Shown piece by piece: positions 1-64,000 of a stretch of DNA of 64,000 nucleotides (positions are counted from its first letter, which is position 1; every line of letters starts with the position of its first letter). Made by a program: the position numbers and the translations under genes. Source of the stretch: Candidatus Heimdallarchaeum aukensis. GTDB taxonomy: Archaea; Asgardarchaeota; Heimdallarchaeia; Heimdallarchaeales; Heimdallarchaeaceae. Below the pieces are notes generated by a model. It had not been told where the DNA came from, made no database searches, and saw only the letters and a list, made by a program, of their open reading frames with translations. Location: contig CP084166.1 in assembly GCA_021513695.1 (NCBI GenBank), forward strand, positions 2,080,001 through 2,144,000, given 5' to 3'.

Positions 1-1
1 T

Positions 2-835
2 TCTTTAGCTGAGCGAATAGATTTTTCTTCTCTCCCTGATTATTTTGAACATCTTAAGAAAGCTAGTATTATTTTATCTACTGCTAGAGATACTGAACCT
101 GCTTTACGTAATGGTTTACACTTTATTCTTTACGAGTTAGAGCATCAAGCTAGTTCTGTTTCTGAGGCTAAGGAACTTGTTTCTTCTCTTTCCCAGAAAT
201 ACGTTGAGATGTTGAAGGATTCTAAAAGGAAAGTTATCTCTTATGGAGCTCACCGGATTCGTGATAATAGTGTTATTATGACTCATTGTCATTCTTCCTT
301 GTCTACTGGTATAATTATTGAGGCTCACCGTCAGGGTAAAAACATTGAGGTTTTTCTTACTGAGACTCGTCCTAAGTGGCAGGGTCGTATTACTGCTAAG
401 GAGATGGTTGATGCTGAGATTCCTACTACTATGGTTGTTGATAGTGCTATGCGTTACGTAATCAACAGACATAATGTTGATATTGTTATTACCGGTGCTG
501 ATGCAATTACTAGCCAAGGTACTGTTATTAATAAGATTGGTACTCGTCTTTTAGCTTTGGCTGCTAGGGAAATGGATGTTCCTTTTTATACCGCTATCAA
601 CTTGTTGAAGTATGATGCTTCCACTACTATTGGCAAGTTATCTGCGATTGAATTTCGCCCTTCTTCTGAAGTTTGGGAAGATCCTCCTAAAGGTTTGAAA
701 ATTCTTAATCCTGCATTTGAGACAGTTTCTCGTGATCTTATTGATGGTGTAATCACTGAAGCTGGTATTTTTGCTCCTTCCTTGGTTTACATGATTATTA
801 AAGAGCGTTATCCCTTTATGCTCTTAAACGAATGA
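2..835 (+). CDS. ribose-1,5-bisphosphate isomerase (eIF-2B alpha/beta/delta-like, e2b2 family); 5' end lies outside the window
   Basis: The ORF-track protein 209..835 carries the eIF-2B-like/R15P isomerase signature (HRIRDNSVIMTHCHSS, GADAITSQGTVINKIGT). The same frame stays open back to nt 2 with no stop codon. It lies directly upstream of RuBisCO, as in archaeal AMP-salvage loci. Confidence 0.6.
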   Translation, partial: SLAERIDFSSLPDYFEHLKKASIILSTARDTEPALRNGLHFILYELEHQASSVSEAKELVSSLSQKYVEMLKDSKRKVISYGAHRIRDNSVIMTHCHSSLSTGIIIEAHRQGKNIEVFLTETRPKWQGRITAKEMVDAEIPTTMVVDSAMRYVINRHNVDIVITGADAITSQGTVINKIGTRLLALAAREMDVPFYTAINLLKYDASTTIGKLSAIEFRPSSEVWEDPPKGLKILNPAFETVSRDLIDGVITEAGIFAPSLVYMIIKERYPFMLLNE

Positions 836-995
836 ATTTTATGAGCCAACTTTCTTTTCTTTCTTTTTTCTTTCTTTTTCTTCTATTGATTTTTTGCTTG
901 ATTTTTTCTCTAATACATTTATAATTTTTTTTAATAACTAGTAAAGAGTTTTTTTAATTTTCATTTTTTCTGATTAATAAATTTGAACAAAACAG

Positions 996-1006
996 ACCAT
1001 TTAAAA
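996..1006 (+). promoter_or_regulatory. candidate archaeal TATA box (ATTTAAAAG) about 27 nt upstream of the rbcL ATG, implying a leaderless transcript
   Basis: An AT-rich TATA-like octamer sits at the expected spacing from the start codon, and no Shine-Dalgarno sequence is present. Confidence 0.3.
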
Positions 1007-1028
1007 GTTCATTTGCTATTTTTATTTT

Positions 1029-2276
1029 ATGAATAACGCATATAAAGATTTAGTAGTTGCTCGCTATTACGTTGAGCATAAAAGCGTGGAAAAAGCCGCA
1101 GAAGAAATCTGTGATGAAGAAAGTGTTGGCACTTGGACAGACTTACGTACTACAGAGGGTAAGCCTCACGTTGCTAAACTTAGAGCTGAAGTTTTGGACA
1201 CTAAAGTTTTTTCTGAGAAGGATGGTTATCAAACTGGTGAAGTATTAATTGGCTTTAAAACTGAGACTTTTGACTTAGAAGCTGGTATTACTAGTATCCT
1301 CTCTATGCTTGCCGGAAATCTCTTTGGTCTCGGTGCTTTAAGAAACATACGTTGGTTAGACGTTGAGTTTCCTAGAGTCATTGCTGAAACTTATCCTGGT
1401 CCTAAATTTGGTATCGAAGGTGTAAGAAAGATAATAGGGACTGATAAAGGCGAATTTCCTAATCGGCCACATATCGGAACAATAGTCAAACCCAAAATGG
1501 GCTTAACCGCTCAAGAGTGGGCTGATGTAGCCTATGAAGCAGCTATAGGTGGTGTTGATTTCATCAAAGATGATGAAAATTTGTCTGATCAGTCCTTCTG
1601 CAGGTTAGAAGATCGAGTTGTAAAAGTACTTGAAAAATTAGATCAGGTTAAAGAGGAAACCGGTCGCACTGTTTTACATGCTGTAAATGTTACTGCTAAG
1701 CATGATGTTATGTGGAAAAGAATAGAAATGGCTTTAGATAACGGGGCAAAGTGTTTAATGATTGATGTAATATTAACTGGTTTCCAAGAACTTGCTCAAA
1801 TGGCTGAAGATCCAGCAGTTAATGTTCCCATACATGTTCATAGAACAATGCATGCCGCTTTCACTCGAAACCCACTTCATGGAATTTCTATGCTACCTAT
1901 TGCAAAAATAGTTCGCATGTCTGGTGGAGACCAATTGCATATTGGCTCATATGGACAAGGTAAGATGGACACTGATAAAGAACTAGAATTACAAATAAAA
2001 GATACCCTCACTCATCCAATGTATGAATTTAAGCCCACATTTCCTGTAGCTTCCGGAGGATTACATCCCGGAAAAATACCCAACCTAGTAAAATATGGCG
2101 GAAATAATATCATTATTCAAGCAGGTGGAGGTATACACGGTCATCCTGATGGAACAAGGAAAGGGGCAACAGCAATGAAGCAAGCACTAGAAGCAACATT
2201 AAAAGGTATCCCATTAGACGAGTATGCAAAAGAGCATGAAGAATTAGCCAAAGCTTTAACGAAATGGGGTAAGTAG
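1029..2276 (+). CDS. rbcL: ribulose-1,5-bisphosphate carboxylase/oxygenase large subunit, archaeal form III
   Basis: RuBisCO active-site motifs are conserved: KPKMGL, GGVDFIKDDENL (carbamylated Lys), HVHRTMHAAF, GGDQLHIGSYGQGKM and QAGGGIHGHPDGTRKGA. The protein is 415 aa. Confidence 0.85.
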   Translation: MNNAYKDLVVARYYVEHKSVEKAAEEICDEESVGTWTDLRTTEGKPHVAKLRAEVLDTKVFSEKDGYQTGEVLIGFKTETFDLEAGITSILSMLAGNLFGLGALRNIRWLDVEFPRVIAETYPGPKFGIEGVRKIIGTDKGEFPNRPHIGTIVKPKMGLTAQEWADVAYEAAIGGVDFIKDDENLSDQSFCRLEDRVVKVLEKLDQVKEETGRTVLHAVNVTAKHDVMWKRIEMALDNGAKCLMIDVILTGFQELAQMAEDPAVNVPIHVHRTMHAAFTRNPLHGISMLPIAKIVRMSGGDQLHIGSYGQGKMDTDKELELQIKDTLTHPMYEFKPTFPVASGGLHPGKIPNLVKYGGNNIIIQAGGGIHGHPDGTRKGATAMKQALEATLKGIPLDEYAKEHEELAKALTKWGK

Positions 2277-2295
2277 TCAATTAATGCAACTTGAC

Positions 2296-2340
2296 TTTTA
2301 CTAATTTTTTCTTTTTTTTCGTTTTTTTCTTGTTTCTTCT
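2296..2340 (+). terminator. oligo-T tracts downstream of rbcL (archaeal intrinsic terminator candidate)
   Basis: Successive T5-T8 runs begin right after the stop codon at 2276. Confidence 0.3.
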
Positions 2341-2499
2341 TATTGGCTTGAACCTTTTTTTCTAATTAGTTGATTATTGGAATAAATAAAAAGAAAATTT
2401 AAAATTAGTGGCTAATACTTAAAACAGAGGAAAGGAAAATAAACAATCTACTTTACAATACTAATCGAAAAAAGAAATATTTATATTAACAGTATAAAC

Positions 2500-2757
2500 T
2501 TGAGGAACGAGAGAATTGGAGTAATGACAATGAGTAAGACACAAAAACCAATGGACCTGTTGAATAACGCTAGAGAAAAAACAGTGTTGATAAGGCTAAG
2601 AGGAAATAGACGAATGAGAGGAACACTAAAAGCTTACGACGTGCACCTCAACCTAATACTAGAAAATGCAGAAGAAATAGGAGAGGAAGGACTTATACCT
2701 CTAGGAGACATAATACTAAGAGGAGACAATGTGATAATGGTCTCTCCAGTGATATAA
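2500..2757 (+). CDS. Sm-like archaeal protein (LSm/SmAP); true start probably the internal ATG at about 2524, which follows a GGAG
   Basis: Sm1/Sm2 fold signature: VLIRLRGNRRMRGTLKAYDVHLNLIL ... GDIILRGDNVIMV. A TTTATATT TATA-like element lies about 40 nt upstream. Confidence 0.8.
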   Translation: MRNERIGVMTMSKTQKPMDLLNNAREKTVLIRLRGNRRMRGTLKAYDVHLNLILENAEEIGEEGLIPLGDIILRGDNVIMVSPVI

Positions 2758-2781
2758 TAATAAAGTAGAAAAGGGATAAAA

Positions 2782-2946
2782 ATGACTAAAGGAACACCAT
2801 CATTCGGAAGACATAATAAAGCAGCAACACACATGATCTGCAGAAGATGTGGAAAAAGATCATATCATCGAACAAAAAAAGTTTGTGCATCATGTGGATA
2901 TGGAAGAACAGCAAAAATAAGAAGTTATGCATGGCATAAACACTAA
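2782..2946 (+). CDS. rpl37e: 50S ribosomal protein L37e (54 aa; not in ORF track because it is under 60 aa)
   Basis: Translation gives [54 protein letters not shown], which has the C4 zinc-ribbon typical of L37e. An Sm-L37e gene pair is a conserved archaeal arrangement. Confidence 0.8.
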
Positions 2947-3024
2947 AAGGTTAGATTTTACTAACCTAAAAAAATTTATAAAAGAAGAAAATCACAATTG
3001 CCATAAATTGTGAAAAAACATTGT

Positions 3025-3135
3025 GGGCTGGTAGTTCAGAGGAAGAACGCTTCCTTGGCATGGAAGAGGCCGGGGGTTCAATTGATTTTTCGTGCGCTGT
3101 GTGCGCCGAATCTGAAAATCCCCCCCAGTCCACCA
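3025..3135 (+). tRNA. tRNA-Ala (anticodon GGC) with a roughly 36-nt intron inside the T-loop (non-canonical position); CCA is encoded
   Basis: A hand-folded cloverleaf gives acceptor GGGCTGG/CCAGTCC with the G3:U70 alanine identity pair. D-stem is GTTC/GAAC. Anticodon arm is CTTCC-TTGGCAT-GGAAG. T-stem is GGGGG/CCCCC, with the TTCAA..AT loop interrupted at 3082..3117. Confidence 0.75.
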
Positions 3136-3287
3136 TTACTTTTTTAGTAATCAGTTATTGGTTTTGATTTGTTTTCTTTTTTTTACTTTAATTTCCATTA
3201 TTGGATTTTCTTTTAACCACAAAGTTTTTTTTATATTAGTTCCTTTTTTATACTTATGGGATTAATATATAATAGAAGGTAGAAATT

Positions 3288-5027
3288 ATGTCTGGTGAAA
3301 GAACAAGTTATGATGGTGATCTCGCTCGTTTAATGTCTGAAGCTCGTGATCTTTTTAAATCTGCCAATTATTCACAGGCAGCTAATAAGTATCTTAAAGC
3401 TGCTGAAGTTCAGCATGAGACCTTAGGATTAGAACAAGCTCGTGATTTATATAATGAGGCTATTCAGAATTTTTTACGTGCTTCTGAGGATTACAAAGAA
3501 AAAAAGCAATACCGTACTAGTGCTCAAAACCTCTACCAAATTGCTCTTATTTATAAAAAATTAAATGATAAAGAAAATTGGTCTGCTGCTATGCGGGCTG
3601 TCATTGATGACCTTTTAGCTGCAGCTCAAGATTATTTACAATTATGGAACGAGTATGAGCGAGCTATTACTTTGGTTTCTGCTTCTTGTTTTCTGTTATT
3701 CTCTTTAGAAGATTTTAGTCTTGCTGAGCAATATTACAATCAATATATTGCTCAAATTCAGAATGATCCAGGTTTTACTGTGGCTCAGCAAGTTCTTTAT
3801 GCAGCTGGGTATGCTATTAAAGCAGTTAAGGATTTAGACGCAAAGGCTCTTCTTAGTGCTCAACAACTTGTTGGGAGTCATCTAAAACCCCATCTTTCTC
3901 AGATGATGGATTCTTCTTTTGTGGATGCTATCGATCGTTCTCTTGACGATGTTGTTCGCATCTTTCGTTCCAAAATCAAACTTCCTAAAATTATCCCCGA
4001 GCTTAATTTCTCTCGTGATCTTGTTTTAAATGAACCCAGTACTCTAAAAGTTGTCTTAGAGAATGAAGGTGAAGGAGACGCTTTTAATATTGATTTTCAA
4101 CTTTATATTCCTGATGAGGTTGAAATTTTAGATGGACAGAAACAATTTATCGTCCCTGAATTATCTTCTGGACAAAAACATGAGCATTCTCTTACTTTTC
4201 GTTGTATGTCAGCTACTGGGGAAGTTACTCATGAGGTTAGTGGTAAGGTAACCTTCTATGACCAACTTCAAACCAAGCAAACAATGATGATTGGACCTTA
4301 TGATCTTATCTTTCGTGAAGTTAGTTTGTCAAAAGAACTGGGAGGAAAATTAGCTGATTTTGAAGCAAGGTGTAATAATTATAAAGAATCGTTGAAGAAC
4401 TCTTTAATTCTTCCAGACGAAGTGGTTGAAAAAACTATTTCTTTGATTCGTGATATCATACGTGCCGCAGAAGAAGATATAAGTAAAGAGGAGTTTAAAA
4501 GTGTTGAATCTAGCATATTGAGTATCTCCAAAGCCTTTAATTTCTTTGATGATATAACCTCACCTGATTTTGTACAAAAGATAAAGGAAGAGCGTGATAG
4601 AGAAATCCAAGAGAAAATTGATGCTGCAGTAGAGAAAGTAAAACTTGAACTACAGGAAGAATTTGCAAAAGAGAAGCAAGAGTTGTCTACCCGCCATCAA
4701 GAAGAATTAACCAATCTCGAAAATGAGTTACGTCAGAAGTTTGAGGAAGAGAAGGCTACTATTATTGAACAAACTAAAGCTGAAGTTAGTGAAACACATA
4801 AACAAGAAATAGAAGAACTTATGAATGAATTAAACAGCCAGCATAAGAAGGAGATCGAAGAGCTCAAGTTGGAAGCTGAAGAAGAAAAAAACCGAGCTTT
4901 AGCAGAACTTCGTGCTCAGATGGAAGAAGAGAAAAAGAAAGCGCTTGAAGAACAAGAATCACTTCTTCAAGAAGAGTTTCAGAAACGTCTATCTCAACTT
5001 CAAAATAGTTCAAAAAAGAAAGATTAA
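3288..5027 (+). CDS. hypothetical protein with an N-terminal alpha-helical (TPR/MIT-like) region, a central beta-rich region and a roughly 150-aa E/K/Q-rich C-terminal coiled coil
   Basis: 579-aa ORF with T-ending codon bias. The C-terminus shows heptad-like EEL/KQE periodicity. No recognizable catalytic motif. Confidence 0.5.
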   Translation: MSGERTSYDGDLARLMSEARDLFKSANYSQAANKYLKAAEVQHETLGLEQARDLYNEAIQNFLRASEDYKEKKQYRTSAQNLYQIALIYKKLNDKENWSAAMRAVIDDLLAAAQDYLQLWNEYERAITLVSASCFLLFSLEDFSLAEQYYNQYIAQIQNDPGFTVAQQVLYAAGYAIKAVKDLDAKALLSAQQLVGSHLKPHLSQMMDSSFVDAIDRSLDDVVRIFRSKIKLPKIIPELNFSRDLVLNEPSTLKVVLENEGEGDAFNIDFQLYIPDEVEILDGQKQFIVPELSSGQKHEHSLTFRCMSATGEVTHEVSGKVTFYDQLQTKQTMMIGPYDLIFREVSLSKELGGKLADFEARCNNYKESLKNSLILPDEVVEKTISLIRDIIRAAEEDISKEEFKSVESSILSISKAFNFFDDITSPDFVQKIKEERDREIQEKIDAAVEKVKLELQEEFAKEKQELSTRHQEELTNLENELRQKFEEEKATIIEQTKAEVSETHKQEIEELMNELNSQHKKEIEELKLEAEEEKNRALAELRAQMEEEKKKALEEQESLLQEEFQKRLSQLQNSSKKKD

Positions 5028-5038
5028 ACCTTTTTATT

Positions 5039-5455
5039 TTAGCTATTACTTTTTTTGTCTATCGTTAATGTTCTTCTTTCAGGGTCAATTGATATTATAT
5101 CTCCCGTGGACACTATTTTTGTGATGTCTCTATTTTCTACTTCAAAGAAAGGGATTTCTGCTAAAATTGCTCCTGCAATAACAATTGTTTCAGCGTGATT
5201 TGTTACTAAAGCTAGAGGACTAACGTTATTTACCTTTAAACTGTATATTACATAAGATCCTACTGTGGAACCCACACTTTCAGGAAAGACAAATATCTTA
5301 TCTTTAATTGATTTTCCGTGTAGTTCGCTTTGTATGTCTGCAATTATACCTTTTTTTCCATCTACTCCTCCAAGAAAAGAAATAGGTTTTTTAGAAACAA
5401 TTGCTTCTCCTCTAACACTACCTGTTACAATTACCTTTACTTCTACTTCTTTCAT
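5039..5455 (-). CDS. aconitase X small (swivel) subunit, DUF126 family; likely mevalonate-5-phosphate dehydratase small subunit
   Basis: DUF126 signature: ISFLGGVDGKKGII ... GKSIKDKIFVFPESVGSTVGSYVIY ... AGAILAEIPF. It overlaps the downstream large subunit by 4 nt. Confidence 0.75.
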   Translation of the reverse strand: MKEVEVKVIVTGSVRGEAIVSKKPISFLGGVDGKKGIIADIQSELHGKSIKDKIFVFPESVGSTVGSYVIYSLKVNNVSPLALVTNHAETIVIAGAILAEIPFFEVENRDITKIVSTGDIISIDPERRTLTIDKKSNS

Positions 5456-6648
5456 CTTAGAGTTCTCCTTAAAATATTTTCAAGTGTATCAAGGAAAACA
5501 TTAGTTTCTTTGTTTTTACTTAAATAAAAAACTGCTTTAGAAGAGTTAGTTATAATATTTCTGTAATTTTGTCTAGTCACAGGAGAGACAACCATACATG
5601 TATCAGCATAAACCTTTATACCCTTTTTAGTCAATTCTTTTACTATTGAAACTGTCTCAATATCAGTTAGAACTTTCCTTGAAGTAAAAATCATTATATC
5701 TACATCAGATTTTTTTTGTTTGCTCTTAACAACGTTATAAATCATTTTTATTTCTTTTTTTGAAGCGTGGGGGCAACCTATTGCAATCAAATCAATATTA
5801 TCTTGTTCTTTAAATCTTTCATAGATTGCTTTTTTTTCTTCTTCAGTAAAGTGAATTGTTTCTGTTAAATCCTCTTTTTTAATTTTCTTATATTCTGGTG
5901 TGAAGTGTTCTACATGATACATTGCTACGCTTCCTGATGCAGCCATTGCTGCAGATAGACTCTTTGCTTTTTCTATAGACAGTTGTTTTATACCCCTAAA
6001 GAAAGGTATTTTTCCTCCTTGATTCTCTCCAAACCAAAACCCTAAAACTGAAAAATCTGCGAAGGACTCTAATGCTGCATCTACTTCTATTAATACCTCT
6101 GGTTTACGATTTTCTGGTAAATGTAATCCATATTCTGCAGTAAGCCCTGTTAACGCTGAAGCTAAAGATGAGGGCCCTCCTTCACGATTTGTTCTTGCTC
6201 CAAAATAACTATTAGCCATTGAAACAGCAGAACTCTCACTCCAAGCAACATGTTCTCCAAATTTTGGTTCGTGCCCTACTAAATAGGGCGTGCATGTTAA
6301 AGTATCTTTTATCCCTAGCTTTCTATACTCTTCAATAATCTGTATTTGCTTTTTAGAAAATAAACTATCAATGCCCATCTCTTTGTATCTGCCCATGTCC
6401 ATTCCTGCTGGATTTAACCACGAAGGGATCTTAACTTTCAAATTGTCTTTATTTATCATGTCAAAAAAAGAAAATATTGCATCACCTACAGTTAAATAAG
6501 AGACTCCTGCAATTTGAGCACTATTTACAGAAATAAGCTTCTCTGCACCATTTACTTCTCCAATCTTAACTATTAGCTGCAGCATTTTAGAAAGAGCTTC
6601 CCCTTTTTCTCCTTCTAAAATTCTTTCTTGTTCTTTGGTTAGATACAT
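5452..6648 (-). CDS. aconitase X catalytic (large) subunit, DUF521 family
   Basis: 398-aa protein with an AcnX large-subunit-like sequence. It is translationally coupled to the DUF126 gene. Confidence 0.7.
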   Translation of the reverse strand: MYLTKEQERILEGEKGEALSKMLQLIVKIGEVNGAEKLISVNSAQIAGVSYLTVGDAIFSFFDMINKDNLKVKIPSWLNPAGMDMGRYKEMGIDSLFSKKQIQIIEEYRKLGIKDTLTCTPYLVGHEPKFGEHVAWSESSAVSMANSYFGARTNREGGPSSLASALTGLTAEYGLHLPENRKPEVLIEVDAALESFADFSVLGFWFGENQGGKIPFFRGIKQLSIEKAKSLSAAMAASGSVAMYHVEHFTPEYKKIKKEDLTETIHFTEEEKKAIYERFKEQDNIDLIAIGCPHASKKEIKMIYNVVKSKQKKSDVDIMIFTSRKVLTDIETVSIVKELTKKGIKVYADTCMVVSPVTRQNYRNIITNSSKAVFYLSKNKETNVFLDTLENILRRTLR

Positions 6649-6701
6649 TACTTCTAACTTTTCTTATTTTTATTTAAACGCTTTCAATTGTCTATTCTTG
6701 G

Positions 6702-7331
6702 TTAATAAACCACTAATTTTTCACATATGTCGTTGAGAGGACATTTATCACATTTAGGACTTTTTTTTGAACATGTCTCTTTTGCATGTTTAACTAATAG
6801 TGCATGAAGTTCCTTGTATAATTCTACATCTTCAGGTATATTTTGTGATACTAGTTTTTGTAATTCGTTATAATCAAATTTCTCTTTATTATAAATCCCC
6901 AATCTTTTAAAAATTCTGAAAGTATAAGCATCGACTACGAAAAAGGGTTTTTCAAATAAATAGTTTAAAATAGAATCTGCAGTCTCGAAACCAATTCCTT
7001 TAACACTTAAAAGCTCTTCCCGCGTAGGTTTAGTTTTTTCTGCAAGTAAATTAATCAAATTACGCAACCGAATGGCCTTCAATCTGTAATAACCTGATGG
7101 ACGAATCAATTCTTCGAGTTTACTTAATTCGATTGATTGTAAGCATTTAATTGACAAACAATTTGCTTTTCTGAGGTTATTTAACGCTATTTCAACATTA
7201 TTCCATGATGTTTGTTGAGTAAGTACTGCACCTATAGCTATCTCTATTCCTTCTCCTGGCCACCAGTTTTGCCTTCCATAAAATTCTAATAGTTTTTGAT
7301 AAGTAAACTGTAGTTTTTCGCTTAAATCCAT
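6702..7331 (-). CDS. endonuclease III-like HhH-GPD DNA glycosylase with a 4Fe-4S cluster loop
   Basis: An HhH motif (LLSVKGIGFETADSIL) is present. The C-terminal C-x6-C-x2-C-x5-C pattern (CSKKSPKCDKCPLNDIC) is typical of the Nth family. Confidence 0.75.
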   Translation of the reverse strand: MDLSEKLQFTYQKLLEFYGRQNWWPGEGIEIAIGAVLTQQTSWNNVEIALNNLRKANCLSIKCLQSIELSKLEELIRPSGYYRLKAIRLRNLINLLAEKTKPTREELLSVKGIGFETADSILNYLFEKPFFVVDAYTFRIFKRLGIYNKEKFDYNELQKLVSQNIPEDVELYKELHALLVKHAKETCSKKSPKCDKCPLNDICEKLVVY

Positions 7332-7404
7332 TGATTGTACAAAATTGGACTAATAAATTAATTTTTGTTTACTTAACTATTTATTCCGAAGTTTTATATT
7401 AACA

Positions 7405-8028
7405 TTGGTAAATGTCGTCACGCAAATGACAATCGAAGACATTGATGCTTCAGAATTTGATATTACTTGTCCATCTTGTAAAAGTAACGATGTTGAGGTC
7501 TCTCAGAAGATTCTAGATATTCCCCATTTTTCAAAGGTTTGGTTGTATAACATTAAATGCAATAATTGTGGTTACAAACATAATGATATGTTAAACCTTG
7601 AATCTAAGGAAGCGACGAGATATATTTATAAAGTAGAAAACGCCAAAGATTATACTTCTAAAATAGTTCGCTCTGCCAATGGGACAGTGAGAATCCCTGA
7701 ATTAGGCGTTATAATAGAACCAGGACCAAGTTCAACTGGCTTTATCAATAATATAGAAGGTGTACTGCAAGATGTGAAAGAAAAAGTCCTATTTTTACTT
7801 AAGAATGCACAAAGCGAAGGTGAACGAGAAAAAATTATCCAATATATTAACCAGTTAAATAGTTATATAGAAAGAAGTTTACCTCTTACATTTATTATTG
7901 AAGATCCACTAGGAAATAGTTTAATTGTCCCATATGATGAAGAAAAACTAACTGTTGAAATATTAACCGAGGAAGAAGCATCAAATCTAAAAACCGGGTA
8001 TTTAATTTTCTCAACAAAAAAAAGTTAA
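7405..8028 (+). CDS. ZPR1-type zinc-finger protein (archaeal Zpr1 homolog)
   Basis: Two cysteine pairs, C-x2-C ... C-x2-C-G-Y (ITCPSCKSNDVEV ... IPHFSKVWLYNIKCNNCGYKHND), are followed by a beta-rich domain as in the zf-ZPR1 family. Confidence 0.65.
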   Translation: MVNVVTQMTIEDIDASEFDITCPSCKSNDVEVSQKILDIPHFSKVWLYNIKCNNCGYKHNDMLNLESKEATRYIYKVENAKDYTSKIVRSANGTVRIPELGVIIEPGPSSTGFINNIEGVLQDVKEKVLFLLKNAQSEGEREKIIQYINQLNSYIERSLPLTFIIEDPLGNSLIVPYDEEKLTVEILTEEEASNLKTGYLIFSTKKS

Positions 8029-8043
8029 AGATGAGTTGATTTT

Positions 8044-9294
8044 TTGAAGCAGATAGTTGACTTTCATATCCATAGTCCTTTCTCGCGTGGTGTATCAAAA
8101 AACATGCAGATTTCTATTTTAGCTGCAGAAGCAAGAAAAAAAGGACTTGATATAATCGGAACCGGAGATGTTTTCCACAAACAATGGAATAAATACCTCC
8201 AAGAAAATTTGTCTTATGAAGTTGATGGATTATACAGCCCTTCAAAGAAAGAATATAATACATTGTTTATTGCTACAGGAGAAGTTGAGGATAACGAACA
8301 TATTCATCATTTAGTTATAGTTCCTAGTTTAAAAACTGGTATCGAGATAGCAATAGAGTTTGAAAAAAGGAACAAAATAAAGCTATCTCGCTATGGTGGG
8401 AGACCTAGAGTGGACATGGATGCTTCTCAACTTGTAGATTTGGTAAAAGAGTATAACTGTTTAATTGGTCCTGCACATATATTTACTCCTTTTACTTCAA
8501 TTTTTAGAGAAAATAAATATTCATCACTAAAAGACTGTTTTAAAGAATCAACTGTTAAGGTTGACTTTGTAGAGCTCGGCCTTTCTGCAAATTCTGCGAT
8601 GGCCGATAAAATAAAAGAACTTTGGGGGTATACTTTTTTAAGCAATTCAGATAGCCATTCTCCTAAATCATCGAAAATAGGACGAGAAGCAAATGTGATA
8701 GAGGTTGATGATGTATCTTTCAGTTCAATCCAAAAGTCATTAGAAAAAGGAAAGGAGTCCAAGATTATTTTGAATGTTGGATTAGATCCTCGTTTGGGCA
8801 AATATCATTTGTCTTTTTGCTATAAATGTAGAAGAAGGATAGTATATATTCATAATCCTTCAAAAATTTATGATGAAAAGTTCATTTATTTTGAAAAAGA
8901 AAATGAGAAACAATTCATGATTTCAATATCAGCTAGAAAACTACGTTGTCCTGCATGTAATGGTTTACTTAAATTAGGCGTAAATGACAGGGTAGAGTTA
9001 TTAGCAACTACAAATAAAAAGAACACAAAACGTCCTCCTTATTTTGATAGTGTGCCTCTCGTGTCACTTATTTCTAAAGGACTTAAAATAAAGAACCCTG
9101 ATTCAAAAACGGTGATAAAAGAGTATAACCGTTTAATAGCTACATTTGAAAATGAATACAATATTTTACTTAATGCATCAATAGAAGAAATTAGAAAAGA
9201 GAATGATTATATTGGTAAAAAAATAGAGTTGATGAGAGAAAATAAATTGGAAATCATTCCTGGTGGAGGGGGAAACTATGGGGAATTGGTTTAA
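8044..9294 (+). CDS. PHP-domain metal-dependent phosphoesterase with a C-terminal Cys4 zinc ribbon
   Basis: The N-terminus has a PHP signature (DFHIHSPFSRG ... GTGDVFH). Zinc-ribbon cysteines follow (CYKCRRR ... CPACNG). Confidence 0.55.
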   Translation: MKQIVDFHIHSPFSRGVSKNMQISILAAEARKKGLDIIGTGDVFHKQWNKYLQENLSYEVDGLYSPSKKEYNTLFIATGEVEDNEHIHHLVIVPSLKTGIEIAIEFEKRNKIKLSRYGGRPRVDMDASQLVDLVKEYNCLIGPAHIFTPFTSIFRENKYSSLKDCFKESTVKVDFVELGLSANSAMADKIKELWGYTFLSNSDSHSPKSSKIGREANVIEVDDVSFSSIQKSLEKGKESKIILNVGLDPRLGKYHLSFCYKCRRRIVYIHNPSKIYDEKFIYFEKENEKQFMISISARKLRCPACNGLLKLGVNDRVELLATTNKKNTKRPPYFDSVPLVSLISKGLKIKNPDSKTVIKEYNRLIATFENEYNILLNASIEEIRKENDYIGKKIELMRENKLEIIPGGGGNYGELV

Positions 9295-10058
9295 TTTATA
9301 TCGCGAATAAACGCTATGATTTCTTTAAACGCTAATTCTCTATTTTCATCCACTGTAAGAATATGATCTCCTTGTGGTATTTTTACAAGTTTCTTTTTAC
9401 ATTGTAGTTTCTTGTATATTTTTTCAGCGTTTTTAGGGTTAACTGTCTGATCTGATTGACTTTGGGTTAAAAGAACAGGATTATTAATTCTCTTAATGCT
9501 TTTGTGTAATTTTCTATGGAATTTTAAAATTTGATAAGCTCCGTAAGTAGAATCATATGAATATGAAAAAAGATTGTGTTCAATATACCATTTAATACGT
9601 TGTTCACTCCTTGGAATATGTTTCTTGAATATAGCTAATAATGGAGTAATAATTTTGTGTAAAGGTTTGAATTCATAAAAGGCATTTATGGTAAAGATCC
9701 CGTCAACATGGAATAAGCTTCCAAAGTATAAAGAAAGAGCTCCGCCTAATGATACCCCCCCAATAATTACTTTGTCATATTTTTTTGAATATTTGTCATA
9801 AGCATCTTTGATATCATTGATCCAATCTGTCCATTTTATTTTATCTAAATCTTTGGAGGAAGATCCATGACCTGATAGTAAAATACCGTAGCAATCATAT
9901 CCTTCTCTAACTAAAAATTCAGCTAAAGGACGTGTTTCTGTACACGACGCACCAAAACCATGTACTAGTAAAATCAAAGTATTTGTTTCTTTTTTTTCGG
10001 CTTTTAAGAAAAATGGTTGCGCCAACTCTTTTAATTTATCCTGATTCATTTTATTCAT
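9291..10058 (-). CDS. alpha/beta-hydrolase fold esterase/lipase
   Basis: HG oxyanion motif (LILLVHGFG) and the GxSxG nucleophile elbow (GGVSLGG). Confidence 0.7.
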   Translation of the reverse strand: MNKMNQDKLKELAQPFFLKAEKKETNTLILLVHGFGASCTETRPLAEFLVREGYDCYGILLSGHGSSSKDLDKIKWTDWINDIKDAYDKYSKKYDKVIIGGVSLGGALSLYFGSLFHVDGIFTINAFYEFKPLHKIITPLLAIFKKHIPRSEQRIKWYIEHNLFSYSYDSTYGAYQILKFHRKLHKSIKRINNPVLLTQSQSDQTVNPKNAEKIYKKLQCKKKLVKIPQGDHILTVDENRELAFKEIIAFIRDIN

Positions 10059-10175
10059 AATTTTGACCCTGAAACATTATTTTTTTGATTTCAAATTCAG
10101 AAATCACAAAATTTCAACACATATAAATATTATTCTACTAATATATATAATAGAACTTTTTAGGGTAGAATCTAA

Positions 10176-12419
10176 ATGACAAAAGAAAAAGAAATTTTAG
10201 AACAGGATGAGAAAAAGAAAAAGTGGAGTTTTCTAGGTTGGGGGTTGCTGTTTCTTCTAATTTGGACAATAGCTCTTATGTTTATTCTCGAGGTAGCTCT
10301 GCATCCTGCAGATAGTATTATAGCGACAATTGTTGCTTATGCTCTAGGATTACTAGGCCTAGGTGTTTTCGCAGGGTTGACTCGAAGTAAATGGAAAGTT
10401 TTGGTAACCTTTCCCTTAGCAATACTAATTATCTTTGGTGCAGGTTACCTGCTACACTTAGTTAACGCTCCTATATATAATCCATTAGCTCCCGTTTCAG
10501 AAAGAGTTTTTGTGATTGTAGATGAACTAGATAGTATTGCTAATACTTCTATAGCTGACAATATTCCCGCAGATCTATTGAATAATATGGAATCTATCAA
10601 ACAATATGCTGATTTTGCATTTGTAGTTGATTTAATTATTAGTTTACCGATATTTATCCTTGGTACGTTATCTGTGACGTGGATAGTTCAGATATTTACT
10701 CAGAAACCTAAATGGTGGGTGATTTTCTCTGCGTTTTTTGCTTTAATATTTTTCATGATAGGAATGATTATGACTCCCTTTGTTCACTTAGTTATTGCGG
10801 GCGTTGTTGACCTAGGAACTAATATGAGCATCGGAGCTTTATATATGGTAAATGGACTTTCATACCTACAAGATTTACAGAATGCAGATCAAGCAGATAT
10901 TAATGAAGCAGTAGCTAATCTGAATTTAGCTTCAGAATGGTTTCAAAAAGGAGGAGAAGATATAAAGGTATTCCTAGGCGCGCTTTCTATGTCACCTTAT
11001 TTAGGAGATGCAGCCGATGACTTTAATCACCTGTTCCAAGCAGCATTCATACTCTTAGGTGGAGCAGGAACGTTTGTTAATGGGTCATATCAACTATTCA
11101 AAGGATTTGATCTGATTTCAAAAGCTCTGAATACAAGCTCTGGGTCATTAACTATGCAAGATGATCAAGTTAAACAAGCAATAGACGACGATTTGTTTAA
11201 TCAAGGTATTGACTTTATTAATGAAGGTCTTGAACTATTTGATAATAGTAGCTATGTTTTTGATGATGCTTTAACTGAAATAAAACAAGTTGATTGGCAA
11301 GAAATAAAAACTGAACTTCACGAATTGCCGATAGAAGGGACTGAAGAAATAGATTCAACTTTGGACCAGATGGAAGGTTATCTCAGCATCTTTGAAAATG
11401 CAACAGGATTGATTGATGTACTAATATCAAAACCAACATTTGCTAATGGTAGTCAAAGTAATTATGCAACATTAATTCATTTCTTCTTAGGGGCTTATAA
11501 TATAATGAAAGCTCAAGAAATTATAGGTGATGAAACTAACTTTGCAGGAACAGAAGTTTACTTTAACAGGGCTGGTGAACACTTTAATGTTACATATAAT
11601 GCATTACAAACAAGAACTGTTGCTCAGTTAATACATTCAGACACCCCAATATTAAATGGGACTGTTGCTTTCATTGTTGATATGACCGGATTGGCCGCTG
11701 ATTTAAGTTTCTTCGGTGGAGATATGGGGCCAACACTTGTTGGATTAAATAGCACACTTTCAGTTTTGTCTAATGGATATGAAAATGTAACTGATTATGA
11801 CTCAATTAGAGCAGATATTTCTGATAGTATAACAGAATTAGATAACCTAAAGGATACTGCTCATTCGATAGATAATAGGATTTTAGGAATTCAAGAAAAC
11901 GCAACAGCAAACATTTATGGAGAGTTCAGTGAAACAGCAAGTGATTTTGCATCTAATTTCCAGAAATTTAATATTACTTTGAACCTCGAAAATGCTTATT
12001 ATATTGCCCAATCATTCTATTATCTATTTGGTGCTATGAAAGATCTTAAGGACATTAAAGGATATATTGAAACTGGACAAACTGCTTTTGATAATTCAGA
12101 TTATTTGACCGCCTATAATAACTTCTTAGCCGCTAATACATCATTAGATTCATGCATCGATCAGATGTGGAATGCAAGTTACTACTTTAACCAAACTATA
12201 GGCAATGGAATGGGACAGTTAAGTAGTTCTGGTGATGCAATTGCACTAATTTACTTCTCTCTAGTATCTATACAAACTGACATAAACGTTATAACTGGAA
12301 TCGCAGGGGGTGGTAGCCCAACTGAAAGCGAAATTACTGAAGTAAATAATCGCTTAGACCACATTAACACAGTATTAGTGAATGTAAACAATGAACTAGC
12401 ACAAGTAAAAGGACAATAA
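10176..12419 (+). CDS. large membrane-anchored protein with about 6 N-terminal TM helices and a long, predominantly helical extracytoplasmic domain; function unknown
   Basis: 747-aa ORF with hydrophobic segments in the first 200 aa. The remainder is polar with N-glycosylation-like N-x-S/T sequons. Confidence 0.45.
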   Translation: MTKEKEILEQDEKKKKWSFLGWGLLFLLIWTIALMFILEVALHPADSIIATIVAYALGLLGLGVFAGLTRSKWKVLVTFPLAILIIFGAGYLLHLVNAPIYNPLAPVSERVFVIVDELDSIANTSIADNIPADLLNNMESIKQYADFAFVVDLIISLPIFILGTLSVTWIVQIFTQKPKWWVIFSAFFALIFFMIGMIMTPFVHLVIAGVVDLGTNMSIGALYMVNGLSYLQDLQNADQADINEAVANLNLASEWFQKGGEDIKVFLGALSMSPYLGDAADDFNHLFQAAFILLGGAGTFVNGSYQLFKGFDLISKALNTSSGSLTMQDDQVKQAIDDDLFNQGIDFINEGLELFDNSSYVFDDALTEIKQVDWQEIKTELHELPIEGTEEIDSTLDQMEGYLSIFENATGLIDVLISKPTFANGSQSNYATLIHFFLGAYNIMKAQEIIGDETNFAGTEVYFNRAGEHFNVTYNALQTRTVAQLIHSDTPILNGTVAFIVDMTGLAADLSFFGGDMGPTLVGLNSTLSVLSNGYENVTDYDSIRADISDSITELDNLKDTAHSIDNRILGIQENATANIYGEFSETASDFASNFQKFNITLNLENAYYIAQSFYYLFGAMKDLKDIKGYIETGQTAFDNSDYLTAYNNFLAANTSLDSCIDQMWNASYYFNQTIGNGMGQLSSSGDAIALIYFSLVSIQTDINVITGIAGGGSPTESEITEVNNRLDHINTVLVNVNNELAQVKGQ

Positions 12420-12557
12420 TTTTTCTTTTTTTTTACACTATAATCAAAAAATAATTCTCCTTTTTTTATTCTTCTAAACTTTTTGTATTGCCTAGTGGGG
12501 AAATTTTTTAATAACGAATAAATCAATCATAGTATAGTATATCTTTTAGGTGTTAGT

Positions 12558-13052
12558 ATGGAACATGTTTATCTCATTTATGACCACTCTGTAAGAGAAT
12601 TTAAAGAACCTGCAGATCAAAAAAAGTTCAAATCAATAACTCAAGGCTCTCCCGATGAAATAAGTACAAGTTTAGATAGTGTGGGCGTTGATGGTTTGTT
12701 AATATTTAACAGAGAAAGAAATGAATGGAACTTAATATTCGCAAAAAGCTTAGGATTGGTTGCTCAAAGAACGGCAAGAAGGCAAGCAGATACAATAAGC
12801 AGATCAGGATTTTTGTTATCTTCAGGAGAACGGGTGGGGATACGTAGTAGATTACAGCAATTAACAGAAGATAATATAGGGGATTTACATAAAACTGTGC
12901 AGCAAAAATATATTGTTTCTGATTTAGTTGGTCATGTGGGAGATTCAAGAAGTGAACGTTTTCCAGCTAAAGTCTATGCAACAAAAGAATTAGAAGAAAA
13001 AAGAAATGAGGTTGAGAAAGAGCCAAAACAAACTACAAAAGAAAATATATAA
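12558..13052 (+). CDS. hypothetical protein
   Basis: 164-aa ORF with no recognizable motif. Confidence 0.35.
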   Translation: MEHVYLIYDHSVREFKEPADQKKFKSITQGSPDEISTSLDSVGVDGLLIFNRERNEWNLIFAKSLGLVAQRTARRQADTISRSGFLLSSGERVGIRSRLQQLTEDNIGDLHKTVQQKYIVSDLVGHVGDSRSERFPAKVYATKELEEKRNEVEKEPKQTTKENI

Positions 13053-13323
13053 GACGGATAATGTAGAGTAAACACATTGATTACAACCTTTATTTTTTTG
13101 CTTTAAGGCTCCTATCCTATAGCTAAATTCAGTAAAATTAAGAAACCACAGTAATTTCTTCATTGTAAGACTGTTTTAGCATTGAAACTTTTTATTGGTT
13201 TTTCTTTTAATAGATGCCTGTAATAGCATCTGTCCCTTAAGATTTATATATAGTTTAAAAAATAAGATAATCTGTTGAGACACATTTATTAACTAGAACG
13301 AACTTACATTTTTTGGTGTTTAA

Positions 13324-14220
13324 ATGTATCAAACACAAGTAAATCCTTTTGAATTATCAAAAAGAAAGATATCTGAAAGTTCAGGAAAAATAGCTAAATT
13401 GCTTATAGCTGTTGTTGCGCTATTGTTTGTACTAATAATCCTTGTGATGATAATGCTAGCTATAGCAGGAGGAAGTTCTGTTGTTATTGACCCAAGTAAT
13501 CCTTATGCGGCAGTTGGTGCAATGTTTAGTTCCTTTATTGTTCTAGGTATCTTTATTCTTTTAATTGCTTTAGCCTTTATTGTCATTCAAATAATGGTGC
13601 TAGTACAATATTACAAACTTGGACAAGGCTTTTCAGAAGTTGCTAATATGGACCCCTCCCTGCCAAATGCGAAAAATATTAGTTTTGGAATCTATGGCTA
13701 CATCATGGGTTATGTTTTAGGCCTTATTATTCCTGGAACCTTTGGAAAAATAATGGCACTTTTAGGTACTTTCTCATTAGCTGCAGGTTTCTACTTCATT
13801 TATGAAACGTTTGAAGATTTTAGAAAACAAGGTAGATTTGGTAAACCCGCATCTAAAAAATTGTTTATTGCTGTGGCTTTTACACTAATAGGCAATATAA
13901 TGAACTTTGTTAACAGCATTGCTATGATCGGTGTTGGCGGTTTCTTTGGTTTAATTGGTTTTATTCTTTTGATAATTGGATTAAAAGATCTAGAGCGAGA
14001 TATTCTGTTGGTTACACCAACGGAAACAGTTCCTACACAACCACCCACACAAACCCCCTATCAAGCTCCAACTTCTGTACCCACTTCTCCAGCTCCTGAA
14101 CAATCTAATCAATCACCACAGACGCAAGACGCAACCCAAGTAAAGTTTTGTCCCAACTGTGGAACAAAAAATGAATTACAAGATAAGTTTTGCATATCTT
14201 GTGGAACAAAACTAGATTAA
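13324..14220 (+). CDS. polytopic membrane protein with a Pro/Thr-rich linker and a C-terminal double C-x2-C zinc ribbon
   Basis: Multiple TM segments. Linker TPTETVPTQPPTQTPYQAPTSVPTSPAPEQ. C-terminal KFCPNCGTKNELQDKFCISCGTKLD. Confidence 0.5.
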   Translation: MYQTQVNPFELSKRKISESSGKIAKLLIAVVALLFVLIILVMIMLAIAGGSSVVIDPSNPYAAVGAMFSSFIVLGIFILLIALAFIVIQIMVLVQYYKLGQGFSEVANMDPSLPNAKNISFGIYGYIMGYVLGLIIPGTFGKIMALLGTFSLAAGFYFIYETFEDFRKQGRFGKPASKKLFIAVAFTLIGNIMNFVNSIAMIGVGGFFGLIGFILLIIGLKDLERDILLVTPTETVPTQPPTQTPYQAPTSVPTSPAPEQSNQSPQTQDATQVKFCPNCGTKNELQDKFCISCGTKLD

Positions 14221-14280
14221 GTTCCCATCTTTTATTTCTTTTTTTAAAAATAGTTGCTTTTTTAACTTCATTGATTGCTC

Positions 14281-14320
14281 GATAGTGATAGTGCTGATAG
14301 TGATAGTGATAGTGATAGCA
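14281..14320. repeat. (GATAGT)n hexamer microsatellite, about 7 units, ending in AGTGATAGCACT
   Basis: Read directly: gatagtgatagtgctgatagtgatagtgatagtgatagcac. Confidence 0.9.
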
Positions 14321-14467
14321 CTTTTTAAACCAAAATCGAAATGTTTTGAGAAAAAAGTTATTTAAATTAATTTAAGGTTAGTCCTAAAAAAACATACTGA
14401 CAGCTTTTTCGATTATCAACCAAGGATAGAATTTTCTAAATGGGGTGTTTTCTTTTTTTATGGTTTT

Positions 14468-15064
14468 TTATTCTGTATTGCTTTCGCCCATGGCCGCACT
14501 TAAAATTTCTACTTCCTGAGCTACGGACTTGATTTTAGAAGCGATAACTCTCTTCTTTTCTATTTCTTCTTGATCTTTAAGCTCTGGGAGATACTTTCCT
14601 ATAGCCGCAGTTGTTCGTATTCTTACACTATAAGGAAAAATGGTTTTATTACGACTTTTAAGTTCAGCAAGGATGCCCACGGTCCAACGTTCATTCTCTT
14701 CATCTTTGTGAATGTGAAATTTTGTTACATCAACATCACACAGGTTAAGAATTGATGAAAGAAAAGTTTCTATATCCTCATTATTAAATTGACTAATATC
14801 TAAAATCTCTCCTTTTTCAAATTCTTCTTCATGAAAATTGTATATCTGTTTTTTATCATGTATCTGTGAAAAGCGTTTATCTCTCTCGGTTCTTTTTTTA
14901 GCTGGTTGCTTTTTTCCTGTTTCATACTTATTTCTGTTACGAGCGACCCAAACACTAACAGCTTTTCCTGAACCAAGACCTATAATGGGAGCGATTTCTG
15001 AGTATGTATATCCTTGTTTTTTTAGCTCTTCTATCTTATTCCATCGCTCTTGACCTTGTAACAT
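14468..15064 (-). CDS. helix-turn-helix DNA-binding protein (transposase/terminase-small-subunit/sigma-region-4-like N-terminal HTH); role unknown
   Basis: The N-terminus (ERWNKIEELKKQGYTYSEIAPIIGLGSGKAVSVWVARNRNK) is a classic HTH. The gene is flanked by related inverted motifs at 14309-14320 and 15121-15135. Confidence 0.5.
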   Translation of the reverse strand: MLQGQERWNKIEELKKQGYTYSEIAPIIGLGSGKAVSVWVARNRNKYETGKKQPAKKRTERDKRFSQIHDKKQIYNFHEEEFEKGEILDISQFNNEDIETFLSSILNLCDVDVTKFHIHKDEENERWTVGILAELKSRNKTIFPYSVRIRTTAAIGKYLPELKDQEEIEKKRVIASKIKSVAQEVEILSAAMGESNTE

Positions 15065-15626
15065 TATTTTTCATCTTTTTTGGTTTTTTTATTTAGACTA
15101 CCATTCAATTACTATCATTTTTTGATAGTGCTATCACTTTCATATAACATTTTACTTGCAACTATAAAAATTTTTACTAGTTAATAAAATCCTTGCGCAT
15201 AGTATTAGGCTTTTTGTCGGAATATTTTATATATGTCTAGCTAAAGCTACCTAGGCTGCTTCTAAGTTTACATATACTATGACTGTTTGATATTATCCCT
15301 TAAATTCAAGATTTGAATGTTAGTTAAAATGAAATTCTAAATCTTAGTTAATAACGTTGTATTATAAATAGACAAAATAAGCAAAAATAGACCTTTATAA
15401 TCTATATTTTAACCAATTAATCTAAATTCGTTTTGTTATACGTTTAATTATATTATTCCAAGTTTTCTATAACGCCTATTTCTCGATGAAAGTTAAATAT
15501 TAAACGTAAAAGGACTTTTATTATTAGGCTTTTAATGTAGACTTTTTACTTTTTTGAAAGGAGAAATAATTAAAAAGATGTTACAAACCTATTCTCTATT
15601 AGGAGGTAATTTACATACAGGTAAGT

Positions 15627-16622
15627 TTGGCTATCTTATCTGGTGGTGATTCGAAGCGTTATAAGCAGAAAGGTAAACTTATAGATAAAGCATTAATGGA
15701 AGTAAATACCAAGCCTCTGCTTTTTAAAATAGTTGAAGATGGTCTTAATAATTACGACAATGTTATTGTATCCCTGAACAACAATAAAAGGAAAAAAAAG
15801 TATGAAAGTGTATTAAAACCCCTACTGAAAAGCGATAATGTTGAGTTTGTTGAAGATGATAAAGAAATTAATTTTATTGGAGTAGGAAAGGGAATTGCTT
15901 CTGTACTATTGAAATTATTGCCAAAAACTTCAATCCAATTCATTCCTTGTGATCGCCCTTACCTTGATGTGAAATTACTAAGACAGTTAGAGACAGTAAA
16001 AGAGGGAGTAACAATACTTATTTATCAAAGTGGATTGATTGAGCCACTGCTTGCTCTATATGCTGAAAACTATGCATTTCCTCCACTCTTTGTTTTTTCT
16101 TTTGATCTAAGCAGAGCTGACGTGTTTATCCGCTTAGCTCCTCGAATCAGGCTTTATAATGCAACAGAAATAATTGAGATGAATGATCTCAGATCTAGTT
16201 TTTTCTTAAATGTAAACACTCCAAGGTTAACAGCTTCAGACCTCTCTTTAGAAAAAGAGAAATATTTCTTACCAAAATCTAAAATTGTGGAAAGAAAAAA
16301 TCTTGAACCTCTTGATAGTATCGATTTAGATGGTGATCCTACAGAGAGAATTCACCATTTGATTGAAAGAGAACACTTTTTTTTAGCATTCTTAGTAACA
16401 AAATACCTATTTCGAAGTCAAGTTTTTGACTTTGACCTCTTTTCTTACTATGTCAACTTAACACTAAAGTCAGAGTACGAATATTGGATGGAGAAAAATA
16501 TACCTTTCTTAGGATTACATGCGCTGCAAGATTTATCACATACTTTTCAGAATAATGTGTCTAATGAAATTGACAATGAAATAAAGACTCTAAAAGAAAA
16601 AATAGGTATAAAAAAGAAATAA
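15627..16622 (+). CDS. MobA-like nucleotidyltransferase (molybdenum cofactor guanylyltransferase-like) with a roughly 130-aa C-terminal extension; TTG start
   Basis: The N-terminus (AILSGGDSKRYKQKGKLIDKAL) matches the MobA LAGGxSxRMG..DKAL motif. It is adjacent to the Mo-bisPGD formate dehydrogenase genes. An AGGAGGT lies upstream. Confidence 0.55.
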   Translation: MAILSGGDSKRYKQKGKLIDKALMEVNTKPLLFKIVEDGLNNYDNVIVSLNNNKRKKKYESVLKPLLKSDNVEFVEDDKEINFIGVGKGIASVLLKLLPKTSIQFIPCDRPYLDVKLLRQLETVKEGVTILIYQSGLIEPLLALYAENYAFPPLFVFSFDLSRADVFIRLAPRIRLYNATEIIEMNDLRSSFFLNVNTPRLTASDLSLEKEKYFLPKSKIVERKNLEPLDSIDLDGDPTERIHHLIEREHFFLAFLVTKYLFRSQVFDFDLFSYYVNLTLKSEYEYWMEKNIPFLGLHALQDLSHTFQNNVSNEIDNEIKTLKEKIGIKKK

Positions 16623-16658
16623 AGACTCTAAAAGAAAAAATAGGTATAAAAAAGAAAT
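16583..16658. repeat. perfect 38-nt tandem duplication (2 copies) spanning the stop codon of the MobA-like gene
   Basis: aaagactctaaaagaaaaaataggtataaaaaagaaat occurs twice back to back. The second copy would re-encode KTLKEKIGIKKK after the TAA. Confidence 0.9.
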
Positions 16659-16663
16659 AAAGA

Positions 16664-19375
16664 TTATTCTTTTGTCACTTTTACCGCACAGACTTTAAGT
16701 TCTGGTATTTTTGCAAGAGGATCAAGTGCATCATTTGTTAAGAGGTTAGCAGCTGATTCTTTAAAGTGGAAAGTCATAAAAACAACTCCTTCTTTAATTT
16801 TGTCAGTGACTTTTACTTCTGTTAGTAGTTTACCTCTCCTTGATTCAATGATTACTTTGTCACCCGTTTTTATTCCTAATCTTTTTGCATCTTTGACGTT
16901 TATTTCACTTCTTTCAATTGGTTTACGTTGGTGTATTCCTTCTACCCTACGTGTCATTTCTCCCGTATGGAAATGGAATAAATTGCGACCCGTAGTTAGA
17001 ATTAGGGGATATTCATCATCAGGAAGCTCATCTGGATCCAAGTAATCAATGGCATGGAATTTTCCTTTCCCTCTAGAGAATTTATCCTTATGTAAAATTG
17101 GAGTACCAGGATGGTCATCAGATGGACATGGCCACTGTAAACCTCCATTTTCTACTCTCTTATAACTTATTCCTCCATAGATTGGGGTCACCTGAGCTAT
17201 TTCATCCATTATTTCACTGGGAGAGTTATAGTGTTTTTCAATTCCAAAACGATTAAGCATAATCTCTAAGATTTTCCAATCAGGTAATCTGCTTCCATCT
17301 GTTTCTATAGCTTTTCTAACTCTCTGTACCCTTCTTTCAGTATTGGTGTAAGTACCATCTTTTTCTGCAAATGATTGTCCAGGGAGAATAACATCTGCAT
17401 ATTTTGCAGTTTCAGTAATAAATAAATCTTGAACAACTAAGAACTCCACCTTCTCAAGAGCTTCTCTAACATGGTTAATATTTGGGTCGCTAATAACAGG
17501 ATTTTCACCCATGATGTAGATCCCTCTAATGTTTCCTTTATGGGCTTCGTTCATTATTTCAACAACAGTCAACCCCGCTTTGTCATCAAGTTTATCTACT
17601 CCCCAGAACTCTTTGAATTTCTTGATGTTTTTTTCATCAGTTACTTTTTGATAACCTGGGAAAACATCAGGTAAACCACCTAGATCACAAGCTCCTTGAA
17701 CATTGTTTTGACCACGTAGTGGATTAACTCCAGTACCTGGTTTTCCAACATTTCCAGTTAACATAGCCAAATTAGCTAAACTTAGAACATTATCTGTCCC
17801 AGTAGTATGTTGAGTAATACCCATGGCATAAACTATAGCAGCAGTTTTTGCAGTAGCGTAAAGTGAAGCAGCTTTTTTCACATCTTCCTCATCAACATTC
17901 GCAATCTTACACAGTGAAGAAAAGTCTATCTTACTTATCTTTTCTTTCAATTTCTCAAAGTCTTCTGTCCTATTCTCAATAAACTCTTTATCATATAATT
18001 CTTCGTCAATAATGTACTTAATCATAGCATTAATGAGGGCAACATCGCTACCTGGTCTCTGAGACATATAAATTTCAGCATAATCTGCTAATTCAATTCT
18101 ACGAGGATCTGCAACAATCAATTTTGTTTTGCCTTTTCTAACAGCTTGCTTAATTTTTATTCCTATTACGGGATGCGCCTCTGTTGTATTGCTCCCAATA
18201 ATAAATATAACTTCAGCATTATTAGTTAAATCTGAGACACTGTTTGTCATTGCTCCTGAACCAAAAGCTTTGACAAGTCCTGTGACTGTTGAGGCATGAC
18301 AAAGTCGAGCACAGTGGTCAACGTTATTCGTTCCAATAGCTGCACGGGAAAGTTTTTGCATCAGATAATTCTCTTCATTTGTACATTTAGCAGAAGTAAG
18401 GAAAGCAAGAGAATCAGGGCCCGTTTCACTGATAATTTCCTTAAATCGTTTTTCAATAAGATCGAAAGCTTCTTCCCAGCTTACCTCTACGAAATTTCCA
18501 TTTTTCTTGATTAGTGGAGTATTCACTCTATCATGATGATGGACATATTCCCACCCATATCTCCCTTTTACACAAAGTGACAATCCATTAATACTATCTC
18601 TATGTGATTGGACATCTACGATTCTATTTTGTTTTGGATCAACCAATAGTTCTAGTTGACAACCAACTCCACAGTAGGTACATGTTGTTACTGTTTTCTT
18701 TAATTCATAAGACCGACTTTTTGTAGTTTTGATAGATTTGCTAACTAATGCTCCAACTGGACAGACTTCTACACAGTTCCCACAAGCAACACAACCTGCT
18801 TCTTCAAAACTTCTACCAAAACCAGCACTAGGATAGATGTCAAAACCTCTGTCTTGCATGGAAAGAACATTACATACTTGTATCTCATCTGTAACACGAA
18901 CACAAAGCTGACAACGGATACAGGCGGAATAATTGAGTACAAAAAATTCATTCACTTCTACTAGGTCTGTAGTTGGTTTTTTACCCTCTAGTTTACTTAA
19001 GCGGCTCTTTGGAACATACTGATAGGCTAGTTTTTGTAGAGTGCAAACACCATTTTTATTACACACTATACAGTTTAATGGGTGAGAACGAAGAAGTAAT
19101 TCAATATTAGTTTGACGAGCACGATGAATTCGTTCATTATAGGTGGTAACCACCGCATTAGGACGAACAGGTGTAACACAAGCGGCAACTAAATTAGGAG
19201 CTCCTTCAACTTCAATAACACAAATACGACAAGCACCAGACGGTTTTAATTCTTCCATATGACACAAAGTAGGGATCTCTATTCCAGCACGAGTGATAGC
19301 TGAAAGATATGTGTCATCCTTTTTACATAAGATTTTTTGACCATCAACAATAATAGAAATTTTTTCTTCTGACAT
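16664..19375 (-). CDS. fdhA: formate dehydrogenase catalytic subunit (molybdopterin/tungstopterin oxidoreductase with N-terminal 2Fe-2S and 4Fe-4S domains), Cys-type, no selenocysteine
   Basis: N-terminal plant-type ferredoxin (CRICVIEVEG) and NuoG-like Fe-S cysteines. The MopB domain has the FDH active-site context VDHCARLCHAS. There is no in-frame TGA. Confidence 0.8.
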   Translation of the reverse strand: MSEEKISIIVDGQKILCKKDDTYLSAITRAGIEIPTLCHMEELKPSGACRICVIEVEGAPNLVAACVTPVRPNAVVTTYNERIHRARQTNIELLLRSHPLNCIVCNKNGVCTLQKLAYQYVPKSRLSKLEGKKPTTDLVEVNEFFVLNYSACIRCQLCVRVTDEIQVCNVLSMQDRGFDIYPSAGFGRSFEEAGCVACGNCVEVCPVGALVSKSIKTTKSRSYELKKTVTTCTYCGVGCQLELLVDPKQNRIVDVQSHRDSINGLSLCVKGRYGWEYVHHHDRVNTPLIKKNGNFVEVSWEEAFDLIEKRFKEIISETGPDSLAFLTSAKCTNEENYLMQKLSRAAIGTNNVDHCARLCHASTVTGLVKAFGSGAMTNSVSDLTNNAEVIFIIGSNTTEAHPVIGIKIKQAVRKGKTKLIVADPRRIELADYAEIYMSQRPGSDVALINAMIKYIIDEELYDKEFIENRTEDFEKLKEKISKIDFSSLCKIANVDEEDVKKAASLYATAKTAAIVYAMGITQHTTGTDNVLSLANLAMLTGNVGKPGTGVNPLRGQNNVQGACDLGGLPDVFPGYQKVTDEKNIKKFKEFWGVDKLDDKAGLTVVEIMNEAHKGNIRGIYIMGENPVISDPNINHVREALEKVEFLVVQDLFITETAKYADVILPGQSFAEKDGTYTNTERRVQRVRKAIETDGSRLPDWKILEIMLNRFGIEKHYNSPSEIMDEIAQVTPIYGGISYKRVENGGLQWPCPSDDHPGTPILHKDKFSRGKGKFHAIDYLDPDELPDDEYPLILTTGRNLFHFHTGEMTRRVEGIHQRKPIERSEINVKDAKRLGIKTGDKVIIESRRGKLLTEVKVTDKIKEGVVFMTFHFKESAANLLTNDALDPLAKIPELKVCAVKVTKE

Positions 19376-19376
19376 T

Positions 19377-21317
19377 TTAATTCACCTTCTCAATTGCTTT
19401 CTTTGGACAACGCTCAAAACATGCATTGCAAGAGATACATAGACGATTCTCAATGAAAAAACCCGTCTCCTTAGAACCAAAAACAGCATCAACTGGGCAA
19501 ACATTTTGGCACACACCACATTTAATGCAAAGGTCATCATTAATAACATAATTGAATAATCCTGGACAAACCTTTGCTCGACATACTTTTTGTTCAATGT
19601 GCTCAATATATTCTTCTCTGAAGTATTTAAGAGTAGACAAAATAGGATTAGGAGCCGTTTGACCTAAGCCACAGAGAGCAGTATCTTTGATAACAAATGA
19701 TAATTGCTCTAAATCAGTAAGAATGTCTAGTGTAGCATCACCAGATGTGATTTTCTCAAGCATTTCTAATGCGCGAACTGTTCCTTCTCGACAAGGAGTG
19801 CATTTTCCACAAGATTCAGATGCGATAAATGTCATAAAATAACGAGCTAAATCAACCATACAAGTGGACTCACTACAGACAATCATGCCTCCGGACCCCA
19901 TAATAGAACCAAGTTTCTTAAGAGAAGCAAAGTCAACTGGTGTATCAATTAGCGAAAAAGGAATACAACCACCAGAAGGACCCCCTGTCTGAACTGCTTT
20001 AAACTGTTTATCCCCTTTGACACCGCCACCGATATCGAAAATGATTTCACGAAGAGTTGTACCCATAGGAACTTCAACTAAACCAGAATTTTTAACATCC
20101 CCAGTAAGAGCAAAAACAGCTGTACCTTTAGTGTCCTCTGTTCCAATGCTACTAAACCATTTAGCGCCATTAAGAAGAATAACAGGAACTGTGACAAGAG
20201 TCTTGACATTGTTGATAATTGTTGGTTTTTCCCATAATCCGGAAACAGCAGGATAAGGAGGACGGGGGCGAGGTTCACCACGTAATCCCATTATAGAATT
20301 TATTAAAGCTGTTTCTTCTCCACAAACAAAAGCACCAGCTCCTTTTCTGATTTCAATAGAAAAATGAAAATCAGTACCAAAGATGTTATCTCCAAGAAAA
20401 TGGTTTTCGTAAGCTTGTTTTAGTGCAATCTCTAAACGCTTAATAGCAAGTGGATATTCAGCTCGGATGTAAATAAATCCCTTATTTGCTCCAATGGCAT
20501 ACGCAGCAATAGTCAATCCTTCAATTACACTATGAGGGTCTCCTTCAATCAAAGATCTGTCCATGAAAGCTCCAGGGTCGCCTTCATCAGCATTGCAGAC
20601 AACATATTTTTCAGTTTTTTCAATACTATCCTCGGTCGTTTTTGAAAGTTCTGCATTATATGCAAATTCCCATTTCACGCCAGTGGGAAAACCAGCACCA
20701 CCACGACCACGAAGGCCAGAAGATTTGATTTCATCAATAACCTCTTTGGGAGAAAGAGTAGTTAGAGTTTTGTAAAGGGCTTGGTAGCCACCTCTAGCAA
20801 GGTAATCGTTGATGTTTTCAGGGTCAATTATCCCAACATTTCTTAACGTTATTCTCTTTTGTTTCTTTAACATTGGCAAGGATTTGAAAGTTGGTAGTCC
20901 AGAGTAAATCTGTGGAATATTATATTTCCATGACTCTTGGTATTGAATAATATTTTCTTGTTCATCAAACATGCAGAAAACTTTTTCTTTTTTGAGATCT
21001 CCTCCAAAGTGTTTATCTATTATTTCTTTTACTTCTTCAGGCTTAACATTTTTATAAGAAACTCTGGGTGAGTTAGCTAGTTCAATATCCATTAAAGGCT
21101 CATAAGAACAACAACCTATACATCCTGTTTTTTCTATAATGACATCGTCTATTTTTAACTCATGAAGCACTTGTTGCACTTCTTTCAGAACTTCTTCTGC
21201 ACCTGCAGCAATACCACAAGTCCCATAGCCTATAATAATCCTATTTTTATTATGCTTCTCCTTGCTATGTAAAATCGCTTCTTCAGTTATATAATGAAAA
21301 TGATTGGATTTATTCAT
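19377..21317 (-). CDS. NuoF-like NAD(H)-binding flavoprotein subunit (FdsB/HoxF type) with an extra N-terminal thioredoxin-like 2Fe-2S domain and a C-terminal 2x[4Fe-4S] ferredoxin
   Basis: FMN/NADH motif GLRGRGGAGFPTGVKWEF. The C-terminus has CIKCGVCQNVCP ... CISCNACFERCP. The N-terminus has IIGYGTCGIAAGAEEV ... GCIGCCSYEP. Confidence 0.8.
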   Translation of the reverse strand: MNKSNHFHYITEEAILHSKEKHNKNRIIIGYGTCGIAAGAEEVLKEVQQVLHELKIDDVIIEKTGCIGCCSYEPLMDIELANSPRVSYKNVKPEEVKEIIDKHFGGDLKKEKVFCMFDEQENIIQYQESWKYNIPQIYSGLPTFKSLPMLKKQKRITLRNVGIIDPENINDYLARGGYQALYKTLTTLSPKEVIDEIKSSGLRGRGGAGFPTGVKWEFAYNAELSKTTEDSIEKTEKYVVCNADEGDPGAFMDRSLIEGDPHSVIEGLTIAAYAIGANKGFIYIRAEYPLAIKRLEIALKQAYENHFLGDNIFGTDFHFSIEIRKGAGAFVCGEETALINSIMGLRGEPRPRPPYPAVSGLWEKPTIINNVKTLVTVPVILLNGAKWFSSIGTEDTKGTAVFALTGDVKNSGLVEVPMGTTLREIIFDIGGGVKGDKQFKAVQTGGPSGGCIPFSLIDTPVDFASLKKLGSIMGSGGMIVCSESTCMVDLARYFMTFIASESCGKCTPCREGTVRALEMLEKITSGDATLDILTDLEQLSFVIKDTALCGLGQTAPNPILSTLKYFREEYIEHIEQKVCRAKVCPGLFNYVINDDLCIKCGVCQNVCPVDAVFGSKETGFFIENRLCISCNACFERCPKKAIEKVN

Positions 21318-21783
21318 TTTTTTCGCCCTCCTCTAATCCCGAAAGTAGCTTATCTATTGTTTTTACTGTATTTCTGCCGTAAACTTTTCCGTTGATAACA
21401 ATAGTTGGAGCTAAAGCACATGAACCAATACAAGCTACAGTCTCAAGAGAATATTTTCCATCAGGAGAATGCTCTCCTGCTTTTAGATTTAACTTTGATT
21501 CAATGTAATCAAGATTGCGTTTTGCTCCTGAAACATGACATGCTGTGCCTTGACAAACTGTTATGTTATATTTGGCAGGAGGTTTAAGTTTAAATAAGGC
21601 ATAAAAAGATATTACACCCCACATTTTACTTAAAGGGACTTCAATTTTTTGTGAAATGTCCTCTAAGACTTCACGTGGCAGATAACCATATTTATCTTGA
21701 GCATCGGACAAAATCTGAATTAGAGCGCTAGAATCAAAATTATAACGCGCTAGGATGGAATCAATATTAAAATCTGCATTCAT
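21310..21783 (-). CDS. NuoE-like thioredoxin-fold 2Fe-2S subunit (FdsG/HoxE type)
   Basis: CQGTACHVSGA ... VACIGSCALAP cysteine pattern. It overlaps the NuoF-like gene by 8 nt. Confidence 0.75.
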   Translation of the reverse strand: MNADFNIDSILARYNFDSSALIQILSDAQDKYGYLPREVLEDISQKIEVPLSKMWGVISFYALFKLKPPAKYNITVCQGTACHVSGAKRNLDYIESKLNLKAGEHSPDGKYSLETVACIGSCALAPTIVINGKVYGRNTVKTIDKLLSGLEEGEKNE

Positions 21784-21918
21784 AAAGAAAAAAAAATGAT
21801 TGTACCTATTAAATTTTATGTGACTGTGTGCAAAAAAATACTAAGTGAAAAACACTATGAATTAAAAAATAAGAAAAAACAAAGAAGTGTGAAGTAATAT
21901 GTTGCTCAAAAACAACTA

Positions 21919-22767
21919 TTATACTTCTAAATACTCCTTACCCAATCTATCCATGAATTCTCTAATCTTCTTCCTGTGTTCAGATCTTGTTCCCTTCTTG
22001 TCTACCATGGCAGCAAAAGGGTTCTCAATAGTCTTTTTAAAAGCTTGCTTGACTATCTCGTAATTGATATGATCTAAAACATATTTGGGAGCTATGTGAC
22101 CAATCAGAATGCTTTCTTCACTATACAACTTTTTTTCAAAACGGTAAGCATAATGATTTCCACCAAAACCAACATAAACGGATTCTCCATTTTCTCGGTT
22201 TTTTGCCTTTAAATATTCCTCTGCAGTCTTGATTATAGCTTTTGCAACTCCCTCAGCTCCTCGCTTATCTGTCCAATATTTTTCACTACTTCCTAATTCC
22301 ATGAAACATAAGGGAGTACTCATATTAGTAGGACCATGGTGAGTGACTTCTATCCCAACTCTGTATTCTTCAAGTTTTAAATCGTCTTTGAAAAATCTCA
22401 AGTTCTTTAAACCGATCTTGATGGCTAAAGCAGAAGAATAAGCAAGCTCGTTACTATTACCCCCCAATCTAGCTTCGCCCCAATTACCAGGAGTGTGAAT
22501 AAGTAAAGCAGGAAAACCAGATTCAGCACTATGTCTACTAGCAAAAATAAACAAATCGGTATCAATTATATCTTCTAAATTAGAAATATTCACACCGTCG
22601 TTATCAACATGAATAGCTTTAACATCATTAGGAAACTTAGTATAAGCATAAATCTCTTGGTCATAATCTAATTTCTTGAAAAGAGAAGATTCTTCAATTA
22701 TATCCCACATTGCTGATGCAGCTTGATCTCTTTTAGGAAAAACAATAACTACTTTGGACTTAATCAA
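21919..22767 (-). CDS. archaeal-type D-aminoacyl-tRNA deacylase (DTD2/DtdA family), tentative
   Basis: The roughly 280-aa size and the ASRHSAESGFPALLIHTPGNWG stretch match my recollection of DTD2 conserved blocks. This could not be verified by search. Confidence 0.45.
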   Translation of the reverse strand: MIKSKVVIVFPKRDQAASAMWDIIEESSLFKKLDYDQEIYAYTKFPNDVKAIHVDNDGVNISNLEDIIDTDLFIFASRHSAESGFPALLIHTPGNWGEARLGGNSNELAYSSALAIKIGLKNLRFFKDDLKLEEYRVGIEVTHHGPTNMSTPLCFMELGSSEKYWTDKRGAEGVAKAIIKTAEEYLKAKNRENGESVYVGFGGNHYAYRFEKKLYSEESILIGHIAPKYVLDHINYEIVKQAFKKTIENPFAAMVDKKGTRSEHRKKIREFMDRLGKEYLEV

Positions 22768-22887
22768 AGTTACTCATCCTTTTTTAGACTTTTCAAAAAT
22801 TTATTTTTTATTAAGTTAGTTATTAAGACAAATCTGTCGTACTTCGTAAACAATAACAAGAAGGAACGGAACTTAAAAAAATAAGGC

Positions 22888-22965
22888 TGGTGGGGTAGAC
22901 AGGATTTGAACCTGTGACATCCTCCACGTCAAGGAGGTATCATAGCCGGGCTAGATCACTACCCC
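22888..22965 (-). tRNA. tRNA-Val (anticodon GAC), no intron, CCA encoded; D-arm unusually long
   Basis: The minus-strand fold gives acceptor GGGGTAG/CTACCCC, anticodon arm CCTCC-TTGACGT-GGAGG and T-arm ACAGG-TTCAAAT-CCTGT, with discriminator A and CCA. Confidence 0.7.
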
Positions 22966-23564
22966 AATATTATTAAGGTCTACTGCTTTTTTTTTTCCTC
23001 TGTTTAAATATTTTTTGTTGAGTTATTTTTCTTCAACTGTATCTCATTTAAGTAAGTTTGATTATTAAAATTATTAATGAGTTCTTAGGCTGTTTTTAGA
23101 AAAAATAATTACTAAAGTTTTTTCTTATAGACTCTGACTTCTAGGGAAAAAATACTATCCTGTCATTTGTTATTCTTATAACCTTGCTTTTACATCAAAA
23201 AAGTTCAAACTTCAAAAATGGAATAAAAAAGTGAATAGTTTGGATTTTATACTACACATTTTCTTTGTGTAAGGTATATTGAAGTTTGAGTTAATTCTTC
23301 ACGTCTTGTTCTTTTTTGTACTGGTCTTGATTTCCAGTATTTTTCTGTTCTTCCTGTTTTTCTTTCTGCCATTTTTATCACTGTATACATAATGTCCCCT
23401 TATTTATTAAGCACTTTTAAAATCAACAGTTGTAACGCTTCTAATTGTTGGTTTTATCCTCTTTTCTTTTAATTAAGCTTCAAAAGAGAATCATTTATCT
23501 GATAAACCAAAAGGTTAAAGAGGAAATATAGAAGTGAACCACTTTTTATTACTTTTAGTGGCCA

Positions 23565-24437
23565 TTAATTAACTGTTTTACTAACGTTTGTTTGACTTTT
23601 CATCTCTTTTACTTCTCTTTTTTCAGTCGATCTACTTTCTTCTAGTTTACGTGAAAAAAAATTACTTAGTTCTACTTTTAGTTGTGGGCTGAGCCTTGTT
23701 AATTTTTCTACTATTCCGTAAACCTTTGGGTAATATAATTCTTTTTTCTTATTTAACATTAATTTTACTATTTTTTTTGCTAGATCTTCTTTTCTGTATG
23801 TTTTGAACGTTTTTGTGTTTATATTTGCTTTTTCACAGAATGGTGTATCATGTAGTGCTGGATAAACTGTGCTTATTTTTATTCCGCTTTTTTTTAACTC
23901 GTTTCTTATACTTTCGCTTAATATTTTAACTGCACCCTTTGTTATACAGTAAGTTGTGAACCTGTAGGTTGGTACTGCTGCTATTGCTGAAGACATGTTT
24001 ATAATCTGCCCTTCTCCTTGTTTTTTCATTATGTTTGCCACTTTTTTTGTTAATTTTATTAGTCCTATTACGTTTGTTTCTATCATTTCTTCTATATCTT
24101 CATCACTCTGCTCTAGGAAGTCTATATTTTTTCCATATCCTGCATTGTTTAGCAGTACATCTATCTTTCCGTATTTTTTTAACGTTTCATCTACAAGTTT
24201 TCTAATGTCTTCGTTGTTCTTTATATCTCCTACTATCTTTAATGTGCTGATGTTGTTTCTTTTTAGTTCTTCTTCTACTTTACTTAGCTTTTCTTCTCTC
24301 CTTGCAAAAATTACTACTTTTGCGTTGTACTTTATTAGTTCTTTTGCTACTTGTTTTCCTATCCCTGAAGATGCTCCTGTTATTATTACTACTTTTTCTC
24401 TCAATTTTTCTGAATTTTTCTTCTTCAATTTTTTCAT
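23565..24437 (-). CDS. short-chain dehydrogenase/reductase (SDR) family oxidoreductase
   Basis: TGASSGIG Rossmann motif. A YxxxK catalytic region is consistent with SDR (CITKGAVKIL). Confidence 0.75.
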   Translation of the reverse strand: MKKLKKKNSEKLREKVVIITGASSGIGKQVAKELIKYNAKVVIFARREEKLSKVEEELKRNNISTLKIVGDIKNNEDIRKLVDETLKKYGKIDVLLNNAGYGKNIDFLEQSDEDIEEMIETNVIGLIKLTKKVANIMKKQGEGQIINMSSAIAAVPTYRFTTYCITKGAVKILSESIRNELKKSGIKISTVYPALHDTPFCEKANINTKTFKTYRKEDLAKKIVKLMLNKKKELYYPKVYGIVEKLTRLSPQLKVELSNFFSRKLEESRSTEKREVKEMKSQTNVSKTVN

Positions 24438-24671
24438 CGAGTTGTTTACCCTATTATCTTATTTAAACAGCAAAAAAGTTCTTTCTTGATTTTCTTACTC
24501 TCTGCTTCTTTTTCTTCTTTTTGTACTTTTTTTAATTATCATTTTCTTTTGTTTAGTTTTTTGTCTGAACTTATCATCTAATTTCTTTAGAAAAAACTTA
24601 TAAAAATATCAACAATTGGTGAGTTAAAGAAAAGAATATTATTCTTTAAGATAAAATTAAATTAGTCAGAG

Positions 24672-26393
24672 TTGATCGACTTGAAAGCAATTGCAATCGG
24701 ATTGAAAGTATTAGGTTTTATCTTAATATTTACCACGGCCTTTGTGCCTATCTACAAGATTTATTATGATGCTACTCCACTGAGTGAGCATGACAAGTAT
24801 ACACAAGATTCACTTTTAATTAGTATATTTGGTTCGAGAGTTGAATATAATACTATAGGATATGATTACAATAACAATATCACGAAGGTGTATACGGAGT
24901 TACAAATTCCTAGTAATATAGTCCTACTGTCTGCAGCGCTATGGTTTTTGTTATTCTTTAGTGTTCTCGCTGCTGCTTTAGGTCAAGTATTTCAGTCAGG
25001 AGGAGTGAAAAAGAGAGGTAATATGGCAGACATAATGGCTGCATTATTCCTGTTAGTCTCTTTGATTGTTCTCATAATTGCTATTAATCGGACTTTGAAC
25101 TTCACTGCGAGTGAATACAAAGCGGTATTGTCTGGACAGACTGCTACTCCTTCATCTGCAGTAACTTTCAATCCCAATGATAGTAATCCTTCTTATTTCT
25201 TAATTAGCTTACGTGGAAAAATGACCTTCATGTTTTATATTTATATTATTGGTGTTCTTCTCACTCTAACAGGTTTATTCTTACCTGTTGATTGGACAAA
25301 ACCAAGTGAGGGAACATTCAGTAAAAAATTCGCTAGTTCTAAACCCATTTCCTTTATTAAACAAATAGCTACAATGAGGTTGACCATCTATATTCTTCGC
25401 CGACTTCTTACACTCATCCCCTTGTTCATTGCCATTATGGTTATGACCTTTGTAATGGTTTCTGGGTTGGGAGACCCTGTCGCATTGTTACTCTTGGGTA
25501 AGATTAACGTTACCGAGGAAGACAAAATTAACCTTACTAGATCTCTTGGATTGGATCAACCTGTTTATGCTCGATTTGTTATTTGGTTCTATAACTTCCT
25601 TCATGGTAATATGGGTGAAAGTTATCGTGGTGGTCGTTCTATTAACACCATGATTGGTGAACTTGTTTGGGAAACACTAAAACTTCAGCTTGCTTCTTTT
25701 GTTTTAGCTTTACTCATAGCTATTCCTCTAGGTGTGGTCGCAGCTAAGAATCAGAATACTTGGATTGATTCAACTGCAAGCACTATCGCTCTTCTTGGTT
25801 TGTCCATGCCTATTTTCGTTTTTGGTTTAATGCTTATTTATATCTTCAGTGGATATGGTTTAGGCTGGCTACCAGCAGCTAAAGCACATTCCATTCCAAC
25901 TCCTGTTGTTGATTGGTCCGCACTCCGGGCAGGAGACTGGGGTACGTGGTGGTCCTCGCTGATGGCGCGTACGGGAGATTCAATAATTCACATGATCCTT
26001 CCAACTACTGCTTTGACCTTCGCTTCTCTTGCTACCTATACTCGTTTAGTCAGAACAACAATGTTAGAAGTTCTTCGCCAAGATTATATTTTAGCAGCTC
26101 GAGCTAATGGTCTTTCTGAACGAGTTATTACTTGGAAACATGCTTGGAGAAACGTTCTTATTCCTGTAGTTACTTATGTTGGTCTATTTTTAGCTTCGGC
26201 TTTAGCTGGTGCTCCTATTACAGAAACGCTTTTCACTTGGCCTGGTTTAGGTTATAGGTATGTTGTTGCTGTGGGTCTTTTGGATTTTCCGATGATTTTG
26301 GGTACAACTGCTATTCTTACTATTTTGATCCTTTTAGGAAATTTAGTTACTGATATTGTTTACGTCGCTGTTGACCCGAGAATTGAATTGTAG
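24672..26393 (+). CDS. Opp/Dpp-type ABC transporter permease (OppB-like) with a roughly 237-aa N-terminal 4-TM extension; the permease proper may start at internal ATG 25383
   Basis: The C-terminal 330 aa have the OppB-like start MRLTIYILRRLLTLIPLF and an EAA-like loop. The upstream in-frame segment is hydrophobic and unrelated. The annotated start is TTG. Confidence 0.7.
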   Translation: MIDLKAIAIGLKVLGFILIFTTAFVPIYKIYYDATPLSEHDKYTQDSLLISIFGSRVEYNTIGYDYNNNITKVYTELQIPSNIVLLSAALWFLLFFSVLAAALGQVFQSGGVKKRGNMADIMAALFLLVSLIVLIIAINRTLNFTASEYKAVLSGQTATPSSAVTFNPNDSNPSYFLISLRGKMTFMFYIYIIGVLLTLTGLFLPVDWTKPSEGTFSKKFASSKPISFIKQIATMRLTIYILRRLLTLIPLFIAIMVMTFVMVSGLGDPVALLLLGKINVTEEDKINLTRSLGLDQPVYARFVIWFYNFLHGNMGESYRGGRSINTMIGELVWETLKLQLASFVLALLIAIPLGVVAAKNQNTWIDSTASTIALLGLSMPIFVFGLMLIYIFSGYGLGWLPAAKAHSIPTPVVDWSALRAGDWGTWWSSLMARTGDSIIHMILPTTALTFASLATYTRLVRTTMLEVLRQDYILAARANGLSERVITWKHAWRNVLIPVVTYVGLFLASALAGAPITETLFTWPGLGYRYVVAVGLLDFPMILGTTAILTILILLGNLVTDIVYVAVDPRIEL

Positions 26394-26403
26394 GTGAAAA
26401 AAA

Positions 26404-27636
26404 ATGTTACGAGTGGCTCGTGAAAAAAGAAAAACAGTGTTTGAAAATAACGTTAAAGCTTATATGGAAGAGCATCGCCTTCCTCCATCAATGTCTTGGG
26501 TAGCAAAATTAGCTATTGCTTGGAGACATTATAGTGTTGATATAGCTGTACAGAGTTTGGCTATCTTTACTTTTCTCCTTATCTTTTTATCAATAACCTG
26601 GGATACTAGTTTTGCCCGGATTCTCATATGGTCTCTAATTGTTGCAGGAGTCTGGGGTGTAGTTAGATTTTCTATTCGTCTCTATAAACAAACTGCTATG
26701 CAAAAAGAACTTATTATTGCCAAAGATGGAACGTTAAGAGAACGTAGTCCTTCTAATTGGAGTCTTATCTGGAGACGATATAAGAAAAACAAGGTTTCTC
26801 TTTTGTCTGGAAGTGTGGTCGCAATCGTTACCTTAATTGCTATAATTTATCCTATTCTTTTACCCTTTAACCCTGTACAACAAGTTCCTCTATTTGATGC
26901 TTGGAATGGCGGTGGTTCAATCGCCCGACCTAATTTGAAGTATCCTGCTGGTACAGATATTCTCGGTAGAGATGAATTCTCAAGAGTACTTGCTGGTTCT
27001 GAGGTTTCTTTAACTGTTGGAGTATTTTCAACTGTCTTATCAGTTTTTATTGGTGTGTCCTTAGGAGCTATCGCTGGATATTATCGAGGTTGGTCAGAAG
27101 AAATTATTATGAGAATCACAGATATGTTCCTATCCCTACCTTTCTTAGTTATTGCTATTCTTGCTGTAGCCTTTATTAGGAGAGGAAGGATAGCTTTCTT
27201 GAAACAAATTCCTCAGTCTATGGTTATTATTCTTGTACTGGGAATATTTGGTTGGGGTGGACTGTGCAGGTTAGTAACTGCAAATACAAAGCAGATCTAT
27301 AGGTTAGATTATGTTAATGCTGCACGAGTATTAGGGGCCAGTAATCGTCGAATAATTCTATTGCATATTTTACCTAATATTTTAGCTCCTATAATTGTTA
27401 TAGCAACATTGTCTGTTGCAGGAGGAATATTGTCAGAAGCAGGATTGACTTTCCTAGGTTTGGGTAGTCCAACAACTATTTCGTGGGGACAAATGGTAAA
27501 TGAAGCCCAAACAGTTTTCAGATCCAATCCTGAACTCGCATTCATACCTGGTTTTGCAATATTTTTTGTTGTATTAGCTTTTAACTTACTAGGTGATGCC
27601 CTGAGGGACGCAATGGATCCAAGACTAAAGGAGTAA
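26404..27636 (+). CDS. Opp/Dpp-type ABC transporter permease (OppC-like)
   Basis: Six TM segments and an OppC-type N-terminal extension. Follows the OppB-like gene. Confidence 0.7.
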   Translation: MLRVAREKRKTVFENNVKAYMEEHRLPPSMSWVAKLAIAWRHYSVDIAVQSLAIFTFLLIFLSITWDTSFARILIWSLIVAGVWGVVRFSIRLYKQTAMQKELIIAKDGTLRERSPSNWSLIWRRYKKNKVSLLSGSVVAIVTLIAIIYPILLPFNPVQQVPLFDAWNGGGSIARPNLKYPAGTDILGRDEFSRVLAGSEVSLTVGVFSTVLSVFIGVSLGAIAGYYRGWSEEIIMRITDMFLSLPFLVIAILAVAFIRRGRIAFLKQIPQSMVIILVLGIFGWGGLCRLVTANTKQIYRLDYVNAARVLGASNRRIILLHILPNILAPIIVIATLSVAGGILSEAGLTFLGLGSPTTISWGQMVNEAQTVFRSNPELAFIPGFAIFFVVLAFNLLGDALRDAMDPRLKE

Positions 27637-28694
27637 TGAGAATAATGAAGAAAATAGAACCTATACTAGATGTGAAAAATCTTTACACCCGCTTTTATAC
27701 AGAAAGTGGTGTAGTAGAAGCACTTGATGGTGTTAACTTTGATGTAGGTTACGGAGAACCTGTTGGAATTGTAGGTGAAAGCGGGTGCGGAAAAACTGTA
27801 ACAAGTCATAGTGTGCTAAGAATTTTACCTAAAAATGGACGAATACTACAACCTCCAAGTGAAATATACTATAAAGGAGTTAATCTCTTAGACTTAACAG
27901 ATGAACAGATGCGACATGTTAGAGGAAAAGAAGCTGCAATGATATTTCAAGATCCGATGACTAGTCTTAATCCCATTTTCAAAATAAGTGACCAGATGAT
28001 TGAAGTTATCCAGTTACACAGAAAGGTAAACAAAAATGAAGCAAGGGATATAGCTATTGAGATGATGGAAGCAGTAGGTATCCCTGATTCCGCGGAAAGA
28101 ATTGACAATTATCCTCATCAATTCAGTGGAGGAATGAGACAAAGAATTCTAATTGCTAGAGCATTGGCATTACAACCAAGTTTGTTAATTGCTGATGAGC
28201 CTACTACAGCATTAGATGTAACCATTCAAGCTCAAGTTCTTGAAATAATCAAAGAAATGCAAAAGCAATTTGGTTTAGCTCTGATGCTAATCACTCATAA
28301 TCTAGGTGTGGTAGCTGAAATAACAAAAAGAGTACATATATTCTACGGTGGAAGAGTAGTGGAATCAGGTCCAACAGAGGAAATATTCGTTAATCCTTTC
28401 CACCCATATACAAAAGCACTTTTTGATAGTATCCCCTCACTAGAACAAGATAAAACAAGATTAGCAACAATACCTGGAACAGTACCTCAACTTATTAACC
28501 CACCGCAAGGTTGTAGATTTCATCCAAGATGTAAATATGCAACAGAAATATGTCGAAGGGCTCGTCCTCCAGATATGTGGGTAACAGAAACAAGACGTGT
28601 ACAGTGTCACCACTGGGAAGAATTAGATCTTACAATCGATAAAGAAAAAGTGAAAGAAGTGAGAAAAACAGCTGTTTCCGTGGAAGGTGTGTAA
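27636..28694 (+). CDS. Opp/Dpp-type ABC transporter ATP-binding protein (OppD-like)
   Basis: Walker A GESGCGKT, signature FSGGMRQR, Walker B LLIADEPT. The C-terminal oligopeptide-ABC Cys-rich tail is present. Confidence 0.85.
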   Translation: MRIMKKIEPILDVKNLYTRFYTESGVVEALDGVNFDVGYGEPVGIVGESGCGKTVTSHSVLRILPKNGRILQPPSEIYYKGVNLLDLTDEQMRHVRGKEAAMIFQDPMTSLNPIFKISDQMIEVIQLHRKVNKNEARDIAIEMMEAVGIPDSAERIDNYPHQFSGGMRQRILIARALALQPSLLIADEPTTALDVTIQAQVLEIIKEMQKQFGLALMLITHNLGVVAEITKRVHIFYGGRVVESGPTEEIFVNPFHPYTKALFDSIPSLEQDKTRLATIPGTVPQLINPPQGCRFHPRCKYATEICRRARPPDMWVTETRRVQCHHWEELDLTIDKEKVKEVRKTAVSVEGV

Positions 28695-28696
28695 AA

Positions 28697-29749
28697 GTGG
28701 CAAGCATGAGATCATTTGAAGAATACGAAGTAATAGACACAGACTTGTTTTCAGCATGGGACCCAAATAAATTCCCTATTCTTGAAACAAAAAATTTGAA
28801 GAAATGGTTTCCAGTAGCTGAACAATCATTACTCTATTCAAAAACAGTAAACTTCATAAAAGCAGTAGATGGAGTAAATCTCTTTTTGAATAAAGGTGAA
28901 ACACTTGGACTAGTAGGAGAAAGTGGGTGTGGAAAGAGTACAACATCAAAAACAATAATTAAATTGGAAGAACCAACAGAAGGGTCTGTTTACTTTAAAG
29001 GAATAGATATGTTTCAACCAATGACAAGAGTTGAAGAGTTAGCAATAAAAAGACAGATACAAATGGTTTTCCAGGACCCATATGCAAGCCTAAACCCGAG
29101 AAGAATGGTTTTAGATATTATAAAAGAACCATTCGATATACATTTCGCTGATATGCCTTATGAAGAAAAAGAAGCAAGAGTACTGGAAATTCTAAGTAAA
29201 GTTGGTCTTGAAGATTATCATGCATTAAGATATCCACATGAATTCTCAGGAGGCCAAAGACAAAGAATAGGAATAGCAAGAGCTTTAGCTATGAATCCAG
29301 AAGTCATTCTGTTAGACGAACCAGTATCTGCATTAGATGTATCAGTTCAAGCTCAAATACTAAATCTATTACATGACTTGCAAATAGATTTCAAATTAAC
29401 ATATATGTTTATAGCACACGATCTAAGTGTAATTAAGCATGTATCAGATAGAGTAGCAGTGATGTATCTAGGAAAAATAATGGAAATGGCACCAACAGGA
29501 GAATTGTTCAGAAACACAGCTCATCCATATACAATAGCTTTATTGTCTGCTATACCGAGACCAGATCCAAGAATAAAAATGGATAGAATAATATTAGAAG
29601 GAGACCCACCAAGTCCAATTAATACTCCAAGCGGTTGTCCTTTTCATCCTCGTTGTTGGAAAGCTAAAGAAGTTTGTTCTCAAAAACAGCCTCCTTTGGA
29701 AGAAGTTAAACCTAATCATTATGTCAGTTGTTGGTTCCCTGAAATATAA
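28697..29749 (+). CDS. Opp/Dpp-type ABC transporter ATP-binding protein (OppF-like)
   Basis: Walker A GESGCGKST, signature FSGGQRQR, Walker B ILLDEPVSALD. Confidence 0.85.
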   Translation: MASMRSFEEYEVIDTDLFSAWDPNKFPILETKNLKKWFPVAEQSLLYSKTVNFIKAVDGVNLFLNKGETLGLVGESGCGKSTTSKTIIKLEEPTEGSVYFKGIDMFQPMTRVEELAIKRQIQMVFQDPYASLNPRRMVLDIIKEPFDIHFADMPYEEKEARVLEILSKVGLEDYHALRYPHEFSGGQRQRIGIARALAMNPEVILLDEPVSALDVSVQAQILNLLHDLQIDFKLTYMFIAHDLSVIKHVSDRVAVMYLGKIMEMAPTGELFRNTAHPYTIALLSAIPRPDPRIKMDRIILEGDPPSPINTPSGCPFHPRCWKAKEVCSQKQPPLEEVKPNHYVSCWFPEI

Positions 29750-29883
29750 AACTGCAGAGAAATTAATCATTTTTTCTTTTTTTAATTTTAAAATTCATTC
29801 TTTTTTTTAAAAAATGATCTGATATTATTTTATACTACCGCTAAAAATAAAAATGATAAGTATCAACTTATCATTGATAGATT

Positions 29884-30822
29884 GTGAATGACAAAGTACT
29901 AAAGGTAGGAAAAGAATCAGTACCCGTAACTATACTTGGGTTAGAAAATGCTGGAAAAACCACTCTAATTGAGAGGTTAAAAACAGGTTCTTTTGTAGAA
30001 GATACAACTCCTACATTAGGTGTAAGCTTTGAATCTTTTAAAGTAGGTGATACTTTATTCAAGATTTTTGATGTTGGGGGACAATTTGTTTATCGAAAAC
30101 AGTTTTGGGTAAATTACGCATCAAATAGCTATGGTATTATCTTTGTATTTGATGCCTCCGATAAAGAAAGAACAACAGAAGGAAAAGAGTGGTTCTGGTA
30201 TCTAATAGACAATATTGAAATTGAAGACCGAATAGTTGTAGCTTTTTTTGCTAATAAAGCCGATTTAGAATGCATGTCAATAGAAGAAATTATTGAAGCG
30301 CTTGAACTCCCAAGGATGAGTGAGCACTCAAAGATTAGTTTCCAAATATTTAAGACAAGTAATAAAACAGGCGAAGGAATAGACGCTGCATTAGATTGGT
30401 TTACAAACAAACTAAAACAAATAGGAAAAGAAAAAATAGTCCATCCAAAAGGTTTGATTATAAGTACAACACTAGGCAGAGTGCAGTTATTCTTAGATCT
30501 TGAAGGATTATCACAACAAATATCGCAAATCAGAGAATTATTAGCTCAAATATTTAAATATGAATCAGCTACGCTCAAAGAAGAAAAATTATCTACTATT
30601 TCAAACGAGAATATAAAACTCGTATGTCACGAAAGAAGTGACGTGATAATAACAATGATCATAAATCCAGAAGAATCTCATGTAGAAGCTCAAAGATATA
30701 TTGAGCAAGTGTATGAATACTTAGAAAAGAAAACAGCAAAAACGAAAGATGAGCTTATAAAAGGAATATTAAACTTACTAAATATTAAAGATGAAAGTAA
30801 AGTTAAGATAATTACAATGTAA
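29884..30822 (+). CDS. Arf-family small GTPase (Asgard ArfR-like) fused to a roughly 130-aa C-terminal alpha/beta domain (possibly roadblock/longin-like); GTG start
   Basis: G1 GLENAGKTT; interswitch TTPTLGVSFESF; G3 DVGGQ; WVNY..GIIFVFDASDKER; G4 NKAD; G5 region KTSNKTGEGIDAALDWF. These match the Arf1 blocks GLDAAGKTT/TIPTIGFNVE/DVGGQ/NKQD/SGDGLYEGLDWL. Confidence 0.7.
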   Translation: MNDKVLKVGKESVPVTILGLENAGKTTLIERLKTGSFVEDTTPTLGVSFESFKVGDTLFKIFDVGGQFVYRKQFWVNYASNSYGIIFVFDASDKERTTEGKEWFWYLIDNIEIEDRIVVAFFANKADLECMSIEEIIEALELPRMSEHSKISFQIFKTSNKTGEGIDAALDWFTNKLKQIGKEKIVHPKGLIISTTLGRVQLFLDLEGLSQQISQIRELLAQIFKYESATLKEEKLSTISNENIKLVCHERSDVIITMIINPEESHVEAQRYIEQVYEYLEKKTAKTKDELIKGILNLLNIKDESKVKIITM

Positions 30823-30910
30823 GAAACTTTTTTTCATTTTCAATTTTTTCTTTTTTATTAGACATCAAAATTATTCTATCTACCCTCACAGTAAATCTCT
30901 AAAAAATAAT

Positions 30911-30987
30911 TGGAGCCCCGGGGGGGACTTGAACCCCCGACCATTTGATTACAAGTCAAACGCTCTACCGAGCTAAGCCACCGAGGC
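30911..30987 (-). tRNA. tRNA-Thr (anticodon TGT), CCA encoded
   Basis: The minus-strand fold gives acceptor GCCTCGG/CCGGGGC (one G-U), D-arm GCTT-AGCTCGGTA-GAGC, anticodon arm TTTGA-CTTGTAA-TCAAA and T-arm GGGGG-TTCAAGT-CCCCC. Confidence 0.8.
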
Positions 30988-31326
30988 CTTTTTATACATA
31001 TTGCTTTTTCTTTTGTTTTTTTGTTTTTCTTTTTCTTTGTGCTAAAAAATTTTTTTATTAGTTACAATTTTCTTTTCTCTTTTCTTCCTTTTTTACTAAT
31101 ATTTTTCTAATAATTATCTGGGTATTACATTTTCTTTTTAATCACTTTTTGCATTGTTTCCGACATAAAACTTCTTAGTTCATTTTTTAAATAAGTATTT
31201 GCGTTTAAGCCCCCTCCCCTTTGTTTCCAATGGAGTGTGCCGTTTTTTGTTATTTTGGCCGCTCTATCGCCTTTTTCTGAAAAATATTTAACCTTATTCT
31301 TTTTTTAATATATTTCCACTGAAACA

Positions 31327-31722
31327 ATGAAAAGGTTTAATATTATATTAGGTTACTTTTTAAATAATAACATCTCAGTTAATATAGTGAAAGCAAAAAC
31401 AGGTGGTATGATGACTACAATCGCACAAGCCCAAGAAAAATTACTTGAACTCATTCATAGTAGAAATAGTATAAAGCAGACTGACACCGTTCGTATCCCC
31501 AAGCTTCCCAGTAGGATAATTGGTGAAAGAATGCTAGATGCTTTTGCCAATCAAATCCAAAATGATGTTGAAGGTTTAGAATCAGATCCATATATTGAAG
31601 ATGAATTAGTTGAAAGTTTATTAAGCACTTTAGCTTTAGCAGGGCTTGTTGGTATTGATCTTGAATCAAAATTGGAAGAGATTCTATCTTTAATGGAAAT
31701 TGTAACAGCTGATAGTTCTTAA
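31327..31722 (+). CDS. hypothetical small acidic protein (likely starts at the internal Met MMTTIAQ)
   Basis: ORF only; no motif recognized. Confidence 0.3.
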   Translation: MKRFNIILGYFLNNNISVNIVKAKTGGMMTTIAQAQEKLLELIHSRNSIKQTDTVRIPKLPSRIIGERMLDAFANQIQNDVEGLESDPYIEDELVESLLSTLALAGLVGIDLESKLEEILSLMEIVTADSS

Positions 31723-31924
31723 ATAACAGTTGCTTGTTTTACTCTTTATATGCCTCTTTTATCTAATTTGTGCTTTTTATTAATACTAGGTACTTTTTTA
31801 TATACCTTCATTTGTGATTCTTTTGAAATGGGGTATTTTGTAACCTTTTCTTACTGATATCTAATTATATTCAATAATTAAAAATATAAACAACCTAAAA
31901 AAATTAAAACTAGAGTATCTAAGA

Positions 31925-33148
31925 GTGATTTATTCGATGTCTAAATTCAGGAAAAAATGTAATCGCTATTATAAATTTGGCGCTCCTACTATGGCTAAGA
32001 AAATTGGTGTTTATCCTTATTTTATGCACATCAATTCTGAACAAAATCCGGTTGTTGAAATGGATGGAAAACCTACTATTATGCTCGGTAGTAATAACTA
32101 CCTCGGAATGACTAGTCACCCAAAAGTTAAGGAAAAAGCTATTGAGACAATTGAAGAATTTGGTGTGGGTACTACTGGCTCTCGACTGCTAAATGGGACA
32201 ATGGAACTTCATGTAGAGTTAGAGCAGCGTTTAGCTAATTTTCTGGGTATGGAAGATTGTGTTGTTTTTTCAACTGGAATGCTTGCAAATTTTGGCTCTA
32301 TTTCTGCTCTATTGTCTGAGGAGGATGAATGGGTTCTATCAGATCAATATAATCATGCTTCAATAATTGATGGCATTAGGTTGGGACGTTTTAATCAAGA
32401 AAATAAGTATATTTTCAAACATAATGATATGGATGATCTGGAAAAGGGTTTACGCTCCGTACCTAAAGGTAAAGGTATGATCATTACTGATGGTGTTTTT
32501 TCAATGGAGGGAGATATTGCTCCTTTAGATCATCTTGTAGATTTAGCTGAAGATTATGATGCTTTTGTGTACATAGATGATGCTCATGGCGTTGGTGTTT
32601 TAGGCTCCCATGGTAGAGGCACCTCTAACTATTTCGGTGTTACAGATAAAATTGATTTAATTATGGGGACATTTTCTAAGAGTTTTGCTTCTGTTGGAGG
32701 ATATATCGCAGCCAGTAAGGAGGTCTGTAACTGGATTCGTCATAAGTCTCGTCCATTTATTTTCACCGCGAGCCCTCCACCTTCTACTTGTGCAACTGTT
32801 CTAGCTATTCTTGACATTATTGAAAAAGATGATTCTTATCAGAAAAACCTTTTAGATATGACTCTAAAAATGAAGACTGGTCTAAGTGATGCGGGTTTTG
32901 AGGTAACAGATAGTCATACAGCAATTATCCCTCTAATTGTGGGGTCAGAAAAAAAGATGCTAAAATTCTTTCATGAACTTTATAAACATGAACCAAAAGG
33001 CGTTTTTACTAATCCTGTACGTTTTCCAGCTACTCCTAAAGGTCGTGAATTGTTACGTACTTCTTATATGGCTTCAATGAACGCTGACCTTATAGATGAA
33101 GCTTTAGAGATTATAACTAAAGTCGGAAAGAAGGTTAAAGTTATCTAA
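31925..33148 (+). CDS. class-II PLP-dependent alpha-oxoamine synthase family acyltransferase (Kbl/BioF/serine-palmitoyltransferase-like); start probably near 31991 (MAKKIG)
   Basis: AONS-family blocks: LGSNNYLGMTSHPKV, GVGTTGSRLLNGT, DDAHGVGVLG, and the PLP-lysine region GTFSKSF. Confidence 0.7.
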   Translation: MIYSMSKFRKKCNRYYKFGAPTMAKKIGVYPYFMHINSEQNPVVEMDGKPTIMLGSNNYLGMTSHPKVKEKAIETIEEFGVGTTGSRLLNGTMELHVELEQRLANFLGMEDCVVFSTGMLANFGSISALLSEEDEWVLSDQYNHASIIDGIRLGRFNQENKYIFKHNDMDDLEKGLRSVPKGKGMIITDGVFSMEGDIAPLDHLVDLAEDYDAFVYIDDAHGVGVLGSHGRGTSNYFGVTDKIDLIMGTFSKSFASVGGYIAASKEVCNWIRHKSRPFIFTASPPPSTCATVLAILDIIEKDDSYQKNLLDMTLKMKTGLSDAGFEVTDSHTAIIPLIVGSEKKMLKFFHELYKHEPKGVFTNPVRFPATPKGRELLRTSYMASMNADLIDEALEIITKVGKKVKVI

Positions 33149-33234
33149 ATGGTCAAGTTTATTTTTCTTTATTCCTAAATTTTTTTATTAACTGGAGTAT
33201 TCAAACAGTGAAATCGAACATTTTTTAAGGTTAT

Positions 33235-34188
33235 ATGATTTCAAGTGAATCGGTGAGTCTCATGGACCTCAAAGAACGTAATTTGTTAACTTTAGCTGAT
33301 TTCACTCCTGAAGAGATCCGATTTCTCTTAGATGAATCAAAGAAATTGAAAAAGCAATTTAAGGCTTACGAGCGAACTAAACCTTTGAAAGGTTTAACAC
33401 TTGCAATGATTTTCCAGAAACGTTCCACTCGTACTCGTGTTTCAACAGAAACAGCTATGTACTTTTTGGGTGGTCATGCTATATTCCTAAGTGCTGATGA
33501 TATTCAGTTAGGAGCTGGTGAAACCATACAAGATACTGCTCGTGTTTTATCGCGTTTCAATGATGGTATTTTAGCTCGCGTGTATGCTCATTCTGATGTA
33601 GAAAAATTAGCTGAATATGCAAGTATTCCAGTCATAAATGCTCTCTCAGATAAATTCCATCCTTTACAAATATTAGCTGACCTATTAACTATTGAAGAAC
33701 ACAAAGGAAAACTCAAAGGATTAAAACTAGCTTGGGTTGGAGATGGTAATAATGTTGCTAACTCTTTACTAATCGGTTGTTCTAAAATGGGTATCGATAT
33801 GTATGTTGCTACTCCAAAGGGTTATGAAATCCCTGAAGATGTAGTACAAATGTGCGAGGAATTTGCCGAAGAAAGTGGTGCAAAATTAGTTATGACACAT
33901 GATCCTGTTGAAGCTGTAAAGGATGCTGATGTCGTAGTGACAGATACTTTTGTTTCTATGGGTGAAGAAGCTGAAGCTAAGAAAAAACTCGAAGCTTTCA
34001 AGAATTATGTTGTTACAGAAGAATTAGTTGCAAACGCAAAGCCTGATTATATATTTATGCACTGCCTTCCATATAAACACAAAGAAGCAGAAGAAAGTGT
34101 ATTTGAGTCAGAGAATTCTGTGGTTTTTGATGAAGCAGAAAATAGACTACACACAACTATGGCAGTCTTAAAGAATCTAATGGGTTAA
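33235..34188 (+). CDS. argF: ornithine carbamoyltransferase
   Basis: STRTR carbamoyl-phosphate motif, DTFVSMG and HCLP motifs. True start probably MDLKERN. Confidence 0.75.
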   Translation: MISSESVSLMDLKERNLLTLADFTPEEIRFLLDESKKLKKQFKAYERTKPLKGLTLAMIFQKRSTRTRVSTETAMYFLGGHAIFLSADDIQLGAGETIQDTARVLSRFNDGILARVYAHSDVEKLAEYASIPVINALSDKFHPLQILADLLTIEEHKGKLKGLKLAWVGDGNNVANSLLIGCSKMGIDMYVATPKGYEIPEDVVQMCEEFAEESGAKLVMTHDPVEAVKDADVVVTDTFVSMGEEAEAKKKLEAFKNYVVTEELVANAKPDYIFMHCLPYKHKEAEESVFESENSVVFDEAENRLHTTMAVLKNLMG

Positions 34189-35179
34189 CGAATATTTTTT
34201 CTTTTTCTTTTTTACAAATAATTTCTTCTAATACCTCTCTTGACAACTTTCCTCCAGAAATAATTAAAACTACTGTTTTATTGGCAAATTTTTCTTGTTC
34301 TTTCAAAAGAGACGCAACTGATAATACTCCTGCTCCTTCTGCTATCATGAAATGTTTATCATATATTATCTCTATAGCTTCTTTTATCTCCTCTTCTGAT
34401 ACGATAACAAAATCGTCGACGTACTTTGAACAAAAATCGAGAGTGATTGATCCTTTTTCTATTCCTCCCGCACTTGCATCAGAAATGGTAGGGCTGACAT
34501 CATAATCTATTATCTTACCCGCTTCTACTGACTTGCTCATCACAGGAGAATTTCTAGGTTGACAACCGAAAATAGATATGTTCTTTGTTCTTTTATTTTC
34601 TTTTAAATATCCTGCAATACCTGAAATCAACCCTCCTCCTCCTACAGGAACAAAAACACAATCGATATTAGTTTCTTGTGTTTCAATTTCACGCGCAATA
34701 GTTCCTTGACCAGCAATAATATGAATATCATTGTATGGACTAACATAATGTGCTTTTTCTTCTTTTGCTTTTTTTTGGGCATAAAGTTCTGTTTGGAGGC
34801 AATCATATCCATAAAATTCTATGGTTACATTATATTCTTCAAGAGATTCCACTTTGTTTTTTTTGGTAGTGAATGGAAGATAAATTGTACCCTCTAAACC
34901 AAGTTTATCTAGTGCATAAGCCACAGCAAGACCATGATTTCCAGTGGATGCAGTAATAATGTTAGAATGTATACCTTGATTTTTTAAGTAAATTAGCTTG
35001 TTAAAAGCCCCCCTTACTTTGAAAGAGTTTGTAACTTGTATGTTTTCTAATTTTAAGAAAACCCTTGAATCCGTTATTCTGCTAAGATAAGGAGAAAATT
35101 CAAGGGGTGTTTTTCTTATACATTGTTTAATTCTCTCTTCTGCTTCAATAACTTCTTTTAGTACATCCATTTTTTTCAC
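34157..35179 (-). CDS. PLP-dependent threonine/serine dehydratase (fold type II), catabolic-type without ACT domains
   Basis: PLP lysine motif NSFKVRGAFNK, then STGNHGLAVAYA and a GGGGLISG glycine loop. Confidence 0.7.
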   Translation of the reverse strand: MKKMDVLKEVIEAEERIKQCIRKTPLEFSPYLSRITDSRVFLKLENIQVTNSFKVRGAFNKLIYLKNQGIHSNIITASTGNHGLAVAYALDKLGLEGTIYLPFTTKKNKVESLEEYNVTIEFYGYDCLQTELYAQKKAKEEKAHYVSPYNDIHIIAGQGTIAREIETQETNIDCVFVPVGGGGLISGIAGYLKENKRTKNISIFGCQPRNSPVMSKSVEAGKIIDYDVSPTISDASAGGIEKGSITLDFCSKYVDDFVIVSEEEIKEAIEIIYDKHFMIAEGAGVLSVASLLKEQEKFANKTVVLIISGGKLSREVLEEIICKKEKEKIFVNPLDSLRLP

Positions 35180-35701
35180 TTAAGTCTCATTTTGATTTAC
35201 TATTTTAGCAATATATAACTCATTGCCATTTTGTATCATATCAATTTCTATTGTTTCGGGAAACTGATTGTTAGGAATCAAAATATTTGTTAACATAAAA
35301 AAGTCACTTGGTATAATATCTCTTTTCATATTTCTAATTTCTTCCTCTGAAAACCATGAAAGATTTCCTTCGTCTGTTTCTTTTACTTTTCCAGCTTTTA
35401 CTGTTGTCTCAGCCAAGAAAATAAGAAATTGTTTTAGTTGTTTCTTTGTATTATGATCAATTAAACGTTCGTTTATTATAGCTGTCTGTTTTTCCCATTT
35501 TACTCTCAAATTAGTTTCTTCTAAAACTTCTCGTAAACATGCTTCTTTAATTGTTTCTCCAAATTCTAACTTTCCTCCTACTAGGGCCCATTTTCCGATA
35601 TAATCTCCTCTCTCTCGACGAATCAATAGCCATTTATTTTCTACTGTGTCACGTATTCCTGCTACTACAACGTTTAAAATTCTACTTTTAGTTTCGCTCA
35701 T
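35180..35701 (-). CDS. NUDIX hydrolase
   Basis: Nudix box GGKLEFGETIKEACLREVLEETNL. Confidence 0.8.
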   Translation of the reverse strand: MSETKSRILNVVVAGIRDTVENKWLLIRRERGDYIGKWALVGGKLEFGETIKEACLREVLEETNLRVKWEKQTAIINERLIDHNTKKQLKQFLIFLAETTVKAGKVKETDEGNLSWFSEEEIRNMKRDIIPSDFFMLTNILIPNNQFPETIEIDMIQNGNELYIAKIVNQNET

Positions 35702-35789
35702 ATCTTCTTATTATGTTTATATCATTAATTATTTTTCCTTCGAAATGAAATCCTTATAAACATTTATTATTTCTCGAAATCAAGAGACA

Positions 35790-36389
35790 ATGTCCAACAG
35801 AATGAATCAATTATTGCTCTCAATCCGAAGACGATTGGGAAAGCCAGAAGTTTCTATATTGATTATGGGAAATGATACTCCAGCAGCTAGGAACAGAGTA
35901 AAACTATTGAATGCAGAAATCTCAATTGATGATTTTCTCTTAGATGACTATCTTTCTAAGCTTCCAGTTGAAGACAAGTTTAAGTTTAAACCTAAACTTT
36001 TCGAATCATTTGAGGGGATTTTGTACCTTATCGATGCTACAAAAGAAGATATGATTAAGCATGAGCGAGCTTTCTTCTGGGAAAAAATCGTTTGGAACGA
36101 GGATATAAGAGAGAAGCCAATTGCAATTTGTGCTTATAATAGTAATTTACAAGGCTCTTTAACCAGTGGAGAACTCATAGAGAATCTGTCACTTGTTAGA
36201 TTAACAGATAGGGTTTGGAAGTTATTTGAGGTTGGAGACGTTAACGACTTATTAAGCGCATTAAACTGGCTTAAGGAAGCGATATGGATGGGTTGGACAT
36301 TAGATTGGGAAAGAAAAGAAAGTCTTAAAACTAAACTTTCTCAAAAAAAGATTGTTATTGTAGATAAGAAAAATGATAATGAATCTTAA
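35790..36389 (+). CDS. Arf-like pseudoGTPase (Arf-type N-terminal amphipathic helix and C-terminal blocks retained; P-loop, switch II and NKxD degenerate)
   Basis: Manual alignment to Arf1: [14 protein letters not shown] vs RILMVGLDAAGKTT (Lys lost); [12 protein letters not shown] vs [22 protein letters not shown] vs [31 protein letters not shown] vs [34 protein letters not shown] vs GDGLYEGLDWL. Confidence 0.55.
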   Translation: [199 protein letters not shown]

Positions 36390-36427
36390 ATCTTTACTAT
36401 TGAAAGAATGATAAATGGTGCATTTAA

Positions 36428-37981
36428 ATGGTCAATACAGTTGAGGAATTAATAAAAACTGGCTATAAAGGGTATTCAGTTAGGCATATATTAATGAATA
36501 ACGAATTTAGAAAACGTGTAATCAATGATCCAAGTGTTAGAGGAAATGAAGACGCAAAGAATTTAGTCATGGATAAGCTTGCTGTCGGAGGAAAAGTACT
36601 TATCACAGGTCCTACAGGAGAAGCTAAAACGCTATTCAGTCGTATTCTCCTAGATCACATAGTTCGAGAAATTAATGATCATAAGTATCATATTGATTCC
36701 TGTCCTTTCCTTGAGGACGCAGGATACATTATTGATGTTATCGAGCAATTTGAAGTTGATCCGTTCAATGGAATAAAGGTTTTACAATCTCTTTGTCCTT
36801 TCTGTAGAGCTAAAATTGAAAATGCTTTGAGTGATGGGAAAGGAGATGTAAAATTAGATAATACAGCAAGTGTTCTTAAAACTAAACCCGTTGAATTCAA
36901 AGAAAAATTATTAAAAATCGGTGTAGAAAAAACTGTTGTACGAAAAGCACAACTTGACCCAAGAACAGACCCTGAAAGTCTCTATATGCTATTAGCTGGT
37001 GTAGAAAATCTAGAAGAACTGTTTGGAAAGGAAACTTCAACAACTTACACTCCAACATCACATAAAGTAGGTGTGCTTAGTAAAGGTTTTATTGTAGTTA
37101 ACGAAATTCAACGTCTTCCCCTATCCTTGCTCGAAGCACTGATGGGCTTTCTTGAAGACACAACTTCAATAAAGTATAATCTTCAAGGAGAACCTGTTTA
37201 TATTGATGGAGCAATGATATTTACTTCTAATGCTCCCTTAACAGTATTTGGAGAAGAATCACAACCTATTATCAATCGTATTCCAGAAGTTCTTTGGCCT
37301 GCAAGATCCGTGGAAAGTAGAAGTCAAATTGTTCGAGATATGTTTAGAGAACAAATTACGCTTTCTAGACAAAAAATAACCGCAAATCCAAGCATTGTTC
37401 AGTTGTATGATCGAGAAAAAAGCTCGAAGGATTATGTGAGTAAATTAGCCATAGATTTCCTCGCATTCATTGGAAATAACTCTTTACCAGAAGCTCTTAA
37501 AAAAGGACGAATTCGTTCTGAAAGTAGAGTTCAAAGATTAGACTTTTACGCAGGATTAGATGAAATCCATGATCCTCAAAGAAATCCACATATCGATTTA
37601 CGTACAACATCAAACATTGTGGGTAGCGTGTTGCTCAATAGAGAACGAGAACTTCAAGACGAAGAATATAATGTTGTTACAATAGAACATGTAAGAAAAG
37701 TATTAAACGATTACGATATTCCTTTAGCAATGATAAATGATGCACTACAGGAAATAAAAATAAAACTTAGATCCAACCTTAAAAGCGCGGGAATGGCTGT
37801 AAAAGCAGAAGATATAAGTGAAGATATATCAAAGATGAAGGCATTAAGTGACGAAGAATTATCCGAATTGATTATCAATTACGAAAAACTAGAACGATAC
37901 TATGAATCAGATGTTTTACCTAAAATCGTTGAACAACTCAAACCGAGTTATGAAGCTCTATTGAAGGTAGACTATATCTAA
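36428..37981 (+). CDS. MoxR-family AAA+ ATPase-like protein with Walker B Asp replaced by Asn and a roughly 100-aa Cys-containing insertion between Walker A and B
   Basis: Walker A GPTGEAKT matches the MoxR pattern GxPGxAKT. Walker B and sensor region FIVVNEIQRLPLSLLEALMGFLED matches MoxR LLADEINRAPPKTQSALLEAMQE. Inserted cysteines are SCPF ... CPFC. Confidence 0.55.
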   Translation: MVNTVEELIKTGYKGYSVRHILMNNEFRKRVINDPSVRGNEDAKNLVMDKLAVGGKVLITGPTGEAKTLFSRILLDHIVREINDHKYHIDSCPFLEDAGYIIDVIEQFEVDPFNGIKVLQSLCPFCRAKIENALSDGKGDVKLDNTASVLKTKPVEFKEKLLKIGVEKTVVRKAQLDPRTDPESLYMLLAGVENLEELFGKETSTTYTPTSHKVGVLSKGFIVVNEIQRLPLSLLEALMGFLEDTTSIKYNLQGEPVYIDGAMIFTSNAPLTVFGEESQPIINRIPEVLWPARSVESRSQIVRDMFREQITLSRQKITANPSIVQLYDREKSSKDYVSKLAIDFLAFIGNNSLPEALKKGRIRSESRVQRLDFYAGLDEIHDPQRNPHIDLRTTSNIVGSVLLNRERELQDEEYNVVTIEHVRKVLNDYDIPLAMINDALQEIKIKLRSNLKSAGMAVKAEDISEDISKMKALSDEELSELIINYEKLERYYESDVLPKIVEQLKPSYEALLKVDYI

Positions 37982-38006
37982 AATTTGGTGAAGGTGGCAA
38001 AAACTA

Positions 38007-39392
38007 ATGCCCCATCGAATTTTTTTACTTACGGAATCAGAGTTTAGAGACCCTCTACAAAATTACGGCGATGCTGAGTTTATATTAGACTTTGAAGGTG
38101 CTGCTGAATTATTAAAACTTTGGCGTAATCCTCACCTAGGTAGGAGCTCTAGAGAAGGAGCTGTACTATCTTTAGGTGCAAAAAACGCTGTTGCAATCCA
38201 AAACATACTCCAAAAAATAATGACAACATATCTTACTGAAGCAGAAGAAGAGAGACTAATTAATGAACTAAAAATATTACAGTTTATTGGAGATAGAGTC
38301 CTCCCTGATGTTCTAGAACGTGTAAACAAGAACGAACTTCAAACAGTGGACGATATTATTCGATACATCCAGAATTTACTACGAGAACTGAAGTATGAGG
38401 GAACAGTTGATCTTAACCTTCTTGCAGATAAGTTGAACTCTCTTAAAGACATTGTTGATTTAGAAATTACAGATGCATACGGAAGAAAGAAGAGGATAAA
38501 ACGAGAAGAAGTGATGGATGTTTTAGGTAACATCCTTGGGCATTACCTTTTAAAGCAAATCAATGTTCTTCCTATTGATGAAGTTCAAAAACGCCCAAGA
38601 GGAACAATTAGACTTCGAGAAACCTATAAAAGTGCAGTGCTTAGTTCGCAATCAATTCCTCCAACGCGCGTAAAACAAGAAGATATTATCCGTGTGAAAA
38701 AAGATAGAAGAAGTTTAGTATATTTCTTAGTGGATTTAAGCCAATCAATGCAAAAAGAAGTGTTTGAGGGGGGAATGACAAGGTTAGATGGAGCTCTATT
38801 AACTGCTCTAAGTCTATATTACTACTTTAAAACCGCCAATAGGAGAAAAAGAAAGAGATACGATATGTTTCAACTTGCAGTAGTCCCTATTGTTCGAAAC
38901 CCCTTTGTAGTAGATGATGATACAAAAATGGAAGATCTTTTATTGAATGCTAAAGCCAAAGGAAAGACACATACTGTAAGCAGTGTTTTGAAAGCTATTG
39001 AGCATGCTAAAGCACAGTATAAGCATAAAAATATTGATGTTCAACTTACAATTGTAACGGATGGTATGCCAAACATACCTGTTTATCCATTTAATTACAA
39101 AATTAGTTCTTCATTAAAGAATTATTTCAATTCAATCGATACTAAAACCAGTCCAGAGACAATAGAGTGCTTGTTACAACTTAATGCCATATTTAAACAC
39201 TTAAAATCAGATCCTAATAGAAATTGGAACATAAGTTACTTTTTGATGGGTACAGAAGCTTTGAGAAAAAAGGAAATTTATAGTCATACGTATCAAATGT
39301 TGAAAGGTATAACTAAACCAATTTTAGTAGATCCTGCACAAATTAACAAACTTGGAGAGCAAGTACTACGGGAGAGTATTCACCATGCATAA
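38007..39392 (+). CDS. von Willebrand factor A (VWA) domain protein with a MIDAS motif
   Basis: The C-terminal half has LVYFLVDLSQSM (DxSxS MIDAS) and a downstream IVTDGMPN. A helical N-terminal half precedes it. It lies 25 nt after the AAA+ gene. Confidence 0.65.
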   Translation: MPHRIFLLTESEFRDPLQNYGDAEFILDFEGAAELLKLWRNPHLGRSSREGAVLSLGAKNAVAIQNILQKIMTTYLTEAEEERLINELKILQFIGDRVLPDVLERVNKNELQTVDDIIRYIQNLLRELKYEGTVDLNLLADKLNSLKDIVDLEITDAYGRKKRIKREEVMDVLGNILGHYLLKQINVLPIDEVQKRPRGTIRLRETYKSAVLSSQSIPPTRVKQEDIIRVKKDRRSLVYFLVDLSQSMQKEVFEGGMTRLDGALLTALSLYYYFKTANRRKRKRYDMFQLAVVPIVRNPFVVDDDTKMEDLLLNAKAKGKTHTVSSVLKAIEHAKAQYKHKNIDVQLTIVTDGMPNIPVYPFNYKISSSLKNYFNSIDTKTSPETIECLLQLNAIFKHLKSDPNRNWNISYFLMGTEALRKKEIYSHTYQMLKGITKPILVDPAQINKLGEQVLRESIHHA

Positions 39393-40977
39393 AGAAGAAT
39401 TAGCTGACATCATTGATGTGTATCTGCAAGCAAGAAAAGATTTCTTAGAACTGGTAGGTGAAACACCAGAGAATTATAGAATACTTATTTTTCTTAACCC
39501 TGATTTACATATTTCTGTTAACAGGGTGATTGAAAGTGCAGGAACTCCCCAGGCAATCTTAACTGCTGAAGAAGTTGTTCATCTACAATCAGCAAGAAAT
39601 AATGAATATATGCCGTTAGGGAAAGAAACAGTTTTTAACAGCATACCCACACTAATTTATCTTTCAACACCTCGTTATGAATTGACAGAGGAAGAGAAAA
39701 TAACTTTGAGAATAATGATAGTTCATGCTTTTGCTCATGCCTATATGAATGAAAAAACAGAATCCAATAATCCTAAACAGTTATCTCGCATATACCAACT
39801 AGATGTAATTTTAAAAGAATTATTCCAAAATAATGCTTACAAAATTAACGAAGAAACAAACAAACAGTTGATGTGGACTTGGCAGTACTATCAAGATCTA
39901 ATAAGCGTTATACGATTGTTTGTTGAGGCTGGAGTACAAGACTTTTATTCTCCTCCTGAAGAAGCAAGAAAATACACTTTATTCAACAACTTTTCAATTG
40001 AGGTTATTAAGGTTCTAAAGGAAAGAGCAAAAGAATCAAGAAAGAAACATCTCCACGATTTAATCGATGAAGGATTTGCATTCTATATTCAAAGGATGCA
40101 TTTAGATTATTTGAATAAAAATAAACAAGTCCCCAAGAATCTTCCTAAAGAACTTAAACCCTTTATGGCTCCCCCTGTTGGAAAAATAAGTTTGTTCTTA
40201 GTTGATAAACTAAAATTGGCTATAAGCGAACAAATAGAAAAGGAGAAAAAGGAGAGCCTTTCGTCAGAAGAAATTGAAAAAAGATTGTTTGATAAACTGT
40301 TTAGCTTTAGGACTGATTTAGAATTTCTTGAGACTTTTGATTGGCAAGAGCTAAAAAATTGGGTGTCTGAACAAAAAAGAGCTCATTCAGAAAAAGTGTT
40401 AAAGGATTGGCATGTAACAACTACCAATTTCACTGATATTTGGTCTGTTTATGCTTATGGTTGGACACAACTGGAAAATTACATCAAAAAGATATATAGA
40501 AAGAAATACAGTACTTTTGGACAATTGATGGATGATAACCCAAAAATAGAATTCAAGGGATATTTAACTGTTGATGAAAAGAAAGTTTATGTCTTTGAAA
40601 TCAATAACGAAGGTGTGGGACTAGATCAATTGGTTATTTTGCATAATCACATGGCTTTATATCGTGAAGATTTTGCTACCATACTTCCTGCTTTTGCAGA
40701 CATTATCGCTTTCAAAAAAATCAGAGGTATGCACGTTGCAACTTTGTTTGCTGTCCATAAAATTAGTAGAAAACAACCAATTAGTCCCTATAACTTGCCT
40801 ATTGTGACTAGAGCTGTTCAAGTAACGAAAAGAAAGGATGCATACAAAACTGAACTCGATGAAGAAAAAGAGAAAATGGAAGTTGAACGAGTAGACTATA
40901 CACATTTGAAGAAACTCTCTCAACCTCAAAGAAACGCTATAAGTTATCTAATAAAGGAAGGAATGTACTATGTTTAA
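39352..40977 (+). CDS. hypothetical 541-aa mostly alpha-helical protein in the AAA+/VWA operon
   Basis: ORF overlapping the neighbours on both sides. No recognizable catalytic motif. Confidence 0.4.
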   Translation: MESKYYGRVFTMHKEELADIIDVYLQARKDFLELVGETPENYRILIFLNPDLHISVNRVIESAGTPQAILTAEEVVHLQSARNNEYMPLGKETVFNSIPTLIYLSTPRYELTEEEKITLRIMIVHAFAHAYMNEKTESNNPKQLSRIYQLDVILKELFQNNAYKINEETNKQLMWTWQYYQDLISVIRLFVEAGVQDFYSPPEEARKYTLFNNFSIEVIKVLKERAKESRKKHLHDLIDEGFAFYIQRMHLDYLNKNKQVPKNLPKELKPFMAPPVGKISLFLVDKLKLAISEQIEKEKKESLSSEEIEKRLFDKLFSFRTDLEFLETFDWQELKNWVSEQKRAHSEKVLKDWHVTTTNFTDIWSVYAYGWTQLENYIKKIYRKKYSTFGQLMDDNPKIEFKGYLTVDEKKVYVFEINNEGVGLDQLVILHNHMALYREDFATILPAFADIIAFKKIRGMHVATLFAVHKISRKQPISPYNLPIVTRAVQVTKRKDAYKTELDEEKEKMEVERVDYTHLKKLSQPQRNAISYLIKEGMYYV

Positions 40978-41719
40978 AAGATGGTTAATGATAAAAAAAT
41001 TAGGAAGCGAAATAGACTTAGATAGACTAAAAGCTGTTCTTTTTTTAAGAAAGAAAGGGAAAGACAAGGACATCAATAATCTTTTGCCACTTTTAAGTGA
41101 CAAGGATTGGAATGTAAGAAACGCTACAGCATTGACTATAATTAAACTCGTTAATCTTTATCCAGAAAAAAAAGAGGAAATCCTACTAAAGCTTCATCAA
41201 TTACTTGAAAAGAGATCCTTAGCTACAAAACTGTCTGTATTGGAAATCCTGGGACAGTTAAGAGACTATTCCTCGAAAGATTTTATCAAAAAAATTATTG
41301 AAGAAAGTGATTATGATTTACAATATGCAGCTATTAGAGCAATAGGTTATCTTGATGACGTTGACATTTTATCTTCTTTGAAAGAAGTGGTTTACTCAAA
41401 AGATTACATCACACGAAGAGCAGTGATCTTTTCAATATTGCGAATAGTTAATTCAGTTGAAGAAGAAAAGAAAGTTGAACTCCTAACTCCTCACATCCAC
41501 TTATTAATTCAAGTTTATTTAGAGTTAAATGAATTGGGCGAGGTAATCTATAAAATCCTAGATTACGGAGATCCAGAGCAATTTCCAGGAATGAAACCGT
41601 ATTCAGAATTTGAGATAATCAGATTAACTTCATTAATTGAACAATACGATTATCGAGTTCCAGTCTATAAGAACTTTGCAAAAATAATTTATCCTCTTTA
41701 TTTTCCTTTAAATAGTTGA
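40970..41719 (+). CDS. HEAT/PBS-lyase-like repeat protein
   Basis: Repeated roughly 30-aa units of the form LLxLLxDxDWxVRxxAxxAL (LLPLLSDKDWNVRNATALTIIKL; AAIRAIGYLDDVDILSSL; RRAVIFSILRIV). Confidence 0.55.
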   Translation: MFKRWLMIKKLGSEIDLDRLKAVLFLRKKGKDKDINNLLPLLSDKDWNVRNATALTIIKLVNLYPEKKEEILLKLHQLLEKRSLATKLSVLEILGQLRDYSSKDFIKKIIEESDYDLQYAAIRAIGYLDDVDILSSLKEVVYSKDYITRRAVIFSILRIVNSVEEEKKVELLTPHIHLLIQVYLELNELGEVIYKILDYGDPEQFPGMKPYSEFEIIRLTSLIEQYDYRVPVYKNFAKIIYPLYFPLNS

Positions 41720-41751
41720 ATTTAATCACCATCTATTTTTTACTTCTTGTC

Positions 41752-41898
41752 TACTGCAATTTCACTGCAACTTTTTTTGATATTTTATAAATCAAGATGT
41801 GCATTTATACTTTTGACCTTTATTCTTGCATTATTTCTTTTTTACTGCAATTTCTCTGCAGATTTAATGCAATTTCCACTGCAATTTTACTGCAATGT
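41752..41898. repeat. array of at least 7 copies of a CTGCAAT(T)T motif phased at 11-12 bp, in two clusters (41752-41770 and 41843-41898)
   Basis: The copies read actgcaatttcactgcaact, then actgcaatttctctgcagatttaatgcaatttccactgcaattttactgcaatg. They sit in a 509-nt intergenic region. Confidence 0.85.
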
Positions 41899-42228
41899 TT
41901 GAATTTATTTTATAAAATGTTATATTCTTGAATAATATAGCTTATAACTCCTAATTTTATTATGGATGTCTAATATACGTTATTGAAAGGTGGTATATTA
42001 TTATTTGTTACTTTCTTATTGTAAAGAACCCCTTATTAGATGGTGATTGTTTTATTTCCACTGGAACGAGTTATTAAGCTGAATGGTTAAAACTGCAACT
42101 ATACCCTGAAATGAGTGTTTATAGGCACTTTCTCTTTCTAGCACTTTCACTAACTTAAATAGAATGTTTGTATTAGTTTTTTTCTAATTGCTCAAAAATG
42201 TTCTCCTAGCTTAAACGTAATAATATTT

Positions 42229-42675
42229 TCATGTCTTATTTTTATGTGCAAGGATCTCTTTAATTAGCAGTAAAAGTAGAATAGGAAACAGAGAACCAAT
42301 ACAGAAAGGTATCAATTTAACGAGTAATAGCTGTATTGTTCTTAAATTTCCACATCCTTTACTATGCCAAATAAGATAAATTAATGTTAAAGTTAGACTA
42401 GTAACAAAATTAATTATTCTTAGGATGAACATGTTTGATACGATTTTACTAAATTTCCAAAGGTAGATAGTGATATTATAGGTATTAAACAGAGCTAATA
42501 GTGTTGTAATAGAAAAGAGTAAGATATAAGTTATTCCTATTGGGTATATAATGCATAATACAGTGGGAGTATATCTGATGTACAAAAACAAATATAATCC
42601 AATTAAGGTAATTGTCAAAATCCCCTCAAGAGAAAGAAAAATCGTTTCATCCCGATTGTTATTACCCAAACTCAC
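42229..42675 (-). CDS. small polytopic membrane protein, function unknown
   Basis: 148 aa with about 4 hydrophobic helices. Confidence 0.4.
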   Translation of the reverse strand: MSLGNNNRDETIFLSLEGILTITLIGLYLFLYIRYTPTVLCIIYPIGITYILLFSITTLLALFNTYNITIYLWKFSKIVSNMFILRIINFVTSLTLTLIYLIWHSKGCGNLRTIQLLLVKLIPFCIGSLFPILLLLLIKEILAHKNKT

Positions 42676-42815
42676 ATTTTAGACATGTACTCTAATTTAT
42701 ATTAATTTTATTATCTTTTGGGCTAATTATGGTAAATCCACATAAATTAGTTTATAATGTAAATAATTCTGAATCAATAAATATATTTTTCAAATAAATA
42801 GAGATGATAATATAG

Positions 42816-44798
42816 ATGCCATTAAACATCGAAACTCCTTTTACTCCTAAAGGAGACCAACCTAAAGCTATTGAACAATTAGTGGAAGGAATAAAAAAAG
42901 GGTATAAACTACAGACACTTTTAGGGACTACGGGAAGCGGGAAAACTGACAGCATAGCATGGGTCATTGACCGTCTTAAACTTCCCACTTTGGTTATTGC
43001 CCCTAACAAAACTCTCGCTGCTCAACTTTATGGTGAGTTTAAAGTTCTTTTTCCTTCAGCTCGTGTTGAGTATTTTGTTAGTTTTTATGATTATTATCAA
43101 CCTGAAGCTTATCTTCCTTCCAAGGATCTTCTTATTGAGAAAGATTTTGATATTAACGAAGAAATTGAACGCTTACGCCATTCTGCCACCGAAGCATTAG
43201 CTACTCGCGATGACGTGATAGTTGTTGCTTCTGTTAGTTGTATTTATGGCATTGGAGACCCTGCAATCTATCGAGCAAAGCGTTTAGAGCTTGTTGTTGG
43301 ACAAGAATTTGATAGAGAAGAGTTAATGACACAACTCATCAATAACCGATATGAACGTAACGATATTAATCTAACTAGAGGAAAGTTTAGGGTTCGGGGA
43401 GACACTATCGATATTTTTCCTCAGTATGGAGATTATATTTATCGTGTAGAATTTTTCGGAGATGAAATAGAAAGATTAACTTCCAGAGATCCTGTTACAT
43501 ATAACCAAGTTCGTGAATTCCAAGAACTCACCTTTTATCCTGGAACACATTATCTTACTCGTGATAATTTATTTGACCAAGCTTTAGCTGATATAGAACA
43601 AGAGCTGGAAGAACGATTGGCTGAATTAAAAAGTCAAGGTAAACTTGTTGAATATCAAAGGCTCAAACAACGGACGAAATATGATCTAGAATTACTAAGA
43701 GAGACAAAATATTGTCCTGGAATTGAAAATTATTCTCGTCATTTAGACAGAAGAAAAAAAGGAGAACCTCCTTATACTCTGATGGATCATATGCCTGATG
43801 ATTTTCTTTTGGTAATTGATGAGAGTCATCTTACTATTCCACAAATAAAAGGAATGTTTGGTGGAGACTATTCTCGAAAAAAGAATCTAGTAGATTATGG
43901 TTTTAGATTACCTAGCGCTTTTGATAATAGACCTTTAAAATTTGATGAATTTAAGAAATATATGAAAAAAGTCATCTTTACTAGTGCAACTCCTGGGCCT
44001 TATGAAATTGAGCACTCTGAACAGATAGTGGAGCAGATTATTAGACCTACAGGGCTTGTAGATCCTAAAATTGAAGTAAGAAAAACAGAAGGGCAAATTG
44101 ATGACCTATTAGGAGAAATAAAAAAACAAGTTAGGAAGGGTGGTAGAGTACTTGTTACCACATTAACAAAAGACAACGCTGAGATGCTTTCGGATTATTT
44201 AATTGATAACGGAATCAACTCTGTCTATTTACATCATGAAGTAGATACATTAGACAGAATAAACATATTAAGGGACTTAAGAATCGGAAAATATGATGTC
44301 ATAGTTGGGATTAATCTTCTTCGTGAAGGACTAGACCTTCCAGAAGTAGGGTTAGTCGCTATTCTTGATGCAGATAAAGAAGGTTTTCTAAGATCTAAAA
44401 GCTCTCTAATTCAATTAATGGGTAGAGCAAGTAGAAACGTTAGCGGGAGTGTTATTTTGTATGCTGATAAAATTACAGATTCTATGAAAGAAGCTATATT
44501 TGAGAATAACAGACGAAGAAGAATACAGATAGAATATAATCGAAAACATGGAATTAACCCTCAAACAATAAAGAAAGAAGTGAAATCCATAGTAGAAACT
44601 TTAATGCAAGTGTCTCAAAAGGAGGAAGAGGAAGAGATAACTATTGATAGAAGTGAACTCACAGTAGAAAAGATAATGGCTATTATCAATGAACTAAAAG
44701 AGAAAATGGCAGAAGCTGCTGCCAACCTAGAATTTGAAAAAGCTGCTATTTACAGAGATAAAATACGTGAAATTGAGAAGCAGGTAGATACTAAATGA
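42816..44798 (+). CDS. uvrB: excinuclease ABC subunit B
   Basis: UvrB N-terminal signature (TPFTPKGDQPKAIEQLVEGI), helicase Walker A GTTGSGKT, and a C-terminal UvrB/UvrC-interaction helix (ANLEFEKAAIYRDKIREIE). Confidence 0.9.
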   Translation: MPLNIETPFTPKGDQPKAIEQLVEGIKKGYKLQTLLGTTGSGKTDSIAWVIDRLKLPTLVIAPNKTLAAQLYGEFKVLFPSARVEYFVSFYDYYQPEAYLPSKDLLIEKDFDINEEIERLRHSATEALATRDDVIVVASVSCIYGIGDPAIYRAKRLELVVGQEFDREELMTQLINNRYERNDINLTRGKFRVRGDTIDIFPQYGDYIYRVEFFGDEIERLTSRDPVTYNQVREFQELTFYPGTHYLTRDNLFDQALADIEQELEERLAELKSQGKLVEYQRLKQRTKYDLELLRETKYCPGIENYSRHLDRRKKGEPPYTLMDHMPDDFLLVIDESHLTIPQIKGMFGGDYSRKKNLVDYGFRLPSAFDNRPLKFDEFKKYMKKVIFTSATPGPYEIEHSEQIVEQIIRPTGLVDPKIEVRKTEGQIDDLLGEIKKQVRKGGRVLVTTLTKDNAEMLSDYLIDNGINSVYLHHEVDTLDRINILRDLRIGKYDVIVGINLLREGLDLPEVGLVAILDADKEGFLRSKSSLIQLMGRASRNVSGSVILYADKITDSMKEAIFENNRRRRIQIEYNRKHGINPQTIKKEVKSIVETLMQVSQKEEEEEITIDRSELTVEKIMAIINELKEKMAEAAANLEFEKAAIYRDKIREIEKQVDTK

Positions 44799-46606
44799 AT
44801 ATTGTTTCTGATATAGAAAGATTACCTACTGGTCCTGGAGTATATTTGATCAAAGATTCAGAGGGAAATGTAATCTATATCGGAAAAGCTAAAAATCTAA
44901 AAGATAGAGTTAAACAACATTTTTCTGAAACATCTTCAGAAATAAAGAAAGAACGAGCTATTCAAGAACAAGCTTACAATATAGATTTCTTAGAAACAAG
45001 AACAGAAACAGAAGCAATATTGCTTGAAAGAAGATTGATTAAAGATATTAAACCTAAACTAAATGTTAGAAGTAAGGATGATAAATCCTCTCTTCTTATC
45101 CGTATTAGTAAAGAAGAACCATTTCCTCAATTATATGTAGTAAGAGAAACAGATCCTCACGTAGAAGGGAGCATCTATTTTGGTCCTTATGGGTACGACA
45201 GGAAACTAAGGGATACAGTAAAACTAGTTTTGAAACTATTCCCTATAGCTAATTGTGGTGAAAAATTATACAAATATAGAGAAAAGAAAAGTGTAAACCG
45301 ATGTATGCGTAAAAGAATAGGTCAATGTATTGCTTGTGATAAGAGCGTGAGTCCAGAGAAATATAATCAGATAGTTGAAAATGTGATAAACTTTTTAGAA
45401 GGAAATGTGGGCGCACTTCTAGATTCCTTGGAAAAAGAAATGTGGGAAGAAGGAAAAAAAGAAAATTTTGAACGTGCTGCAGTTCTACGCGATCTAATAA
45501 ATTCTGTTAGAAAAATAGTCTCCATTCAGAAAGAAAACAATTTTGACGTAGATGATATAGTTGTAATAGCAACCAGAGAAGAGCAAGAAGTATTATCCTT
45601 CTGTAAAATTGAAATTAAAAATAAAAGAATCAATCGTATAATTTCAGATTCTATCGTTCTTGAAACAAAAAGTGAAAATTTTACTCTCTCTAATTTATTG
45701 TCTTTAATAGGTACTAATCCTTCTGAAATAGACCATTTAGTTGTAGATGAGGTTTTTATTAAAAAAATCCAAAATGATCTAAAAGTTAAACTAATTACCC
45801 CTGATAGTAAAATATTGAAAGATGTATTCACTATAGCAAAAAGGAACGCTTTTAACGAGCTTGCACGTTATTTTAGCTCAAAAACACGTGAGAAAAACAT
45901 CAAAAAAGTATTAGAAGATATGAAAGTAATTCTAAAACTCCCTAAGCTCCCTATAATTATACACGGATATGACATTTCTACTCTTGGAGGAAAACACTCA
46001 ACAGGCTCATGTGTTGTGTTCAAGAACGGGAAACCTGAAAAAAGATATTATAAACAATTTAAAATAAGACAAGAATATTCTGACCCAAATGACTACGCTA
46101 TGATGCGTGAAGTGTTAAGAAGACATTATTCAAATTACAATGATTTTGATGAACCCCAACCTGATCTAATTTTACTTGATGGAGGAAAAGGTCAACTTAA
46201 TGTTGCAGTTAAAGTATTAAAAGAATTAAAGTTGGACTTGCCTTTAGTTTCAATAGCAAAAAAAGAGGAAGAACTTTTTGTTCCATGGGATACAAATCCT
46301 GTAGTCCTTCCAAGAGAATCTGAAGTGTTGAAACTTCTTCAACAAATAAGAGATGAAGCTCACCGTTTTGCCATTCAATACTCAAAACAACTGAGAACAA
46401 GAAAATTAGGTCGTTCTACTTTTGAAAAAATAAAAGGAATAGGACCAAAAAAAGCTGTATTGTTGAACACCTATTTTGATAATTTACAGGATATAGGAAG
46501 TGCCTCTGTTGCTGAAATAATGAAATTAATTAAAGTAGATGAGCAAACAGCGGTTCAAGTTTTAAATTTAGCAAAAAACTTGACAAATTCAGTTTCTTTT
46601 GAATAA
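44795..46606 (+). CDS. uvrC: excinuclease ABC subunit C
   Basis: GIY-YIG N-terminus (GPGVYLIKDSEGNVIYIGKAKNLKDRVKQHF), a UvrBC-binding region and a C-terminal HhH. It overlaps uvrB by 4 nt. Confidence 0.85.
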   Translation: MNIVSDIERLPTGPGVYLIKDSEGNVIYIGKAKNLKDRVKQHFSETSSEIKKERAIQEQAYNIDFLETRTETEAILLERRLIKDIKPKLNVRSKDDKSSLLIRISKEEPFPQLYVVRETDPHVEGSIYFGPYGYDRKLRDTVKLVLKLFPIANCGEKLYKYREKKSVNRCMRKRIGQCIACDKSVSPEKYNQIVENVINFLEGNVGALLDSLEKEMWEEGKKENFERAAVLRDLINSVRKIVSIQKENNFDVDDIVVIATREEQEVLSFCKIEIKNKRINRIISDSIVLETKSENFTLSNLLSLIGTNPSEIDHLVVDEVFIKKIQNDLKVKLITPDSKILKDVFTIAKRNAFNELARYFSSKTREKNIKKVLEDMKVILKLPKLPIIIHGYDISTLGGKHSTGSCVVFKNGKPEKRYYKQFKIRQEYSDPNDYAMMREVLRRHYSNYNDFDEPQPDLILLDGGKGQLNVAVKVLKELKLDLPLVSIAKKEEELFVPWDTNPVVLPRESEVLKLLQQIRDEAHRFAIQYSKQLRTRKLGRSTFEKIKGIGPKKAVLLNTYFDNLQDIGSASVAEIMKLIKVDEQTAVQVLNLAKNLTNSVSFE

Positions 46607-46644
46607 ATATCTTTTTAATTAGTTATTTACATAAATATAAAATA

Positions 46645-47547
46645 GTGATTAGAATGGAAAAAAAATATCTATTTATGGTTTTATTTATTCTTACTTTAAG
46701 TCCACTCGTTATTAATCCCGCAAGTGCAGCAGCAACTTGGGGTGTAGAAGTAGATAAAGAATATAATTTCGAACTCTTAAATTTCAGTATCGCTGATACA
46801 GATTATACCAAATTTGTAAAAGCACAATTTAATGTCTACGTAAAATTCACAGAATTGAATGATACTGGTTACACTTACAATGTTTATAATGCTACAAACG
46901 ATGAATTGTTATCCACAAACTCGACAAATTTTGAGGTAACGACTAATGAAAATGGTACATTTATTCTTCCCGTTGGATTACCTGTTGCTTTACCTCTTCA
47001 ATTTGATTCAACAGACTATCTAAATTATCTAGGTGAATTGGTGAATCAAACTTTTACAATGCTTGGTGACTTTGACGAACTCTTGAATATGACCTCTATG
47101 AGTAATGACACAACTCTTGCAATTTATTCACTTTTAGATACCGAACTTCTCTCTCTAAAAATTGATTTATATACCCCAAAAGTAGAAGAAGAACTAATAA
47201 CGCAACTAACTGGTTCGCTTGGAAGTGAAATGGGTTTTCCAATGCAATTACCAACAAATCTTACTGACTTTAAATTAAATCTTACATTATCATTTGATGC
47301 AGAAGTAGGTATATTTAATGCTTTAATCTTAAAAATACGCTCAATAGCTACAGATGATTTTGGCTATCAAAGTCCATTTAACGTTGATATAAAATATGCA
47401 TGGGATAAACCTAGTGAAGTAACACCTACACCAACCCCCACATCAACTTCAACCCCAACTGAAACTCCATATCCCTGGGGAATTGCTATTATAGCTCCAA
47501 TTCTCGTTACAGGTTTGTTGTTAGTCAATAAGAAGCGAAAAAGGTAG
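46645..47547 (+). CDS. secreted/cell-surface protein with an N-terminal signal peptide, a Thr/Pro-rich linker and a C-terminal TM anchor plus basic tail
   Basis: N-terminal MEKKYLFMVLFILTLSPLVINPASA. Many N-x-S/T sequons. C-terminal PTPTPTSTSTPTETPYPWGIAIIAPILVTGLLLVNKKRKR. Confidence 0.55.
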   Translation: MIRMEKKYLFMVLFILTLSPLVINPASAAATWGVEVDKEYNFELLNFSIADTDYTKFVKAQFNVYVKFTELNDTGYTYNVYNATNDELLSTNSTNFEVTTNENGTFILPVGLPVALPLQFDSTDYLNYLGELVNQTFTMLGDFDELLNMTSMSNDTTLAIYSLLDTELLSLKIDLYTPKVEEELITQLTGSLGSEMGFPMQLPTNLTDFKLNLTLSFDAEVGIFNALILKIRSIATDDFGYQSPFNVDIKYAWDKPSEVTPTPTPTSTSTPTETPYPWGIAIIAPILVTGLLLVNKKRKR

Positions 47548-47657
47548 ATTAATTATCTATCTTTCTTTTTTTATTTTTATAAATTAACTCCGTTCAAATT
47601 TTTTTTTGTCCGACAATAATCTTTTATAGTGCTCTATTTCTTTAGTTTCTGATACCA

Positions 47658-49448
47658 ATGAATCAAAATGAAATAGCTTGGGATTTAACAGAATTATTTA
47701 GTTCTGCAGAAGATCCGACTCTCAAGGAGAGAGTTGAATGGTTACACAAGACAGTGGATGAAATTGAACAAAAATATAAAGGAAAAATAAATTCATCTGA
47801 TTTCACAGAAGATCAACTCTTAGAGTTATTACGTGACATAGAAGAATTAATGATGAATCTAAGTGAATATGCTCAATTTGCAGGTCTAACTTTTTCTGCA
47901 AATATGACCACCATTGAAAATCAAAAATTGTTTAATGAAATGAGGGAAATAACCTCTGAAATAGAAAAAAAACTTGCTTTTGTGGACATCGAACTAGGTA
48001 AACTTCTCTTAGCAAATGAAAGTTTAATTGATTCTCCTGTGTTAAAAGAATACTCACATTATTTAGAAAAGGTAAAACGTCGTGCACCTCATATGCTTTC
48101 TGAAGCAGAAGAAAAGATCATTATTGAAAAAGATAAATATGGTGTAAGTGGGTGGTCTCAACTTCAATCTCAATGGCTGAATACTCGTTTCTTTGAAGTA
48201 GAAGTTTTGGGCGAAAAAAAGAAACTTACTTATGGAGAAGCAAATGGATTGTTAACCCACCCAGATCAAAAAACAAGAGAATCAGCTTATAGAGCTATCT
48301 ATGGTGGATTAGGAAAAGATGAAATTATTTTTTCTAGTGCACTGAGAAATATCTGTGCAGATTGGGTACAAGTGTCAAAAATGCGTAAATATGATTCGCC
48401 AATGCATCAAAGTCTAATCGTAAATGACGTAGACCAAGAAATTATAGATAATTTAATGAAAGCAATAGAAAAAAACACTTCACTCTATCAACGATATCTA
48501 AAACTAAAAGCTAAAATTATGGGACAAGAAGCTCCTCTAAAAAATTGGGACGTTGTTGCCCCTATTTCTACGATGGTTAAAGAATATAATTGGGAAGAAG
48601 CTCGTGATCTAGTAATCAAAGCTTATCAGCAATTCGACGAAGAGTATGCAACAGCAACAAAAGAGATGTTTGAAAAAAATCATATTGATGCTAGTCCCAG
48701 ATTCGGAAAAAGAAATGGAGCTTTTTGCAGCGGGGTATATAAGAAAAAGAATTCCTACATCTTGCAAACATTCAGTAAATCGTTAAGAGACATATATACT
48801 CTAGCTCATGAATTGGGGCATGCCACACATAACTACTACGCTTTCAGAAATCAAACAATACTTAATTCAAGAGCTCCGATGGTTACAGCAGAAACAGCAT
48901 CAATATTTGGGGAGTTACTTTTAACTGACATGTTACTAAAAGAGATAGAAGATAAAGAAATGAAAAAAGAAATCCTAGCACGAGTATTAGATGGAGCTGG
49001 AATGGCAATATTTCAAGTGAGTGCAAGAGTTTTCTTCGAGAAAGACCTTTATGAAGCTGTAGAAAGAGGAGAGTTCTTGAATGGTGAGACAATAGCGAAA
49101 TACTGGGTAAAAGGGAGAGATAAAATATATGGTGACGCTATGGAATGGTTTGATGAAATGAAGTGGGAGTGGTGTATGAAACCTCATTACTTCATGGCTA
49201 ATTTCAGATTCTATAACTATCCCTATGTTTTTGCACAACTTTTCGTCTATAGCCTTTATCAAAAATATCTAGAAGAAGGAAAAGAATTCATTCCTAAATT
49301 CAAACAACTATTGTCCCTAGGAGGAAGTAAATCTCCAAAAGAACTTGGAGAAATTATGGGTGTAGATATTACAAAACCTGAGTTTTGGGATTTAGGTATG
49401 AAACAATATGAACATTTTGTCAATGAATTAGAAAAACTGATTGAATAA
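47658..49448 (+). CDS. pepF: oligoendopeptidase F (M3B metallopeptidase)
   Basis: HExxH zinc motif LAHELGHATH, with M3 family length and context. Confidence 0.8.
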   Translation: MNQNEIAWDLTELFSSAEDPTLKERVEWLHKTVDEIEQKYKGKINSSDFTEDQLLELLRDIEELMMNLSEYAQFAGLTFSANMTTIENQKLFNEMREITSEIEKKLAFVDIELGKLLLANESLIDSPVLKEYSHYLEKVKRRAPHMLSEAEEKIIIEKDKYGVSGWSQLQSQWLNTRFFEVEVLGEKKKLTYGEANGLLTHPDQKTRESAYRAIYGGLGKDEIIFSSALRNICADWVQVSKMRKYDSPMHQSLIVNDVDQEIIDNLMKAIEKNTSLYQRYLKLKAKIMGQEAPLKNWDVVAPISTMVKEYNWEEARDLVIKAYQQFDEEYATATKEMFEKNHIDASPRFGKRNGAFCSGVYKKKNSYILQTFSKSLRDIYTLAHELGHATHNYYAFRNQTILNSRAPMVTAETASIFGELLLTDMLLKEIEDKEMKKEILARVLDGAGMAIFQVSARVFFEKDLYEAVERGEFLNGETIAKYWVKGRDKIYGDAMEWFDEMKWEWCMKPHYFMANFRFYNYPYVFAQLFVYSLYQKYLEEGKEFIPKFKQLLSLGGSKSPKELGEIMGVDITKPEFWDLGMKQYEHFVNELEKLIE

Positions 49449-49480
49449 CTTTTTTCATTTTTTGTTTTTAGTTCAGTATT

Positions 49481-50599
49481 TCAAAATTTTTTGTTGTTTT
49501 TCATTTTTTTTGGGTAATAGTAATTTTTTTCATCAAGAATAAATCCCTTTAAAGTCTCTCCTACTTGTGTTTCTTTTGGAATTTTACCCCTTGGTTCCTC
49601 AAAATTTTCATAAGTATCCATTGTCATTATGCGGATACTATCTCCCTCATCGGATAAATACATATATTCTCTTTCAAAAACTTCATCATTTCTTTTTTTT
49701 GCAGTTTTCTCAAACTTTTTTCTATTGATTTTCCTTTCTCTATGATCTTCTAGTGAAAGCAGTGTTACTTCCTCTGCTTTTGTATTGGTTACAAGCCATA
49801 TTTTACCTTCAAAGTTAACTATATCTCCTTTTATAAACTCAGGAAGTTTTACAAGGTAGGTATTTCTATATACATCTTGTTTATCTCTAGTTTGTGTGAC
49901 TAAAGTATAAGCAACAGAGTATCTCGCAGCCATTTTTTCTTTTATTTTTTTTGCTAATTCTTCTGCAAAGAGTTTTGTGCTCACATTGGCTGTGATACCG
50001 TCTTTATCAATTTGAATATCTGTGAGGTAATTTGAGTTAGATGAGCTATTTTCTAACTCTTGCTGTAGGAGATCCTCAACTTCTTTTTCCTCTGATTCCC
50101 GAAGTTTTCTATTTGTCCCCCTAACTTGAAGAACAGCTTCATGATATCCTGTTTTATATCTTATACACTGCTCACAAGTAGCTTTTCTAATTTTAATTTC
50201 AATTTCAAACTCTTTTTCTATTTCTCTAAATTGAATTTCTGGTTTAAAATAAAAAATTATACTTATTTTGAAATTTTTGTATCCTTGATTTATTTTTTCC
50301 AAGGAAATATCATCTTCCTTGAACTCGTATCGAAAAGGAATATCGCTCTTAACATTTTCTGTAATCTTACTTCTAGCTAACTCGCGAAGAACTATGTCAA
50401 AATCTTGTTCAACTGAAAAAGGGTTTACACTCATTCCTGCTATACTAATTGTACCACAATAGGGACATACATTAAAAGTGAGCTGTTTTGGTAGTTTAAT
50501 GTTGATAGTATACTCTTTAAAATAGCACTCCTCGCATAAGTTTTTAACAAAAGGTCCTTCTGTAGTTCCACAAATAGCGCAAAATCTTCCTTTAGTCAT
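49481..50599 (-). CDS. NMD3-family 60S ribosomal subunit export/biogenesis factor homolog
   Basis: The N-terminus has four C-x2-C zinc motifs: CAICGTTEG ... CEECYFKEY ... CPYCG ... CEQC. The roughly 370-aa size is typical of archaeal NMD3. Confidence 0.7.
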   Translation of the reverse strand: MTKGRFCAICGTTEGPFVKNLCEECYFKEYTINIKLPKQLTFNVCPYCGTISIAGMSVNPFSVEQDFDIVLRELARSKITENVKSDIPFRYEFKEDDISLEKINQGYKNFKISIIFYFKPEIQFREIEKEFEIEIKIRKATCEQCIRYKTGYHEAVLQVRGTNRKLRESEEKEVEDLLQQELENSSSNSNYLTDIQIDKDGITANVSTKLFAEELAKKIKEKMAARYSVAYTLVTQTRDKQDVYRNTYLVKLPEFIKGDIVNFEGKIWLVTNTKAEEVTLLSLEDHRERKINRKKFEKTAKKRNDEVFEREYMYLSDEGDSIRIMTMDTYENFEEPRGKIPKETQVGETLKGFILDEKNYYYPKKMKNNKKF

Positions 50600-50637
50600 C
50601 TATGGTCACTATACTCTTCTAATATATTTACTCTGCT

Positions 50638-51030
50638 TTATTTGATTAATATTGCATGGCCTATTTTCTTTTTTGATTTATCAGGATGGTCAATCCATAA
50701 AATTGCTTCCTTGTGAATAAATTTGTGTTTAATAAGGAGATCAATGATTCTTCTCCCAATAACATTTGCTGAAGTACATTCCTTTAATGCGGTAAGAACC
50801 TCTGCTTCAGTTACTAACTGTTCACCATAGAACTTTTTAGTAGGTTTTATTTTTACTCCTCTGGACTCTAAAGATAACTCCATTATATCCTCATCACAAA
50901 TTGCTACAAGTCTCTCTGTTTGATGAGAATAAATCTTGATGTAATAATTTGTAGAATCCATAAAAAAACCAAATCCTTGAAAAAATGAAATTATTTTCTT
51001 AATGGTTTTACTGCTGTTGTTGCTCCGCAT
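50638..51030 (-). CDS. DUF424-family protein (conserved archaeal protein usually next to aIF2-beta); real start probably internal Met near 50961
   Basis: IKIYSHQTERLVAICDEDIMEL ... ILWIDHPDKSKKKIGHAILIK resembles the DUF424 consensus. The annotated start overlaps aIF2-beta by 40 nt. Confidence 0.55.
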   Translation of the reverse strand: MRSNNSSKTIKKIISFFQGFGFFMDSTNYYIKIYSHQTERLVAICDEDIMELSLESRGVKIKPTKKFYGEQLVTEAEVLTALKECTSANVIGRRIIDLLIKHKFIHKEAILWIDHPDKSKKKIGHAILIK

Positions 51031-51401
51031 GCTTCACATCGTTTGTAAAGGATTCTTGAAATAGTCTCAAAATGAGTATCATATTTGTGACATTCTCCAC
51101 ATCGAACATACTCTTCTAGATACTTCTCTAATAATTTCTGTAAATTGTATCTTGAGTGTTTTCCTGCGAAAACAGCTCTATTTCCTTCTATTGTTGCTGA
51201 TGTGGCAAGTTCTCCAGCTAAATACTTTAATAAGTGATTCTCGTCTCTATTAATTGTTGTAGCTATTTGCTTGAAATTGGTAACTATACTCTTGTTTCCT
51301 TCAATAACAGCTTGCACAGTTGGAATCTTGAAACGATCTTCTTCGAACACTTTTTCTGGTAATTGTTTTCGTGCTCTTTTCAATAATTCATCATAACTCA
51401 T
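50991..51401 (-). CDS. eif2b: translation initiation factor 2 subunit beta (aIF2-beta)
   Basis: Conserved core KIPTVQAVIEGNKSIVTNFKQIA ... LLKYLAGELATSA, and a C-terminal C-x2-C-x19-C-x2-C zinc ribbon. Confidence 0.85.
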   Translation of the reverse strand: MSYDELLKRARKQLPEKVFEEDRFKIPTVQAVIEGNKSIVTNFKQIATTINRDENHLLKYLAGELATSATIEGNRAVFAGKHSRYNLQKLLEKYLEEYVRCGECHKYDTHFETISRILYKRCEACGATTAVKPLRK

Positions 51402-51546
51402 TATAATCTCCTTAAAAAGAAGTTTACCTTTGCCTTTTTTTCTGTTTCGTTAATAGTTTATACTAAATCAAAATCTAGATAAAACAAAAACAATTTAAAT
51501 TGAATATAAAATATTATATTACTGAAAACTTTCAGAGGAAATAAAA

Positions 51547-51888
51547 GTGAATAAAAAAAGTAAAAGTAAAAGTGGGGCTTGGGAAGTAGAATCATCAGAT
51601 GCAATTAGAGCAAGGTTACCCGAAGAAGGAGAAGTATTTGGCGTAGTTGTCCAAATTCTTGGGGCAGGTATTCTATTAGTTCGTTGTTTAGATGGTAATA
51701 CTCGACAAGTAAGAATACCTGGAAAATATAGAAAAAGAATGTGGTGTAGAATAGGAGATCTTATTGTTGTAATGCCCCTATATGGAATGAACCCTGATGA
51801 AAAAGGAGAGTTAGTTTATCGATACAAGAATAATGAGGTATCGTGGTTAATAAAAAATGGGTATGTTCCTGAAGATTTTGTGAGTTAG
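51547..51888 (+). CDS. eif1a: translation initiation factor 1A (aIF1A)
   Basis: S1-like OB fold: LPEEGEVFGVVVQILGAGILLVRCLDGNTRQVRIPGKYRKRMWCRIGDLIVV. Confidence 0.85.
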   Translation: MNKKSKSKSGAWEVESSDAIRARLPEEGEVFGVVVQILGAGILLVRCLDGNTRQVRIPGKYRKRMWCRIGDLIVVMPLYGMNPDEKGELVYRYKNNEVSWLIKNGYVPEDFVS

Positions 51889-52088
51889 ATAATATTAGAA
51901 TAAATATTTTAATACTATTTTAAGATAATAAAATGAAATTTTGTACAACAAAAACTGAGATAAACGCTAAACAACAATTTTATTTAGCTTTAAAATCTCC
52001 TTGAATTATAGCTAATAAATCAGTGAAAATCACTTCCATTGCCAACAAAATCTTTGTTAGTAAAACTAATGAAAAAGGATAGATAAAT

Positions 52089-52901
52089 ATGAATAGAGCA
52101 GAAAAGTATGATATTAGTCATTTAGACGATAAAATAGACAAATCTCGCATTCGTACTAAAGATGAAAAAGCGATACAAGTAATTGAAAGTGTTTTTGACG
52201 AACAAACAGCTTTACTTATTGTATCTCTAATGAATAAAGGTATTATTAAAGAAATAAGTCACGTTGTTTCTACTGGCAAAGAAGCAAATGTTTATCATGC
52301 ATATGGTGAAAATGGAAAAGAATTAGCAATTAAGATATATCGAACAACAACTAATATTTTTAAGCAAAATTGGAGATACTTAGAAGGAGATCCTCGTTTC
52401 AAACGATATAAAAAGGGGACTTACTCTTTCATTTACCTTTGGGCAAAAAAGGAGTTTAAGAATCTTCAAAGAATGAGTTCAATAAAAATACCAGTCCCTT
52501 CTCCAATAATTGTTAGAAAGAATGTCTTAGTTATGGACTTTATAGGAAAAAAGAGAGAAGCTGCTCCTTTAATAAAGGATGTAAAAATACGAAATAAAAG
52601 AAAAGGAAAAATATATAGTAAAGTGATTGATTATATTTTCAAGATATATAATGAAGGAAAAATGGTTCATGCTGACCTAAGCGAATATAACATTCTTTAT
52701 TTCAATAAAGAGCCTGTGATAATTGATGTATCACAAGCAGTTCTTCTTGATCATCCAAATGCTTACTTTTTCTTGTATCGTGATATTTCAAATATCAACC
52801 GTTTTTTTGGTTCCATAGGTGTAGATGTTCTCGAAAATGATGAATTGTTTGAACAAGTGACTGGATTCAAACCTGATCCAAAAATTAAAATTGAGTTATG
52901 A
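52089..52901 (+). CDS. rio1: RIO-type serine/threonine protein kinase Rio1
   Basis: STGKEANVY (ATP loop), IKIYRTT, HADLSEYNILY (catalytic loop) and IIDVSQAV. Confidence 0.85.
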   Translation: MNRAEKYDISHLDDKIDKSRIRTKDEKAIQVIESVFDEQTALLIVSLMNKGIIKEISHVVSTGKEANVYHAYGENGKELAIKIYRTTTNIFKQNWRYLEGDPRFKRYKKGTYSFIYLWAKKEFKNLQRMSSIKIPVPSPIIVRKNVLVMDFIGKKREAAPLIKDVKIRNKRKGKIYSKVIDYIFKIYNEGKMVHADLSEYNILYFNKEPVIIDVSQAVLLDHPNAYFFLYRDISNINRFFGSIGVDVLENDELFEQVTGFKPDPKIKIEL

Positions 52902-53565
52902 AGTGAAGAAAATGTCAGGAGAATTTTTAGTAAGATTACCTCTTGAACGTGTAGCCGTTCTTATAGGGCCGAAGGGTTCCACAAAGAAACATATTGAAGA
53001 TTTAACTGGGTGTATATTGAAAATTGATAGTAATAACGGTGATGTTATTATCCTTGCTGAAGAAGAGCTTGATGATCCAATCAATTTATGGAAAGCTAGA
53101 GACATTGTTAAAGCAATTGGACGTGGTTTTAGTCCTCAAAGAGCATATGCAATCATGAAACCAAACTATATTTTTGAGATTATTAGTTTAAGAGAGATCG
53201 TTGGGACATCTCCCAATGCATTGAGGAACGTCCGGTCGCGTGTAATCGGTAGAAGAGGAAGTACAAGAAATTTTATTGAACAAGCAACACGGACATATAT
53301 TTCAGTTTATCATAACACAGTTGGAATAATTGGAGAATTAAGACACGTGGACATAGCAAGAACGGCTGTGATAAGGCTTATAAATGGTGCAAAGCACAGT
53401 TCAGTATATAATTTTATAGAACGTAAGATGAGAGAATTAAGCGAACATAAAGCTGCTATTTGGTCATCTCGAAGTGCTGGAGACTATTCTCAGATTACTG
53501 ATCTAGACGAGCTCGAACGCCTTGTATTCGAAGAAGAAAAGAAGAAGAAAGAAGAAAGCAGCTAA
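52891..53565 (+). CDS. KH-domain RNA-binding protein (archaeal Dim2/Pno1 homolog)
   Basis: Two KH GxxG loops (IGPKGSTKKHIE; IGRRGSTRNFIE). It sits immediately downstream of rio1, a conserved aIF1A-Rio1-Dim2 arrangement. Confidence 0.75.
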   Translation: MSYEVKKMSGEFLVRLPLERVAVLIGPKGSTKKHIEDLTGCILKIDSNNGDVIILAEEELDDPINLWKARDIVKAIGRGFSPQRAYAIMKPNYIFEIISLREIVGTSPNALRNVRSRVIGRRGSTRNFIEQATRTYISVYHNTVGIIGELRHVDIARTAVIRLINGAKHSSVYNFIERKMRELSEHKAAIWSSRSAGDYSQITDLDELERLVFEEEKKKKEESS

Positions 53566-53567
53566 CG

Positions 53568-54248
53568 GTGAAAAAGTTGGTTATTAACCCTAAGCGACTA
53601 GATAAAGAGTATAAACTCTTTGATCTGCATGTTCACAGTTTTTATTCCTATGACTGTAAGAGTAATCCAAAGGATATAATCAAACATGCTGAAAAAATAG
53701 GATTAAACGGTTTAGCAATAACAGACCATAACACTGTGTCCTTTCATAAAAATAAAGATGTAGAGACAAATTTGCTAATTATTCCTGGGATAGAAATCTC
53801 AACGTCTAATGGACATTTAATAGGTCTAGGAGTGTCTGAAACAATAGAAAAAAACAAATCTGTTGCAGAAACAATAGAAATAATACGTGATTACGGGGGA
53901 GAAATTATTGTTCCTCATCTGTTTGACTTTTTGAGAAAAGGAATAGGAAGAAAGATCGCAAAAGTAAATTTTTCTGATCTCGCCATTGAAACAGTAAATG
54001 CTTCATGTTTAACCAAACTCTTTAATGACAAAGCAAGAAATTTTGCAGAAAAAAATTCGTTAGCACAAACAGGAGGCAGTGATAGTCACAGAGTTAAAGA
54101 CTTAGGGCTAGCTTATACACTTATCCCAAAAGATGTAGAAACAGTTGATGATGTGCTAGAATCAGTTCGAAAAAAGGAGACGCTAGGAGAAGGAACTATT
54201 TTATCTATATATGAAAAAGTAATTAGATCATTTCAAATCCACTTCTAA
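53568..54248 (+). CDS. PHP-domain metal-dependent phosphoesterase
   Basis: HVHSFYSYDC ... ITDHNT ... GGSDSHR histidine/aspartate motifs. Confidence 0.65.
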   Translation: MKKLVINPKRLDKEYKLFDLHVHSFYSYDCKSNPKDIIKHAEKIGLNGLAITDHNTVSFHKNKDVETNLLIIPGIEISTSNGHLIGLGVSETIEKNKSVAETIEIIRDYGGEIIVPHLFDFLRKGIGRKIAKVNFSDLAIETVNASCLTKLFNDKARNFAEKNSLAQTGGSDSHRVKDLGLAYTLIPKDVETVDDVLESVRKKETLGEGTILSIYEKVIRSFQIHF

Positions 54249-54304
54249 TTTTTCTTTTTTCAAGAAAATAAAAGTGGCATTCGAGAAAAATAAAAATCAT
54301 ATGT

Positions 54305-54526
54305 TTAGTATGCGTTGTCTTTAATGGATCCGTTATATACATTCTTCTGTTGTCCCCAAAACTCCTCTTTAAGCAAATCCCGAATAGCCACTCTAATTAT
54401 TTCACTCCTGTTTGGATATCGCTTTTGGCGAACAAGCTCATCCAAACTATTAAGAAATTCAGATGGTAAATGAACAGTCACGAGTTTAATTCTTATCACC
54501 TTTGATATTTCATCTGTAGGTGACAT
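54305..54526 (-). CDS. ribbon-helix-helix (CopG/NikR-N-like) transcriptional regulator
   Basis: The beta-strand-helix-helix pattern VTVHLPSEFLNSLDELV ... RSEIIRVAIRDLL is typical of RHH. Confidence 0.65.
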   Translation of the reverse strand: MSPTDEISKVIRIKLVTVHLPSEFLNSLDELVRQKRYPNRSEIIRVAIRDLLKEEFWGQQKNVYNGSIKDNAY

Positions 54527-54641
54527 TTAAATCCCATGTAATACTTGAAAAACACCCACACATGTATTCACATGTCCTTCTCGGTTTACGTGGGTAATAT
54601 AATTTTATTTATTGTGAGTTATCTTTTAGAATTTAGATAAA

Positions 54642-54700
54642 ATAAAAAAAGAGAAGAGAAGAAAAGAGAAGAGAAGAAAAGAGAAGAGAAGAGAAAAGTT
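54642..54700. repeat. GA-rich tandem repeat (about 3.5 copies of AGAGAAGAGAAGAAA)
   Basis: Read directly: agagaagagaagaaaagagaagagaagaaaagagaagagaagagaaaag. Confidence 0.85.
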
Positions 54701-54908
54701 TGCACACCCTCTACAGAGCCACCCTCTGTGACTGTTGTGCGAACTTCTAGCTATGTGTGATGACATTTTGGTGGTAGTATGTTTTTACTCCACACGAATT
54801 CATATACTGAATATGAAATTCGTAGCTAATAGTAAAAAAGAGAAAATAGTATATAAACTCAGCAATAAATAAGGGCAATCTTTGGAGAAAAAAATAAAAT
54901 TGGAAGAA

Positions 54909-55634
54909 CTATTTCCAGAATTGCCACCATTTTTTCTTTTTAGAAGAATCTTCTTTCTTATCGTCATTTCTTAGTTCTAGTGCAGCATCTCTCCAAGCCA
55001 TTTTTGTGATCATATCTCTGAATCCTTCTGGTTCGTCACCTTCTTCAATAACATATACAATGGGTATTCTCTTACGTTCAACTTCTAGTTGTCTAGCTAT
55101 TTTTCCTGCTTCATATTTTTCTTTAACTTGACAATCTTTACCTATCCATATGTAAATCTCATCATAAAAGTCTAGAACAAAGGCATCATCGGACTCAAAT
55201 AATTTATACTCAATCGGAATTTCTTTAGTAATTACCTCTCCTTTTTCATTCTGTTCAATATGTAATAGGCGAAAATCCTTCTTTACCTTTATATCTATGT
55301 GCTTAAGAAAACCAGGTGTATCTCCTCTTTTTACTTCAAATTCTATTATATCTAGAAATTCTGGAGGTTCATCACCTTGCATTATTGTTTTGATTTCTAG
55401 TTTTTTGTTTTTTTCTTCAATTACTTTGGCTGCCCAAGCTCCTACAGCTTTGTCGTCAGCATAGCTCCTTTTACCTATCCAAACCCAGAGAATGTTATCG
55501 GTTTCAACAACATAAACATCTCCATCTAAAAAAGTATAAGGAGACTTTAACTCTTTTAATTCTTTTTTAACTACATGATAAACTTGCATATAATTACTAA
55601 TGTATAGTGTAATAAAAGTCTTTTTAAGAGACAA
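54909..55634 (-). CDS. two-domain gelsolin-like actin-binding protein (Asgard 2DGel-like)
   Basis: Two gelsolin-fold repeats are each followed by an acidic EP-F block: YVVETDNILWVWIGKRSYADDKAVGAWAAKVIEE..GDEPPEF and FVLDFYDEIYIWIGKDCQVKEKYEAGKIARQLE..GDEPEGF. Confidence 0.65.
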   Translation of the reverse strand: MSLKKTFITLYISNYMQVYHVVKKELKELKSPYTFLDGDVYVVETDNILWVWIGKRSYADDKAVGAWAAKVIEEKNKKLEIKTIMQGDEPPEFLDIIEFEVKRGDTPGFLKHIDIKVKKDFRLLHIEQNEKGEVITKEIPIEYKLFESDDAFVLDFYDEIYIWIGKDCQVKEKYEAGKIARQLEVERKRIPIVYVIEEGDEPEGFRDMITKMAWRDAALELRNDDKKEDSSKKKKWWQFWK

Positions 55635-55665
55635 ACCTATCCGAAATACTTTTTAGTACAAGCTT

Positions 55666-56256
55666 TTGAAACAATTTATGAGAAGAGTAAGTCTAAATGA
55701 TATAAATCATTTAAACACAGTTATTGTAGTTATTGATGCACAAAAATCAATTATATCTGCAACAAAAGATTGGGAACTTGTTCTTAGTAAAATCGAATTT
55801 TTATTAGATAACGCTAAAGTATTTCATATTCCAGTCTTTTTTACAGAACAATATCCAAAAGGATTGGGTTCTACAATTGAAGAACTAACAGCAATTATGG
55901 AAAACAAAAATGTAGTTATTCAAAAGATGGAATTTAATTGCTTTGATAATGAAGATTTTGTGAAACATATCAACTCTTTTTCTTCTTTAAAATATCTTGT
56001 AATTCTTGGTGTAGAAACTCATATCTGTGTGTTGCAAACAGCTCTTGGGGCTCTTGAACATAACCTCACCCCCGTAATCATCTCTGATGCCACCTCATCA
56101 AGAAAGGAAACTGACTATAAAGCAGCTATAAACTTATTTAATCAATTCAGCATTCCTATCCTTACTACCGAAATATTTAGTTATCTTGTAGTTAAAACAG
56201 CAAAAAGCGATAAGTTTAGAGATTTGCTTAAAAATGTAAAGAAATTTAGCAATTAA
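55666..56256 (+). CDS. isochorismatase-family cysteine hydrolase
   Basis: VIVVIDAQKS (Asp of the catalytic triad) and GVETHICV (Cys nucleophile) motifs. Confidence 0.7.
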   Translation: MKQFMRRVSLNDINHLNTVIVVIDAQKSIISATKDWELVLSKIEFLLDNAKVFHIPVFFTEQYPKGLGSTIEELTAIMENKNVVIQKMEFNCFDNEDFVKHINSFSSLKYLVILGVETHICVLQTALGALEHNLTPVIISDATSSRKETDYKAAINLFNQFSIPILTTEIFSYLVVKTAKSDKFRDLLKNVKKFSN

Positions 56257-56397
56257 GAGGAAGAAAATAATAAGACATTTAAATTTGCTTGCATTTTCCT
56301 ATTTTTTGTTCTTATTTCTCAAAAAAAAACAACAATCATAGAACTTTTTAATTCTTATTTGTTTTTAGTTTTAACTTACATGTGGAGTGGAAATTAA

Positions 56398-57708
<1,311 letters not shown>

Positions 57709-57892
57709 TATTTAGTATTTTTTGCTATAAGACAATTTTAGATTTCATTAAACTGATTGTTGGATCTTTAGATTAAATATTTACTTACTTTAATTTGAAG
57801 TTTTATAGATTGAAATTAAATTTTTGTTCCAAAAAAATTGTACAAAAATGTATATCGGTATAGTGAAAGTTGAAATATTGAACTGTGTCAGC

Positions 57893-57947
57893 AATTACGT
57901 AATTTTTGTACTCAGAACGAGAAGTAAATTACGTAATTTTTGTACAA
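57893..57947. repeat. 19-nt direct repeat AATTACGTAATTTTTGTAC (2 copies, 36 nt apart) containing the TTACGTAA palindrome, plus an inverted partial copy at 57838-57850
   Basis: Read directly in the sequence, 60-170 nt upstream of the WD40 gene start. Confidence 0.85.
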
Positions 57948-58006
57948 ACTATTATTATTTTTGATTTTATGTACTCTTATATGGATAAAATTAATATTTA
58001 TCAAGT

Positions 58007-59383
58007 TTGATTGTTTTAATAATGAGTTCAATAATAGAAAAGAGAATATACCAAATTACAACTTTAAAGCATAAAGATGATGTCAATCGTGTTCTTGTTG
58101 ATGAACAATACATCTATAGTGCTTCTTCTGATAAAACTGTAAAAGTTTGGGATAAATTTACATTTGATGAGGTTGCAATATTATCTCACAAAAAACAAGT
58201 AAATGACATCGCAATAGATGATAACTATGTCTATAGTGCGACCAATGATGCTCGAGTTTCTATTTGGGAAAAAAATAGTTGGGAAAATGTGACCTCCCTC
58301 CCGCATGATGGATTTGTAGAGAGAGTGGTTGTAGATGACAACTTTGTCTATACCTCTTCTGATGATTTTTCTGTTAGAATTTGGGATAAAAAAAATTGGA
58401 AGGTAGTATTAGGGTTAAGGGTATCCGGAGAAGTGAACACTCTTTTTGTAGACAAAGATTTTCTTTATACTGGAAAAGGAACAAAAGTAAAAATCTGGGC
58501 GAAAGATAACTTTGATGTTGTCACAACGATAAAATTACCTATGTTTAGTGCTGTGCGCACGATATATGTTGATGAGGATTTTATTTACATTGGAGGAAGT
58601 GAAAAAAATGTTCGTGTATTTGATAAAAATTCAAAAAAACTTGTAGCTAAACTTCCTCATTCCGCTATTTCAATCGTTTATTCAATATATGGTGATGACC
58701 AATATATTCTTACAGGGTTAAGTGACAATAAAGTTGTAGTGTGGAAAAAAAGCGATTTCTCAAAAGTTACTTTTCTAAGTATTCCAGGACAAGTGAAGTC
58801 GGTGTTCAGTGATGGAATAAGATTTTATTCTGGTAGTTCTGATAAAAAAGTTAGAGTTTTTGAACCAGCAATTTATGAAGAAAAAAGAAAGGAGTATGAA
58901 GCAAAGAGAAAAGAACAAGAATTGAAAAAGAAAAAGGAACTGGAAGAGCAAAAAAAGAAAGAAGAGGAGAAAAGAAAAAAAGAGGAGGAGAAGAAAAAAG
59001 AAAAACTTAGAAAAGAACAAATAAAAAAAGAGAAAGAGGAAGCCAAGGAAAAAGAGAAACGACAGAAAAAAGAAGAAGAAAGAAAGAAAAAAGAAGAAGA
59101 AAAGGAGAAAAAGCGAGAAGAAAGAATTACAACAATAAGAAATATCTTGAAGAAAAGTGATTCAATTGAAATTAATCTACTGATGGAAATTCTAGATTTT
59201 TCAACAAAAGCTGCTCTGCTAAAATTTTTATATAACTTACCAGAAGATTTCCCAATAATAATTAAAGATGATAAAGTGTTTTTCTCCACCCTAAATAAAA
59301 AAGAAAAAGAAGTCCATAAAGCAATAGATGACTTATTGAAAAAATATGAAGAATGGGAGCAGACTGATGTTTTTAAAATATAG
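58007..59383 (+). CDS. WD40-like 7-bladed beta-propeller protein followed by a roughly 100-aa E/K-rich single alpha-helix-type segment and a small C-terminal domain
   Basis: Seven roughly 40-aa repeats end in D-x-x-V-K/R-V/I-W-D/E-K (VYSASSDKTVKVWDK, VYSATNDARVSIWEK, VYTSSDDFSVRIWDK ...). These are followed by KEKE low complexity (EKRKKEEEKKKEKLRKEQIKKEKEE). Confidence 0.6.
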   Translation: MIVLIMSSIIEKRIYQITTLKHKDDVNRVLVDEQYIYSASSDKTVKVWDKFTFDEVAILSHKKQVNDIAIDDNYVYSATNDARVSIWEKNSWENVTSLPHDGFVERVVVDDNFVYTSSDDFSVRIWDKKNWKVVLGLRVSGEVNTLFVDKDFLYTGKGTKVKIWAKDNFDVVTTIKLPMFSAVRTIYVDEDFIYIGGSEKNVRVFDKNSKKLVAKLPHSAISIVYSIYGDDQYILTGLSDNKVVVWKKSDFSKVTFLSIPGQVKSVFSDGIRFYSGSSDKKVRVFEPAIYEEKRKEYEAKRKEQELKKKKELEEQKKKEEEKRKKEEEKKKEKLRKEQIKKEKEEAKEKEKRQKKEEERKKKEEEKEKKREERITTIRNILKKSDSIEINLLMEILDFSTKAALLKFLYNLPEDFPIIIKDDKVFFSTLNKKEKEVHKAIDDLLKKYEEWEQTDVFKI

Positions 59384-59432
59384 TTTAAGTTAACTATCTG
59401 TGTTACACTTTTTTTTAATTTAGAAAAACTCT

Positions 59433-61010
59433 TTACGCACTCCCATAACCTCCTCCACCCGGAGTTTCAATAATTACTATATCTCCTTTCTTAATTTTTC
59501 TAGTAGTCTTTGATGGAAGTATTGAGCGATTATCTGATGAAATAATAATATTTTTGCCTTTTCTCCCAGGCATTCCTCCAAATAATCCAAAAGGAGGATA
59601 ATTTCTTCTCTCGCTTTGAATAGAAAGAGTGGCTTCTTCAGCAAGTAATTTTATTGACCGTCTAATACCGTTGCTACCTGACCATTTCCCTTTTCCTCCA
59701 GTGGACTCTAAAATAGAATATTCAAGGACTCGTAGGGGATAATAAGTCTCCAAAACTTCGATAGGTGTATTGCGAGTATTAGTCATATGGCTATGTTTTG
59801 CACTTGGGGGAGAATAATCCTTTCCTGCTCCAATACCTCCGGCAATAGTTTCATAGTAAGTAAATTGATGACCTTTATGTGTTCCTCCAATAATAATGTT
59901 ATTCATTGTTCCACTACTCGCTGCTGGAATATCATCTGGAAAAATCTGGGAAAAAACACCTAACAAAACATCAACAATTCGTTGGCTAGTTTCAACATTT
60001 CCTGCAGCTACTCCTGCAGGAGGAATAGGATCAACTAATGTTCCTTTTCTAGTGATAACCTTAAGAGGTTCATATAATCCATAATTTGTTGCGTAATCTC
60101 TAGGAACTAAAGCTCGAATAAGATAATAAGTAGCAGAAAGGGTTACTGCCAGTGGAGCGTTGATATTTCCCTCCACTTGTTTAGAACTCTTAGAATAATC
60201 AACAATAAGCTCCTCTCCATACCTTTTAACTTCAGCAGTAATAGGAATAGGCTTATCTGTTACTCCATCATCATCCATATAATCAGTGAAAGAATAGGTC
60301 TCTCCTTCAGGAATACTTTGAATTAAGCGAAGAGAAGCAGAACGAGAACGATTAATTAAAAACTCAATAACCTTTTGAACTCTGGGTAAGGAGTACTTGG
60401 ATAATAAAGATTGAAATTTTTTTTCTCCAATCTTTGTAGAAGCAAGCTGTGCTTGAAGATCTCCTCTACGTTCGTAAGGAACCCTCACATTTTCAAGAAA
60501 AACGTCTAACCATTCTTTATTCATTTTTCCCTTTCTTTCGATAAGTGTGGGTTTAATAACAAAACCTTCTTCGTGAAGAAGATACTTTCCTCCAGGCATA
60601 CTGCCTGGTACAACTCCTCCAACATCTGCATGATGACAACGATTAGCAATATATCCTACAAGCTTTTGTTCAAAAAAGATAGGTTTGACGATCGTTATGT
60701 CAGGTAGATGCGTACCTCCAGAATAAGGGTCATTGGAAATATATATGTCACCATCTTCTATATTGCTCTCACCAAAATGGTCGATAATTGCTTTAACAGA
60801 CTCGGGCATAGCTCCAAGATGAACAGGAATATGTTCTGCCTGAGCAAGAAGTCGACCTTGACTATCCATAATTGCACTGGAAAAATCTAATCTGTCTCGA
60901 ATGTTGGGGCTAAAAGCAGAACGTTGAAGAACTATGCCAGTCTCTATAGCAACGTTACGAAGAGCTTGGTTAATAACCTGAACTTCAATTAAATTAAATT
61001 GATCACTCAT
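59433..61010 (-). CDS. hyuB: hydantoinase B/oxoprolinase family protein (HyuB/OplaH B subunit)
   Basis: N-terminal family signature NVAIETGIVLQRSAFSPNIRDRLDFSSA. It overlaps the upstream hyuA by 4 nt. Confidence 0.75.
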   Translation of the reverse strand: MSDQFNLIEVQVINQALRNVAIETGIVLQRSAFSPNIRDRLDFSSAIMDSQGRLLAQAEHIPVHLGAMPESVKAIIDHFGESNIEDGDIYISNDPYSGGTHLPDITIVKPIFFEQKLVGYIANRCHHADVGGVVPGSMPGGKYLLHEEGFVIKPTLIERKGKMNKEWLDVFLENVRVPYERRGDLQAQLASTKIGEKKFQSLLSKYSLPRVQKVIEFLINRSRSASLRLIQSIPEGETYSFTDYMDDDGVTDKPIPITAEVKRYGEELIVDYSKSSKQVEGNINAPLAVTLSATYYLIRALVPRDYATNYGLYEPLKVITRKGTLVDPIPPAGVAAGNVETSQRIVDVLLGVFSQIFPDDIPAASSGTMNNIIIGGTHKGHQFTYYETIAGGIGAGKDYSPPSAKHSHMTNTRNTPIEVLETYYPLRVLEYSILESTGGKGKWSGSNGIRRSIKLLAEEATLSIQSERRNYPPFGLFGGMPGRKGKNIIISSDNRSILPSKTTRKIKKGDIVIIETPGGGGYGSA

Positions 61011-63079
61011 TTAATCTCCTCCAAAATAATGTAACCTAATCTGTTGATTCTGCCAAAAACACTTGGGGGGATAACCGTAGTAGAATCAAGCTGATCAATA
61101 ATTGCAGGACCCTCAATAATATTGCCGTCTAACAATTTCGATTTATCAAAAACAGGAGTAGAAAAAAGGTCGCCATAAAAGTTGACCTCTCGACTGGATT
61201 TATAAGCTGAATCAGGAGGACGAGAAGAACCTTCAGGAAGTTTAGATAATTTGAGTTTGGGCACTGTCCCTCTGGCTTCAACCTTAACATTAACAACTTC
61301 TACTTGTAAATGCTTGTCATGCCAAGAGTAATTTTGATGATGAAGAGAATGGAAACTGTCAACAGCTTCTGACAAAATAGAACCAGAAATAGGATAATTG
61401 ATAGGAATAGAAAGAGTGTCAGACTGACCTAAATAGCGAAGGTCTAAAGAATATGAAAAGACTTTTTCTTCTTCTTTTACATTTTCAGAAGACAAAATAG
61501 ATGATAACTCTAATTTTAAAGATTCAAGAGTATTGTTAAGATCGAGAAAATCTATGTCCTCAACAAGCTGAAGATAAGACTGGACCTTCTCGTGTTTAAT
61601 ATCACTAGCCAGTAATCCATAAGCCGACCATGCACCTGGAAAAGGAGGAACAATAACACGTTTAATGTCCAACTCTTTAGCTATATCCCAAACTTGCATA
61701 GGACCCGCACCTCCAAAACCAAGGAGAGAAAAATCGCGGGGATCTAAACCACGCTGAACAGTAACAACACGAATAGCTTGTGAAATGTTGTGATTAAGAA
61801 TCTGACGAACAGAAAGAGCTAAAGAAGTAACAGAATCGATTTCATAATCATAGGAGGAATTTCTTATTTCATCAAGTAATGATTGTAAAACAGAAAAGGA
61901 TTTGTTGACGTCAATATCCAAATTACCAGCAAAATTGCTAGGGTGAACATAACCTAAAACCATATTCGCGTCAGTTAAAGTAACTTTGTCTCCACCTAAA
62001 GAATAACATGCAGGACCAGGAAAAGCTCCTTGAGACTCAGGACCAACAGTTAACAATCCATCACTAAACTTAGCAATAGAACCTCCACCACTACCAATAG
62101 TCTCAACATCAGCCATAGGTGAAACAATCGGAAAACCGCCAAAATAGCGAGAGTTTAAAATGATAGGACTATCGATCAAGGCAGAAACATCAGTACTAGT
62201 ACCGCCAATATCTAAAGAAACAAGATGGGAAAGAGAAAGATGGTCAAGAGTCTTAGAAGCAGCAAGAACACCACCAGCAAGACCAGAATAAAGAGTTTGA
62301 ATGCCATTACGAGTGATAGTAGAAACATCACTCATACCAGTGTTAGATTGCATAATCAGAAGAGGAGAAGAAATGCCGATATCAAGAAGCTTGGAACGAA
62401 TAGTGGAAAGATAACGAGAAATAACAGGACTAACTTTAGCATTGATGATAGTAGTAACAGAGCGCTCGTATTCACCAATAGAAGGACAGATCTCAAAAGA
62501 GGGAAAGGAAAGAAAACCATGAGAACTAAGAAGAGAATGAAGATGCTGTTCATGAGAAAAATTGCGAAAAGAAAAAAGAAGAGAAATAGCTAAAACAGAA
62601 ATAGAACGAGAATGAAGGAGAGAAGAAAGAGAGTCTAAATCAAAGGTAAGAGGACGAATTACAGAACCTGAAGAATCAAGGCGCTCATCAATCTCTATTA
62701 ATAAATCAGAAGAAAAATCTAAAGGATAAGATTGAGAAAATTTGAGATTATAAAGATCAGAACGTTGTTGGCGACCAATCTCAATAATATCTTTGAAACC
62801 TTTAGTAGTCAAAAAAGCTATAGGAGGACATTTACCCTCTAAAAAAGCATTAGTACCGATAGTTGTTCCATGAATAAGCAATTCAATGTCAGAAGGACCA
62901 AAATCAAAAAGATGCATAACCTCTTGTAATCCAGAAATGATTCCAATACTAGGGTCATGAGGAGTAGTAGCAGTTTTCCAAGCTCTAATTTGACCATCAC
63001 TAGAAAGTATAATAAAATCAGTAAAAGTACCACCTGTATCGATACCAATACGAATAGGAGGACGAAGAGAAGAAAGCAT
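61007..63079 (-). CDS. hyuA: hydantoinase A/oxoprolinase family protein (HyuA, ASKHA-fold ATPase)
   Basis: The N-terminal IGIDTGGTFTDFIIL is an actin-like ATPase phosphate-1 motif. The 690-aa size fits the family. Confidence 0.75.
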   Translation of the reverse strand: MLSSLRPPIRIGIDTGGTFTDFIILSSDGQIRAWKTATTPHDPSIGIISGLQEVMHLFDFGPSDIELLIHGTTIGTNAFLEGKCPPIAFLTTKGFKDIIEIGRQQRSDLYNLKFSQSYPLDFSSDLLIEIDERLDSSGSVIRPLTFDLDSLSSLLHSRSISVLAISLLFSFRNFSHEQHLHSLLSSHGFLSFPSFEICPSIGEYERSVTTIINAKVSPVISRYLSTIRSKLLDIGISSPLLIMQSNTGMSDVSTITRNGIQTLYSGLAGGVLAASKTLDHLSLSHLVSLDIGGTSTDVSALIDSPIILNSRYFGGFPIVSPMADVETIGSGGGSIAKFSDGLLTVGPESQGAFPGPACYSLGGDKVTLTDANMVLGYVHPSNFAGNLDIDVNKSFSVLQSLLDEIRNSSYDYEIDSVTSLALSVRQILNHNISQAIRVVTVQRGLDPRDFSLLGFGGAGPMQVWDIAKELDIKRVIVPPFPGAWSAYGLLASDIKHEKVQSYLQLVEDIDFLDLNNTLESLKLELSSILSSENVKEEEKVFSYSLDLRYLGQSDTLSIPINYPISGSILSEAVDSFHSLHHQNYSWHDKHLQVEVVNVKVEARGTVPKLKLSKLPEGSSRPPDSAYKSSREVNFYGDLFSTPVFDKSKLLDGNIIEGPAIIDQLDSTTVIPPSVFGRINRLGYIILEEIK

Positions 63080-63233
63080 GTCAAAAAAAAAGAAGAAGAG
63101 AACTTAAAGATTTTCAAAAAATAAGAAAAACCTAAAGAAAAAGAAAAAATTTTTTTATAAATCAGTTTATTAGTTGAAAATCATTTACTAAAAAGAACGG
63201 TTAATTGTTAAAAATACTTTTTATTTGTATAAA

Positions 63234-63336
63234 TGGTGGGGACGGCACGACTTGAACGCGCGACCAACAGGTATCTACGTTTTTTCAAATTATTAAACTC
63301 TGGAGCCTGCCACTCTACCTACTGAGCTACGTCCCC
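63234..63336 (-). tRNA. tRNA-Trp (anticodon CCA) with a roughly 27-nt intron at the canonical 37/38 position; CCA encoded
   Basis: The minus-strand fold gives acceptor GGGGACG/CGTCCCC, D-arm GCTC-AGTAGGTA-GAGT, anticodon stem GCAGG/CCTGT with loop CTCCAG(A) interrupted by GTTTAATAATTTGAAAAAACGTAGAT, and T-arm GCGCG-TTCAAGT-CGTGC. Confidence 0.7.
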
Positions 63337-63731
63337 TATATTAAGGTCTAAAGGCCTTCAATCTTAGTTTTTGTTTTTTTGTGGACACACAGTGATTTGT
63401 ATTTATTGTGTCTGAAATTTCTTTTAAGATTTCATTTTTAAGTTTTCTTGTTATCAACTTGACTTTGAATAGTTTTTGTATGTTGCCTTTGATATAAGAA
63501 ATACTGTTAGAGTTGTGGCTCTACTTTTTTCTTCTTTTTCTCTTTTTTTATATAAAATGAAAACAAACATTCATAAAAAATGCTTTTTTTGTTTACTTGC
63601 TCATTTATCAGTCTCAATTAGTGATTGTCAATAATGAAATTCAATAGGTAGGATGATTTATGATTTCACTCTGGAGCTTTGAATTGGCTTTCACTTGGGA
63701 AAACTGTTGAGCTCCTTTTTCTTTTTTTTCC

Positions 63732-63977
63732 TTATTCTTCTAGCTTTTTTTCCATTTTCCATAAGTGTCTTCTTCCTGCAAATTCTCTTTCTTCGCACAA
63801 TTCTGCTAGTTGCCTATTTGTTTCAAAAGATATATTATAATAGTTATTTGCTCTATATTCTTTCAATTTCTTTATGAATTCGTCAAAATATTTCAATTCT
63901 TTACATTTTAGTGATCTGCATCCTGCATAATTTGGTTCAAAGATGCTCATTACTTTTAATTCTTTTTCATTAAACAA
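63732..63977 (-). CDS. hypothetical small protein (may extend beyond the annotated start)
   Basis: ORF only, at the window edge. Confidence 0.25.
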   Translation of the reverse strand: MFNEKELKVMSIFEPNYAGCRSLKCKELKYFDEFIKKLKEYRANNYYNISFETNRQLAELCEEREFAGRRHLWKMEKKLEE

Positions 63978-64000
63978 TCCTAAAACTAGATTGTTGCTAT

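What the first reader, a model, noticed from the sequence alone, without database searches (positions are those of the whole stretch)
36428..37981. MoxR-like AAA+ with Walker B D-to-N and a Cys-bearing insertion
Walker A GPTGEAKT fits the MoxR-specific GxPGxAKT pattern. The Walker B/sensor stretch FIVVNEIQRLPLSLLEALMGFLED parallels MoxR hhhADEINRAPPKTQSALLEAM, but with N where the Mg-coordinating Asp should be. About 100 extra residues lie between Walker A and B and carry SCPF...CPFC, a possible metal site. Together these suggest a modified ATPase cycle or a regulatory, substrate-trapping variant.
Basis: seen in the sequence. Interest (0 to 1): 0.55.

Follow-up and report, generated by a model that had tools for sequence, protein, structure and literature searches.

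The report
Heimdall archaeal PrkA-like AAA+ ATPase operon
This gene encodes a real, very conserved ATP-driven motor protein found only in Heimdall-group Asgard archaea; it always carries Asn instead of the usual magnesium-holding Asp, resembles the bacterial stress protein PrkA more than MoxR, and sits in an undescribed four-gene operon.

Summary
ORF 36428-37981 (+, 517 aa) has an intact Walker A (GPTGEAKT). Its Walker B reads FIVVNE, with Asn225 (codon AAC, 37100-37102) at the Asp position. Independent alignments to MoxR, RavA, ChlI and ClpC1 place it there. N225 and E226 are invariant in all 107 homologues.

The roughly 100 extra residues between Walker A and B are real, not a fusion. Their three Cys (C92, C123, C126) are kept together in about 97 sequences and lost together in five.

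The family occurs only in Heimdallarchaeia, once per genome. In 55 species-representative loci, every one with enough downstream sequence shows the same order: AAA+, MIDAS-VWA protein, zincin-fold pseudo-peptidase (HAxxH), HEAT protein. A P-loop-less Arf-like protein usually lies upstream.

Most likely it is a tuned but still active ATPase that remodels a target through its VWA adaptor. Function is untested. It is a new family of a known kind.

The parts
35790..36389 (+). Arf-like pseudo-GTPase (199 aa). It is the first gene of the cassette in most, but not all, lineages.
   Evidence: Pfam Arf matches the C-terminal half only (E 1.7e-6). The P-loop reads GNDTPAARN instead of GxxxxGK[ST], and NKxD reads YNSN. 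Homologues lie directly upstream of the AAA+ gene in most of the 55 loci.
36428..37981 (+). AAA+ ATPase (517 aa): the finding. It is a PrkA-like member of the helix-2-insert / pre-sensor-1-hairpin group.
36608..36631 (+). Walker A / P-loop, GPTGEAKT (residues 61-68).
   Evidence: K67 is kept in 101/101 homologues.
36695..37066 (+). Insertion between strand beta2 and the approach to Walker B (residues ~90-213). It holds the Cys triad C92 (36701-36703), C123 (36794-36796) and C126 (36803-36805), the invariant E96-D97, a predicted helical bundle and a beta-hairpin (165-176).
   Evidence: The same CP..ED...CP.C signature occurs in PrkA proteins and the bridge family.
37088..37105 (+). Walker B, FIVVNE (residues 221-226). 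Asn225 (AAC, 37100-37102) replaces the Asp. The catalytic Glu226 is retained.
   Evidence: N and E are kept in 107/107 homologues. Position confirmed by alignments, and by strand E221-224 in the model.
37229..37231 (+). Sensor 1, Asn268 (FTSNAP).
   Evidence: Invariant in 107/107. Aligned to the sensor-1 Asn of ClpC1 D2, and through P0121 to MoxR and ChlI.
37277..37279 (+). Probable arginine finger, Arg284 (PIINRIPEV).
   Evidence: Invariant in 107/107. Aligns through P0121 'AINDRL' with MoxR 'QVDRF' and ChlI 'LLDRF'.
38007..39392 (+). VWA-domain partner (461 aa) with a complete MIDAS motif: D243-x-S245-x-S247 (nt 38733-38747), T321 and D352. It has a helical N-terminal half and begins with a strongly conserved MPHRI.
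39385..40977 (+). Zincin-fold pseudo-peptidase (530 aa from ATG 39385; 541 aa if the TTG at 39352 is used). It carries HAFAH (H114, H118) and DEGFA (E229).
40970..41719 (+). HEAT-repeat protein (249 aa), the last gene of the cassette.
   Evidence: Pfam HEAT_2 E 1.1e-12. Conserved position in the loci.

Best explanation
The ORF encodes the ATPase subunit of a Heimdallarchaeia-specific, vertically conserved four-gene machine: an AAA+ protein, a MIDAS-containing VWA adaptor, a zincin-fold pseudo-peptidase and a HEAT scaffold. An Arf-like pseudo-GTPase usually lies upstream.

Shown:
- The AAA+ core belongs to the helix-2-insert / pre-sensor-1-hairpin group (MoxR, Mg-chelatase, MCM, NtrC).
- Within that group it sits on the PrkA/YeaG-like branch.
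- It shares with that branch a ~100-residue insertion after strand beta2, carrying the CP..ED...CP.C signature.
- It shares the absence of the canonical Walker B Asp.

Inferred:
- It forms a ring and binds Mg-ATP through Lys67 and Thr68.
- It still hydrolyses ATP using Glu226, sensor-1 Asn268 and Arg284 acting in trans.
- Asn225 gives weaker, water-mediated Mg2+ coordination, so the cycle is slow or partner-gated.
- The three Cys, plus a variable fourth ligand, hold a structural metal, probably Zn. This metal staples the insertion onto the ring face, where helix-2 inserts contact partners.
- The VWA protein uses its MIDAS to grip an acidic residue of a client, possibly the pseudo-peptidase or the HEAT protein. 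ATP turnover then remodels or releases that client. CbbQ-CbbO, RavA-ViaA, BchI-BchD and midasin work this way.
For: Family and conservation:
- 105 homologues were found, nearly all named as Heimdall/Kari/Hod or generic Asgard MAGs.
- Only 22 hits came from 1.84 billion representative proteins.
- 55 loci were found in GTDB species representatives, one per genome apart from one MAG whose gene is split across two contigs.
- Walker A Lys, N225, E226, N268 and R284 are invariant.

N225 is the Walker B Asp position:
- hhalign of the family against P0121 pairs VVNEIQRLP with LFVNELGKLP.
- P0121 aligns its Asn to the Asp of MoxR 2r44, ChlI 6l8d and RavA.
- Within P0121's own family the same column is N in 2 sequences and D in 6.
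- The broader profile aligns the column to ClpC1 'VLFDEIEK'.
- The model places the residue at the end of strand E221-224.

PrkA link:
- hhalign against two PrkA sequences gives probability 98.3, E 1.4e-14.
- Against a six-sequence PrkA profile it gives 96.8, E 2e-10 over residues 34-291.
- Against the bridge family it gives 99.1, E 1.6e-18 over the full length.
- PrkA proteins have Q, I, V, A or P at the Asp position but keep the Glu.
- B. subtilis PrkA hydrolyses ATP at about 13 per min (PMC9512850).

Cys triad: either all three are present or all three are lost, never a partial set.

Operon:
- Gene order is conserved in every locus with enough flank, even where flanking genes differ.
- The AAA+/VWA/third-protein triad recurs in a 57% GC contig at 21-25% identity.
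- The MIDAS motif is intact in all 7 partners compared.
- Genes are spaced by 25-38 nt or overlap by 8 nt.
Against: - No biochemical data exist for any member.
- Oligomeric state, ATPase activity, metal content and partner contacts are all inferred.
- A fourth metal ligand is not conserved: H88 is R, Q, N or K in some sequences.
- Sensor 2 could not be assigned with confidence.
- Two lineages encode the AAA+ gene without the partners next to it (L001 and L002).
- The Pfam AAA_PrkA model itself hits only 1 of 31 members, and weakly.
- Against single sequences the family is no closer to YeaG than to RavA or YifB.
Confidence: 0.6

Rival explanations
1. It is a nucleotide-binding but hydrolysis-dead switch or scaffold. 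The Asp-to-Asn change locks the protein in an ATP-bound (or Mg-poor) state, so it serves as a regulatory or substrate-trapping subunit rather than a motor.
For: Asn at the Mg-coordinating position is invariant. Degenerate AAA+ modules with structural roles are known, for example the AAA-like N-terminal domain of BchD and some ORC subunits (own knowledge). The upstream Arf-like protein is also a degenerate NTPase.
Against: The catalytic Glu226, sensor-1 Asn268 and Arg284 are all invariant across sequences down to 36% identity. That is hard to explain without selection for hydrolysis. B. subtilis PrkA shows Walker-A-dependent ATPase, and its close B. licheniformis orthologue lacks the Asp. Close relatives switch between D and N with no other change to the motif.
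Confidence: 0.25
2. It is a bona fide, merely divergent MoxR-family chaperone. Together with its VWA partner it inserts a metal cofactor into, or activates, a specific enzyme.
Confidence: 0.15
3. The cassette is the archaeal orthologue of the bacterial PrkA-YeaH(DUF444)-SpoVR stress and sporulation triad, minus the PrkA C-terminal kinase-like domain. It would carry out the same, still unknown, job.
For: - The AAA+ core links to PrkA.
- The bridge-family gene is followed by a VWA protein with a weak DUF444 hit.
- The bacterial triad is contiguous in Mesorhizobium, Sphingobium and Thermomicrobium.
- It has the same order: AAA+, VWA-type, third protein.
- The third Heimdall protein has a zincin fold with HAxxH...EGFA. 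E. coli SpoVR/YcgB shows AHACYGH...NEGWA with a similarly long spacer, and hhalign picks exactly that EGFA/NEGWA helix.
Against: VWA against YeaH profiles gives probability 22% or less, and the third protein against SpoVR 15% or less, so neither is significant. No PF06798 domain is present. The HEAT and Arf-like genes have no bacterial counterpart. The His spacing differs (HxxxH against HxxxxH).
Confidence: 0.3
4. It is an anti-virus or conflict system of the AAA+/VWA type carried on a mobile element.
For: AAA+-VWA modules occur in conflict systems (own knowledge). The distant relative L008 lies among eight same-strand genes without Pfam hits.
Against: - No credible PADLOC or PHROG hit.
- No relatives in 2.9 million viral contigs.
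- Found only in Heimdall-type MAGs among GTDB species representatives, once per genome apart from one split gene, in a fixed order next to housekeeping genes.
- Very high sequence conservation, 50-83% identity across most full-length members.
Confidence: 0.04

Closest known systems
PrkA / YeaG AAA+ domain (Pfam PF08298; solved as PDB 9xip-9xir, 'Serine protein kinase')
   Same: - Profile-profile match across the whole AAA+ core (E 2e-10 to 4e-14).
- A long insertion after beta2 with the C-P-x-x-E-[DE]...C-P-x-C signature.
- No Asp in Walker B while the Glu is kept.
- A VWA-type gene follows.
   Different: - Lacks the C-terminal PrkA domain PF06798.
- Has Asn, not a hydrophobic residue or Gln, at the Asp position.
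- The Pfam AAA_PrkA model barely detects it (1 of 31 members).
- The partner proteins are not demonstrably DUF444 or SpoVR.
- Restricted to Heimdallarchaeia.
Uncharacterised 'short PrkA-like' AAA+ family (P0121, P0156-P0162; ~440-470 aa; followed by a VWA/DUF444-like gene)
   Same: Full-length homology (hhalign probability 99.1, E 1.6e-18). The same Cys signature. Two members also have 'VNE'. A VWA partner lies downstream.
   Different: Only 21-27% identity. Most members keep the canonical 'VDE'. These proteins do hit the Pfam AAA_PrkA, AAA_3, Mg_chelatase and AAA_lid_2 models. Their insertion is shorter. No zincin-like or HEAT genes were seen downstream.
MoxR AAA+ family (RavA, CHU_0153, CbbQ, NorQ) with VWA partners
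   Different: About 100 extra residues between Walker A and B. Asn replaces Asp. No AAA_3 or AAA_lid_2 Pfam signal. A long helical C-terminal extension.
Mg-chelatase BchI/ChlI with BchD (and YifB/ComM)
   Different: No significant sequence match for the Heimdall family itself. No chelatase H-type subunit in the operon. Asn in Walker B, where ChlI has VDE.

Membership tests
AAA+ superfamily | Walker A GxxxxGK[ST] | tested here: met
   GPTGEAKT at residues 61-68. The Lys is invariant in 101/101 homologues.
AAA+ superfamily | Walker B hhhhDE | tested here: not met
   The motif reads FIVVNE. The Asp is replaced by Asn in 107/107 homologues, while the Glu is kept.
AAA+ superfamily | Sensor 1 polar residue and a trans-acting Arg finger after strand beta4 | tested here: met
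   N268 and R284 are invariant. They align to the sensor 1 and (L/V)DRF Arg of MoxR and ChlI through P0121, and to ClpC1.
AAA+ superfamily | Alpha-beta-alpha core plus helical lid fold | tested here: met
   [not shown]
MoxR family | Match to the Pfam AAA_3 (PF07726) or AAA_5 core above cut-off, and to the AAA_lid_2 lid | tested here: not met
   No AAA_3 or AAA_lid_2 hit. For the window protein AAA_5 scores 14.2 bits against a cut-off of 22. Across 29 of 31 members the best AAA_5 E-value is 2e-5.
MoxR family | Compact core with about 60 residues between the Walker A Lys and the Walker B Asp | tested here: not met
   158 residues here, against about 62 in RavA.
MoxR family | Adjacent gene for a VWA/MIDAS protein | tested here: met
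   ORF 38007-39392 carries DxSxS...T...D. It is conserved in all loci with enough flank.
PrkA family (PF08298 + PF06798) | AAA_PrkA domain | tested here: inconclusive
   The Pfam HMM hits 1 of 31 members, at E 0.006. Profile-profile comparison to PrkA alignments gives probability 96.8-98.3%, E 2e-10 to 1.4e-14. The insertion signature is shared.
PrkA family (PF08298 + PF06798) | C-terminal PrkA 'kinase-like' domain PF06798 | tested here: not met
   No hit in any member. The protein is 517 aa, against 630-740 aa for PrkA.
PrkA family (PF08298 + PF06798) | Operon partners YeaH/YhbH (DUF444) and SpoVR | tested here: inconclusive
   The gene order AAA+, VWA, third protein is analogous. hhalign gives 22% or less for VWA against YeaH, and 15% or less for the third protein against SpoVR.
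Mg-chelatase ChlI/BchI | Pfam Mg_chelatase (PF01078) match and ChlD/ChlH-type partners | tested here: not met
   [not shown]
VWA / MIDAS (partner protein 38007-39392) | MIDAS motif DxSxS...T...D | tested here: met
   D243, S245, S247, T321 and D352 are invariant in 7 partners, including the distant L008.
Gluzincin metallopeptidases (third protein 39385-40977) | HExxH plus a downstream Glu ligand on a thermolysin-like fold | tested here: not met
   [not shown]
Arf family small GTPases (upstream protein 35790-36389) | G1 P-loop GxxxxGK[ST] and G4 NKxD | tested here: not met
   The P-loop reads GNDTPAARN and G4 reads YNSN. Pfam Arf matches only residues 70-164.

The most novel reading that the evidence does not exclude
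The AAA+/MIDAS-VWA/zincin-fold triad is the minimal, ancient core of the enigmatic PrkA-YeaH-SpoVR stress module. Heimdallarchaeia would keep a stripped-down version without the kinase-like domain, and would have added a HEAT scaffold and an Arf-derived pseudo-GTPase as regulators. The Walker B Asn (or any non-Asp residue) would then mark a distinct AAA+ branch whose ATPase is gated by its VWA partner rather than constitutively active.
Probability: 0.25. Interest if true: 0.65.

Novelty: new variant of a known kind. Interest (0 to 1): 0.5.

Why it matters
This is one of the most conserved 'hypothetical' proteins of Heimdallarchaeia, the archaeal group closest to eukaryotes. Most full-length members share 50-83% identity with the window protein.

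It has no Pfam or NCBIfam model, and I found no literature on it. It defines an undescribed operon present once per genome.

It gives a natural, invariant Walker B Asp-to-Asn AAA+ protein. Close relatives carry Asp at the same column, so the pair is a ready-made system for asking what that residue does in this branch.

It may also offer a simpler handle on the long-unexplained PrkA/YeaG-YeaH-SpoVR module of bacteria.

The pairing with a degenerate Arf-like protein is of interest for how Asgard small-GTPase paralogues were recruited to new roles.

Tried and rejected
- Foldseek against the PDB gave only weak HslU hits (E > 1e-3, TM about 0.18). I did not use them. HslU shares only the topology of an inserted domain between Walker A and B.
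- The afdb50 library was unavailable.
- Single-sequence and family-profile searches against PDB sequences found nothing specific. Only the broadened profile reached PrkA 9xip.
- My initial idea that it is ChlI/BchI-like was rejected as a membership claim. Only fold-level similarity remains.
- Homology of the VWA partner to YeaH/DUF444 and of the third protein to SpoVR is not significant. It is kept only as a rival hypothesis.
- A possible link between loss of the AAA+ Cys triad and loss of HxxxH/E in the third protein was not strict. L014 keeps the Cys but has degraded motifs.
- Defence and viral origin: no credible PADLOC or PHROG hits and no viral contigs.
- Literature searches for this family or operon in Asgard archaea found nothing. 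No paper was found for PDB 9xip.
- Sensor 2 could not be assigned: R392 is invariant, but hhalign to the bridge family points to the poorly conserved 361-370 region.
- The Cys-Cys distances in the AF2 model could not be read, because coordinates are not exposed.
Full report

ORF 36428-37981 on the + strand encodes 517 aa.

- Residues 61-68 read GPTGEAKT.
- Nucleotides 37088-37117 read ttt att gta gtt aac gaa att caa cgt ctt, which is FIVVNEIQRL. Asn225 is therefore an AAC codon at 37100-37102.
- Residues 91-126 contain SCPF...LCPFC.

The window is low-GC DNA (about 33%). It is nearly identical to Candidatus Heimdallarchaeum endolithica PR6: 98% amino-acid identity for this protein at CP084167.1, and 99% for a neighbouring protein.

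A search of 5.8 billion clustered proteins gave 105 homologues. Nearly all that carry a name are Heimdall, Kari, Hod or generic Asgard MAG proteins, and most are full length at about 515 aa. In an alignment of the window protein with 106 relatives:

- N225, E226, N268, R284, R293 and R298 are invariant in 107/107.
- The Walker A Lys is invariant in 101/101.

The Asn is therefore not a sequencing error. The insertion is not a misassembly or fusion.

**2. Is N225 really the Walker B Asp position?**

Five independent lines say yes.

- (a) The AlphaFold2 model (pLDDT 78.8, pTM 0.81) puts 221-224 in a beta-strand directly before N225-E226. A helix, a beta-hairpin (248-259) and the strand ending in N268 follow.
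- (b) hhalign of the family profile against the distant relative P0121 (probability 97.3, E 2e-11) pairs GFIVVNEIQRLP with GILFVNELGKLP.
- (c) P0121 aligned by phmmer to solved structures puts its Asn on the Asp of MoxR CHU_0153 (ILADEVNR), ChlI (ILYVDEVNLL) and RavA (VFLDEIWK).
- (d) In P0121's own small family, that column is N in two sequences and D in six (FVNE against FVDE or FFDE).
- (e) A broadened profile aligns the stretch to ClpC1 D2 'VLFDEIEKA...IFTSN'.

The same alignments identify N268 as sensor 1 and R284 as the likely arginine finger. Sensor 2 could not be assigned.

**3. What family is it?**

Pfam and NCBIfam give nothing above threshold for the window protein. At family level there are only weak AAA_5 (29 of 31 members), Sigma54_activat (28 of 31) and Mg_chelatase (6 of 31) matches.

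An exhaustive HMMER search of 1.84 billion representatives found only 22 hits. The informative ones lie outside the Heimdall family:

- P0113: full length, E 3e-18, Walker B 'LEEM'.
- P0117: Walker B 'LNEI'.
- P0121: Walker B 'VNEL'. It is significant for Pfam AAA_PrkA and also touches the Sigma54, Mg_chelatase, AAA_3 and AAA_lid_2 models.
- Two genuine PrkA proteins, carrying both AAA_PrkA and the PrkA C-terminal domain.

Profile-profile comparison confirms the links:

| Comparison | Probability | E-value | Extent |
|---|---|---|---|
| Heimdall family vs two PrkA | 98.3% | 1.4e-14 | residues 33-156 |
| Heimdall family vs six-sequence PrkA profile | 96.8% | 2e-10 | residues 34-291 (whole core) |
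| Heimdall family vs P0121-like family | 99.1% | 1.6e-18 | full length |

As a control, the P0121-like bridge family is about equally close to YeaG, RavA and YifB. The PrkA-like proteins therefore sit among MoxR and Mg-chelatase-like AAA+ proteins.

**4. The insertion and the Cys.**

K67 to N225 is 158 residues, against about 62 in RavA.

The signature C-P-x-x-E-[DE]-A ... C-P-x-C is shared by the Heimdall family, P0113, P0121-P0160, metagenomic PrkA proteins, Thermomicrobium PrkA and the solved PrkA 9xip (CPMHEEP...LCPVCR). P0117 carries a variant of it (CKVREDA...CPDC).

E96 and D97 are invariant in the Heimdall family. The corresponding 'EDA' survives even in E. coli YeaG, which has lost the Cys (NPQEDA).

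In the Heimdall family the three Cys are present together in about 97 sequences. They are replaced together (SSS, SSA, SSV) in five, and never partially. This all-or-none pattern fits a single functional unit such as a structural metal site.

The fourth ligand varies. It is Cys in P0120 and His in 9xip and P0113. There is no conserved candidate in the Heimdall family apart from E96 and D97.

The model predicts a helical bundle (99-162) followed by a beta-hairpin (165-176). I read the hairpin as the helix-2 insert. This is inference. I could not measure Cys distances.

**5. The Walker B variant in context.**

PrkA proteins do not have the Asp either:

| Protein | Walker B stretch | Residue at Asp position |
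|---|---|---|
| E. coli YeaG | IMEFVEMF | V |
| Cupriavidus PrkA | LLEFVEMF | V |
| Thermomicrobium PrkA | LVEFIEML | I |
| PrkA 9xip (solved) | IVEFIEIL | I |
| B. licheniformis PrkA | MMEFQEML | Q |
| P0122 | IMELAEIF | A |
| P0120 | ILRIPELA | P |

All keep the Glu.

B. subtilis PrkA has its Walker A Lys at 108, as in the B. licheniformis sequence I read. It binds ATP and hydrolyses it at kcat about 13 per min, reduced seven-fold by K108A (PMC9512850).

On this branch, then, lack of the Asp does not abolish ATPase. Asn can still hydrogen-bond Mg-bound water (own knowledge of P-loop chemistry). Glu226, Asn268 and Arg284 are strictly conserved. Together these make a slow or partner-gated but active ATPase the most likely reading. 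A hydrolysis-dead switch remains a real rival.

**6. Genomic context.**

The gene lies in a tight same-strand cassette with gaps of 25-38 nt or 8-nt overlaps.

| Coordinates | Product | Evidence |
|---|---|---|
| 35790-36389 | Arf-like protein. The P-loop (GNDTPAARN) and NKxD (YNSN) are degenerate. | |
| 36428-37981 | The AAA+ protein | see above |
| 38007-39392 | VWA protein with invariant MIDAS DxSxS...T...D | |
| 40970-41719 | HEAT-repeat protein | |

In 55 loci from GTDB species representatives, all Heimdall-type MAGs, every locus with enough downstream sequence shows the order AAA+, VWA, third protein, HEAT. There is one locus per genome, apart from one MAG whose gene is split across two contigs. 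The Arf-like gene lies upstream in most of them. Flanking genes differ between lineages.

A 57% GC contig of unknown origin encodes the same AAA+/VWA/third-protein triad at 21-25% identity. The P0121-like gene is followed by a VWA protein with a weak DUF444 hit. Two lineages have the AAA+ gene without adjacent partners (P0068, and the Hodarchaeota-type P0099).

A TATA-like TTATAAA lies about 30 nt upstream of the first ATG. Oligo-T runs follow the HEAT gene. This fits one transcription unit, but that is inference only.

**7. Relation to the bacterial PrkA-YeaH-SpoVR triad.**

That triad is contiguous in Mesorhizobium, Sphingobium and Thermomicrobium records. It has the same order of AAA+, VWA-type protein and third protein.

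E. coli SpoVR/YcgB shows AHACYGH...MNEGWATFWH. This recalls HAFAH...DEGFAFY, and hhalign picks exactly that helix.

However, VWA against YeaH (22% or less) and the third protein against SpoVR (15% or less) are not significant. Triad orthology remains a hypothesis, not a result.

**8. Mechanism proposed.**

Steps marked (shown) rest on tool results. The rest are inferred.

- The protein is an AAA+ ATPase of the PrkA-like branch (shown).
- It has all catalytic elements except the Walker B Asp (shown).
- It is genetically coupled to a MIDAS-VWA protein (shown).
- It oligomerises into a ring.
- It binds Mg-ATP through K67 and T68 and hydrolyses it slowly through E226, N268 and R284.
- The Cys-stapled insertion and the helix-2 hairpin form the partner-binding face.
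- The VWA adaptor grips a client through its MIDAS, and ATP turnover remodels or releases it. CbbQ-CbbO, RavA-ViaA, BchI-BchD and midasin work this way (own knowledge; PMC7973254 for the roles of helix-2 inserts).
- The pseudo-peptidase and the HEAT protein are candidate clients or scaffolds.
- The Arf-like pseudo-GTPase is a lineage-specific accessory.

**9. Novelty and verdict.**

AAA+-VWA pairs are a well-known kind. A non-Asp Walker B and a Cys-bearing insertion turn out to be traits of the PrkA-like branch rather than a unique oddity.

The following are new:

- A distinct protein family with no profile model.
- Its restriction to Heimdallarchaeia and very high conservation there.
- The invariant Asn.
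- The fixed four-gene operon with a zincin-fold pseudo-peptidase, a HEAT protein and often an Arf-derived pseudo-GTPase.

No paper describing it was found.

I rate it a new variant of a known kind, with interest 0.5.

Noticed in passing
window 38007-38021 (first five codons of the VWA partner), and the homologues in L003-L005 and L020-L074: The VWA partner starts with MPHRI. It is invariant in the four sequences aligned (41-74% identity) and was found in 43 of 51 loci by a crude motif scan. Such a conserved extreme N-terminus suggests a docking or pore-inserting peptide, or an N-terminal Pro/His functional group.
   Followed up: partly
L004, L013 and L014 (loci of P0063, P0060 and P0054), compared with window 39385-40977: In the Kari-type clade the third protein has lost the HxxxH and the EGFA Glu (QLLAM / LVGFG). 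In part of that clade the AAA+ has also lost all three Cys. L014 keeps the Cys but has degraded motifs, so the two losses are not strictly linked.
   Followed up: partly
L008/L009 (Logan SRR26786796 and SRR26786793; 57% GC): A contig of unknown organism encodes a very distant AAA+/VWA/third-protein triad. Its AAA+ has Walker B 'LEEM'. At least four more same-strand genes (730, 509, 324 and 179+ aa) follow, and a 237-aa gene lies upstream. None has a Pfam hit. The host and the nature of the contig (chromosome or mobile element) are unknown.
   Followed up: partly
window 29884-30822 (+): A second Arf-family protein (312 aa) has an intact P-loop (GLENAGKTT; Pfam Arf E 1.4e-35) and a ~130-residue C-terminal extension. 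It lies 5 kb upstream of the degenerate Arf-like gene.
   Followed up: no
[not shown]
   Followed up: partly
PMC13001217 (B. anthracis PrkA paper) compared: That paper assigns PrkA to AAA+ 'Clade III' and speaks of characteristic Walker B motifs. The alignments here place PrkA-like cores next to the MoxR, YifB and ChlI families and show no Walker B Asp in PrkA. The published classification may need revisiting.
   Followed up: partly
window 39352 vs 39385: The mechanical ORF for the third protein starts at TTG 39352 (541 aa). The ATG at 39385 gives a 530-aa product matching the annotated H. endolithica protein at 99% over its full length, with an 8-nt overlap with the VWA gene. The ATG is the likelier start.
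   Followed up: yes
window 42816-46606 (+): UvrB-like (660 aa) and UvrC-like (603 aa) genes lie directly downstream of the cassette, as in locus L003, where the gene table lists the Pfam UvrB and UvrC domains. This neighbourhood is shared only with close Heimdallarchaeaceae relatives. It is not found in L004, L005, L013 or L014.
   Followed up: partly
L001 16585-19335 and L004 58-2625: In related Heimdall loci, intein-containing genes lie within about 8 kb of the AAA+ gene: a KH / beta-CASP / metallo-beta-lactamase protein and an RNA polymerase Rpb1-type subunit fragment. They are unrelated to the finding.
   Followed up: no

What the first reader, a model, noticed from the sequence alone, without database searches (positions are those of the whole stretch)
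41720..42228. Helically phased CTGCAATTT repeat array in a 509-nt intergenic region
At least seven copies of CTGCAAT(T)T occur at 11-12-bp spacing, one per helical turn. They fall in two clusters: 41754/41765, and 41845/41856/41868/41879/41890. This places the sites on one DNA face, as expected for cooperative binding of a regulator or chromatin protein. The region lies between the HEAT-operon end and a divergent membrane-protein gene and upstream of uvrB. There is no orc1/cdc6 nearby, so an origin is less likely than a regulatory array.
Basis: seen in the sequence. Interest (0 to 1): 0.55.

Follow-up and report, generated by a model that had tools for sequence, protein, structure and literature searches.

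The report
Tandem 11-bp repeats beside an origin box
The repeat array is real: it is a strain-variable tandem duplication in a Heimdall (Asgard) archaeon, lying next to a textbook archaeal origin-recognition box, so it is more likely an initiator-binding, origin-like site than a gene regulator, though this is untested.

Summary
Seven head-to-tail copies of ACTGCAATTTY lie at 41753-41774 and 41844-41899, spaced 11/11/12/11 bp. No Markov simulation produced a chain of more than 3.

The gene context was misread. The HEAT gene and the 148-aa membrane-protein gene converge on the 509-nt spacer, so the array is not upstream of either gene, nor directly of uvrB.

The 11-bp phasing equals the unit length, so it follows from tandem duplication and is not separate evidence of function. 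Copy number varies: 2+5 in four strains, 3 in a fifth (a 113-bp indel between two units), and about one degenerate unit in a sister species.

The new result is a perfect archaeal origin recognition box (ORB) core, GTTCCAGTGGAAAT, at 42054-42067 on the minus strand, 182 bp from the array. It is 18/18 identical to Pyrococcus furiosus ORB3. It sits in a 190-nt non-coding element that is 76% conserved in the sister species. The window's top-0.2% AT-rich 40-mer lies between the array and this core.

On the minus strand the repeat units read TTGCAGTRRAAAT. The best unit equals a published ORB core. A second, full ORB with its G-string lies 10.7 kb away.

Best reading (about 0.35): an origin-like Orc1/Cdc6 binding platform. 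Rivals are a neutral minisatellite and an operator array for an unannotated small RNA.

The parts
41753..41774 (+). Repeat cluster 1: units U1 and U2 (ACTGCAATTTC, ACTGCAACTTT)
   Evidence: Conserved in strains PR6, L001/L002 and L003. In L141, U1 is fused to the U5/U6 junction.
41844..41899 (+). Repeat cluster 2: units U3-U7, spacing 11/11/12/11 bp
   Evidence: TRF period 11, 5.1 copies. A chain of 5 against at most 3 in 300 simulations.
41750..41791 (+). Module A: two repeat units, a T-rich spacer and TATTTTATAAA. It is a paralogue of 41875-41916.
   Evidence: Local alignment. In both modules the last CTGCAA starts 21 nt before TATAAA (41765->41786 and 41890->41911).
41875..41916 (+). Module B: paralogue of 41750-41791, ending in the TATA-like TTTTATAAAA (41908-41917)
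   Evidence: This part is kept in L141 and weakly in L126.
41872..41885 (-). Best mini-ORB-like unit, at the U5/U6 junction: ATTGCAGTGGAAAT
   Evidence: ORB position-weight-matrix score 18.8 bits, second best in the window. Its core TTGCAGTGGAAAT is identical to the core of Ca. M. intestinalis ORB2 (PMC4153887 Table 2).
41898..41937 (.). AT-rich stretch (90% A+T) between the array and the ORB
   Evidence: Only 0.2% of the window's 40-mers are as AT-rich.
41985..42170 (.). Conserved non-coding element that holds the ORB
   Evidence: 76% identical over 191 nt to L126/L127, a sister species whose HEAT protein is 64% identical. It has 1-nt indels and no codon periodicity, no Rfam match, and folds worse than shuffled sequence, z=+1.7.
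42049..42070 (+). Extended ORB: GTTTTATTTCCACTGGAACGAG. The core on the minus strand, 42054-42067, reads GTTCCAGTGGAAAT.
   Evidence: The only exact TTCCAGTGGAAA in the window and the maximum possible matrix score, 25.2 bits. It is 18/18 identical to P. furiosus ORB3 and 20/22 to ORB1 (PMC1904270). The expected number of chance copies of the 18-mer in 64 kb is 1e-5. It is conserved in PR6, L001-3, L141 and L126.
42025..42036 (+). Invariant block AGAACCCCTTAT. Its minus strand carries AAGGGGT, which resembles an ORB G-string but lies 21 nt from the core.
   Evidence: Identical in the window, L141 and L126. The spacing differs from the consensus CTTCCAGTGGAAACGAAAGGGGT.
42083..42138 (+). Two small hairpins (AUGGUU/AACUAU and CCUGAAA/UUUAUAGG) followed by a T-rich run. 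This could be the 3' end of a small transcript.
   Evidence: Pairing is kept in L126 and L141 through G-U-compatible one-sided changes (my reading of the alignments). With only three distinct sequences this is weak evidence.
31210..31325 (-). Second ORB locus 10.7 kb away: a full ORB with its G-string (plus strand CCCCCTCCCC-TTTG-TTTCCAATGGAG, 31210-31235) and a mini-ORB (31312-31325)
   Evidence: The blocks are conserved upstream of the orthologous 103-aa gene in two other species, L226 and L227.

Best explanation
The CTGCAATTT sites are seven head-to-tail copies of an 11-bp unit. The copies arose by local tandem and segmental duplication within the Heimdallarchaeum endolithica lineage. They lie in a spacer between two converging genes. 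Next to them comes a very AT-rich 40 bp, and 182 bp away a canonical archaeal origin recognition box (ORB), which sits inside a non-coding element conserved between species. On the minus strand the units read TTGCAGTRRAAAT, which is a degenerate form of the ORB core TTCCAGTGGAAAT. My proposed mechanism is that the ORB is bound by the Orc1/Cdc6 initiator, or by another winged-helix protein that reads the same dyad. The adjacent array would then act as a low-affinity, cooperative loading platform that raises local occupancy next to an easily melted stretch. That would make this an orphan, origin-like site: a secondary or dormant origin, or an Orc1-dependent control site. What is shown: the array, its strain variability, the ORB match, its conservation, the AT-rich stretch and the second ORB locus. 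What is inferred: protein binding, cooperativity and any replication activity. The 11-bp phasing is a by-product of the unit length, although it would put every site on one face of a predicted curved segment.
For: The window contains one exact TTCCAGTGGAAA, and it lies in this spacer. About 0.016 chance copies are expected per window and 1.3e-4 in the spacer. The extended match GTTTTATTTCCACTGGAA is 18/18 identical to the P. furiosus ORB3 oligonucleotide that was shown to bind Cdc6/Orc1, and 20/22 to ORB1 (PMC1904270). The minus-strand core equals the Methanomassiliicoccales ORB consensus over 14 nt (PMC4153887). The ORB lies in a 190-nt non-coding element that is 76% identical in a species whose neighbouring protein is only 64% identical. 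That element is not coding, matches no Rfam family and is not a stable RNA fold. The second-best ORB matrix hit in the window is a repeat unit (18.8 bits). Five hits of at least 15 bits were observed against 0.44 expected; the maximum in 400 simulations was 4. Two of the five form a full ORB plus mini-ORB locus at 31.2 kb that is conserved in two further species. A 90% A+T stretch, in the top 0.2% of the window, lies between the array and the ORB. Published precedent exists: clusters of mini-ORBs accompany ORBs in Pyrococcus oriC, and M. thermautotrophicus Cdc6-1 binds cooperatively to DNA carrying several mini-ORBs (PMC1904270). TGCA is invariant in all 7 units while 6 of the other 7 positions vary.
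Against: Only 2 of the 7 units score at least 8 bits against the ORB matrix. Six of the 7 lack the TTCC motif, and all 7 have CAA where ORBs have GAA; both motifs are described as perfectly conserved in Pyrococcus ORBs and mini-ORBs. An 11-bp pitch is shorter than a 13-bp mini-ORB, so neighbouring units could not all be occupied in the known binding mode. All ORB-like sites lie on the same strand, so there is no inverted ORB pair around the AT-rich stretch. The G-string-like GGGGT is 21 nt from the core rather than about 4-8 nt. No orc1/cdc6 gene occurs within -41/+22 kb. There is no extremum of cumulative GC skew at 42 kb. The array is missing in the sister species that keeps the ORB, and its copy number varies between strains, as expected for a neutral minisatellite. 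In Pyrococcus, isolated mini-ORBs outside oriC are not bound in vivo.
Confidence: 0.35

Rival explanations
1. The array is a neutral minisatellite. An 11-bp unit was amplified by slippage or unequal crossing-over in AT-rich spacer DNA and is now decaying. It has no function, and its resemblance to the neighbouring ORB is coincidental.
For: The copies are head to tail, so the phasing equals the unit length. Copy number is polymorphic: 2+5 units in the window, PR6 and L001-3, but 3 in L141. The 113-bp indel has both ends in units U1 and U5, with 27 nt of ambiguous alignment. The two clusters are a segmental duplication of a 42-nt module. The sister species L126 keeps the ORB element but has only about one degenerate unit. 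No further array exists in 64 kb. Most units are poor ORB matches.
Against: TGCA is unchanged in all 7 units although there are 11 differences from the unit consensus elsewhere, 3 of them at the C/T-ambiguous last position. If 9 substitutions were placed at random over 11 positions, all would miss these four positions with probability about (7/11)^9 = 0.02 (my own arithmetic, a rough estimate using the smaller count). The array is kept almost unchanged in four strains whose flanking 30 nt (41720-41749) differ at many positions. It abuts a conserved functional-looking element rather than lying at a random place.
Confidence: 0.3
2. The array is a set of operator or activator sites for an unknown transcription factor. 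It would sit just upstream of one or two TATA-like promoters that drive an unannotated small RNA of about 200 nt. That RNA would be transcribed rightwards through the conserved element and end at the hairpin and T-run near 42125-42138.
For: Each cluster ends exactly 21 nt before a TTTTATAAA box (41786 and 41911). The last unit and the box are partly kept in L141 and L126. The conserved element has two small hairpins whose substitutions stay pairable only on the plus strand, followed by a T-rich run. The spacer lies between converging genes, which leaves room for an independent transcription unit. The array is predicted to be curved, about 27 degrees per 30 bp, near the 99th percentile of the window.
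Against: The identical 21-nt spacing follows from the module duplication, so it counts only once. TATA-like strings are common in DNA that is 68% A+T. The candidate RNA folds worse than shuffled sequence (z=+1.7), has the background G+C content and matches no Rfam family. Its best-conserved block is an 11-bp perfect DNA palindrome, TTCCACTGGAA, which fits a dimeric or winged-helix DNA-binding site better than an RNA structure. The motif occurs at no other promoter in the window.
Confidence: 0.22
3. The array is a plasmid-type iteron set or a centromere-like (parC-like) site, or a relic of an integrated mobile element's origin or partition site.
For: Two clusters of 11-bp direct repeats around a promoter-like AT-rich box resemble the parC site of plasmid R1 (my own knowledge, not tested here). 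The right flank of this locus is rearranged between strains: uvrB in the window, different DNA in PR6, and NosD, transposase and Apyc1-like genes in L126.
Against: No rep, par, integrase or transposase gene lies next to the array in the window. Scans of viral contigs for the two-unit pattern and for the ORB 16-mer returned only single matches per contig, which I take as chance-level.
Confidence: 0.05

Closest known systems
ORB and mini-ORB clusters of Thermococcales oriC (Pyrococcus abyssi and P. furiosus)
   Same: The core and left flank are the same: GTTTYATTTCCACTGGAAC is 18/18 identical to ORB3 and 20/22 to ORB1. A strong ORB is accompanied by several shorter, weaker repeats and by AT-rich DNA. 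A second ORB cluster lies a few kilobases away. In Pyrococcus the two clusters flank cdc6 within 5 kb; here they are 10.7 kb apart.
   Different: There is no adjacent orc1/cdc6 gene and no inverted ORB pair. The G/C-string is misplaced at this site. The short repeats here are strictly tandem 11-mers that lack the TTCC and GAA motifs, whereas Pyrococcus has dispersed 13-mers.
Mini-ORB array of the Methanothermobacter thermautotrophicus origin
   Same: Many short direct repeats related to the ORB core; in M. thermautotrophicus the initiator binds such repeats cooperatively (as cited in PMC1904270).
   Different: Those repeats are 13 bp, each binds Cdc6-1 specifically, and they lie next to cdc6-1. 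Binding of the 11-bp units here has not been tested, and most of them score poorly against ORBs.
Lone ORBs outside origins (Ca. Methanomassiliicoccus intestinalis ORB3 and ORB4; the 30 scattered 13-bp repeats in P. abyssi)
   Same: An ORB core far from any orc1/cdc6 gene.
   Different: Those lone sites are single, and in Pyrococcus they are not bound in vivo. Here the ORB is conserved between species in non-coding DNA and has an adjacent repeat array and an AT-rich stretch.
Bacterial plasmid iterons and the R1 parC centromere (11-bp direct repeats in two clusters around a promoter)
   Same: The unit length, the two-cluster layout, the one-face phasing and the AT-rich promoter-like box are similar (my own knowledge).
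   Different: This is a different domain of life, no partner rep or par gene is present, and the unit sequence is unrelated.
Prokaryotic intergenic minisatellites (VNTRs)
   Same: Head-to-tail units, copy-number polymorphism between strains, and indel end points inside repeat units.
   Different: The core tetranucleotide is invariant, and the array lies next to a conserved protein-binding-type element.

Membership tests
Archaeal ORB / mini-ORB (Orc1/Cdc6 recognition element) | Dyad core TTCCA-N-TGGAAA | tested here: met
   42054-42067 (minus strand) reads GTTCCAGTGGAAAT, an exact match with the maximum matrix score. Among the repeat units only 41872-41885 comes close (one mismatch, 18.8 bits).
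Archaeal ORB / mini-ORB (Orc1/Cdc6 recognition element) | The invariant TTCC and GAA motifs in every repeat (Matsunaga et al. 2007) | tested here: not met
   All 7 units have CAA in place of GAA. Six of the 7 have TTTCAC, TTTTAC, TTCTCT or TTTAAT in place of TTCC.
Archaeal ORB / mini-ORB (Orc1/Cdc6 recognition element) | G-string (GGGGT) about 4-8 nt from the core in full-length ORBs | tested here: not met
   At this site AAGGGGT lies 21 nt from the core. The feature is met at the other locus, 31210-31235.
Archaeal replication origin (oriC) | At least two ORBs in inverted orientation flanking an AT-rich unwinding element | tested here: inconclusive
   Two ORB-like cores 182 bp apart flank a 90% A+T stretch, but both score on the minus strand. 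The stronger core is palindromic, so its orientation is ambiguous.
Archaeal replication origin (oriC) | An adjacent orc1/cdc6 (or whiP/cdt1) initiator gene | tested here: not met
   No such Pfam family appears in any called gene across the 64 kb.
Archaeal replication origin (oriC) | Initiator binding and replication initiation (marker-frequency peak, ARS activity) | not testable with these tools
   This needs read-depth profiles on the complete genome or biochemistry.
Tandem repeat / minisatellite | Head-to-tail copies with copy-number polymorphism between strains | tested here: met
   TRF period 11. There are 7 units in the window, PR6, L001 and L003, 3 in L141 and about 1 in L126. The indel is 113 bp, equal to the U1-U5 distance.
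Promoter-proximal operator or UAS array | A fixed position upstream of a promoter, with the same motif at other promoters of a regulon | tested here: inconclusive
   A TATA-like box lies 21 nt downstream of each cluster. No transcript is known. There is no other array in 64 kb.
Structured non-coding RNA (5S rRNA, C/D-box sRNA and others) for the conserved element | A match to a covariance model, or a stable conserved fold | tested here: not met
   Rfam gave only noise, with E of at least 1. The fold z-score is +1.7 on the plus strand and +0.6 on the minus strand.
Plasmid iterons / parC-type centromere | An adjacent rep or parMR-type gene | tested here: not met
   The neighbours are a HEAT-repeat protein, a 148-aa membrane protein and uvrBC.

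The most novel reading that the evidence does not exclude
The spacer, possibly together with the full-ORB locus 10.7 kb away, is an active orc1/cdc6-distal replication origin of a Heimdall-group Asgard archaeon. In it, a lineage-specific tandem expansion of 11-bp degenerate mini-ORBs tunes cooperative initiator loading. That would be a new origin architecture in the archaeal lineage closest to eukaryotes, and a view of initiator sites evolving by minisatellite expansion.
Probability: 0.15. Interest if true: 0.65.

Novelty: new member of a known kind. Interest (0 to 1): 0.4.

Why it matters
A 2026 review of Asgard archaea (PMC12993045) and a 2025 paper on the Asgard replication machinery (PMC12680538), both searched by keyword, describe no mapped Asgard replication origin. 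This window offers two concrete ORB-bearing loci that can be tested in a genus with closed genomes and enrichment cultures. Read-depth profiling or an Orc1/Cdc6 gel-shift assay would settle the question quickly. If the array does bind the initiator, it shows how low-affinity sites can multiply by tandem duplication next to a conserved ORB. If it does not, it is an ordinary strain-variable minisatellite, and only the neighbouring ORB element deserves attention.

Tried and rejected
Nearly all hits were single chance matches in unrelated bacteria. Its only use was to identify the organism through L119, Ca. Heimdallarchaeum endolithica PR6, CP084167.1. It says nothing about how often the motif occurs genome-wide.

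2. The metagenome scan with a conserved 20-mer of the element found one true homologue, L141.

3. Viral-contig scans for the repeat pair and for the ORB 16-mer gave only single matches per contig, which I take as chance-level.

4. I considered whether the conserved element is the 5S rRNA reported as undetectable in this genome (PMC8813620). I rejected this: no Rfam 5S hit even at E=10, background G+C content, and a fold worse than shuffled sequence.

5. A C/D-box sRNA reading, based on a weak sR16 hit, was rejected because the box motifs are absent.

6. A conserved micro-ORF (MVIVLFPLERVIKLNG) was rejected. Substitutions fall 5/4/7 over the three codon positions, there are 1-nt indels, and conservation continues through the stop codons.

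7. The 51-aa ORF spanning the array (41747-41902) was rejected because L001 has a 1-nt indel and L141 a 113-bp indel, both frameshifting.

8. The two ORB loci share no extended similarity beyond the cores; the local alignment scored below the mean for shuffled sequence.

9. Syntenic relatives at about 60% protein identity (L128, L130, L132) have neither the element, nor an ORB, nor the array between the HEAT gene and uvrB.

Full report
**Source and context.** The window is 32-37% G+C. It carries an intron-containing tRNA and genes for Arf/Ras-type GTPases, gelsolin and eIF-type factors.

One locus fetched by a pattern scan, L119, is CP084167.1:2032001-2040000 of Candidatus Heimdallarchaeum endolithica PR6. 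It aligns to the window at 97.7% identity over 6.6 kb, and the spacer itself is about 99.5% identical. The window therefore comes from a close relative of PR6, an Asgard archaeon of the Heimdall group, and not from PR6 itself.

The gene order here is:
- Arf-like GTPase, then proteins of 517, 461 and 530 aa, then the HEAT protein (plus strand, ending at 41719).
- The 509-nt spacer.
- A 148-aa membrane-protein gene on the minus strand (42675->42229).
- uvrB (42816-44798) and uvrC.

The 148-aa gene is real: it is 73% identical to an orthologue in another species. The HEAT gene and the 148-aa gene converge, so the spacer holds two gene 3' ends and no promoter of an annotated gene.

**The observation.** Seven 11-nt units (ACTGCAATTTY) lie at 41753-41774 and 41844-41899. 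Spacing within the second cluster is 11, 11, 12 and 11 bp.
- Three units match CTGCAATTT exactly, three have one mismatch and one has two.
- Tandem Repeats Finder reports period 11 with 5.1 copies.
- A chain of 5 at 11-12 bp spacing was never approached in 300 Markov simulations, where the maximum was 3.
- Elsewhere in the window the motif is at background frequency and there is no second array.

**How the array arose.** The units are head to tail, so 11-bp phasing is simply the unit length. The single 12-bp step comes from a 1-nt insertion in U5.

Segments 41750-41791 and 41875-41916 are paralogous modules. Each has two units, a T-rich spacer and TATTTTATAAA. This explains why each cluster ends exactly 21 nt before a TATA-like box.

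Comparison across strains and species:

| Sequence | Relation to the window | Units | HEAT stop to ORB (nt) |
|---|---|---|---|
| Window, PR6, L001/L002, L003 | HEAT-uvrB region 97.7-99.7% identical (window is the reference) | 2+5 | 335 |
| L141 | HEAT operon 96.8% identical | 3 | 222 |
| L126/L127 | sister species, HEAT protein 64% identical | about 1, degenerate | 194 |

The distances of 335, 222 and 194 nt were measured directly in L003, L141 and L126; for the window, 335 follows from its own coordinates (41719 to 42055). PR6 and L001/L002 were not measured separately, but they align to the window across the spacer with only 1-2-nt indels.

L141 lacks exactly 113 bp, which is the U1-to-U5 distance, and 27 nt of its alignment at the junction is ambiguous. 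The window's U5 carries a private C-to-A change.

The array is therefore young, specific to this lineage and variable in copy number. Within the units, TGCA is invariant while 6 of the other 7 positions vary.

**What lies next to the array.** Directly after U7 comes a 40-bp stretch that is 90% A+T, in the top 0.2% of the window.

From about 41985 to 42170 the sequence is 76% identical to the DNA downstream of the HEAT gene in the sister species. At that evolutionary distance unconstrained spacer DNA should be randomised.

This element is not coding. It has 1-nt indels, its substitutions spread 5/4/7 over the codon positions, and conservation runs through stop codons. It matches no Rfam family. 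It folds worse than shuffled sequence (z=+1.7).

Its best-conserved part contains the 11-bp palindrome TTCCACTGGAA:
- On the minus strand, 42054-42067 reads GTTCCAGTGGAAAT. This is the only exact TTCCAGTGGAAA in the window and it reaches the highest possible score of a matrix built from 15 published ORBs.
- Extended, GTTTTATTTCCACTGGAACGAG is 18/18 identical to the P. furiosus ORB3 oligonucleotide and 20/22 to ORB1, both shown to bind Cdc6/Orc1 (PMC1904270).
- The core also equals the Methanomassiliicoccales ORB consensus. The archaeal consensus is CTTCCAGTGGAAACGAAAGGGGT (PMC4153887).
- The expected number of chance copies in 64 kb is 0.016 for the 12-mer and 1e-5 for the 18-mer.
- The core is kept in PR6, L001-3 and L141. 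In L126 it reads TCCACTGGAAAC on the minus strand.

**Relation of the repeats to the ORB.** On the minus strand the units read ATTGCAGTAAAAT, ATTGCAGTGGAAAT, ATTGCATTAAAT, TCTGCAGAGAAAT and GTTGCAGTGAAAT, among others.

The U5/U6 junction (41872-41885) scores 18.8 bits, second best in the window. Its core is identical to that of Ca. M. intestinalis ORB2, TTTGCAGTGGAAAT. It lies 182 bp from the main ORB, with the AT-rich stretch in between.

The other units are much weaker. Only one more reaches 8 bits. They also lack the TTCC and GAA motifs reported as perfectly conserved in Pyrococcus repeats.

**A second ORB locus.** The same matrix found hits at 31223 and 31312 on the minus strand.

The first is a full-length ORB with a correctly spaced G-string. 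The plus strand reads CCCCCTCCCC-TTTG-TTTCCAATGGAG at 31210-31235. It lies between tRNA-Thr and a conserved 103-aa gene.

The C-string-plus-core block, and two further blocks (GGTATTACATTTT and TCCGACATWAA), are conserved upstream of the orthologous gene in two other species.

The window has five matrix hits of at least 15 bits, all on the minus strand. The expectation is 0.44, and the maximum in 400 simulations was 4. About 110 kb of other Heimdall-group loci gave one non-homologous hit at that level. This genus therefore appears to use canonical ORBs, and they are concentrated in two conserved non-coding regions 10.7 kb apart.

**Interpretation.** My best reading, with confidence about 0.35, is that the spacer is an origin-like Orc1/Cdc6 (or ORB-reading winged-helix) binding region and that the array is an accessory, cooperative, low-affinity platform.

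The precedents are the ORB and mini-ORB clusters of Pyrococcus oriC and the cooperative binding of M. thermautotrophicus Cdc6-1 to multiple mini-ORBs.

Evidence against this reading:
- The poor ORB scores of most units.
- The 11-bp pitch, which is shorter than a 13-bp mini-ORB.
- The same-strand orientation of all ORB-like sites.
- The misplaced G-string at this site.
- The absence of an orc1/cdc6 gene within -41/+22 kb.
- No GC-skew extremum at 42 kb.
- The absence of the array in the sister species that keeps the ORB.
- The lack of in vivo binding of isolated mini-ORBs in Pyrococcus.

The rivals are:
- **A neutral minisatellite (0.30).** This is supported by the polymorphism and the duplication history.
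- **An operator array for an unannotated small RNA (0.22).** It would run from about 41940 to about 42140. It is supported by the TATA-like boxes and by two small hairpins followed by a T-run, whose substitutions stay pairable on the plus strand. It is weakened by the poor fold and by the palindromic DNA-type core.
- **A mobile-element iteron or centromere relic (0.05).**

A wedge-model estimate puts the array's intrinsic curvature at about 27 degrees per 30 bp, near the 99th percentile of the window. I recalled the model parameters from memory, so this is approximate. Curvature is compatible with all of the protein-binding readings.

**Novelty and score.** The array is a new instance of known kinds of element: tandem binding-site repeats or minisatellites beside an ORB. 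I did not find it described. The genome paper reports repeats only at 100 bp or more, CRISPR arrays and intragenic tandem repeats, and does not discuss origins (PMC8813620). A keyword search of a 2026 review found no mapped Asgard origin (PMC12993045). Interest is moderate, 0.4. The array alone may be neutral, but together with the two ORB loci it gives directly testable candidates for origins in the Heimdall group.

Noticed in passing
window 31100-31330 (also L226 3700-4010 and L227 3820-4010): A second conserved non-coding ORB locus lies between tRNA-Thr and a 103-aa gene. It has a full ORB with its G-string (31210-31235) and a mini-ORB (31312-31325). It also has invariant blocks GGTATTACATTTT and TCCGACATWAA in three species. 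It may be a better origin candidate than the spacer under study.
   Followed up: partly
window 41985-42170: This 190-nt non-coding element is 76% conserved in a sister species and contains the ORB. It is not coding, matches no Rfam family and is a poor RNA fold. In L141 the right half (after 42093) is replaced by a divergent version closer to L126, which points to recombination inside the element.
   Followed up: yes
window 42653-42815; L119 1-1421; L126 7066-9183: The right flank of this locus is a rearrangement hot spot. L001 has a 50-bp deletion that removes the start of the 148-aa gene. PR6 diverges completely to the right of 42726. L126 has a 2.1-kb insert (an ABC fragment and a NosD-like gene) between the element and the 149-aa gene, with transposase and Apyc1-like genes beyond it.
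   Followed up: partly
window 31411-31722: The ORF listed as 131 aa is really a highly conserved 103-aa protein, with 53 invariant positions among 13 homologues. It has no Pfam hit. By eye its EDELVESLL...DLE pattern resembles MazG-type NTP pyrophosphatases; I did not test this.
   Followed up: partly
window 22966-22985 and 63337-63356 (minus-strand upstream regions): Two tRNA genes (tRNA-Val and the intron-containing tRNA) share the upstream string AGACCTTAATA(A)TAT immediately before the mature 5' end. It could be a tRNA promoter or processing motif.
   Followed up: no
window 16578-16663: A perfect 38-bp tandem repeat of 2.3 copies (100% identity, TRF score 172) lies at the 3' end of gene 15627-16622.
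   Followed up: no
window 58926-59126: A long AAG/GAA-rich low-complexity repeat lies inside a WD40-repeat protein gene (58007-59383). It would encode a Lys/Glu-rich tract.
   Followed up: no
L221 1-2680: In another Heimdallarchaeaceae genome, the called gene next to a truncated uvrB gene has Pfam hits for an intein and a LAGLIDADG homing endonuclease, which suggests an intein-interrupted uvrB. The window's uvrB has no such hits.
   Followed up: no
literature (PMC8813620): The genome paper states that no 5S rRNA gene could be predicted in the Heimdallarchaeum genomes. Rfam found none in this window either.
   Followed up: partly

What the first reader, a model, noticed from the sequence alone, without database searches (positions are those of the whole stretch)
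54909..55634. Two-domain gelsolin-like protein
Two internal repeats match the gelsolin/villin core (beta strands around a conserved WxG and a following acidic EP-F type-2 Ca-site region): YVVETDNILWVWIGKRSYADDKAVGAWAAKVIEE...GDEPPEF and FVLDFYDEIYIWIGKDCQVKEKYEAGKIARQLE...GDEPEGF. Two-domain gelsolins have so far been reported essentially only from Asgard archaea and sever or cap actin. The basic KKKKWWQFWK tail is unusual.
Basis: partly seen in the sequence, partly recalled or inferred. Interest (0 to 1): 0.7.

Follow-up and report, generated by a model that had tools for sequence, protein, structure and literature searches.

The report
Asgard two-domain gelsolin with anchor tail
This gene encodes an ordinary member of the known two-domain gelsolin family (actin-cutting proteins) of Heimdall-group Asgard archaea, but its short Trp-rich tail is a conserved, portable end-motif, probably a membrane anchor, that also caps many unrelated bacterial and phage proteins and is absent from the searched literature.

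Summary
Window 54909-55634 (-) is a real gene, with the true start probably at ATG 55589 (226 aa). It encodes two gelsolin repeats (Pfam PF00626, E=4e-22). The best PDB match is the crystallised Heimdallarchaeota 2DGel 7whf (E=4e-49, 37% identity), and Foldseek ranks Asgard 2DGels first. All calcium-site and WH2-like signature residues are conserved. The exact protein is already catalogued from Ca. Heimdallarchaeum aukensis as "Gelsolin-like domain-containing protein", so the gelsolin call is correct but not new.

The new part concerns the tail. KKWWQFWK is 86% conserved across 60 orthologues, against 27% for the spacer before it. It defines one of two paralogue clades in Heimdallarchaeaceae. 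Sister clades, including the crystallised LC_3 protein (…KKGFFGRLFGR), carry MinD-like amphipathic endings at the same position. This points to a tethered membrane-targeting sequence.

Exact KWWQFWK also occurs at the termini of at least 95 unrelated bacterial and phage protein clusters. Same-composition scrambles are almost absent (0-2 hits against at least 120), and codon wobble positions follow contig GC. It is therefore an order-specific peptide motif, and no paper in the searched library contains it. Membrane binding is inferred, not shown.

The parts
54909..55589 (-). Coding sequence of the two-domain gelsolin (226 aa plus TAG stop at 54909-54911). The 241-aa reading from TTG 55634 is probably a mis-called start.
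55314..55589 (-). Gelsolin domain 1 (aa 1-92). Contains G23-D24, W35xW37xG39, D45-D46, the long helix with invariant W52 (aligns with human gelsolin I103), E58 (type-1 position), E74-P75..F78, and D90-T91.
55275..55313 (-). Inter-domain linker (aa 93-105, GFLKHIDIKVKKD) with the WH2-like LKHI motif (human gelsolin FKHV). Low pLDDT, as expected for a segment that orders on actin.
   Evidence: L95 invariant.
55017..55274 (-). Gelsolin domain 2 (aa 106-191). Contains D135, W148-I-G150, E157, E169, and E186-P187..F190.
54969..55016 (-). Extension of the C-terminal helix (aa 192-207) carrying invariant D201, the equivalent of calcium-binding Asp222 in the ordered part of the Heim2DGel tail.
54942..54968 (-). 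Variable, charged spacer (aa 208-216, NDDKKEDSS), predicted disordered.
   Evidence: spacer 27% mean pairwise identity; rich in K/E/T/R/S.
54912..54941 (-). Terminal basic/aromatic motif KKKKWWQFWK (aa 217-226). Core (K/R)KWWxFWK; proposed membrane-targeting sequence.
55610..55617 (-). TATA-box-like TTTTATTA about 21-28 nt upstream of ATG 55589, preceded by an A-rich stretch. This would give a leaderless or very short-leader mRNA.
   Evidence: Read directly; inference only, no archaeal promoter tool was available.
54888..54899 (-). T-run (TTTTATTTTTTT) beginning 10 nt after the stop codon, a plausible archaeal termination signal. The gene looks monocistronic.
   Evidence: inference.

Best explanation
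The gene encodes a Heimdallarchaeaceae two-domain gelsolin (2DGel). [quoted passage not shown] The LKHI linker runs up the actin face and domain 2 docks alongside. Together they would sever filaments, cap barbed ends and sequester monomers, as measured for the Heimdall LC_3, Loki and Thor homologues.

After domain 2 come a helix extension with a further calcium ligand (D201), a variable charged spacer of about 10 residues, and the terminal motif KKWWQFWK. I read this motif as a short interfacial membrane anchor: Trp and Phe partition into the bilayer interface, and the Lys residues bind anionic head groups. It would hold this paralogue reversibly at the cell membrane, while a tailless paralogue in related genomes stays cytosolic.

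Shown here: family membership, fold, residue conservation, clade structure, and the portability and order-specificity of the motif. Inferred: actin activity (about 0.8) and membrane binding (about 0.55).
For: Gelsolin identity:
- Pfam 4e-22 with two repeats.
- 7whf E=4e-49, Thor 2DGel3 6e-30, Loki 2DGel 7e-22, human gelsolin 7e-35.
- 37% identity and 63% positives to LC_3 Heim2DGel.
- Foldseek top five hits are all Asgard 2DGels, E 7e-21 to 9e-16, probability 1.00.
- The AF2 model has two sheet-plus-long-helix domains.
- Across 78 relatives the signature residues are invariant or conservatively replaced: D24, W37, G39, W52, D90, T91, L95, W148, E157 and D201 invariant or nearly so; D46 is D/E; D135 is D with 4 N; E169 is E/D.
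- Published biochemistry shows calcium-dependent severing, capping and sequestering for the homologues.

Tail as a functional module:
- The motif is 86% identical across 60 distinct orthologues, against 27% for the spacer.
- Tail-bearing (26) and tailless (24) clades are each monophyletic, and the branches below the split carry tails.
- 21 of 26 Heimdallarchaeaceae MAGs carry one of each.

Membrane reading:
- Other clades carry different basic-amphipathic endings at the same terminal position: LC_3 clade KKGFF[GSA][RK]LFG[RK], others KKSFWSKLKFW, KKPFWKFWG, KKPWWKFW, KRGFFSRLFRRG.
- One relative has the motif at the N-terminus instead (MSFLRRLFGQRK).
- Among the window's ORFs, KKWWQFWK is the only C-terminal 8-mer with strongly favourable Wimley-White interfacial energy, and the only one of 17,613 8-mers that combines that energy with at least 5 K/R nearby.
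- The motif is autonomous: it caps PP2C+TM, ECF-sigma, ankyrin, HTH and signal-peptide proteins, and sits at the N-terminus of HK97-family portal proteins.
- AF2 does not dock it on the gelsolin domains (pLDDT about 40).
Against: No experiment on this protein exists. Actin activity is transferred across 37% identity.

For the anchor reading:
- The hydrophobic patch is only five residues.
- Simple amphipathic partitioning does not explain why order matters so much. Scrambles with the same hydrophobic/polar pattern give 0-2 viral hits against at least 120. Conservative single W/F swaps give only 10-32 hits, many of them junk frames. That sharpness is more typical of a motif read by a receptor.
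- Some carriers have a signal peptide or a transmembrane helix, which would place the motif outside the cell.
- In PMC9433394, deleting the LC_3 tail did not change actin disassembly in cells, and the tail's role was left open.
- Whether this genome itself has the tailless paralogue was not established.
Confidence: 0.8

Rival explanations
1. The tail is a short linear docking motif read by a specific, widely conserved macromolecular partner (a protein, or nucleic acid through Lys-Trp stacking), not by lipid. The gelsolin would be recruited to that partner.
For: Strong order-specificity: KWWQFWK gives at least 120 viral hits, against 0, 2 and 1 for three same-composition permutations. Single conservative substitutions are several-fold rarer than the consensus. 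Many carriers are DNA-related: HTH, RHH/Mob-like, ECF sigma and portal proteins.
Against: Carriers span Firmicutes, Proteobacteria, Bacteroidales, phages and an Asgard archaeon, over a contig GC range of 0.25-0.73, and include both cytoplasmic and secreted proteins. A common protein receptor is therefore hard to name. In sister gelsolin clades the same position holds MinD-like amphipathic sequences with no similarity to WWQFW. No solved structure contains the motif.
Confidence: 0.25
2. The tail acts within the gelsolin-actin system itself. It could be an autoinhibitory latch folding back on domain 2, like the C-terminal latch helix of six-domain gelsolin, or an extra F-actin contact, like the KKEKGLF end of the villin headpiece.
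For: Position after the last domain, and its basic/aromatic character. Both precedents are from my own knowledge. The first about 10 tail residues of Heim2DGel do contact actin and calcium.
Against: The identical heptapeptide occurs on at least 95 unrelated protein clusters with no gelsolin or actin. AF2 gives no docked pose. The published LC_3 tail construct (residues 227-270, which omit its terminal motif) did not associate with actin filaments, and tail deletion left actin disassembly intact. The tailless paralogue keeps every core signature.
Confidence: 0.07
3. The recurring KWWQFWK codons reflect a DNA- or RNA-level element (recombination site, terminator, coupling signal or mobile cassette), not a selected peptide.
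For: The motif sits at gene ends, often in phage or mobile-element genes.
Against: Wobble positions follow contig GC: Gln CAG rises from 20% to 89% and Phe TTC from 20% to 100%. Only 2-3% of locus pairs share any flanking 9-10-mer, and these are family relatives. All three stop codons are used. The motif also occurs at N-termini and internally. In the gelsolin clade it varies at the peptide level (Q/E/R/K at position 3).
Confidence: 0.03

Closest known systems
Heim2DGel of Heimdallarchaeota LC_3 (OLS25976.1; PDB 7whf; PMC9433394)
   Same: Two gelsolin domains, LKH(V/I) WH2-like linker, type-1 and type-2 calcium signature residues in both domains, a helix extension with the Asp222/D201 calcium ligand, and a charged disordered tail that ends in a basic-aromatic motif.
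   Different: Only 37% identical. It lacks the two LC_3 insertions (a 13-residue insertion in D1 and a 6-residue insertion in D2). The tail is 26 rather than 68 residues and ends KKWWQFWK instead of KKGFFGRLFGR. No experimental data exist for this protein.
Tailless Heimdallarchaeaceae 2DGel paralogue (203-209 aa; e.g. TET81546.1, mentioned in PMC9433394)
   Same: About 60% identical core and the same signature residues; it co-occurs in the same genomes.
   Different: It ends …IAKEDKKLEKKK, with no spacer or aromatic motif, and forms a separate monophyletic clade.
Thor 2DGel/2DGel3 (7c2g, 7c2h) and Loki 2DGel (7whg)
   Same: Same two-domain fold and actin-binding mode.
   Different: The Thor proteins have no tail. 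The Loki protein has a long linker plus a zinc-binding domain and an LVDV linker motif.
Eukaryotic gelsolin, villin, CapG, severin and fragmin
   Same: Homologous repeats (E 1e-34 to human gelsolin). The FKHV linker and calcium ligands G65/D66/E97/D109 have equivalents here (residue numbers from my own knowledge). Eukaryotic gelsolin is also regulated at membranes, through basic/hydrophobic PIP2-binding segments (own knowledge).
   Different: Three or six domains rather than two. Membrane contact there uses internal PIP2 sites, not a terminal tethered peptide.
Bacterial membrane-targeting sequences of MinD (…KKGFLKRLFGG) and FtsA (…GSWIKRLNSWLRKEF); sequences from my own knowledge
   Same: A terminal, short, basic-plus-aromatic amphipathic peptide attached by a flexible linker to a cytoskeleton-related protein. 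The LC_3-clade gelsolin endings are nearly the MinD sequence. Computed interfacial energy is comparable or stronger.
   Different: KKWWQFWK is shorter, Trp-based and far more sequence-constrained than MinD-type anchors, which tolerate wide variation.

Membership tests
Gelsolin/villin superfamily (Pfam PF00626) | Profile match above the curated threshold, in repeated copies. | tested here: met
   E=4e-22, 78.3 bits against a cut-off of 21, two stretches. Internal repeat score 90 against 31.6 +/- 6 for shuffles.
Gelsolin/villin superfamily (Pfam PF00626) | Gelsolin fold: a mixed beta-sheet packed against a long helix and a short helix. | tested here: met
   AF2 model, pLDDT 74.6, with strand/helix order E-E-E-E-E-H(long)-E-H-E occurring twice. 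Foldseek probability 1.00 to gelsolin-family chains, 114 hits at E<=1e-3. Whole-chain TM-scores are only 0.4-0.5, which I attribute to differing domain orientation (not tested per domain).
Gelsolin/villin superfamily (Pfam PF00626) | W-x-G ('DWG/WG') signature strand. | tested here: met
   W37/G39 and W148/G150 are invariant or nearly so in 78 relatives. The WG motif is named as characteristic in PMC9433394.
Asgard 2DGel | Exactly two gelsolin domains joined by a WH2-like linker (LKKT-like tetrapeptide). | tested here: met
   Two domains. LKHI at aa 95-98, L95 invariant; the human equivalent FKHV is cited in PMC9433394.
Asgard 2DGel | Type-2 calcium ligands in both domains (human G1 equivalents G65/D66, E97). 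| tested here: met
   G23/D24 and D46 (D/E) in domain 1; D135 and E157 in domain 2. All are at least 95% conserved, apart from the conservative D/E exchange at D46. The mapping uses the alignments plus my own knowledge of the human ligand numbers.
Asgard 2DGel | Type-1 (actin-shared) calcium ligand on the long helix (human D109). | tested here: inconclusive
   An acidic residue is present at the expected helix register: E58 (E in 67 of 78) and E169 (E/D in 77 of 78). However, the phmmer alignment places a one-residue gap in the D1 helix, so the register rests on inference.
Asgard 2DGel | Encoded by an Asgard archaeon. | tested here: met
   98% identity and collinear neighbours with Ca. Heimdallarchaeum endolithica PR6. 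The exact protein is deposited from Ca. H. aukensis.
Asgard 2DGel | Calcium-dependent actin severing, capping and sequestering. | not testable with these tools
   Demonstrated only for the LC_3, MKD1/Loki and Thor homologues (PMC9433394, PMC7444086).
Terminal amphipathic membrane-targeting sequence (MinD/FtsA type) | Located at an extreme terminus, after a flexible linker. | tested here: met
   It forms the last 8-10 residues after a low-pLDDT K/E/S-rich spacer. In other carriers, 68 of 120 metagenome hits lie within 2 aa of the stop codon, and there are N-terminal cases.
Terminal amphipathic membrane-targeting sequence (MinD/FtsA type) | A basic flank plus a hydrophobic/aromatic face with favourable interfacial partitioning. 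| tested here: met
   Net charge +5. The W, W, F, W side chains span about a 160-degree arc on a helical wheel. The sum of favourable Wimley-White terms is -6.7 kcal/mol, against -3.4 for MinD and -6.3 for FtsA (scale and reference sequences from my own knowledge).
Terminal amphipathic membrane-targeting sequence (MinD/FtsA type) | The sequence is interchangeable provided the physicochemistry is kept. | tested here: inconclusive
   Met across gelsolin clades, where different amphipathic endings occupy the same position. Not met for the heptapeptide itself, where scrambles are at least 40-fold rarer.
Terminal amphipathic membrane-targeting sequence (MinD/FtsA type) | Binds lipid bilayers and localises its cargo to the membrane. 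| not testable with these tools
   No experiment available. The only hint is nuclear exclusion of the GFP-Heim tail in U2OS cells (PMC9433394).

The most novel reading that the evidence does not exclude
(K/R)KWWQFWK is a previously undescribed, order-specific, portable terminal peptide shared by phages, diverse bacteria and Heimdallarchaeaceae. It targets proteins to the membrane interface, or to an as yet unknown universal receptor. In Heimdallarchaeum it tethers one of two gelsolin paralogues, giving these Asgard archaea a membrane-attached, calcium-controlled actin-severing and capping factor. Together with the MinD-like endings on LC_3-type gelsolins, this would be the first predicted direct physical link between the Asgard actin-regulatory machinery and the membrane.
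Probability: 0.4. Interest if true: 0.7.

Novelty: new member of a known kind. Interest (0 to 1): 0.42.

Why it matters
The gelsolin itself adds little. Asgard 2DGels, including a Heimdall one, already have crystal structures and biochemistry, and this protein is already auto-annotated as gelsolin-like.

What would matter is the tail. How Asgard actin is coupled to the membrane, for protrusions, blebs and possibly the engulfment steps discussed for eukaryogenesis, is an open question. A gelsolin paralogue pair that differs by a terminal membrane anchor is a concrete handle on it, testable with liposomes and GFP fusions. The result also suggests revisiting the published LC_3 tail experiments, whose in-vitro tail construct omitted the MinD-like ending.

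Separately, an eight-residue motif that recurs in exact order on about a hundred unrelated prokaryotic and phage protein families is an unexplained regularity. It could turn out to be a useful targeting tag.

Tried and rejected
1. Operon or neighbourhood link to actin, profilin or other cytoskeletal genes: none. The neighbours are aIF2beta, aIF1A, RIO1, a KH protein, PHP and RHH on one side, and isochorismatase, a MiaB-like radical-SAM enzyme, WD40 and hydantoinase on the other. Small unannotated ORFs gave no profilin or other PDB match. Synteny is conserved only within the genus, apart from a hydantoinase B gene that recurs near tail-bearing paralogues.

2. Reading the 7whf tail from PDB alignments failed, because the alignments stop at residue 230 and a motif-only query found nothing. 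It was solved by retrieving the LC_3 protein.

4. 'The tail is just a basic/aromatic low-complexity end': rejected by its conservation and by the permutation controls.

5. 'It is a DNA element': rejected by wobble-versus-GC behaviour and the lack of shared flanks.

6. 'It is a gelsolin latch or actin contact': made unlikely by portability to unrelated proteins.

7. Pfam finds no domain covering the motif in any carrier, nor in the conserved C-terminal domain of Hodarchaeales-type gelsolins.

8. Literature: no paper contains 'WWQFW', and none links Asgard gelsolin to an amphipathic membrane anchor.

Full report
**1. The observation.** The two halves of the protein align with a BLOSUM62 local score of 90. 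One thousand shuffles of the second half gave 31.6 +/- 6.0, with a maximum of 63. The internal repeat is therefore real. The true start is very probably the ATG at 55589, giving 226 aa. Relatives begin MKVYHV or MNVYHV. The 226-aa form is the one deposited for Ca. Heimdallarchaeum aukensis and Ca. H. endolithica. A TATA-like TTTTATTA lies about 21-28 nt upstream of that ATG, inside the longer ORF (my reading). A T-run follows the TAG stop. The gene looks monocistronic.

**2. What it is.** Pfam's Gelsolin repeat matches twice (E=4e-22, 78 bits against a cut-off of 21). Against all PDB sequences, the best hit is the Heimdallarchaeota two-domain gelsolin 7whf (E=4e-49). It is followed by human and horse gelsolin (about 1e-34), Thor 2DGel3 (6e-30) and Loki 2DGel (7e-22). 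Identity to the crystallised LC_3 protein is 37%, with 63% positives. An AlphaFold2 model built on 78 relatives (mean pLDDT 74.6) shows two copies of the sheet-plus-long-helix gelsolin domain. Confidence is low only in the inter-domain linker and the tail. Foldseek ranks the five Asgard 2DGel chains first (E 7e-21 to 9e-16, probability 1.00), ahead of villin and gelsolin. Whole-chain TM-scores are only 0.4-0.5, which I attribute to variable domain orientation; I did not test single domains.

**3. Source organism.** The window has 33% GC. It is collinear with the complete Ca. Heimdallarchaeum endolithica PR6 chromosome, where the gelsolin is 98% identical. The exact 226-aa sequence is deposited from Ca. 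H. aukensis, on a 3.08-Mb contig, and UniRef names it 'Gelsolin-like domain-containing protein'. The paper describing these genomes lists actin, profilin and gelsolin among the signature proteins found across Asgard phyla (PMC8813620).

**4. Functional residues.** I mapped residues using the alignments, together with my own knowledge of the human gelsolin G1 ligands (type-2: G65, D66, E97, V145; type-1: D109, G114, A116; actin-contact residue I103). The equivalents are as follows.
- Type-2, domain 1: G23/D24, D46 and D90/T91.
- Type-1 register, domain 1: E58.
- Actin contact: W52 at the I103 position.
- WH2-like tetrapeptide: L95-K-H-I98 (human FKHV, as named in PMC9433394).
- Type-2, domain 2: D135 and E157.
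- Type-1 register, domain 2: E169.
- D201 aligns with Asp222, the calcium ligand in the ordered start of the LC_3 tail.

In 78 relatives these positions are invariant or conservatively replaced. By homology, the protein should sever and cap actin filaments and sequester monomers in a calcium-dependent way, as measured for the LC_3, MKD1/Loki and Thor proteins (PMC9433394, PMC7444086). This step is inferred, not shown.

**5. Context.** The neighbouring genes are housekeeping. On one side are NMD3, DUF424, aIF2beta, aIF1A, RIO1, a KH protein, PHP and RHH. On the other are isochorismatase, a MiaB-like radical-SAM enzyme, WD40 and hydantoinase. No actin, profilin or other cytoskeletal gene is nearby.

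**6. The tail within gelsolins.** The tail is not peculiar to this protein. Of 78 sampled Heimdall relatives, about 50 end in (K/R)(K/R)WWxFWK, and about 25 (203-209 aa) end …IAKEDKKLEKKK with no such motif. Among species-representative genomes, 21 of 26 Heimdallarchaeaceae MAGs carry one of each. A neighbour-joining tree of the core domains separates 26 tail-bearing from 24 tailless sequences into two clean clades. The lineages branching below that split all carry tails, so the tail looks ancestral and was lost in one paralogue. Across 60 distinct tail-bearing sequences, the seven motif residues are 86% identical on average, while the 12 residues before them are 27% identical and rich in K/E/T/R/S. 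This is the signature of a functional end-piece on a flexible tether.

**7. What other clades carry at that position.** More distant two-domain gelsolins end in different basic-aromatic amphipathic peptides: KKSFLSRLKFW, KKSFWDKLKFW, KKPFWKFWG, KKPWWKFW and KRGFFSRLFRRG. One relative has no C-terminal tail but starts MSFLRRLFGQRKEK… followed by a K/E-rich linker. The crystallised LC_3 Heim2DGel ends …KDKLKKKGFFGRLFGR, and its whole clade ends KKGFF[GSA][RK]LFG[RK]. From memory, this is almost the E. coli MinD membrane-targeting sequence (KKGFLKRLFGG). The published in-vitro tail construct covered residues 227-270 and so left this ending out. The authors state that the role of the tails is unclear, and they noted nuclear exclusion of tail fusions in human cells.

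The terminal peptide is thus interchangeable between clades, independent of which terminus it sits on, and constant in physicochemistry. This is the main argument for a membrane-targeting function. A Wimley-White estimate (scale from my own knowledge) gives about -6.7 kcal/mol of favourable terms for this tail, compared with -3.4 for MinD and -6.3 for FtsA. The tail is also unique among the window's ORF termini in this respect.

**8. The motif outside gelsolins.** I searched for the back-translated heptapeptide KWWQFWK as a DNA pattern.
None is a gelsolin. In 68 of them the motif lies within two residues of the stop codon, and in 27 more within 3-12 residues.
- Viral contigs: again at least 120 hits. 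Of these, 37 are at the C-terminus, 46 near it, and 21 at the N-terminus of proteins such as HK97-family portal proteins.
- Independence: after masking the motif, the 231 carrier proteins fall into 95 BLAST clusters.
- Carrier types: PP2C+TM+coiled-coil, ECF-sigma+TM, ankyrin, HTH, signal-peptide and Cys-rich scaffolds. They come from Blautia, Pantoea, Bacteroidales and phages.
- Pfam: no family covers the motif.

**9. Controls.** Three permutations with identical composition and codon degeneracy gave 0, 2 and 1 viral hits. Four conservative single W/F substitutions gave 27, 24, 10 and 32 hits. Many of those are junk reading frames, and only a few are independent true terminal cases. Wobble positions in the motif track contig GC (Gln CAG 20% to 89%, Phe TTC 20% to 100%), and unrelated loci share no flanking DNA. 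Selection therefore acts on the peptide, not on a DNA element. No paper in the searched library contains 'WWQFW'.

**10. Interpretation and its limits.** Portability to unrelated proteins argues against a gelsolin-specific latch or an actin contact. So does the published observation that the LC_3 tail construct does not bind F-actin and that tail deletion leaves actin disassembly intact. The replacement by MinD-like endings in sister clades favours a membrane anchor. The order-specificity, however, is sharper than simple amphipathic partitioning predicts, because the scrambles KWFQWWK and KFWQWWK keep the same hydrophobic pattern. A receptor-read docking motif therefore remains a serious rival, and this point is unexplained.

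My estimates are:
- 2DGel membership: about 0.97.
- Calcium-regulated actin severing and capping: about 0.8.
- Tail as a membrane anchor: about 0.55.
- Tail as a specific docking motif: about 0.25.

**11. Verdict.** As a gelsolin, this is an uncharacterised member of a known, structurally solved family, in a genome where gelsolin was already reported. The feature worth following up is the conserved, portable KKWWQFWK end-motif, together with the MinD-like ends of related gelsolins. It predicts a membrane-tethered actin regulator in the archaea closest to eukaryotes, and it is directly testable.

Noticed in passing
L071-L310 (metagenome and IMG/VR loci); e.g. L127, L104, L136, L194, L073, L191: Exact (K/R)KWWQFWK recurs at the extreme C-terminus, sometimes the N-terminus, of at least 95 unrelated protein clusters from bacteria and phages: PP2C+TM, ECF sigma, ankyrin, HTH, HK97 portal, Cys-rich mini-proteins, and a small 'FGDNPFSEC…KRKWWQFWKSKY' phage family. 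Scrambled versions are almost absent. No literature hit was found.
   Followed up: partly
P0270 (LC_3 Heim2DGel, PDB 7whf) and P0271-P0305: The crystallised Heim2DGel and its clade end in a MinD-like amphipathic sequence, KKGFF[GSA][RK]LFG[RK]. The published in-vitro tail construct (residues 227-270) omitted it, so its possible membrane role has not been tested.
   Followed up: partly
P0123 (258 aa, Hodarchaeota MAG): This two-domain gelsolin has no C-terminal tail. Instead it has an N-terminal MSFLRRLFGQRKEK… followed by a K/E-rich linker of about 50 aa: the same kind of motif moved to the other end of the protein.
   Followed up: no
L051-L062, L067, L070; P0128, P0139, P0324: Hodarchaeales-type 2DGels (345-460 aa) carry a conserved C-terminal domain of about 100-150 aa ending …IHDRLLQxGHxY[RK], after a Pro/Thr/Glu-rich linker. 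Pfam finds nothing there. This is probably the 409-aa 'B3_Heim' architecture mentioned in PMC9433394.
   Followed up: partly
P0129 (477 aa) and P0131 (376 aa): Prokaryote-like proteins with three or four gelsolin repeats (P0131 also has an N-terminal zinc ribbon), i.e. more than two domains. Their source organisms are unknown.
   Followed up: no
window 63237-63336 (-): A tRNA found by Rfam (54 bits) but missed by ARAGORN. It is 100 nt long with an apparent intron after the anticodon loop. The anticodon region reads CCA, so it is probably an intron-containing tRNA-Trp, as is common in archaea.
   Followed up: partly
window 29884-30822 (+) and 35790-36389 (+): Two Arf-family small GTPase genes. 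The first (E=1e-35) carries a C-terminal extension of about 130 aa with no Pfam match. The second is a weak, partial match. Both are eukaryotic-signature proteins of the kind discussed for Asgard membrane trafficking.
   Followed up: no
window 209-2276 (+): An IF-2B-family protein, which may be a ribose-1,5-bisphosphate isomerase, lies directly upstream of a RuBisCO large-subunit gene. If so, this would be the archaeal nucleotide-salvage (AMP) pathway pair.
   Followed up: no
window 54647-54695: A perfect 15-nt x 3.1 purine/pyrimidine-strand microsatellite (AAAAGAGAAGAGAAG on the + strand) in the 382-nt spacer between the gelsolin gene and the downstream RHH gene.
   Followed up: no
window 55590-55634 (-): GenBank's ACTSPP_04850 and several relatives (P0003, P0004, P0022 and others) are annotated with 13-22 extra N-terminal residues, from upstream TTG or ATG starts. 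These are probably start-site mis-calls.
   Followed up: partly
window 10176-12419, 39352-40977, 8044-9294, 46645-47547 (+): Four sizeable ORFs (747, 541, 416 and 300 aa) with no Pfam match at E<=0.01.
   Followed up: no
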